This document shows positions 1 through 25,363 of a stretch of DNA of 25,363 nucleotides, piece by piece. Position 1 is the first letter of the stretch, and each line of letters starts with the position of its first letter. Position numbers and translations under genes: made by a program. The DNA is from Actinomycetales bacterium. Its GTDB lineage: Bacteria; Actinomycetota; Actinomycetes; Actinomycetales; Actinomycetaceae. The stretch covers positions 1-25,363 of the forward strand of contig JAAZBW010000350.1 of NCBI GenBank assembly GCA_012513625.1. The letters are read 5' to 3'. The notes below the pieces were generated by a model that did no database searches, had not been told where the DNA came from, and worked only from the letters and a program-made list of their open reading frames with translations.

Positions 1-483
1 CCCCGCACCCACATGATCTGGGACACCGCCGCACGCACCCTCATCGGCATCCAGGAGATGGGTGTGGACAATGTGGGTGTCCTCATGGACTTCGGCCACT
101 CTCTGTTTGGTGGCGAGACGCCTTCCGACGCCGCCCAACTCCTCATCGACCACGGCAGGCTCTGGGCGATGGACGTCAACGACAACTACCGCGGTTGGGA
201 CGATGACCTCGTGGCAGGAACTGTCCACCCGATCGAGTTGATGGAGTTCTTCTACACCCTCCGGAAGAACGACTGGCAGGGCGTGTGGCAGCTCGACCAG
301 TTCCCCTTCCGTGAGGACTCCGTGGCTGCGGCCGACACGGCGATCCGGTTCCTCAAGCACATCTACCGCTCCCTCGATCGACTCGACATGAGCGGGCTTG
401 CCGCCGCACAGGCGGATCACGACGCTGTGGCCGCCCACCGGCTCGTGCAGGACGCCCTGTATCCGGGCATCGGAGAGGAGTAG
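1..483 (+). CDS. apsI: Xylose-isomerase-like TIM-barrel sugar isomerase, probable D-apiose isomerase (5'-truncated by the window)
   Basis: Frame open from base 1 ([14 protein letters not shown]...). Metal-site motifs DFGH, DVNDN, WDDD and LDQFPFRE. As recalled, very similar to the C-terminal half of Pectobacterium ApsI. Directly upstream of a split transketolase, as in the known apiose pathway. Confidence 0.72.
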
Positions 484-487
484 GACC

Positions 488-1378
488 GTGCTGTATCCAC
501 CGCAGGGCGCCGAGCCCTGGATCGGACGGATCGGGGATGCCCCCCGTGAGGAGGTGGTGGCCTTCCTCGAGGATGCCGCCCGTCGCATCCGCATCCGAGA
601 CCTGCAACTCGTCAAGACTGCGAAGGCCGGCCACATTGGTGGCGAGATGTCGATTGCGGACATCCTGACCACGTTGCTGCTCCACACCATGAACCTGGAT
701 CCTACGAACCTCGACGATCCGGAGCGGGACCGACTCGTGGTCTCGAAGGGACACGTGGCGGCGATCCTCTACACCACGCTCGCAGCGGGCGGATTCATCA
801 ACCCGGACGAGCTTGACACCTTCCTCCAGAACGAGAGCATGCTCAACGGACACCCCGCCCGAACGAAGGTGAAGGCGGTCGAGGCCAACACCGGGCCGCT
901 CGGACATGGGCTGCCCATCGCGACCGGCATGGCACTCGGCGCCAAGATCGACGACTCCTCCCGCCGCACGTTCGTGGTGCTCGGTGACGGCGAGTTGCAG
1001 GAGGGATCCAACTGGGAGGCGATGATGTTCGCCGGGAACCAGGGACTCACCAACCTCGTCGCGATCGTGGACCGCAACCGTCTCCAGCAGGGAGCCACCA
1101 CGAAGGCCACCAACTCGCTCGAGCCGCTCCCGGAGAAGCTGCGCGCGTTCGGTTGGGAGGTGGTCGAGGTGGACGGGCACGACGTCGGAGCTCTCGTTGA
1201 CACATTTGCTGCGGTTCCGGCGACGTCTGCGAAGCCGACCTTCGTGATCGCCCACACCCACAAGGGCCACCCGATCTCCTACATGAGAGACAACGTGGCC
1301 TGGCATCACAGGGTGCCGAATGATTCGGAGTTAGAGCAGGCCCTCGCCGAGCTCGGGGCCGTGAAGGAGGACGCATGA
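488..1378 (+). CDS. aptA: Transketolase N-terminal (TPP-binding) subunit, probable apulose-4-phosphate transketolase subunit A
   Basis: GHIGG, SKGH, GPLGHGL, GDGELQEGSNWEA (TPP motif) and HTHKG. GTG at 488 follows a [16 protein letters not shown] overlap with the next gene. The apt assignment rests on context. Confidence 0.85.
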   Translation: MLYPPQGAEPWIGRIGDAPREEVVAFLEDAARRIRIRDLQLVKTAKAGHIGGEMSIADILTTLLLHTMNLDPTNLDDPERDRLVVSKGHVAAILYTTLAAGGFINPDELDTFLQNESMLNGHPARTKVKAVEANTGPLGHGLPIATGMALGAKIDDSSRRTFVVLGDGELQEGSNWEAMMFAGNQGLTNLVAIVDRNRLQQGATTKATNSLEPLPEKLRAFGWEVVEVDGHDVGALVDTFAAVPATSAKPTFVIAHTHKGHPISYMRDNVAWHHRVPNDSELEQALAELGAVKEDA

Positions 1379-2343
1379 CCACGCGCACCACCCACGCACC
1401 GATGGCCGACGCGCCCACCTACGACGCACGGGATGCCTTCGCGGCGACCCTCGCGGAACTGGCACGGGCGGACCAACGGATTGTCGCCGTCGTCAATGAC
1501 TCGGTGGGCTCGTCCAAGCTCGGAGAGTTCCAGAAGGAGTTTCCGGAGCGCACGATCAACGTGGGAATCGCCGAGCAGACCCAGGTGGGCGCCGCGGCCG
1601 GACTCGCGAACGCCGGGAAAATCCCGTTCGTCTCGTGTGCCGGCTCATTCCTCACCGCGCGCGCGATGGAGCAGGTGAAGGTGGACTGCGCCTACTCCGA
1701 CTACAACGTGAAGCTGTGCGCCCAGTCCCCCGGCATGGGCTACGGGAATCTCGGCGCCACCCACCACTCCGTGGAGGACATCGCGTGGATGCGCGCGATC
1801 GCCAACATGGCAGTGGTGGTGCCCGCCGACCACCGTGAGACCGGCCAGGTCATCCGGTGGGCTGCCGAGCACGAGGGGCCCGTTTACATCCGGATCTCCC
1901 GGCTCGCGCTGCCCAACGTCACAACGGGAAATTTCGAGTTCGGGAGGGCTTCTGTCCTCGCCCGGGGTGACGACGTCACCATCGTTGCGAACGGTGTGGT
2001 CACTGTCCGCGCCCTCGCTGCGGCGGACATCCTGGTGGCCGAGGGCGTCACAGCGCGCGTGCTGCACATGCCCACCGTGAAGCCGCTCGACTCGGACGCC
2101 ATCGTGGCGGCGGCACGAGAGACGGGCGCGATCGTGACGGTGGAAGAGGCCACCGCTGGCGGCGCGCTGGGCGGCGCTGTGGCAGAGACAGTGTGCGATC
2201 ACCACCCCGTGCCAGTCACTCGGCTGGGCGTCCCGGACGTCTTCGCTCCCACGGGATCGGAACCGTGGCTGCTCGACCATTTCGGCATGTCTCCCGAGGG
2301 GATCGCGGCTAGCTGCCGTGAGACGATTGAAAAGAAGGCGTAA
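1375..2343 (+). CDS. aptB: Transketolase C-terminal subunit, probable apulose-4-phosphate transketolase subunit B
   Basis: INVGIAEQ, GATHHSVED, GPVYIR, TVKPLD and VTVEE motifs. Coupled to the upstream subunit. Confidence 0.85.
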   Translation: MTTRTTHAPMADAPTYDARDAFAATLAELARADQRIVAVVNDSVGSSKLGEFQKEFPERTINVGIAEQTQVGAAAGLANAGKIPFVSCAGSFLTARAMEQVKVDCAYSDYNVKLCAQSPGMGYGNLGATHHSVEDIAWMRAIANMAVVVPADHRETGQVIRWAAEHEGPVYIRISRLALPNVTTGNFEFGRASVLARGDDVTIVANGVVTVRALAAADILVAEGVTARVLHMPTVKPLDSDAIVAAARETGAIVTVEEATAGGALGGAVAETVCDHHPVPVTRLGVPDVFAPTGSEPWLLDHFGMSPEGIAASCRETIEKKA

Positions 2344-2382
2344 AGCTTTCACCGATTCGGTCACAGGGAAGGGGGCGTGCAG

Positions 2383-3366
2383 ATGGCCGTGCCGGTAGCA
2401 CGCCCCCACCCCTCAGCGGGCCCCGAGGATCTCCGCCTTATCGCCCGGATCGCACGGATGTACCACGAGCAGGGGCTGCGCCAGACCGAGATTGCCCGGC
2501 GTCTCCACCTTTCCCAGACCAAGGTCTCGCGCATGTTGCAGAAGGCCGTGGAAATCGGGATCGTTCGAACGGTGGTCACGCTCCCCGAGGCGGTGCATGC
2601 CGAACTCGAAGAGTTGCTCGAGCAGAGCTACGGCCTCGAGGAGGTGGTGGTGGCGGATGTGCACGAGGGAGACGGCTCATCGCTGCGTGCTCTCGGCGCC
2701 GCCGCTGCGCACAGCCTTGAGGCGAGCCTTCGTGAGGGCGACGTGGTTGGCATCTCTTCGTGGAGCGAGACCCTGCTGGCCGCGGTGGATTCCATGCGGC
2801 CGCTGCGCGGCCTCGGCGCCGACTCCGTGGTGCAACTCGTGGGAGGTCGGGGCAGCCCCCGCGTCCAGGTACTCGCCACCGGGATGTTGGAGCGGCTGGG
2901 GTCGCTGCTGGGCGCACCCACGCTGTTTCTCCTCACACCCGCCGTGCTGGGATCCTCACAGGCTCGGGATGAGTTGATGAAGGATCCGGCGCTCGGCGAG
3001 GTAATCACGGCATGGGAGCACATCAGTGTGGCACTCGTGGGCATCGGAAACATCCAGATGTCTCCGATGCTCGCGCAGTCCGGTGTGACCCTCGCTCCGG
3101 ACGACCGCCGCGAGCTTGCAGCCGCAGGAGCCGTGGGCGATGTGTGCCTCCGCTACTTCGATGCTGAGGGCAAGGCGGTGGAGACCGGCTTCGATCACCG
3201 GGTGCTCGCGATCGACGAGGCCGCGCTCAAGCGCGTGCCGCGTCGAGTGGGCGTGGCCGGCGGTCTGGACAAGTTGAACGCGGTGCGCGCCGCCATACTC
3301 GGCGGCTGGATCAACGTACTCATCACCGATTCGGAGCTGGCCCAAGCGCTCGGTAACGGCGCCTGA
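2383..3366 (+). CDS. SorC/DeoR-family sugar-binding transcriptional regulator
   Basis: N-terminal HTH (ARMYHEQGLRQTEIARRLHLSQTKVSRML) plus sugar-binding domain (GISSWSET, GAVGDVCLRYFD, VAGGLDK, LITD). GGGAAGGGGG RBS upstream of ATG 2383. Confidence 0.9.
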   Translation: MAVPVARPHPSAGPEDLRLIARIARMYHEQGLRQTEIARRLHLSQTKVSRMLQKAVEIGIVRTVVTLPEAVHAELEELLEQSYGLEEVVVADVHEGDGSSLRALGAAAAHSLEASLREGDVVGISSWSETLLAAVDSMRPLRGLGADSVVQLVGGRGSPRVQVLATGMLERLGSLLGAPTLFLLTPAVLGSSQARDELMKDPALGEVITAWEHISVALVGIGNIQMSPMLAQSGVTLAPDDRRELAAAGAVGDVCLRYFDAEGKAVETGFDHRVLAIDEAALKRVPRRVGVAGGLDKLNAVRAAILGGWINVLITDSELAQALGNGA

Positions 3367-3464
3367 CAGCGCGAACCCACCTCACTGGCGTGCGTGCCTG
3401 ACTGGTACGTGCTGTTGATGTGGCAGAGGGTGGGCCGTGGCCACGCGCGTCAGCTCCCGCGCCC

Positions 3465-3470
3465 TAGACT
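3465..3470 (+). promoter_or_regulatory. Candidate -10 element (TAGACT) of a leaderless transcript
   Basis: TANNNT exactly 6 nt before ATG 3477; no Shine-Dalgarno sequence. Confidence 0.55.
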
Positions 3471-3476
3471 TTCGCC

Positions 3477-3902
3477 ATGTTGAAGGGAATCGACTCGCGG
3501 CTGAGCCCCGAACTCCTCTACCTCCTCGCGCAGATGGGCCACGGCGACCGACTGGCAGTCGTGGACCGGAACTACCCGGCAGAATCGGCGGGCATCCCGG
3601 TGGTCCGGATGGACTCCACGGGCCTGATTCCCACGCTCGAGGCGATCCTTTCGGTCTTCCCCATCGACACGTTCGTGGATCAACCCGTGGGTGGCATGAA
3701 CCAGGTGGACCTCCCAGAGACCGTGCCAGCCGTCCAAGGCGAGGCGTTTGCGCTGGTCAACCGCATCGAGGGGCGCGAGGTGGGCGTGGAGCGGATCGAG
3801 CGCTTCGCCTTCTACGAGGCCGCCCGGCGTTGCTTCGCCGTGGTCATTACCGGCGAGGACCGCCCCTACGGCTGCGTCATCCTCACCAAGGGCGTGCTCT
3901 GA
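3477..3902 (+). CDS. RbsD/FucU-family sugar mutarotase/pyranase
   Basis: MLKGI...MGHGD..AVVDRNYP, ERFAFYE and TGE.RPYGCVILTKG match the family signature. Confidence 0.9.
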   Translation: MLKGIDSRLSPELLYLLAQMGHGDRLAVVDRNYPAESAGIPVVRMDSTGLIPTLEAILSVFPIDTFVDQPVGGMNQVDLPETVPAVQGEAFALVNRIEGREVGVERIERFAFYEAARRCFAVVITGEDRPYGCVILTKGVL

Positions 3903-3992
3903 GGTAGGGCCGAGCGCGTCCTGCGGGCCGCCCGGGTCCTCGGCCCGTAGGATTGCCTGCTACCCAGATTCCGGACCACGGGGAAGGTGCGC

Positions 3993-5480
3993 ATGGCGGA
4001 GATGTTCGCAGTCACACTCGCAGACGCGATCTCCCCGCTCATCCTTTCCGTGGACGTGGGCTCCACGGGCATCCGCGGCGGCGTGTTCGACGCCACCGGC
4101 CGCCCCGTCACCAAGACCCGCGTCCGCGTGGAGCACTCGTTCCGCACCAACGCGAAGGGCCGCAGCGAGATCAGCCCGGATCTGGTGGTCTCAGGTGTCC
4201 TCAACGTGATCGACGGTGCCATCTCCCGGCTGCCCGCCCGCAGCATCGCGGGCGTCTGCGTTGACACATTCGCCTCCTCGCTCGTGGGTGTGGACGGAGG
4301 AGCCGCCGTCACCCCCTGCTACACCTACGCGGACTCACGTTCCGCCGGGGAGATCGAGGGCCTGCGCGGGCACATCGCCGAGGGCCGCCTCCAGCAGCGC
4401 ACGGGCACCCGCCTCCACACCTCCTACCTACCTGCGCGCCTCCGGTGGCTCGCCCGCACCCAGCCGGACACGTTCGAACTGGTGGATACGTGGATGAGCA
4501 TCGGCGAATACGTCTACCTCCGCATCCTTGGGGTGCACGGCGCCGCCACGGCCACCGCCGCCTGGTCCGGACTCCTCAGCCGCTCGCAGGCCACCTGGGA
4601 CCATGAGACCGTGGCGGCCGCGGGAATCCGCCCGGACCAGCTGGCGCCCATCCGCATGCCGGACGAGCCGTTCACCGCGGTCGCACCGCAGGTGGCCAAG
4701 CGCTGGCCCGCCCTCGCGGATGCCGTCTGGTTCCCCGCGATCCCGGATGGCTACGCGAACCACTTCGGCTCCGGCCACGCGGACCAGAGCACCCTGATGC
4801 TCTCCGCCTCCACCGCCGGCGCGATCCGCATGCTCGTGAAGAACCCACCGGCCTCCGTACCCGCGGGCCTCTGGTGCCACCGCGTGGACCGCACCACCTG
4901 CATGGTGGGCGGCAGCCTCAACGATGTGGGCAACGCCGCCACCTGGGCAGAAAACCTGGTGACCCCTCCGCCGGGCGGCCGCCACTCCGACTGGCTCGTC
5001 GGCCCCCCGATAGAGGACGGCCCCCTCGCCCTCCCGTTCCTGGCAGGCGAGCGCTCCACCGGCTGGCACGCCGAGGCACGAGCGATCGTCGCGGGCCTCA
5101 CCGGCACCTCGGACCCCGCGGTCTTCTACCGCACCGTCCTTGAGGGCGTTGCGTTCACCTACCGCCGCATCGTGGACCAGTTGGAGCAGCTCTCGCCAGA
5201 ACTCCACCGCGTGATCGCCACGGGTGGATTCACGACGGCGTACCCCACCTGGCTCCCGATCCTCGCCTCCGTGGTGGGCCTGCCAGTGCTACCGCTGGAC
5301 ATGAAGCGCTCCACCCTCCGCGGGAACGCCGTGCTCGCGCTCGAGCAACTTGCCCCCGAGGTGGAGCGCGTCCACCCCGTCCTCGGCAGCCCGGTTGTAC
5401 CCAACCCTGCTTGGGCGGACACCTACCAGGAGTCCTTCGACCGCTGGAACGCCCTCTACGACGCCCTCTACGTGCAGTAG
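3993..5480 (+). CDS. FGGY-family carbohydrate kinase (gluconokinase-like)
   Basis: SVDVGSTGIRG phosphate-1 motif, TYADSRS, PFLAGERS, VLEGVAF and ATGG. GGGGAAGG RBS. Confidence 0.88.
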   Translation: MAEMFAVTLADAISPLILSVDVGSTGIRGGVFDATGRPVTKTRVRVEHSFRTNAKGRSEISPDLVVSGVLNVIDGAISRLPARSIAGVCVDTFASSLVGVDGGAAVTPCYTYADSRSAGEIEGLRGHIAEGRLQQRTGTRLHTSYLPARLRWLARTQPDTFELVDTWMSIGEYVYLRILGVHGAATATAAWSGLLSRSQATWDHETVAAAGIRPDQLAPIRMPDEPFTAVAPQVAKRWPALADAVWFPAIPDGYANHFGSGHADQSTLMLSASTAGAIRMLVKNPPASVPAGLWCHRVDRTTCMVGGSLNDVGNAATWAENLVTPPPGGRHSDWLVGPPIEDGPLALPFLAGERSTGWHAEARAIVAGLTGTSDPAVFYRTVLEGVAFTYRRIVDQLEQLSPELHRVIATGGFTTAYPTWLPILASVVGLPVLPLDMKRSTLRGNAVLALEQLAPEVERVHPVLGSPVVPNPAWADTYQESFDRWNALYDALYVQ

Positions 5481-5547
5481 TACCTGCGCCCCGCTGGCCC
5501 CAGAAGGTCCTCGAAGCTCTCGCCGAGCCGCTCCGGCCCGGCTCACG

Positions 5548-5553
5548 TACGGT
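5548..5553 (+). promoter_or_regulatory. Candidate -10 element (TACGGT) of a leaderless transcript
   Basis: TANNNT exactly 6 nt before ATG 5560; no Shine-Dalgarno sequence. Confidence 0.55.
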
Positions 5554-5559
5554 GGGCAC

Positions 5560-6612
5560 ATGCCCGCCACCTCGCACACAGGTCGCACGGCCACGGCGTA
5601 CTGGACCGTGGCGCCCGGCCGGGGAGAGCTGCGCACCGAGTTCCTGGCTGACCCCATTCGCGACGAGGTCCTGGTCCGCGCCCTTGCGAGCGGCGTCTCC
5701 CGCGGCACCGAACTGCTGGTGCACCGGCACGAGATCCCGCGCGAGATCATCGCGGAGATGCGCGGCCCCCACCAGGCAGGCGATCTGCCGGGACCCGTCA
5801 AGTATGGCTACCTGACGGTGGGCGTGGTGGAGGAGGGGCCCGAGCACCTGCTCGGTCAGCGCGTCTTCTGCCTGCACCCCCACCAGGACCGTTTTGTGGT
5901 CCCCGCAGCCGATGTTGTCCCGATTCCCCACAACGTGCCCACCTCCCGGGCCATCCTCGCCGGCACCGTGGAGACCGCGGTGAACGCCCTGTGGGACGCG
6001 GGACCGCGGATCGGGGACCGGGTGGCGGTGGTGGGCGCCGGGATGATCGGGCTCGGGGTGGCGCTCCTGCTGCAGCGGCACCCACTCGCCCGCCTGCAGG
6101 TGGTGGAGACCAGCGAGTCCCGCCGCGCGCTCCTGCGGGAACTCGGCCTCGATGCCGTCACCCCGGACGAGGCGGAGGATGAGTGCGACATCGTCTTCCA
6201 CGCGTCCGCCACCTCCGCCGGCCTCGCCACCACGCTCCGGCTCCTCGGCACCGCCGGTGAGGCGATCGAGCTCTCCTGGTACGGCACCCGCACGCCCGAG
6301 GTGCCGCTCGGCGGCGAGTTCCACAGCCGCCGCCTCGTTCTCCGCGCGAGCCAGGTGGGGCGCGTCAGCCCCGCACGGGCCGCCCGGCGGAGCGCCGCAG
6401 ACCGGATCGCGATCGCCCTCGACGCCCTCACGGACCCCGTGTTCGACCACCTACTCGCACCTGCGGTGCCATTCGCGGAGCTACCGCGGGTGATGGAGGA
6501 GATCGCGAACGGTGCGAGGGACGTGCTGTGCCAGGTGATCGAGTACGAGGGCGCGCCACCCCTCGGCCACCCCCAGTCCAGCGAGGCGACCACCCCCGTA
6601 AAGGAGAGCTGA
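5560..6612 (+). CDS. Medium-chain dehydrogenase/reductase (BchC-like subfamily, lacks canonical catalytic Zn ligands)
   Basis: SGVSRGTE and KYGY replace CxxD and GHE; Rossmann motif VGAGMIG; ELSWYG. The stop codon overlaps the next ATG (TGATG). Confidence 0.85.
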   Translation: MPATSHTGRTATAYWTVAPGRGELRTEFLADPIRDEVLVRALASGVSRGTELLVHRHEIPREIIAEMRGPHQAGDLPGPVKYGYLTVGVVEEGPEHLLGQRVFCLHPHQDRFVVPAADVVPIPHNVPTSRAILAGTVETAVNALWDAGPRIGDRVAVVGAGMIGLGVALLLQRHPLARLQVVETSESRRALLRELGLDAVTPDEAEDECDIVFHASATSAGLATTLRLLGTAGEAIELSWYGTRTPEVPLGGEFHSRRLVLRASQVGRVSPARAARRSAADRIAIALDALTDPVFDHLLAPAVPFAELPRVMEEIANGARDVLCQVIEYEGAPPLGHPQSSEATTPVKES

Positions 6613-6989
6613 TGTTTACCCTGACCGTGCGGGACCACATGATGGTGGCCCACAGCCTGCCGGACCCGTTCTTCGGGCCGGCCGCCCAACTCCACGGCGC
6701 CACGTTCGTGGTGGAGGCCACCTTCGAGCGCGCGGAACTCGATGAGCACGGCGTGGTCCTGGACATCGGCGCCGCCACCACGCGCCTCGCCGAAATCCTC
6801 GGCCGCATCGCGTACCAGAACCTCGATGACCTCCCCGAGTTCACCGGCGTCCTCACCACCACGGAACGGCTCGCGCAGTGGGTGGCCGACCGCCTCGCGG
6901 AGGACCCCGCGCTCGGCGGCGTGGACACGATCCTCGTCACCCTCCGCGAGAACCCTGACGCATGGGCCAGCTACCGCCGCACCGTGTGA
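6612..6989 (+). CDS. 6-pyruvoyl-tetrahydropterin synthase/QueD T-fold homolog of the Streptomyces SCO6650 type
   Basis: TVRDHMMVAHS, FFGPAAQLHGATFVV, VVLDIG, YQNLDD, TTERLA and LREN..AWASY. AAGGAG RBS. Confidence 0.88.
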   Translation: MFTLTVRDHMMVAHSLPDPFFGPAAQLHGATFVVEATFERAELDEHGVVLDIGAATTRLAEILGRIAYQNLDDLPEFTGVLTTTERLAQWVADRLAEDPALGGVDTILVTLRENPDAWASYRRTV

Positions 6990-8107
6990 GGGTCGGCTTC
7001 GTCACCCCGGACCTCGGACGCCCCTCCGGCGGCAGCGCCTACAACACTCGCGTCATCGCGAACTGGCCGGCCGCAACGTCCGTTGAGACCGTGGTGGTCA
7101 GTCCCAACGTGGCCCGCCCTGCGGTGGGCGGCGACGGCGGGAGCACGGCCCGGTCACAGGCGGTACCCGGCGGCGGGCGCGCGTTGGACGCCGCACTCGA
7201 GGAGGCGTTGCGACGCAACCCGGTGAGCGTCGTCGACGGGCTCTTGGGGAGCGAACACCCGGACGTGATCGAGCGGGCCGAGGCGGCGGGCCACCGCGTG
7301 CTACTCCTGATGCACATGCCCCGCCCGGATGACGTGGGGCTGACCGCCGCGGACCGGGAGCGCCTCGCCACGCTGGAACAGCGGGCCGTGCGGGCGGCGT
7401 CCGCGATCGTGAGCCCAAGCACGTGGGGCGCAGCCGAGGTAGCCCGTCGTTACGGCCGCGCGGATGCGCTGGTGGCGGTGCCGGGGGTGGAGCGGGCGCC
7501 GGTGGCGCGGGGCAGCGAGCCCCTCCAGGTCCTGCAACTTGGCGCCGTGGGCCCACTCAAGAACCAGGAGCTCGTGCTCCGGGCCGTGCAGCAGCTCGCG
7601 GGCGGCCCCAGCCCGGCGCCGGAGTTCCGGCTGCGAATCGTGGGCCCGGTGGTGGATCTCCCCGCTGCCGAGCGGCTCCAAGCGCTGACAGCCGCACTGC
7701 CGCAGGTGACCGCCGGGCCTGAGGGGCCGCTGGAAGGAGAGGAACTCGAGCAGGTGTTCGCCGGCACGGACCTGCTGGTCAGCGTGGCAACGCGGGAGAC
7801 CTACGGCCTCGTGGTCACGGAGGCCCTCGCCCGCGGGATTCCGGCGATCGCGGGCCGCGGCACCGGCGCGGAGGAAGCCCTCGCCGCCGGCGGTGCCGCT
7901 GCCGGGCTGCCGGGGGTGACTGTTTCTCCATCCGACCCCGTGGAACTCGCGCGAGCGCTCGGCCGCTGGCTCACCGAGCCAGAACTCCGCAGAGACTGGC
8001 GCTCCCGCGCCCTCGCCGCCCGCCCTCGCCTCCCCCGCTGGGAGCACACGGCGCAGACGATCTCGGACGCCGCCTCAGCGGCCCTCAGCCGAGGATCAGC
8101 TCGGTAA
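6986..8107 (+). CDS. GT-B glycosyltransferase, family 4
   Basis: N-terminal PSGGSAYN; [10 protein letters not shown]; [16 protein letters not shown] (E-x7-E motif). GTGA overlap with the PTPS gene. Confidence 0.88.
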
Positions 8108-9647
8108 CCAGGTCGTCGCCCAGCCGGAAGCGTCGGGCAGGAATGCGGGAGGCCTCCGCCACGGTGGTGGTGGGCAGCCCGCGCACACCGGGGACGCCAT
8201 CGCCCAGGAGCACCGGGACTGTGGTGACGTAGAGGCGGTCCAGCACCCCTGCCGTGACGAACGAGCTGACCGTGCGGCCCCCGCCCTCCACCAGCACCCG
8301 GCCAAGGCCGCGCTCGCGCAGCAACTCGAGGACCGCGGCCGGCTCGAGTGCCGCGGCCCCCTGCGCGGTCTCGGAACCGGAGACGGAAACGGAACTCGCG
8401 CCGTCGTCGTCGCCCCTGGACGCAGCACCGGACACGGGGACGCGCACCACCTCCACGTGCGCTCCGACGTCTGGCACCTCCACGCCCTCAGCCACAATCC
8501 AGAGGGTGGGGGCGGCGCCGTCCGTGAGCACGCCGGAATCGGCGGGGATGCGGGCCTCGAGGTCGAGGACCACGCGTGTGGGTGACGGGCCGGTGACCTC
8601 GCGAACGGTGAGGCGCGGATTGTCCGCGATCACGGTGCCAGCGCCCACGATCAGGGCGTCCACGAGCGCGCGGAGGCGGTGGAGGTGCATGTGGTCCTCG
8701 GCGCCCGAGAGGCCGGCGGAATCGCCGGTGCGCGTGGCGATGAAGCCGTCAAGGGATTGGGCCATCTGGGCGATCGCGAGATGCGGTCCAGTGGCCACGA
8801 GCGGGCCGTAACGGTCGATGAGCGTGGCGCCCCGGACGTCCGCGGAGGAGACCGGGACGCGGCCAGCCAGGAGTTCGGCCCACACGCCGCCGGCCTCGCC
8901 CGGCGAGGAGGGGGAGGGCGGGCGGTCATGGCCCATGAGGAGTCGCTTGGTCTCGAGGTAGACCATGTTCTCCGCGAACTCCGGCACGAACATGCCGGTG
9001 CGCTCGCTGACCGTGATGCCGAGGTCCGCGAGCGCGTTCTCCTTGGCAGGGTTCGAGCTCATGAGGCGGATTGAGCTGAGGCCGAGGTCCCGGAGGATGG
9101 CGGCGGGCTGGCTGTAGTCGCGGGCGTCGGCCGGGTGGCCGAGCGCGAGGTTGGCGTCCACCGTGTCCGCACCGTTGTCCTGCAGGTGGTAGGCCTTCAG
9201 CTTCTCGAGCAGGCCGATGCCGCGGCCCTCGTGTCCGCGCACGTAAACGAGAACACCACGGCCCTCGTGGGCAATGCGGGCGAGGGCGGCCTGGAGTTGA
9301 TCGCCGCAGTCGCAGCGATGGGATCCGAGGGCGTCACCAGTGAGGCACTCCGAGTGGAGGCGGACGAGCGGGTCACCGTGGCGGTGGGTGGCGGGGCCGG
9401 TATCGGTGCCGGCGCCGTGGCTATTGTTGCGACCATTGCCGGCGCCGTTTCCTGACCCGTGGCCGTAGCCAGTCCCGTGGCCCGCACTCGCTGCGTCTCC
9501 AATTCCCATCGCGAGGGCCACGTGCTCCACGCCGTCCTGACCTCGGTATCCGATCATCCGGAAGACTCCGTGGCGTGTGGGAAGCACCGTCTCCGTCACG
9601 CGCACCACCAGTCCGTGCGCCACATCTCCATGCACCAGATCTGTCAT
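8085..9647 (-). CDS. ribA: GTP cyclohydrolase II fused to a RibD C-terminal reductase domain (no deaminase domain)
   Basis: [34 protein letters not shown] and SSNPAK (RibA); [25 protein letters not shown] and LVEGGG (RibD_C). GAGAGGA RBS. ATGA overlap with the HAD gene. Confidence 0.92.
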
Positions 9648-10339
9648 CTCAGTCCTCTCGAGAGGTCCGCCGGATCGAGGTGCTCGACCACGATTTCCGC
9701 CCCCGCGTCCCGCAGGAGCGCCGCCTGCCCGTGGTCCGCAGTCACCCCGACTGCGGGAATTCCCGCCGCGTGAGCAGCGAGCACGTCACTTGGAGTATCA
9801 CCGAACATGGTGGCGCTGCGCACGTTGAGAGCCGCCATCGCGAGCATGAGCAGGTCCGGCGCCGGCTTCAGGCTCTCGAGCGCGTCTGCCCGCCGCGCGG
9901 AGACAAAGTCCACGTACTCGGCCAGTCCGCACGCCTCCAGGGCCGCCGTCACGGCCGCCTGATCATTGTTCGAGACGACGGCGATCCCCAGTCCCGCCGC
10001 CCGCGCCGCCGCGAGGAACTCGGCTGCCCCGGGTGCGGGGGTGGCCAGGTGGGCGGCCGCGAGTTCGGCCTCCGTGGCGAGGGGGAGCACCTCCGCCGCG
10101 AGGTCCGGGTGGGTGGCGGCGAGCTCGCGGAGGAGTTGGACGTGATCTCGCGTTGCGGCCGGGCTGAGATCGGCGACGACGCCACTCCCGCCCCGCCGCG
10201 ATGCCTCGTCCGCGAGCCGATTTGCCAGTTCCAGGTGCTGTGGATCCGGCAGCAGCCGCGTCAGTGGCCCGCCCAGGTCCACGAGGACTGCCTCGTGATA
10301 CTCCATGACGGAATCGCCCCCCTCACTGAATCTCCGCAT
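9644..10339 (-). CDS. HAD-superfamily hydrolase with atypical motif I
   Basis: Motif I DLGGPLT, motif II VVSNN, motif III LKPAP, motif IV GDTPSD. Start 10339 is supported by the upstream -10 element; 10306 is an alternative. Confidence 0.8.
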
Positions 10340-10345
10340 CGCACG

Positions 10346-10351
10346 AGTGTA
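10346..10351 (-). promoter_or_regulatory. Candidate -10 element (TACACT) of a leaderless transcript
   Basis: TANNNT on the minus strand, exactly 6 nt before ATG 10339. Confidence 0.55.
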
Positions 10352-10451
10352 GGTGGGAGCCGCCAGCCCCGCCCGAGGTGCCCCCGCCGGAGCCGTCATC
10401 TAGGGCAGGCTTTGGATCGCGCATGGGTGCCAGCCCGTGGGACTCTTTCTC

Positions 10452-10901
10452 ATGGCAAGAACGCAACCGCACGACATCCAGATCACCTTCGATGCCCAGG
10501 ACCCGATGGCGCTCGGCGAGTTCTGGGCCGCGGTACTCGGCTACGTGCGCGAGTCCCCGCCGGATTTCGAGACCTGGGAGGAGCAGCTCACTGCGTGGGG
10601 AGTGCCCCAGGAGCAGTGGAACTCGCGGAACGCGATCGTGGACCCGGAGGGGCGCCGGCCGCGGATCTTCATCCAACAGGTTCCCGAGGCCAAGACCGCC
10701 AAGAACAGGCTGCACCTGGACATTCGCTGCGCCCCGGGCCTCGTGGGGGAGGCGAGGACCGAGGCGTTGGAATCCGAGTGTGAGCGGGTGATGTCGCTCG
10801 GTGCCACGGTGGTGAACCGGGTGCCACCCGGTCCCGAGAACGGGAACGCCGGCTGGATTGTGATGCAGGATCCGGAGGGGAACGAGTTCTGCCTCGACTG
10901 A
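10452..10901 (+). CDS. VOC/glyoxalase-like family protein
   Basis: IQITFDAQDP..LGEFWA..LGY, PRIFIQQVPE.KT.KNRLHLD and MQDPEGNEFC. Confidence 0.9.
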   Translation: MARTQPHDIQITFDAQDPMALGEFWAAVLGYVRESPPDFETWEEQLTAWGVPQEQWNSRNAIVDPEGRRPRIFIQQVPEAKTAKNRLHLDIRCAPGLVGEARTEALESECERVMSLGATVVNRVPPGPENGNAGWIVMQDPEGNEFCLD

Positions 10902-10906
10902 TGATG

Positions 10907-11102
10907 TTAACCACACACTCGATGACGAATATTCGGGAACACTCGATGACGAATATTCGGGAACTCAACCACACAGTCGGCGTACTTCCACCCGCCGAGT
11001 GTGTGGCGGAAGAACTACGGCACACACTCGATGACGAATATTCGGGAACCTAACCACACACTCGATGACGAAATACGGGAACTAAACCACACAGTCGGCG
11101 AA
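10907..11102. repeat. REP/BIME-like mosaic of CACACA[C/G]TCG repeats with a central 14-bp hairpin
   Basis: Motif copies at 10912, 10941 (truncated), 10970, 11021, 11055 and 11088; inverted copy at 10993-11006. Lies between convergent genes. Confidence 0.85.
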
Positions 11103-11117
11103 CGGTGGGGGCAGGGA

Positions 11118-11834
11118 CTAGATCAGGGCCCGCTCGTAGGCCACCCGCACCGCAGCCGCGCGATCCGAGACGCCCAGCTTCTCGTACACCCGCGCCAGGT
11201 GGGTCTTGAAGGTGGTCTCCGAGACCAGCAGCCGCGCCGCCGCCTCCCGGTTGGTGCCGCCGGCCGCAAGCTCGCGTAACACGTCTGATTCCCGCGGAGT
11301 CAGCGCCACTCCCGCCACGCCCCGGCCCGCGAGCGCCGCCAACGCCGCAGCGGAGAGCACAGTCCGCCCGGCGGCCAGGTCCCGGACAGCCCGGATGAGC
11401 TCGGCGCGCGGCGTGTCCTTGAGGAGGTAGCCGTCCGCGCCGGCGGCGAGGGCCGCACGGATGTCGTGGTCCGTGTCATAGGTGGTCAGCACGAGGATTC
11501 GCGGGCGCAGGAGCCCGCTGGCCGCCACTTCCGCGCCACCAAGGCGCGCGCCACGAGAGCTCCCGACTCCAGAGCCCCCGACCCCAGCACTCCCGGCTCC
11601 AGCTCTCCCCTGCGCCCCCCGTGCCCGCAGCGCCCGGATCGCCTCCACGCCATCCCCGCCGGGCATCCGTAGGTCCATCAGCACCACGTCCGGATCGTGC
11701 CGGGCCACGAGCGCGGCCGCCTCCGGCCCGCTCGACGCCTCCGCCACCACCGAGATGTCCGACTCCCGCGTCAGGATCGCCACGATCCCGTCCCGCACGA
11801 GCGGATGGTCGTCTGCAATCAGCACCGAAATCAC
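11118..11834 (-). CDS. NarL/LuxR-family response regulator
   Basis: VLIADDHPLVRDG, VVLMDLRMP, LVLTTYD and GYLLKD; C-terminal HTH LTPRESDVL...TFKTHLARVYEKLGV. GTG 11834 overlaps the kinase stop. The 618-aa ORF in the track is an upstream over-extension. Confidence 0.93.
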   Translation of the reverse strand: MISVLIADDHPLVRDGIVAILTRESDISVVAEASSGPEAAALVARHDPDVVLMDLRMPGGDGVEAIRALRARGAQGRAGAGSAGVGGSGVGSSRGARLGGAEVAASGLLRPRILVLTTYDTDHDIRAALAAGADGYLLKDTPRAELIRAVRDLAAGRTVLSAAALAALAGRGVAGVALTPRESDVLRELAAGGTNREAAARLLVSETTFKTHLARVYEKLGVSDRAAAVRVAYERALI

Positions 11835-13105
11835 GCCGCGCCTCCCTCCGCCACCGCACTCGGTAGCACTCCCGGCAGCGCGGAATCGGCGCCCGGCACC
11901 ACCGCACGCACGGTGGTCCCGGCCCCCACAACGCTCTCCACCACCAACGATCCTCCGATCCGTGCGAGCCGTTCGTGCATCCCGTGCACCCCGAACCCCT
12001 CCAGCCGCGCCGACGGATCGAAACCGACGCCGTCGTCCTCCACCGTGAGCGTGACCCCGCCCCGTCCGTACGCGAGCACCACATCCGCCCGCCGCGCCCG
12101 CGCGTGCCGTGCCACGTTCGCGAGGGACTCCTGCGCCACGCGCAGCAGGACGTCGTCGTGTCCCGACGCTTCCGCCCGCCCCTCCACCCGCAGCTCGCCC
12201 CCCAGCCCGCTCGCCTCCCGCCACTGCCCGAGGAGGTCGTCGAGCGCGAGGGCGAGGTCGGCGTCGTCGAGGCGGGGGGAGGCGAGTGCACGCACCGCCC
12301 GGCGGGCCTCGTCTAGGGCCTCGCGCGCGGCTGTCTCGACGACGGCGAGCCGCCGGTCCCGTTCGCGCGGGTCTGTTTCGGACGCGGCCACGTCCAGTTG
12401 CGCGATGATCGCCACCAGGTTCTGTGCCACCGTGTCGTGGATCTCCCGCGAGAGCCGTGACCGCTCTTCGGTGGTGCCGGCCTCGCGGGCCTGCGCCACG
12501 AGCTGCTCCTGCAGGAGGCGCGAACGGTGCTGCTCGGCGCGGAGCTCCGCGTTGGCGCGGCTGAGATCGGTGAACATGCGCTCGCGCTGGCGGTCGAGGG
12601 CGATCATGAGGCCGGTGACGCCCAGGTTCACGCCCGCGAACAGGGAGTAGACGATCGGCGTGAACAGGACCGAACGTGGCCCGCCCACCTGCGCGATCGC
12701 GATCACGAACGCCACCGCCACCACGCCGGAGACACGCTGGAGGCGCGAGGAGAAGCGACTGGCCTCCACGTAGCCGATGAACAGGTACAGGCCGAACGCG
12801 GGCGCGAACCACACCGCGAGCGCGGCGAGCGCGAGGTTGGCCCAGAAGAGGGCCACCTCGTGCTGCTCGGTGAGCCCGGGGCGAGAGCCCGCGAGCCGGA
12901 TGGCCACGATCGCCGCCGCGAGGCCGAGCAGCCACGGGACCGAGGAGGGCTCCACCACCGGGACCCGGAACCACACCATCGCGAGCGCGGCCGCGAGGCT
13001 CACCCCGAGCAGGCCGAACACCACGGGGAGGGCGAGCCGGGCGCGGCGCGCGGGGCCGGCCGGCGCTTCCGCGAAGGTCATGGCGCCCACGCTACCCACT
13101 GCCAT
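11831..13105 (-). CDS. NarX/DesK-type (HisKA_3) sensor histidine kinase
   Basis: Several N-terminal TM helices; ERSRLSREIHDTVAQ (H-box), AQESLANVARHA (N-box), EDDGVGF (G1) and GTTV. Confidence 0.93.
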   Translation of the reverse strand: MAVGSVGAMTFAEAPAGPARRARLALPVVFGLLGVSLAAALAMVWFRVPVVEPSSVPWLLGLAAAIVAIRLAGSRPGLTEQHEVALFWANLALAALAVWFAPAFGLYLFIGYVEASRFSSRLQRVSGVVAVAFVIAIAQVGGPRSVLFTPIVYSLFAGVNLGVTGLMIALDRQRERMFTDLSRANAELRAEQHRSRLLQEQLVAQAREAGTTEERSRLSREIHDTVAQNLVAIIAQLDVAASETDPRERDRRLAVVETAAREALDEARRAVRALASPRLDDADLALALDDLLGQWREASGLGGELRVEGRAEASGHDDVLLRVAQESLANVARHARARRADVVLAYGRGGVTLTVEDDGVGFDPSARLEGFGVHGMHERLARIGGSLVVESVVGAGTTVRAVVPGADSALPGVLPSAVAEGGAA

Positions 13106-13108
13106 GCC

Positions 13109-13912
13109 TCACTCCCAGCGGAATGTGCGCACAGCCACGAGGCCGCCGAGAACCGTCCAGCCGAGCAGCACGATCACCAGCGAGGGCGCCACGGCACTGC
13201 CGAGGGTGGCATCCGTCATCGCCGTGGCGGCCGCGCCACCGGGCGTGAGGTTCGCGATTGTGGCGAGCCAGTCCGGGAACAGTGCGCGCGGGTACCAGAG
13301 GCCCGCGAAGAACCACATGAGCGCTGCCACCACGTTGCCGATCCCGGCGGCGGCCCGCGGGTTCGGCACCACCGCGGCAAGCACGGTGCCGAGCGCCAGG
13401 AAGGCGAGCAGGCTGAGGAGAACGGCTACCACGAACCAGCCGAGACCCTGCGGGAGCGGAACCCCGAACATCACCGAGATCAGCACGATCAGCGCCGCCA
13501 CCACAATGCCCGCGAGCCCCACCAGCACGAACAGTGCGGCGAGCAGCGTCGCCGGGGAGGCGGGTGTGGTGCGCAGCCGCCGCAGCACGCCCGTCTCCCG
13601 GTAGCTGCCCAGGATCGCGGGGATCACAGTGAGGCCGAGCACCGAGGTGGCGAACAGCGCGATCGTGGGCACGTACGCCTGCACCACGGAGAGGCCGCCG
13701 AAATCGGCGAGCGGCTCTCGCGCGCCCGGAATCAGTGACATCACGATGATGGCCGCAAGCGGCATGATGGCCCCGAAGATGAGGACCGCCGGCTCCCGAA
13801 CAAGCAGCCGGGCCTCGTTCACGAGGTGCGCGCGGAAGGCGGCGCGAAAGCGCGCGTTCCGGGAGGCGGTGGCGGGCACCCGGGCGGGTGCGGTGGGGCT
13901 CGTGGCAGTCAT
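13109..13912 (-). CDS. ABC-2 type exporter permease
   Basis: About six TM helices; YRETGVLRRLRTTP; FFAGLWYP..FP... Confidence 0.9.
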   Translation of the reverse strand: MTATSPTAPARVPATASRNARFRAAFRAHLVNEARLLVREPAVLIFGAIMPLAAIIVMSLIPGAREPLADFGGLSVVQAYVPTIALFATSVLGLTVIPAILGSYRETGVLRRLRTTPASPATLLAALFVLVGLAGIVVAALIVLISVMFGVPLPQGLGWFVVAVLLSLLAFLALGTVLAAVVPNPRAAAGIGNVVAALMWFFAGLWYPRALFPDWLATIANLTPGGAAATAMTDATLGSAVAPSLVIVLLGWTVLGGLVAVRTFRWE

Positions 13913-13913
13913 G

Positions 13914-14819
13914 TCAGTTCTCCTGTGCTGGCTTCGTCAGTGCGATGAAGGCGTCGTCGAGGGAGGGTGAGGTGACCCGGAGGTTCCGTAACCTCACCCC
14001 ATGCGCGGCGAGGGCGGCGATCACGGCCTGCGGGGAGTCCGCGTCGCCGGTAACGAGAACCCGCCCACGCTCGAGGGCCACGCCGGCCACACCCGGGACC
14101 AGCCGGAGTGCGTCGAGGTCGATGCCCTCGGCGAGGTCGAACGAGGTCACCTGCAGACCCGAACCCGAGGCCACCTCGTCCGGACGGCCCGAGGCGACCA
14201 CACGGCCCTCGTCGATGATCAGGACCCGGTCGCAGAGATACTGCGCCTCCTCCATGAAGTGGGTGACGAGCAGCATGGTCACACCCTCCTCGCGCAGCAG
14301 GCGGAGGTACTCCCAGATATCGCGACGGGCCTGCGGATCGAGGCCGGTGGTGAGCTCGTCGAGGATTGCGATGCGGGGGCGGCCGAGGAGCGCGAGCGCC
14401 ACCGAGAGGCGCTGCTGCTGGCCGCCGGAGAGGTTGCCGAAGCGTTGGTGTGCGTGAGCGGCGAGGCCGAAGCGCTCGAGGAGTTCGTCCGCCGGGCGCG
14501 GGCTCGCGTAGAAGGCGGAGTAGAGATTGAGCGCCTCACGCACGCGCATCTTCTCCTGGAGGCGGCACTCCTGGAGCTGCATGCCGAGGATCTCGCGGAG
14601 CTCCGGCGGGTTCGTGGCCGGGTCCATACCCGCCACCGTGACCTGCCCGCCGTCCCGCGCGCGGAGACCCCCGATGGATTCCACCAGCGTGGTCTTGCCG
14701 GAGCCGTTCGGGCCGAGGACGCCGAGGATCTCGCCGTCTGCAACCTGGAGGTCGATCCCGCGGAGCACCTGGCGGGTGCCGTAGGACTTGGTGATTCCCT
14801 GCACGTCGATGAGTGGCAT
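13914..14819 (-). CDS. ABC exporter ATP-binding protein
   Basis: Walker A GPNGSGKT, signature LSGGQ, Walker B ILDELTTGLD, and VTH switch. Confidence 0.95.
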   Translation of the reverse strand: MPLIDVQGITKSYGTRQVLRGIDLQVADGEILGVLGPNGSGKTTLVESIGGLRARDGGQVTVAGMDPATNPPELREILGMQLQECRLQEKMRVREALNLYSAFYASPRPADELLERFGLAAHAHQRFGNLSGGQQQRLSVALALLGRPRIAILDELTTGLDPQARRDIWEYLRLLREEGVTMLLVTHFMEEAQYLCDRVLIIDEGRVVASGRPDEVASGSGLQVTSFDLAEGIDLDALRLVPGVAGVALERGRVLVTGDADSPQAVIAALAAHGVRLRNLRVTSPSLDDAFIALTKPAQEN

Positions 14820-14864
14820 GCCTCCATCCTCTCCGGCGCACACGGGCCGGCCCTCCCCCAGGCG

Positions 14865-14893
14865 CCCCGATCTGGGGTCCTCCAATCGGAGGA
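14865..14893. promoter_or_regulatory. Tandem inverted repeats upstream of the ABC/TCS operon, candidate response-regulator sites
   Basis: CCCC-GATCT-GGGG (14865-14877) abuts TCCTCC-AATC-GGAGGA (14878-14893), 46-74 nt upstream of ATG 14819. Confidence 0.4.
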
Positions 14894-14979
14894 TGCGACG
14901 GCGCCCCCTCCACGGCGAGCACGCGCTGGAAGGTGAGCTCCGCCGTCGTCGAGGGTCTGGAGCAGCCGAGGCGCCGGGG

Positions 14980-16068
14980 ATGGCAGAATCAGCAACCGTG
15001 ACGAGTAGCGCGGCCGTGCCGTTCCCCGCGGGTGATCCGGCCCCACGGCATCAGGACCTCGCACTAGACCTCTCCCGGTTCGCGTGGCTGTCCATCTGCG
15101 CCGCGATCGTGACGATCGCGCTCAAGTCCGGCGCCTGGGCGCTCACCGGCTCGGTGGGGCTCCTCTCGGACGCCGCGGAATCGCTCGTCAATCTCGCGGC
15201 CGCCGTGGTGGCGCTCATCGCGCTCAAGGTGGCCGCCAGCCCCGCGGATGAGAAGTACACCTACGGCCGCTCCAAGGCCGAGTACTTCTCTGCCGCCGCC
15301 GAAGGCATCCTGATCCTGGTGGCCGCCGGGGCCATCATGATCACCGCCGTGCAGCGGTTCGTGCACCCGCAGCCGATCGAGAACGTGGGGATCGGCCTCC
15401 TGATCTCGGTGATCGCCTCGGTGGTGAACGGCGGGGTGGGCCTCGTGCTCTGGCGCGCCGGCCGCAAATACCGCTCGCTCACCCTCACCGCGGACGCGAA
15501 GCACCTGTGGACAGACGTGGTCACCTCGATCGGCGTGATCGTGGGCGTGGTCCTCGTGTGGTTGACGGAGGTGAACCAGCTCGACGCCGTGGTGGCCTTC
15601 GCCGTGGGCGTCAACATCGTGGTCACGGGGATCCGGCTACTGATCGAGTCCCTGCAGGGGTTGCTGGACGTGACGCTGCCGGCCGAGGACAACGAGAAAA
15701 TCGTGGCGATACTTGCGCGGCACAGTGGGGAGAACACCGCGTTCCACGGCCTCCAGACCCGGATCTCTGGCCGCGAGCGGTTCATGAACGTGCACGTGCT
15801 TGTTCCGGGATCGTGGAGCGTGCAGCAGGGGCACGCGTACTGCGAGCAGATCGAGCACGAGATCGAGCAGGAGCTCCCGGGGATCCGCGTGATCACCCAC
15901 CTGGAGCCGATCGAGGACCCCGCCTCCTACGCAGACATCCCGCGTGGCCATCTCCGTCTCCCCCTGGGCGGCAATGGTGTGCCCGACGCGAACGGGGGCC
16001 ACGACGGGGACGGGGACGGGGGCCGGGACTGGGACGGGGACGCATCCCCCGGCGGTCCGGCCACGTAG
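14980..16068 (+). CDS. Cation diffusion facilitator (CDF) family transporter
   Basis: TGSVGLLSDAAESLVN, YTYGRSKAEY, LTADAKHLWTD and C-terminal ITHLEP. Start codon approximate. Confidence 0.92.
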   Translation: MAESATVTSSAAVPFPAGDPAPRHQDLALDLSRFAWLSICAAIVTIALKSGAWALTGSVGLLSDAAESLVNLAAAVVALIALKVAASPADEKYTYGRSKAEYFSAAAEGILILVAAGAIMITAVQRFVHPQPIENVGIGLLISVIASVVNGGVGLVLWRAGRKYRSLTLTADAKHLWTDVVTSIGVIVGVVLVWLTEVNQLDAVVAFAVGVNIVVTGIRLLIESLQGLLDVTLPAEDNEKIVAILARHSGENTAFHGLQTRISGRERFMNVHVLVPGSWSVQQGHAYCEQIEHEIEQELPGIRVITHLEPIEDPASYADIPRGHLRLPLGGNGVPDANGGHDGDGDGGRDWDGDASPGGPAT

Positions 16069-16075
16069 GGAAAAT

Positions 16076-16117
16076 CGCGGGCCGTAGGACGCGGGCCGTA
16101 GGACGCGGGCCGTAAGA
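16076..16117. repeat. Tandem repeat, 3 x 14 nt (CGCGGGCCGTAGGA)
   Basis: Two exact copies and one with a single mismatch, starting 8 nt after the CDF stop. Confidence 0.85.
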
Positions 16118-16204
16118 CCCTGTCGGCTGATCACGTGGCCGCACTACCCTGAAGATGTCGGCCATTTGGCTGGCACTCGTTCCGGCTCGGCGTCCGGAGG
16201 CGCA

Positions 16205-16957
16205 ATGACCAAGCCCGTGAACCCGGTGGTCATCGATGACCTGCACTCCTGGCGCGGACTCCTGCGATGCGGCGGCTGGTCCGCGCTCGCCTCCGTAACC
16301 CTCATCATCATCCAGGTGGGCATCTTCGCCACGTGGCCGCCCGTCCACACGGTGCGGGAGGTCTTCTCGCTCATGAACGAGGCACCGGTTCTCGGACTGA
16401 TCTCCCTGGACGCCATCTACATCGTCAACAACCTGCTCGTGTGGCTGGTCTATCTCGGCCTCGGCGCCGCCCTCTGGCCGGTGTCGCGATCAGTGGTGAC
16501 CCTCGCTGTCGGGCTGGGAACCCTCCAGATGGCGGCATACCTCGGATCCAATCCCGCGGCCGAAATGTTGGTACTGGGGCGGGAACATGCGGGCGCAGAC
16601 ACTGAACGCGCGCGCATCCTTGAGTCCGCAGGCGAGGCTCTCCTAGCAGCCTGGAAGGGAACGGCGTTCCTGACCTACTACCTGCTGGGTGCGATCGTCC
16701 TGCTTCTCCTGACGTGGCTGCTGTACCACTCGAACCGCTTCCCGCGGAGCGCCACATGGTGGGCGCTCGCAGCCGGAATTTTGATGCTCGTTCCCTCCCC
16801 GTTCGGGACAGTCGGGATGGTGTTCGCACTCCTGTCACTACTGCCGTGGAGCGTGATGTGCATCGTCGTCGGCCGGCGGCTGCTCTCCCTGTCCTCGACG
16901 TCGGGCACGAGGGCGTCTCCCACCCACCTCCATCAGAACAGCGAAGCGGGGCCCTGA
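16205..16957 (+). CDS. Multi-pass membrane protein, DUF4386-like
   Basis: Six to seven hydrophobic helices; pattern N.P..GLISLD and family-like topology; GGAGG RBS. The DUF label is tentative. Confidence 0.7.
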   Translation: MTKPVNPVVIDDLHSWRGLLRCGGWSALASVTLIIIQVGIFATWPPVHTVREVFSLMNEAPVLGLISLDAIYIVNNLLVWLVYLGLGAALWPVSRSVVTLAVGLGTLQMAAYLGSNPAAEMLVLGREHAGADTERARILESAGEALLAAWKGTAFLTYYLLGAIVLLLLTWLLYHSNRFPRSATWWALAAGILMLVPSPFGTVGMVFALLSLLPWSVMCIVVGRRLLSLSSTSGTRASPTHLHQNSEAGP

Positions 16958-16973
16958 CAACGCAGGGCCCCGC
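16946..16973. terminator. Perfect 11-bp hairpin between convergent genes, likely bidirectional terminator
   Basis: GCGGGGCCCTG-acaacg-CAGGGCCCCGC. No U-tract, which is common in actinobacteria. Confidence 0.6.
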
Positions 16974-16992
16974 CGCCGTCGTCGTCGTGGAT

Positions 16993-18066
16993 CTACCGCT
17001 GGACGCGGGCGTTGCCCTTCCACATGTCCCAGACCTGCTTCTCATCGGCCGGTGCGCCGTAGTCGTAGATCGAGGTGGCCGCGAGTGCGCCGGTGGCCCA
17101 ACCGAACTGGGCGCACTTCTCGACGTCCCAGCCCTGGAGGATGCCGTAGAGGATGCCGCCCACGGAGCCGTCGCCGCCGCCGATGCGGTCCATCACGTCG
17201 ATGTCGCGGAGGGCGGCGAGGTAGAACTCGCCGTCGTTCCAGAGCAGGATTCCCCACTCGTGGCGGTTGGCGGAGACGACCTCACGCAGGGAGGTGCCGA
17301 TCCAGTGCGCCTGCGGGTAGGTGTCCTTGATGCGGCCGATCATGGCCTTGAAGTCGTCGATCTTGTCGTCGATCGAGTCGCCGCCGGCCTCCGGGCCCTC
17401 GATGCCGAGGCAGAGCTGGAAGTCCTCCTCGTTGCCGTAGAGGATGTCGCAGTTCTGGGCGATCTCGTGGAACGCTGCGCGGAGCTCGTCCTCGCGGCCC
17501 TGCCAGAAGGTGGCGCGGTAGTTGAGGTCCATCGCCACGAGGGAGCCGTTCTTACGGGCGGCCTTCGCGATCTCCACACAGAACTTCGAGGTGGAGGGCG
17601 AGAGCGCCGCGATCAGGCCGGAGAGGTGCACGATCTTCACACCCTCCTCGCCGAAGATGCGGTCCAGGTCGAACTGGTCCACCGAGAGCTCGCGGCCCAC
17701 CTCACCGGAGCGGTCATTCCACACGCGGGGGGCGCGGCCGCCAAAACCCGAGTCGGCAATGTTGAACTGGTGGCGGAGTCCCCAGGCGTCACCCTGATCG
17801 AGTTCGGGGCCCTCATAGGACATGTTGCGCTTGCGCAGGTCCGCCTTGATGACGGCCGAAATGGGCGATCCCTTCACGAACGCGGTGAGGACCTTGGTGG
17901 GCTCACCCAGGTGGCTCGCCACGCTGCCCACATTCGACTCGGCGCTGGTGGCCTGCATGAAGAAACGGTCCGCCACATGTACGGGCGCCCGGTTCTCCGG
18001 CGTGATTCGAATGCCCATCGAGGTGGGGATTACCAGCGACCATTTCGCGTCTTCGCGCAGCTTCAT
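16993..18066 (-). CDS. PfkB/ribokinase-family sugar kinase (KdgK-like)
   Basis: SAESNV, HLSG, MDLNYR..FW, GNEEDF and anion-hole motif DRIGGGD. AAGGAG RBS; strong codon bias. Confidence 0.9.
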   Translation of the reverse strand: MKLREDAKWSLVIPTSMGIRITPENRAPVHVADRFFMQATSAESNVGSVASHLGEPTKVLTAFVKGSPISAVIKADLRKRNMSYEGPELDQGDAWGLRHQFNIADSGFGGRAPRVWNDRSGEVGRELSVDQFDLDRIFGEEGVKIVHLSGLIAALSPSTSKFCVEIAKAARKNGSLVAMDLNYRATFWQGREDELRAAFHEIAQNCDILYGNEEDFQLCLGIEGPEAGGDSIDDKIDDFKAMIGRIKDTYPQAHWIGTSLREVVSANRHEWGILLWNDGEFYLAALRDIDVMDRIGGGDGSVGGILYGILQGWDVEKCAQFGWATGALAATSIYDYGAPADEKQVWDMWKGNARVQR

Positions 18067-18108
18067 TGCATCTCCTTGGGATCCATGGGACGGCACATAC
18101 GTCCCCCA

Positions 18109-18114
18109 ACTCTA
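18109..18114 (-). promoter_or_regulatory. Candidate -10 element (TAGAGT) for the PfkB kinase
   Basis: TANNNT about 43 nt upstream of the ATG, followed by a short leader carrying AAGGAG. Confidence 0.4.
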
Positions 18115-18176
18115 GGGATGGGGCGCCGCGGTGTCCGGCGGTTGCCATCGGAGCTCGCATTGCCCGCCATCGGGAC

Positions 18177-18253
18177 GACAACGAATGTTGCCACCGAGAA
18201 TGACGCTCTTCCGGCCGTTCTCAGCGTCACTCTCGGTGGCAAGGGTTGTTGTC
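18177..18253. repeat. Long imperfect inverted repeat (31-bp arms, 15-nt loop)
   Basis: Arms 18177-18207 and 18223-18253 match at 26 of 31 positions, including a perfect TTGCCACCGAGA core. Confidence 0.85.
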
Positions 18254-18259
18254 ATGGTG

Positions 18260-18372
18260 GCGGGCGTGGCGAGCCAGCGGGCGTGGCGAGCCAGCGGGCG
18301 TGGCGAGCCAGCGGGCGTGGCGAGCCAGCGGGCGTGGCGAGCCAGCGGGCGTGGCGAGCCAGCGGGCGTGGC
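18260..18372. repeat. Perfect tandem repeat, 6 x 17 nt plus 11 nt (GCGGGCGTGGCGAGCCA)
   Basis: Exact copies at 18260, 18277, 18294, 18311, 18328 and 18345; partial copy at 18362. Confidence 0.95.
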
Positions 18373-18438
18373 GGGCGAAGCGCGGCAGGCGCGGAACCCC
18401 ACCCCTCCACACACAGTGGACGCCCCGCCCACCGGTGG

Positions 18439-18457
18439 TGTCGGATTCCTGCTAGCC
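18439..18457 (+). promoter_or_regulatory. Candidate Ada-binding site upstream of ada-alkA
   Basis: TGTCGGATTCCTGCTAGCC, 17/19 identical to 23675-23693; ends 32 nt before ATG 18489. Confidence 0.6.
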
Positions 18458-18488
18458 ACCCCCGCCCCCACAGGGGCACCATGGAGGC

Positions 18489-20198
18489 ATGCTCCCCAGC
18501 GTCGAAGCCTGCCGCGCCGCCGTCGCGGCCAAGGACGCACGCTTCGACGGCGTCTTCTTCTCCGCCGTCACCACCACCGGCATCTTCTGCCGCCCCTCCT
18601 GCCCCGCCATGCCGAAGCTGGACAACCTCCGCTTCTACCCCTCCGCCGCCGCCGCGATCGACGCCGGCTTCCGCGCCTGCCGCCGCTGCCGCCCCGACGC
18701 CACCCCCGGCTCCCCCGAGTGGGACCAGCGCGCCGATATCGCCGCCCGCACGCTCAAACTCCTCACCGACGGCGCCGTCGACCGCGAGGGCGTCCCCGGC
18801 CTCGCCGCCCGCGTCGGCTACTCCGAGCGCCAGCTCGAACGCATCATCCGCGCGGAGTTCGGCGCCGGCCCGCTCGCCCTCGCACGCGCCCAGCGCGCCA
18901 CCACCGCGCGCACCCTGATCGAAACCACCGACCTCCCCTTCGCCGACATCGCCTTCGCCGCCGGCTTCGGCTCCATCCGCGCCTTCAACGACGCAGTCCG
19001 CGCCACCTTCGCCGCCACCCCCACCGAGCTGCGCGCGCGTCGTCGCCCCCTCCGGCCCGACGACCAAACTCGCCTCTCGTCTCTTCCCTCGCCGCGCGGC
19101 GGGACTCGCCCTCCGTCAACACCCCCACCCGACGACGGAACTCACCTCCCGTCTCTTCCCTCGCCGCACGGCGGAACCCACCTTCCGTCGGAAGCCGGGG
19201 CCGGCGAACTGGCTGCTCCGGGCGGGTGGCGGCCGCCCGCCGTCGTGACGGTGCGGCTCGCGGTGCGGCAGCCGTACGCACCGGAGCAATCGTTCGCACA
19301 CTTGGCGGTGACGGCTGTGCCGGGCGTCGAGGAGTGGACTGGCACGCACTACCGGCGGACGCTCCGGCTGCCGCACGGGCCCGGGATTGTGGCGGCGCGG
19401 CCGCACGCGGACCACGTGGAGGCCACGTTCACGCTCACGGATTTGCGGGATTTGCAGGCGGCGGTGGCGCGCACGCGGCGGATGTTGGACCTGGATGCGG
19501 ACCCGGTGGCGGTCGCGGAGCACCTGCGGCGCAATCCGCTTCTGGCTGCGGCGGTGGACGCGGTGCCGGGTCGGCGGGTGCCGCGCTCCGCCGACGGCGA
19601 GGAGATGGCCCTGCGGGCGGTGCTCGGCCAGCAGGTCTCGACGGCGGCGGCCCGGACTTTTGCGGCGCGGCTCGTGGCGCGGTTCGGGCAGCCGCTGCCG
19701 GGAAATGTGGGTCACGTTGGCGGGCACGGCCATGGCGGGCACACGCACGGCACCCTCACGCACCTGTTCCCCCGCGCGTCGGACCTCGCGGAGGCCGAGA
19801 TCCGCGTCATGCCGGCCGGACGGGCGGCGACCTTCCGGCGCCTCGCGGCCGAACTGGCAGATGGTCTCGACCTCGGACCCGGCGCCGACCGCGCGGAGGT
19901 CCGAGAACGACTCGTGGCGCTGCCGGGGATCGGGCCGTGGACCGTCGAGCTGGTGGCAATGCGGGCGCTCGGAGATCCGGACGCGTTCCCCGCCACCGAC
20001 CTCGGGGTGATCCGCGGCGCACAGGCGCTCGGCGTGGTCGGCGGCGGCGCCAGTGCCGGTGCCAGCGCCCGGACCAGCAGGAACGCCCGCCTTCTCGAGG
20101 CCGCCGAGGCGTGGCGACCCTGGCGCGCCTACGCCGTCCAGTACCTGTGGGCCGCCCACGAGCACCCCACCAACGCCCTGCCGGCACCATACAATTGA
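18489..20198 (+). CDS. alkA: Ada-AlkA fusion: Ada Zn/methyl-phosphotriester domain, AraC HTH and DNA-3-methyladenine glycosylase
   Basis: TTGIFCRPSCP and GFRACRRCRP (four Zn cysteines); AraC region; RAVLGQQVS; HhH-GPD motif LPGIGPWT...GDPDAFPATD; WRPWRAYA. Confidence 0.95.
   Translation: MLPSVEACRAAVAAKDARFDGVFFSAVTTTGIFCRPSCPAMPKLDNLRFYPSAAAAIDAGFRACRRCRPDATPGSPEWDQRADIAARTLKLLTDGAVDREGVPGLAARVGYSERQLERIIRAEFGAGPLALARAQRATTARTLIETTDLPFADIAFAAGFGSIRAFNDAVRATFAATPTELRARRRPLRPDDQTRLSSLPSPRGGTRPPSTPPPDDGTHLPSLPSPHGGTHLPSEAGAGELAAPGGWRPPAVVTVRLAVRQPYAPEQSFAHLAVTAVPGVEEWTGTHYRRTLRLPHGPGIVAARPHADHVEATFTLTDLRDLQAAVARTRRMLDLDADPVAVAEHLRRNPLLAAAVDAVPGRRVPRSADGEEMALRAVLGQQVSTAAARTFAARLVARFGQPLPGNVGHVGGHGHGGHTHGTLTHLFPRASDLAEAEIRVMPAGRAATFRRLAAELADGLDLGPGADRAEVRERLVALPGIGPWTVELVAMRALGDPDAFPATDLGVIRGAQALGVVGGGASAGASARTSRNARLLEAAEAWRPWRAYAVQYLWAAHEHPTNALPAPYN
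19056..19190 (+). repeat. In-frame 36-nt-period repeat (4 degenerate units) in the Ada-AlkA linker
   Basis: AC[T/C]C[G/A]CC cores at 19068, 19104, 19140 and 19176; encodes a Pro/Ser-rich 12-aa repeat. Confidence 0.8.
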
Positions 20199-20224
20199 CG
20201 CCGGTCTCAGCCACTCCATTACGT

Positions 20225-21334
20225 CTACGGCACCTCGGACTCTCCAATCAAACTGGCAGAAGCCAAGGCGGAGAACTGAACCACTGCTGGAGCCTTGAGT
20301 CCCTCATGCGGCTTGGCCACGGTGACAACGAGTTCGCTGCCCAGGAACCTTCCAGCTTCTGGGTCCGCGTAGAGCACCGTCACATACTCCCGGCCAGGTC
20401 CGGGTATCTGGATTGCGGCTGCCTCTCTACCTAGGCGATCCACAGTCTCGCCAAGATAAGTGATCCCATCCGTCCTCGCCAGTGCCTCCCAGAGAGTACT
20501 GACGAGGACGGGATCTAGAACATACTTGGCATTCATGTCTACTATCGATTCACCGATACAGCTGGGATTGAGCGGGCAATCTGCAGCGACCTGTTCCGCA
20601 AGCAGCACTGGATCAGTGGAGAGGCTCGCGATATACTCGGACGTCTCGGCGCTCGTCCAGAAGACTTCGTCCCTCGTCACGGATCCGGTTCTTGAACCAT
20701 CCTCATCCGACATTTGGCCCTTCGCATCAATCAGCTGGCCACTCCAGACAATTTCTCGCACCGAACCGTCCGGAAAGATGTAACGCTCCTGGCGGGTCGC
20801 CATTTTCGGATCGAAGTCTTCACTATTGGACACTTGCAGGCCTTGGAGCGTCCAACCGACTGTCACAATCCGCTGAATGGAATCTCCGCTGGCGGCCATC
20901 GCCTGTTGGGAAGCGGCCTCGGCAAGCCCCTCCAATATCGAGGACGCGGACTTTCCTTCCTTGTTATGAAATTCTCGCATTAGCGGCGTCCATGCGGGTG
21001 CGACATTGTCACCCTCACCGCCAGTGTCGTGCAACACAAGCCCAACTGCTGCGGCGACCACGACCGCTGCGGCTCCAAGCGCCATAGCAAATTTCCGATA
21101 TCCCCGCCCAGGCGTACGCATCAGCGATCGTTGTTGCGCCCTACTCTCACGAAGGATCTGCTCGAGGCCACGTTGCGCCGCCGCGTCAGTACGAATTCGC
21201 TCCTCAGAACTCAATTCATGAATGCTGGAAGATATTCCCGCAGACCTTAACAATTCACGTGTTTCAGTCTCGAGGCGATCAATATTCATAGGCTGTTTGC
21301 GCCTATTTCCGCTTGAGTGCTGGATGGGACACAT
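20225..21334 (-). CDS. CU044_5270-like single-pass membrane protein (probable anti-sigma/sensor partner of the upstream ECF)
   Basis: Short cytoplasmic N-terminus, basic stretch, one TM helix (FAMALGAAAVVVAAAVGLVL), LSTDPVLL, LWEALA..DGI..LGETVDRLGR. Alternative start at 21289. Confidence 0.7.
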   Translation of the reverse strand: MCPIQHSSGNRRKQPMNIDRLETETRELLRSAGISSSIHELSSEERIRTDAAAQRGLEQILRESRAQQRSLMRTPGRGYRKFAMALGAAAVVVAAAVGLVLHDTGGEGDNVAPAWTPLMREFHNKEGKSASSILEGLAEAASQQAMAASGDSIQRIVTVGWTLQGLQVSNSEDFDPKMATRQERYIFPDGSVREIVWSGQLIDAKGQMSDEDGSRTGSVTRDEVFWTSAETSEYIASLSTDPVLLAEQVAADCPLNPSCIGESIVDMNAKYVLDPVLVSTLWEALARTDGITYLGETVDRLGREAAAIQIPGPGREYVTVLYADPEAGRFLGSELVVTVAKPHEGLKAPAVVQFSALASASLIGESEVP

Positions 21335-21839
21335 CGCCCCTCCTCTCCAGATTATATCTCAGACGGTCCCTTGCCCGGGAGAGACGCATGCTTGCCGCCT
21401 TGGGCGTACAGTTGAGAATAGTCGCGATCTCCTGAACTTGGTAGCCGTCGGCCAGGAGCGTCAAGATCTCTCGATCCGATTTGTTCAGACAGGACAGGAG
21501 AGACCTACCTCCACTTGCATTTTCATAAATGTCCGCAGTGTCAGGCTCGAACGATTTTCGCGTCCTCAATTCTGAGCCGACCGCATCTACGAGATCCCTC
21601 CTTCGAGCTTCACTTCTCCTTTGGTTCCTTATGAGTCCATCGAGGATCTTATAAGCGAACCCCTGCAGTCGAGCCTCTTCGGCCGTATTGCGTGGATAGG
21701 AAAGCTTCTTCATCCAAATCGTTCGCAGGGCCTCTATGGCCACATCATTCGCAGTATCGACATCGAGGCGTCGACGCCCGTAACGCAAGAGCGCAGGATG
21801 CATCTCTCGGAAGAAGACCTCGAACTCACGCTCATCCAC
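21303..21839 (-). CDS. ECF-type RNA polymerase sigma-70 factor
   Basis: Region 2 (FEVFFREMHPALLRYG...ANDVAIEALRTIW) and region 4 (LNKSDREILTL...YQVQEIATILNC...ASMRLSRARDRL). Start codon uncertain. Confidence 0.85.
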   Translation of the reverse strand: MDEREFEVFFREMHPALLRYGRRRLDVDTANDVAIEALRTIWMKKLSYPRNTAEEARLQGFAYKILDGLIRNQRRSEARRRDLVDAVGSELRTRKSFEPDTADIYENASGGRSLLSCLNKSDREILTLLADGYQVQEIATILNCTPKAASMRLSRARDRLRYNLERRGDVSHPALKRK

Positions 21840-21984
21840 AGAAGCACCAATTGCTCGAATCTCGATCAGGGAAGCTGGTACAGGATGCAAGCATACCGTT
21901 CGCGCCCACCTTGTGACCTCGATTTCAAATTCAGAGTGTGGAGGACAATACGCTTGCCCACCTGCACCGGGCCGGCACGCGAAC

Positions 21985-22389
21985 TCACTTCGCCGCCCTT
22001 GGCGGATCCTCTGATGAGATCTCAATTGTCACTGGCACGCCATCCGCAAGCTCCTCCGCCATAGCCCGAATAGATTCGAGCTCTGGTGCCGGAATATCCG
22101 CCCCGTCAGAGTATATTGTAACGATCAGTCGGTTCGAAACGCTGTCGAACCGAGCAGCCTTTCCATATGGGAACTCTTTCAGGCCCTCAAGGACTCGAAA
22201 TTCGAGCACATTCGACGTTCCCTCCTGCGTCGGTTCCCCCGACGGCAGCCAGGTTTGAGACTCCTGAGTAGCCGACGAAGGCACTCCCTCTCCACTGCAC
22301 CCCAGGACCAGAAACAGAGGAGTCGCAATGACAACCCCGAGCCCTTTCGGCACCGAAATTGATCTACTGTTCCGCATCGGTACTGTCAT
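21985..22389 (-). CDS. Putative lipoprotein consisting of a protease pro-domain-like region only
   Basis: Basic N-region, hydrophobic stretch and near-canonical lipobox (VLG-C). The C-terminal roughly 85 aa align by eye to the pro-region of the upstream protease. Start may be 22401, 22389 or 22377. Confidence 0.65.
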   Translation of the reverse strand: MTVPMRNSRSISVPKGLGVVIATPLFLVLGCSGEGVPSSATQESQTWLPSGEPTQEGTSNVLEFRVLEGLKEFPYGKAARFDSVSNRLIVTIYSDGADIPAPELESIRAMAEELADGVPVTIEISSEDPPRAAK

Positions 22390-22397
22390 CGCCAGAC

Positions 22398-23537
22398 TCA
22401 ACTCACTTTAACTGATACACCAGATATTGCACTTGCCCATGATATTGCTGAGATGTACGTGCCTCCTTGATTAAAGCCTGACGAGAAGGCGTACCCAGCA
22501 TTTGCCACGAACCATGGACCACCCGAATCTCCGTTGGTTATGATATTGCTGGTAGTATAATGCAGGCCACAATAGGTCTTGTTGACGTTCCCGTAGTATA
22601 CGCAGCCTGCATAGGATTCTACAGACGTCGATCCATAGCCTGTGTTCTTACCGTATTTGTATAGCAGAATCCCGGGAGTGACAATCCCAAGTGATGTTAT
22701 CGTGCGATAAGCGGAGCCCATATAGAACCTGTTAACAGGCGTGCCCCCCGTCAGGGTCGTGAAACGTACATCATATGAGTGCGAAGCGACGTAGGTGGCT
22801 CCCGTGGTGTCACCGTCATAAGTACTGGGTTTCGTGGTGCAGTGTGCAGCCGTGAGGATGCCGTAGGCCGTTCCCTTGGTCCCAATAAATCCACCCGTGC
22901 AACTTCCGTACGCCAATCCCCCTTCAGTATCGGACGCTGCTCGTGGCCCGTCTTGTGCCTCTTCATATTCCACCTCGATGGTCAACCCCATTTGACCGAT
23001 ACCGTGATCTCCAGCAAGTGCCGCATCTACGCGCTCAGCCGCGACCTCGTGTTCGACCGCCCAGACGGTGACAATTACGGAGTGCGTTGCGGGTTCATAC
23101 CGTGCAGCGAGAGATGTAGATGGCACATCCGAGAGGAGCGTGAGGACCGCACGCTCGACATCGGACCTTTGATCGAAGCGGAGCGCGTCGGGATGGGCGG
23201 TCTCCACAACTATCTTCACCTCGCGTGACTCAGCGAGCCCCTCCACTTCCTCCACAGCCTGGGCGCTGACGACAACGAAACCGTGGTCGTCGCGCCACGC
23301 GTGATCCACTACATGCGCCTGATGATGATCTAAGACTTCAGCCAGGAAGGAGGTGAACACCTCCTGCTTCTCTGTGGCTCTGATTTCGTCAAGCTCCAAC
23401 TGGGTGATGGCTGACGTCCCCGGCCCGATTGGCACTTCCGCCGAAATCGGGGTGAAGCCCCCCGCTACCAGTAGGGCTGCGGTGGCCAGCACGACGAGCG
23501 CTCGCCGGCGTTTGGCGTTCCAGTTTCCGTTCTTCAT
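22398..23537 (-). CDS. Secreted S1 (alpha-lytic protease/streptogrisin-like) serine endopeptidase, pre-pro form
   Basis: Signal peptide; pro-region; catalytic triad LTAAHC, YDVRF, GDSGGP; conserved CTGGF; GGAAGGGG RBS. Confidence 0.9.
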   Translation of the reverse strand: MKNGNWNAKRRRALVVLATAALLVAGGFTPISAEVPIGPGTSAITQLELDEIRATEKQEVFTSFLAEVLDHHQAHVVDHAWRDDHGFVVVSAQAVEEVEGLAESREVKIVVETAHPDALRFDQRSDVERAVLTLLSDVPSTSLAARYEPATHSVIVTVWAVEHEVAAERVDAALAGDHGIGQMGLTIEVEYEEAQDGPRAASDTEGGLAYGSCTGGFIGTKGTAYGILTAAHCTTKPSTYDGDTTGATYVASHSYDVRFTTLTGGTPVNRFYMGSAYRTITSLGIVTPGILLYKYGKNTGYGSTSVESYAGCVYYGNVNKTYCGLHYTTSNIITNGDSGGPWFVANAGYAFSSGFNQGGTYISAISWASAISGVSVKVS

Positions 23538-23674
23538 GTCAGATCCCCTTCCCGAACCTGTCGTCCCACTGCGGCAATGGCTGTGACGCGGCGAGCGGCG
23601 TGGTGACCGCGCGCGACCTCCTACTTGTTACATGTCCGGCAGCTATCTGAATCCCACAAACAACGCCACGTTGA

Positions 23675-23693
23675 TGTCGGATTTCAGCTAGCC
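23675..23693 (+). promoter_or_regulatory. Candidate Ada-binding site upstream of ogt
   Basis: TGTCGGATTTCAGCTAGCC, 17/19 identical to 18439-18457; ends 32 nt before an ATG at 23725. Confidence 0.55.
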
Positions 23694-23916
23694 GGGCGCT
23701 GTCTCATGGACCAGACTCGTTGTCATGCCTGTGAACCGAAGCTCAAAAACCGAGGTTGGTGCCGACGGGTGCTGGGTGTAGCCCCCCCACAGTCCAGAGT
23801 TGGGCCGCCCACGAACACCCCACGAACTCACTGCCACCTGCGGGCCGGGTGAGCAGTACGGAACCCCGTCGTCGTCCGGGCCCCACGAGGGCCCATCCCA
23901 CCGGAAAGGAACGCTC

Positions 23917-24477
23917 ATGAAGTACCGCGTCCACCCCACGCCACTCGGCGAATACCTCATCACCGTGGACGATTCCGGCGCCGTCACCGGCATCTACCCG
24001 GTCCGCGACCGCCACCTCCCGCCGCACCTCGGGATTCGCGACGACGACGTCGCCCCCGACGCAGCCCACCAGCTCGACGAGTACTTTGCCGGCGCCCGTC
24101 GGGAATTCGACTTCCCGATGAGCCCGTCTGGGAGCGAGTTCCAGAAGGCCGTGTGGGCGGCGATCGCTGCGATCCCGGCAGGTGGGCTGCGGACCTACGG
24201 GGATATCGCGGCGGAGCTCGGCTCGTCCCCGCGGGCCGTCGTCGGTGCAACAGGGCGGAATCCAATCTCGATCGTGGTCCCCTGCCACCGCGTGGTGGCA
24301 AGCACGGGGGCGATCACCGGCTACGCCGGCGGCCTCTCCACGAAGGAGTGGCTGCTCCGCCACGAGGGCTACACGATCACCCCGGCCTCGGGGCGGAACC
24401 CGAAGGAAACCGCGGCGCTCGTCACCCCGCCCACGAGCAATGGCGCCGCCCCTGCGGGCGACGGTGCTACCCCCTAG
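23917..24477 (+). CDS. ogt: Methylated-DNA--protein-cysteine S-methyltransferase
   Basis: TPLG, QLDEYFAG.RREF, FQKAVW, TYGDIA and active-site IVVPCHRVV; GAAAGGA RBS. Confidence 0.95.
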   Translation: MKYRVHPTPLGEYLITVDDSGAVTGIYPVRDRHLPPHLGIRDDDVAPDAAHQLDEYFAGARREFDFPMSPSGSEFQKAVWAAIAAIPAGGLRTYGDIAAELGSSPRAVVGATGRNPISIVVPCHRVVASTGAITGYAGGLSTKEWLLRHEGYTITPASGRNPKETAALVTPPTSNGAAPAGDGATP

Positions 24478-24524
24478 AACACGCCACCCCCGCCACCGAG
24501 AGAGGAAGGGCGCATCTCCGTTCG

Positions 24525-24606
24525 TCGAGTGAGTGTTGAACTCGGCGAGTGAGCTGTTCTTGAGCCGCCGAAACCCGCTCAGTCGGGGCATTCAACACTC
24601 ACTCGA
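24525..24606. repeat. Long hairpin / MITE- or REP-like element
   Basis: Perfect 16-bp arms TCGAGTGAGTGTTGAA (24525-24540) and TTCAACACTCACTCGA (24591-24606); inner 9-bp stem with one G-G mismatch. Confidence 0.85.
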
Positions 24607-24677
24607 GGTCCAGATGCCTGGCGGGAGCATGACCGGAGGGCGCGGCGAGGACCACAGGTGGGATGCACGCCCTCCCC

Positions 24678-24775
24678 CAGCAAGAACATGGCCCCTCCCC
24701 GACCAAAAACGAGCCCCATCCCCGGCCAAGTGCGAGCCCTCTCCCTGACCAAGATCGAGTCCCCTCTCCGGACAA
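24678..24775. repeat. Degenerate 23-nt-period tandem repeat (about 4.5 units)
   Basis: CAA cores at 24681, 24704, 24727, 24750 and 24773; consensus approximately GACCAAGAACGAGCCCCTCTCCC. Confidence 0.7.
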
Positions 24776-24915
24776 ACAGCGTCGCTATTCGTCCAGAGGC
24801 CCGTAGCTTCACTGCTTGTCCGCCCCACTGGCCACATGCGTTGACACGGGCATCATCTGCCCCAACAAACAGTGTCGCTGTTCGTCCAAACACCGTTAGC
24901 TTCACAACTTGTCCG
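24772..24915. repeat. Two 51-nt direct repeats, 93 nt apart
   Basis: 24772-24822 and 24865-24915 are 42/51 identical without gaps. Confidence 0.8.
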
Positions 24916-25050
24916 GCCCGCATGGCCGCACCCACGCTTCAGAAGCGAAATGACCGCCGCAACCGATGCGCCGGCGATCGAGAACAGGGCTGGGCGGGGG
25001 CAACCCGGGCGAACCGGGACGGTAACCGAGCGGAACCCCGCGTCCGAGTA

Positions 25051-25135
25051 CGGAAGGTGAGCGACGCCGTCGTCGAGGAACCGGAGTGCGCCACACACTC
25101 GGCGACGCTCGGGCGGAAGGTGAGCGACGCCGTCG
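25051..25135. repeat. 22-nt exact direct repeat CGGAAGGTGAGCGACGCCGTCG
   Basis: Copies at 25051-25072 and 25114-25135; a related copy lies at 14928-14954. Confidence 0.85.
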
Positions 25136-25240
25136 GGTGGGGCCGGTCTACGGCACACAGTCGAGGGATGAGGGGAGACGGAACGGGTCTACGGCACACA
25201 GTCGATGAGGATTTGCGGACTTTGGCCACACAGTCGATGA
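25091..25240. repeat. Second cluster of CACACA[C/G]TCG repeats
   Basis: Copies at 25092, 25154, 25195 and 25227. 25189-25208 is 19/20 identical to 11015-11034. Confidence 0.85.
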
Positions 25241-25363
25241 AAGGCGTGGCCCGCCGCCCCCGCCCGCCGTCTCCGCCGCCCACGCCCCGACCCGCGCCCG
25301 CGCGCGTACCACAGAATCCGGCGCATCTGGCAACTTCACGAAGTTCCCGCAGAGCCCCATCCC

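Follow-up and report, generated by a model that had tools for sequence, protein, structure and literature searches.

The window analysed here, a stretch of 25,363 nt from an Actinomycetales bacterium, contains two genes of DNA alkylation repair, and each of them is preceded by a copy of the same 19-base box. The initial annotation had assigned both genes to alkylation repair, which is borne out by their Pfam domains: one encodes an Ada-AlkA fusion and the other an O6-methylguanine methyltransferase. The features concerned are the following:

18439..18457, + strand: putative Ada box of the ada-alkA promoter, TGTCGGATTCCTGCTAGCC; at about -50 to -32 from the predicted transcription start; 27.3 bits with the position weight matrix (PWM)
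18477..18482, + strand: -10-like hexamer CACCAT (nAnnnT), at -12 to -7 from ATG 18489
18489..20198, + strand: ada-alkA fusion gene; Pfam Ada_Zn_binding, HTH_18, AlkA_N and HhH-GPD
23675..23693, + strand: second putative Ada box, TGTCGGATTTCAGCTAGCC, a probably paralogous promoter copy upstream of ogt; PWM 26.0 bits
23712..23717, + strand: -10-like hexamer CAGACT, at -13 to -8 from ATG 23725
23725..23781, + strand: 18-codon open reading frame, from ATG to TAG (23779-23781), at the 5' end of the predicted ogt leader
23801..23835, + strand: remnant of an ada-alkA 3' end inside the ogt leader, identical to 20148-20182 at 31 of 35 positions
23903..23911, + strand: Shine-Dalgarno-like GGAAAGGAA, 5 nt before the ogt ATG
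23917..24477, + strand: ogt (O6-methylguanine-DNA methyltransferase); Pfam Methyltransf_1N and DNA_binding_1; likely start MKYRVHPTPLGEY

The Ada-AlkA protein has the make-up of a methyl-sensing regulator of the Ada type. Its four zinc-ligand cysteines (FCRPSC...CRRC) align with the E. coli N-Ada structures 1U8B and 1ZGW, and the E. coli ligands C38, C42, C69 and C72 are all four kept in the window protein. In alignment A1, which was made from Ada N-terminal regions, C34, C38, C64 and C67 are invariant. The zinc domain is followed by an AraC-type helix-turn-helix (HTH_18, E = 5.5e-20, residues 105-184), and residues 87-190 match the structures of Rob, SoxS and AraC.

The box motif, TGTCGGATT-N3-GCTAGCC, is found at 18439-18457 and 23675-23693, on the + strand, exactly where it had first been placed. 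The two copies are identical at all 16 of the 16 specified positions and differ at the three central positions alone. In both cases an ATG (18489 and 23725) begins 32 positions past the end of the box, so that 31 nt lie between the first copy and the ada-alkA start codon, and a CAnnnT hexamer is located 19-20 positions 3' of each copy. These distances and hexamers had been reported earlier, and the coordinates could be confirmed. Both hexamers, CACCAT and CAGACT, are weak; CAGACT is also used by the ada-alkA promoter of G097, a genome of the same genus. No third copy of the motif was detected in the whole window with up to three mismatches (shuffled sequences predict 0.18), nor any further copy in the source genome, a 2.2-Mb metagenome-assembled genome (MAG) of 72% completeness, with up to two mismatches (the reversed control gave 0). 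With a PWM built from 61 unique sites, no other position in the window exceeded 8 bits.

The initial annotation had also described the geometry at ada-alkA and ogt as identical. This holds for the distance from box to ATG, but not in the sense that ATG 23725 would be the start of ogt. As a start codon for ogt it was rejected: it opens 18 codons that are followed by TAG, Ogt orthologs of the same genus begin aligning at Met 23917, and a frameshifting indel is tolerated in sequencing run X1. In that run, a strain variant carries a 2-nt insertion directly after 23781, as would be expected if this stretch were not under coding constraint. What the two sites have in common is therefore their promoter layout, present in two copies, and not the position of a gene start. 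The second box is separated from the ogt ATG at 23917 by 224 nt. A search of this leader found neither a terminator nor a sigma-70 consensus promoter, and no structured RNA (z = +1.17).

The history of the second copy can be read from a comparison with G097. In that genome, a PfkB gene is followed by box-ada-alkA-ogt and then by three genes on the opposite strand. In the window, the order is PfkB, box-ada-alkA, the same three opposite-strand genes, and finally box'-ogt. The operon form adaA-alkA-ogt is thus missing from the window, with ogt 3.7 kb off, past the three opposite-strand genes. A contig from wastewater run X4 joins position 20170 to 23916 via 53 other letters, which corresponds to the operon form in a related strain. 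The box'-ogt arrangement is not an assembly artefact, since contigs of run X1 span its context and run X3 covers the leader. The remnant at 23801-23835 is also identical to the ada-alkA 3' end of G097 at 29 of 35 positions and is colinear with the G097 operon. When the two promoters of the window are aligned, a local match of 25 nt does not extend beyond the box region; at the ogt copy the box and the -10 are kept, while the sequence that separates them has no similarity to the ada-alkA spacer.

From this comparison it appears that ogt left an ancestral ada-alkA-ogt operon, keeping or receiving a promoter copy together with a stub of ada-alkA. The two copies in the window are probably paralogous, so they do not amount to two independent observations, and the identical geometry would simply reflect their paralogy. 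The 18-codon reading frame is probably the relic start of the deleted ada-alkA copy. Since its direct reading has no similarity to the Ada N-terminus past ATGC, the argument for such a relic is built on the 3' remnant and on synteny.

The ogt copy nevertheless looks functional, as its 16 informative positions and its -10 are intact, its spacer has diverged and its leader is free of terminators. The principal competing explanation is that only the ada-alkA box is a working operator, while the second copy, at 23675, would be a fossil promoter, with ogt expressed from elsewhere or constitutively. Several properties of the locus would suit a fossil: ATG 23725 opens just 18 codons, the ada-alkA remnant marks the region as rearrangement debris, the box is 224 nt away from the ogt ATG and, in E. 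coli, ogt expression is constitutive. Against it stands the selective preservation of the site, in which the informative positions, the invariant bases and a correctly spaced -10 have survived next to a spacer that diverged beyond recognition. Moreover, there is no other promoter-like site between the box and ogt. In most relatives ogt is under the control of the box via the operon, and a box of its own also precedes the stand-alone ogt of G243, an unrelated genome. On balance, the fossil is considered unlikely, and a second promoter copy that still serves ogt is the preferred reading.

The box is by no means confined to the window. The Ada-AlkA orthologs of G097, and of nine further genera or families within the order, are preceded by related boxes whose distance to the start codon is unchanged. 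A set of 80 named loci, fetched with alignment A1, covers Streptomyces, Actinomadura, Micromonospora, Kribbella, Mycobacterium, Geodermatophilus, Acidimicrobiales and one Solirubrobacteraceae MAG. With a PWM from the first 11 sites, the box was found upstream of all 80 of these Ada-AlkA loci, at a mean score of 21.3 bits, compared to 3.7 on the reverse strand and -1.6 in shuffled sequence. An in-frame ATG, GTG or TTG is present 30-32 nt past the box in 77 of the 80. The 61 unique sites yield the consensus TGTCSGAWWnYCGCYAGnn, in which G2, C4, G13, C14 and G17 are invariant. The box of the Mycobacterium sp. locus L160 reads TGTCGGTTTTCCGCCAGTG, and the genomes of family f20 carry the same type.

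The specificity of the box was examined on several scales. A family-wide search with the literal motif (up to two mismatches) returned matches in 53 of 100 genomes, mostly unrelated and with the reversed control near; being uninformative, it was replaced by searches with the PWM and with the whole architecture. The latter was defined as the box, 20-24 nt, ANNNT, 5-7 nt and RTG, and was applied to 301 genomes sampled evenly across the phylum. This gave 43 matches against about 7 in the reversed control. When the ogt site of the window is excluded, 37 of the remaining 42 matches open an Ada-type reading frame; the other five concern one stand-alone ogt (the G243 gene mentioned above), one DUF1203 gene, one MFS transporter and two cases without a usable reading frame. 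The Ada zinc domain (PF02805) is encoded in 100 of the 301 genomes, and 36 of the 37 match-bearing genomes are among these. Expressed differently, the architecture occurs in 36 of 100 PF02805-positive genomes and in 1 of 201 PF02805-negative ones, although the sampled genomes are related, so that these counts are not independent trials and overstate statistical independence. In the lone negative genome, a reading frame of 15 codons lies behind the box.

An even phylum sample yielded 30 strong-class Ada loci, which encode the full N-terminal zinc domain, and 29 of them have the box at the right distance. It is absent upstream of those proteins of the phylum sample that have just a partial, non-N-terminal zinc motif. 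Two genomes of the same genus, G040 (99% complete) and G071, contain ogt without ada-alkA, and no site above 8 bits was found in either of them, from which it follows that the box goes with the regulator. A scan of five complete Streptomyces genomes (47.5 Mb, box with at most one mismatch) returned 9 matches versus 4 in the reversed control, and 8 of the 9 display the full geometry. Five of these are ada-alkA promoters, two belong to DUF1203 genes and one to a gene of the PEP-mutase family, each with a start codon 30-32 nt downstream. The ninth, which is mismatched at the invariant G13, is without a start codon at that distance. The pattern is consistent at all taxonomic depths examined: the box is conserved, keeps a fixed geometry and is restricted to genomes that encode the regulator. 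The initial proposal had been made to depend on an enrichment of the motif at alkylation-repair genes, and such enrichment is seen among the named loci (80/80), the strong-class loci (29/30) and the architecture matches (37/42).

These distributions also bear on the idea that a different factor would read the box, either an alternative sigma factor for which it is an extended -35 element or a repressor that travels with ada. A protein with a sigma-70 region 4 is indeed encoded between the two sites, at 21303-22025, in a block that adjoins the operon in G097 too. Across the phylum, however, no gene other than ada is consistently associated with the box, which is essentially absent where the Ada zinc domain is missing. 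Its 19 conserved base pairs are too long for a -35 element and fit the site of an AraC-type monomer, and no sigma gene is present among the reading frames examined at the DUF1203 and PEP-mutase box loci of Streptomyces. Such a factor is thus very unlikely, in comparison to Ada-AlkA itself as the protein that would recognize the site.

The position of the box is as informative as its sequence. Across the 80 loci, a GATGCT-like hexamer occupies -12 to -7 from the start codon; 58 of them have A at -11 and 60 have T at -7. A recognisable -35 hexamer is absent and the box holds that position. In leaderless actinobacterial genes, the -10 element is located exactly 7 nt before the start codon. The nAnnnT at -12 to -7 has this leaderless layout, which places the box at about -50 to -32, in place of the -35 element. 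The arrangement implies a leaderless promoter, and ATG 18489 would then also be the transcription start of ada-alkA. At several loci, a GGAGG-like run is found 1-2 nt before the ATG, which is too close for it to work as a Shine-Dalgarno sequence.

Alternatively, transcription could start further upstream, in which case the box would be an RNA element inside a 5' leader of about 50 nt. Here it should be considered that the transcription start is a predicted one, as all sequencing runs in which the window sequence was found are DNA metagenomes, and that the GGAGG-like runs stand directly before several start codons. This option is regarded as highly improbable: in most of the 80 loci nAnnnT lies exactly at -12 to -7, the leaderless signature, and the GGAGG runs are misplaced for ribosome binding, as noted. 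In addition, no covarying structure was seen, and the box is positioned like the activator site of promoters such as E. coli alkA. Finally, although two 19-mers from a single window are a small sample, the chance that they are alike by accident is negligible, given 0.18 expected matches at up to three mismatches and the conservation of the box throughout the phylum.

With a DNA operator for Ada-AlkA as the preferred explanation, the box can be compared to that of the Ada systems already described. In E. coli and Pseudomonas putida, the Ada box consists of an A box (AAT/ATT), six intervening nucleotides and a B box (GCAA), reading AAAGCGCA at ada and AAAGCAA at alkA (PMC3788762). The actinobacterial box resembles it in being asymmetric, in its place beside or across the -35 region at the promoters of ada and of alkylation-repair genes, and in the succession of an A/T-rich triplet and a GC(N)A element. 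The regulators are also alike, as both combine a Cys4 zinc methyl-acceptor domain with an AraC-type helix-turn-helix. However, the A/T triplet and GCYA are here 3 nt apart (ATT-N3-GCTA), compared to 6 in E. coli, and there is an extra conserved 5' half, TGTCSG, with the invariant G2 and C4. The promoters, too, differ in that they appear leaderless. No AWT-N6-GCAA site was found at either promoter; the lone AWTNNNNNNGCAA match in the window, at 20567, is located in coding sequence and is at chance level.

A further difference concerns the protein. R45 and R71 of E. coli Ada are DNA-contact arginines, of which R45 contacts the A box (PMC3788762). The equivalent of R71 (in CxRC) is kept in Ada-AlkA. 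In contrast, the R45 equivalent is a Met in the window protein and is variable (V, R, M, T, L and others) across 136 orthologs. The claim that the site differs from the E. coli AAT-N6-GCAA box therefore stands, on the grounds of the missing promoter sites, the 3-nt spacing and the non-conserved R45. The R45-equivalent residue and box position 5 are associated (C5 with R 15, C5 with non-R 34, G5 with R 9, G5 with non-R 77), but this covariation was left unused because the counts are confounded by phylogeny.

The E. coli alkA promoter is class II-like. The promoters described here share this placement, as the box ends at about -32 and occupies the -35 position, comparable to the E. coli alkA activator site that overlaps the -35 (PMC3788762). 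They would differ from it by a transcript that has no 5' untranslated region. A second parallel is provided by the MarA/SoxS/Rob regulators, monomeric activators of the AraC family whose marbox sites are asymmetric and about 20 bp long. The box resembles the marbox in its length, in its asymmetry and in a placement that depends on orientation with respect to the -35, and the regulators share the HTH_18 fold. There is no sequence resemblance, however, and Ada-AlkA has an extra zinc domain, which probably reads part of the site, and its activity would be expected to depend on cysteine methylation.

The closest system in terms of gene content is the adaA-alkA/ogt operon of Mycobacterium tuberculosis, which is said to have been found MNNG-inducible by Yang et al. 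in 2011. This operon, Rv1317c-Rv1316c (PMC7617703), likewise encodes an AdaA-AlkA fusion with ogt as partner gene. In contrast to this organisation, the ogt of the window has left the operon and is preceded by a separate copy of the promoter. A search limited to a collection of open-access papers found no operator sequence for the mycobacterial adaA-alkA system, nor any published actinobacterial Ada operator.

Overall, it is very likely that Ada-AlkA switches on the repair genes by way of the 19-base box. The proposal that it is an Ada-AlkA site was put forward at the outset, and the comparative evidence supports it; physical binding, its methylation dependence, activation instead of repression and the exact transcription start are what we infer from the analysis. 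In the proposed mechanism, which is modelled on E. coli Ada (PMC3788762, PMC7617703), the N-terminal zinc domain of Ada-AlkA would take a methyl group from a methylphosphotriester in the DNA onto a cysteine. The methylated protein would subsequently bind the asymmetric box through both its zinc domain and its AraC-type helix-turn-helix. As the box at about -50 to -32 replaces the -35 element, the bound protein may recruit RNA polymerase to the weak nAnnnT -10, and transcription would start at the start codon to give a leaderless mRNA. At ada-alkA, the copy would accomplish autoregulation. At ogt, it would drive a leader of about 190 nt that runs into the gene, this second promoter having presumably arisen when ogt split from the ancestral ada-alkA-ogt operon.

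We hold this explanation as a whole, i.e. a methylation-dependent Ada-AlkA operator at leaderless promoters, with a second copy retained by ogt after the operon, with good confidence. The evidence supports an operator of a known kind in a form specific to this lineage, which would act at a leaderless, class II-like promoter.

Beyond the repair genes, the box was also encountered at genes of other families. A DUF1203 gene is present in 20 of 41 Streptomycetaceae genomes. For all 20 of these genes, the best upstream PWM match is box-like (YGTCCGnWWnCCGCCRG) and is followed by the gene's own ATG at a distance of 30-31 nt. Scores of at least 13 bits are reached by twelve of these boxes, compared to no more than 2.1 on the reverse strand. 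The 72%-complete genome that contains the window yielded no DUF1203 gene, and a search for functional literature on this family returned none.

A broader proposal would be that of an Ada regulon that extends throughout the Actinomycetota, is read in a manner unlike that of E. coli and has recruited genes never tied to alkylation damage, for which DUF1203 is the clearest case. This is put forward tentatively, as an idea with a somewhat less than even prospect of being right. If true, DUF1203 would represent a new function in alkylation repair or tolerance. The box in any case points to candidate damage-response genes, namely those for DUF1203, the PEP-mutase-family enzyme and the MFS transporter.

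To our knowledge, the adaptive alkylation response is a textbook switch whose operator has been defined just for E. coli-like bacteria. Reviews describe the organisation and mechanism of the response outside this group as open (PMC7617703). A 19-bp operator with a fixed leaderless geometry would make Ada regulons readable from sequence across the Actinomycetota, including Streptomyces and Mycobacterium, and its consensus predicts which bases to mutate. The promoter copy at ogt may explain how inducibility could survive the exit of this gene from the operon. With the same zinc-methyl switch acting on a differently spaced DNA site, the actinobacterial system would also offer a natural comparison to that of E. 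coli.

The ada-alkA gene, which encodes the Ada-AlkA fusion, is preceded in the window by two repeats and followed by a block of genes on the opposite strand:

18177-18253, inverted repeat of 31 nt (84% complementary, 15-nt loop) near the PfkB gene start
18243-18395, 17-nt tandem repeat (GCGGGCGTGGCGAGCCA), about seven copies, in the stretch that separates the PfkB gene from the Ada box, the predicted Ada-AlkA operator
20225-23537, minus strand, three-gene block, now between ada-alkA and ogt

The inverted repeat lies immediately 5' of the tandem repeat. The copy number of the latter is uncertain, since the Logan contigs of the DNA metagenome run X1 are interrupted between 18289 and 18430 and the depth there is twofold. 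When compared with the window, the promoter region of the same-genus genome G097 does not contain this 17-nt tandem repeat. The block encodes an unknown protein of 369 aa, a protein with sigma-70 region 4 and a trypsin-like protein; in G097 the same three genes adjoin the ada-alkA-ogt operon.

The Ada N-terminus of this genus (18489-19058) shares approximately 70-72% identity with Actinomadura and Streptomyces versus 57-65% with genomes of its own family. Together with the box subtype of the genus (TGTCGG/TGTCGC-ATT), this hints that ada-alkA and its promoter may have been brought in jointly by horizontal transfer.

In three Streptomyces-type genomes two Ada-AlkA paralogs are found, each with its own box subtype (G144, L198/L214; G335, L196/L213; G413, L194/L212). 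The MQNGMHTD... type carries TGTCGGATT and the VNDEDTRYEAV... type TGTCCGWTT. At another locus (G243:C187, L255), ogt stands alone, carries a box of its own and is transcribed divergently from an Ada-like gene, which has a weaker variant (TGTCCGAATATGTCCCGTC) on the strand opposite to the ogt box. The arrangement looks like a divergent control region with two boxes.

The box with full leaderless geometry (an nAnnnT -10-like hexamer and a start codon 30-32 nt after the box) was also observed in single instances upstream of a PEP-mutase/isocitrate-lyase-family gene (L179, G121) and an MFS transporter gene (L187, G230).

For DUF1203 (PF06718), a box-like YGTCCGnWWnCCGCCRG is located 30-31 nt 5' of the ATG in all 20 Streptomycetaceae genomes sampled (L276-L295), and also at L173, L177 and L215. 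These boxes are of the TGTCCGWTT subtype, as at the VNDEDTRYEAV... type paralog. No literature on the function of DUF1203 was found among open-access publications. Because the box-like sequence is present at 20/20 genes, DUF1203 is a candidate addition to the adaptive-response regulon.
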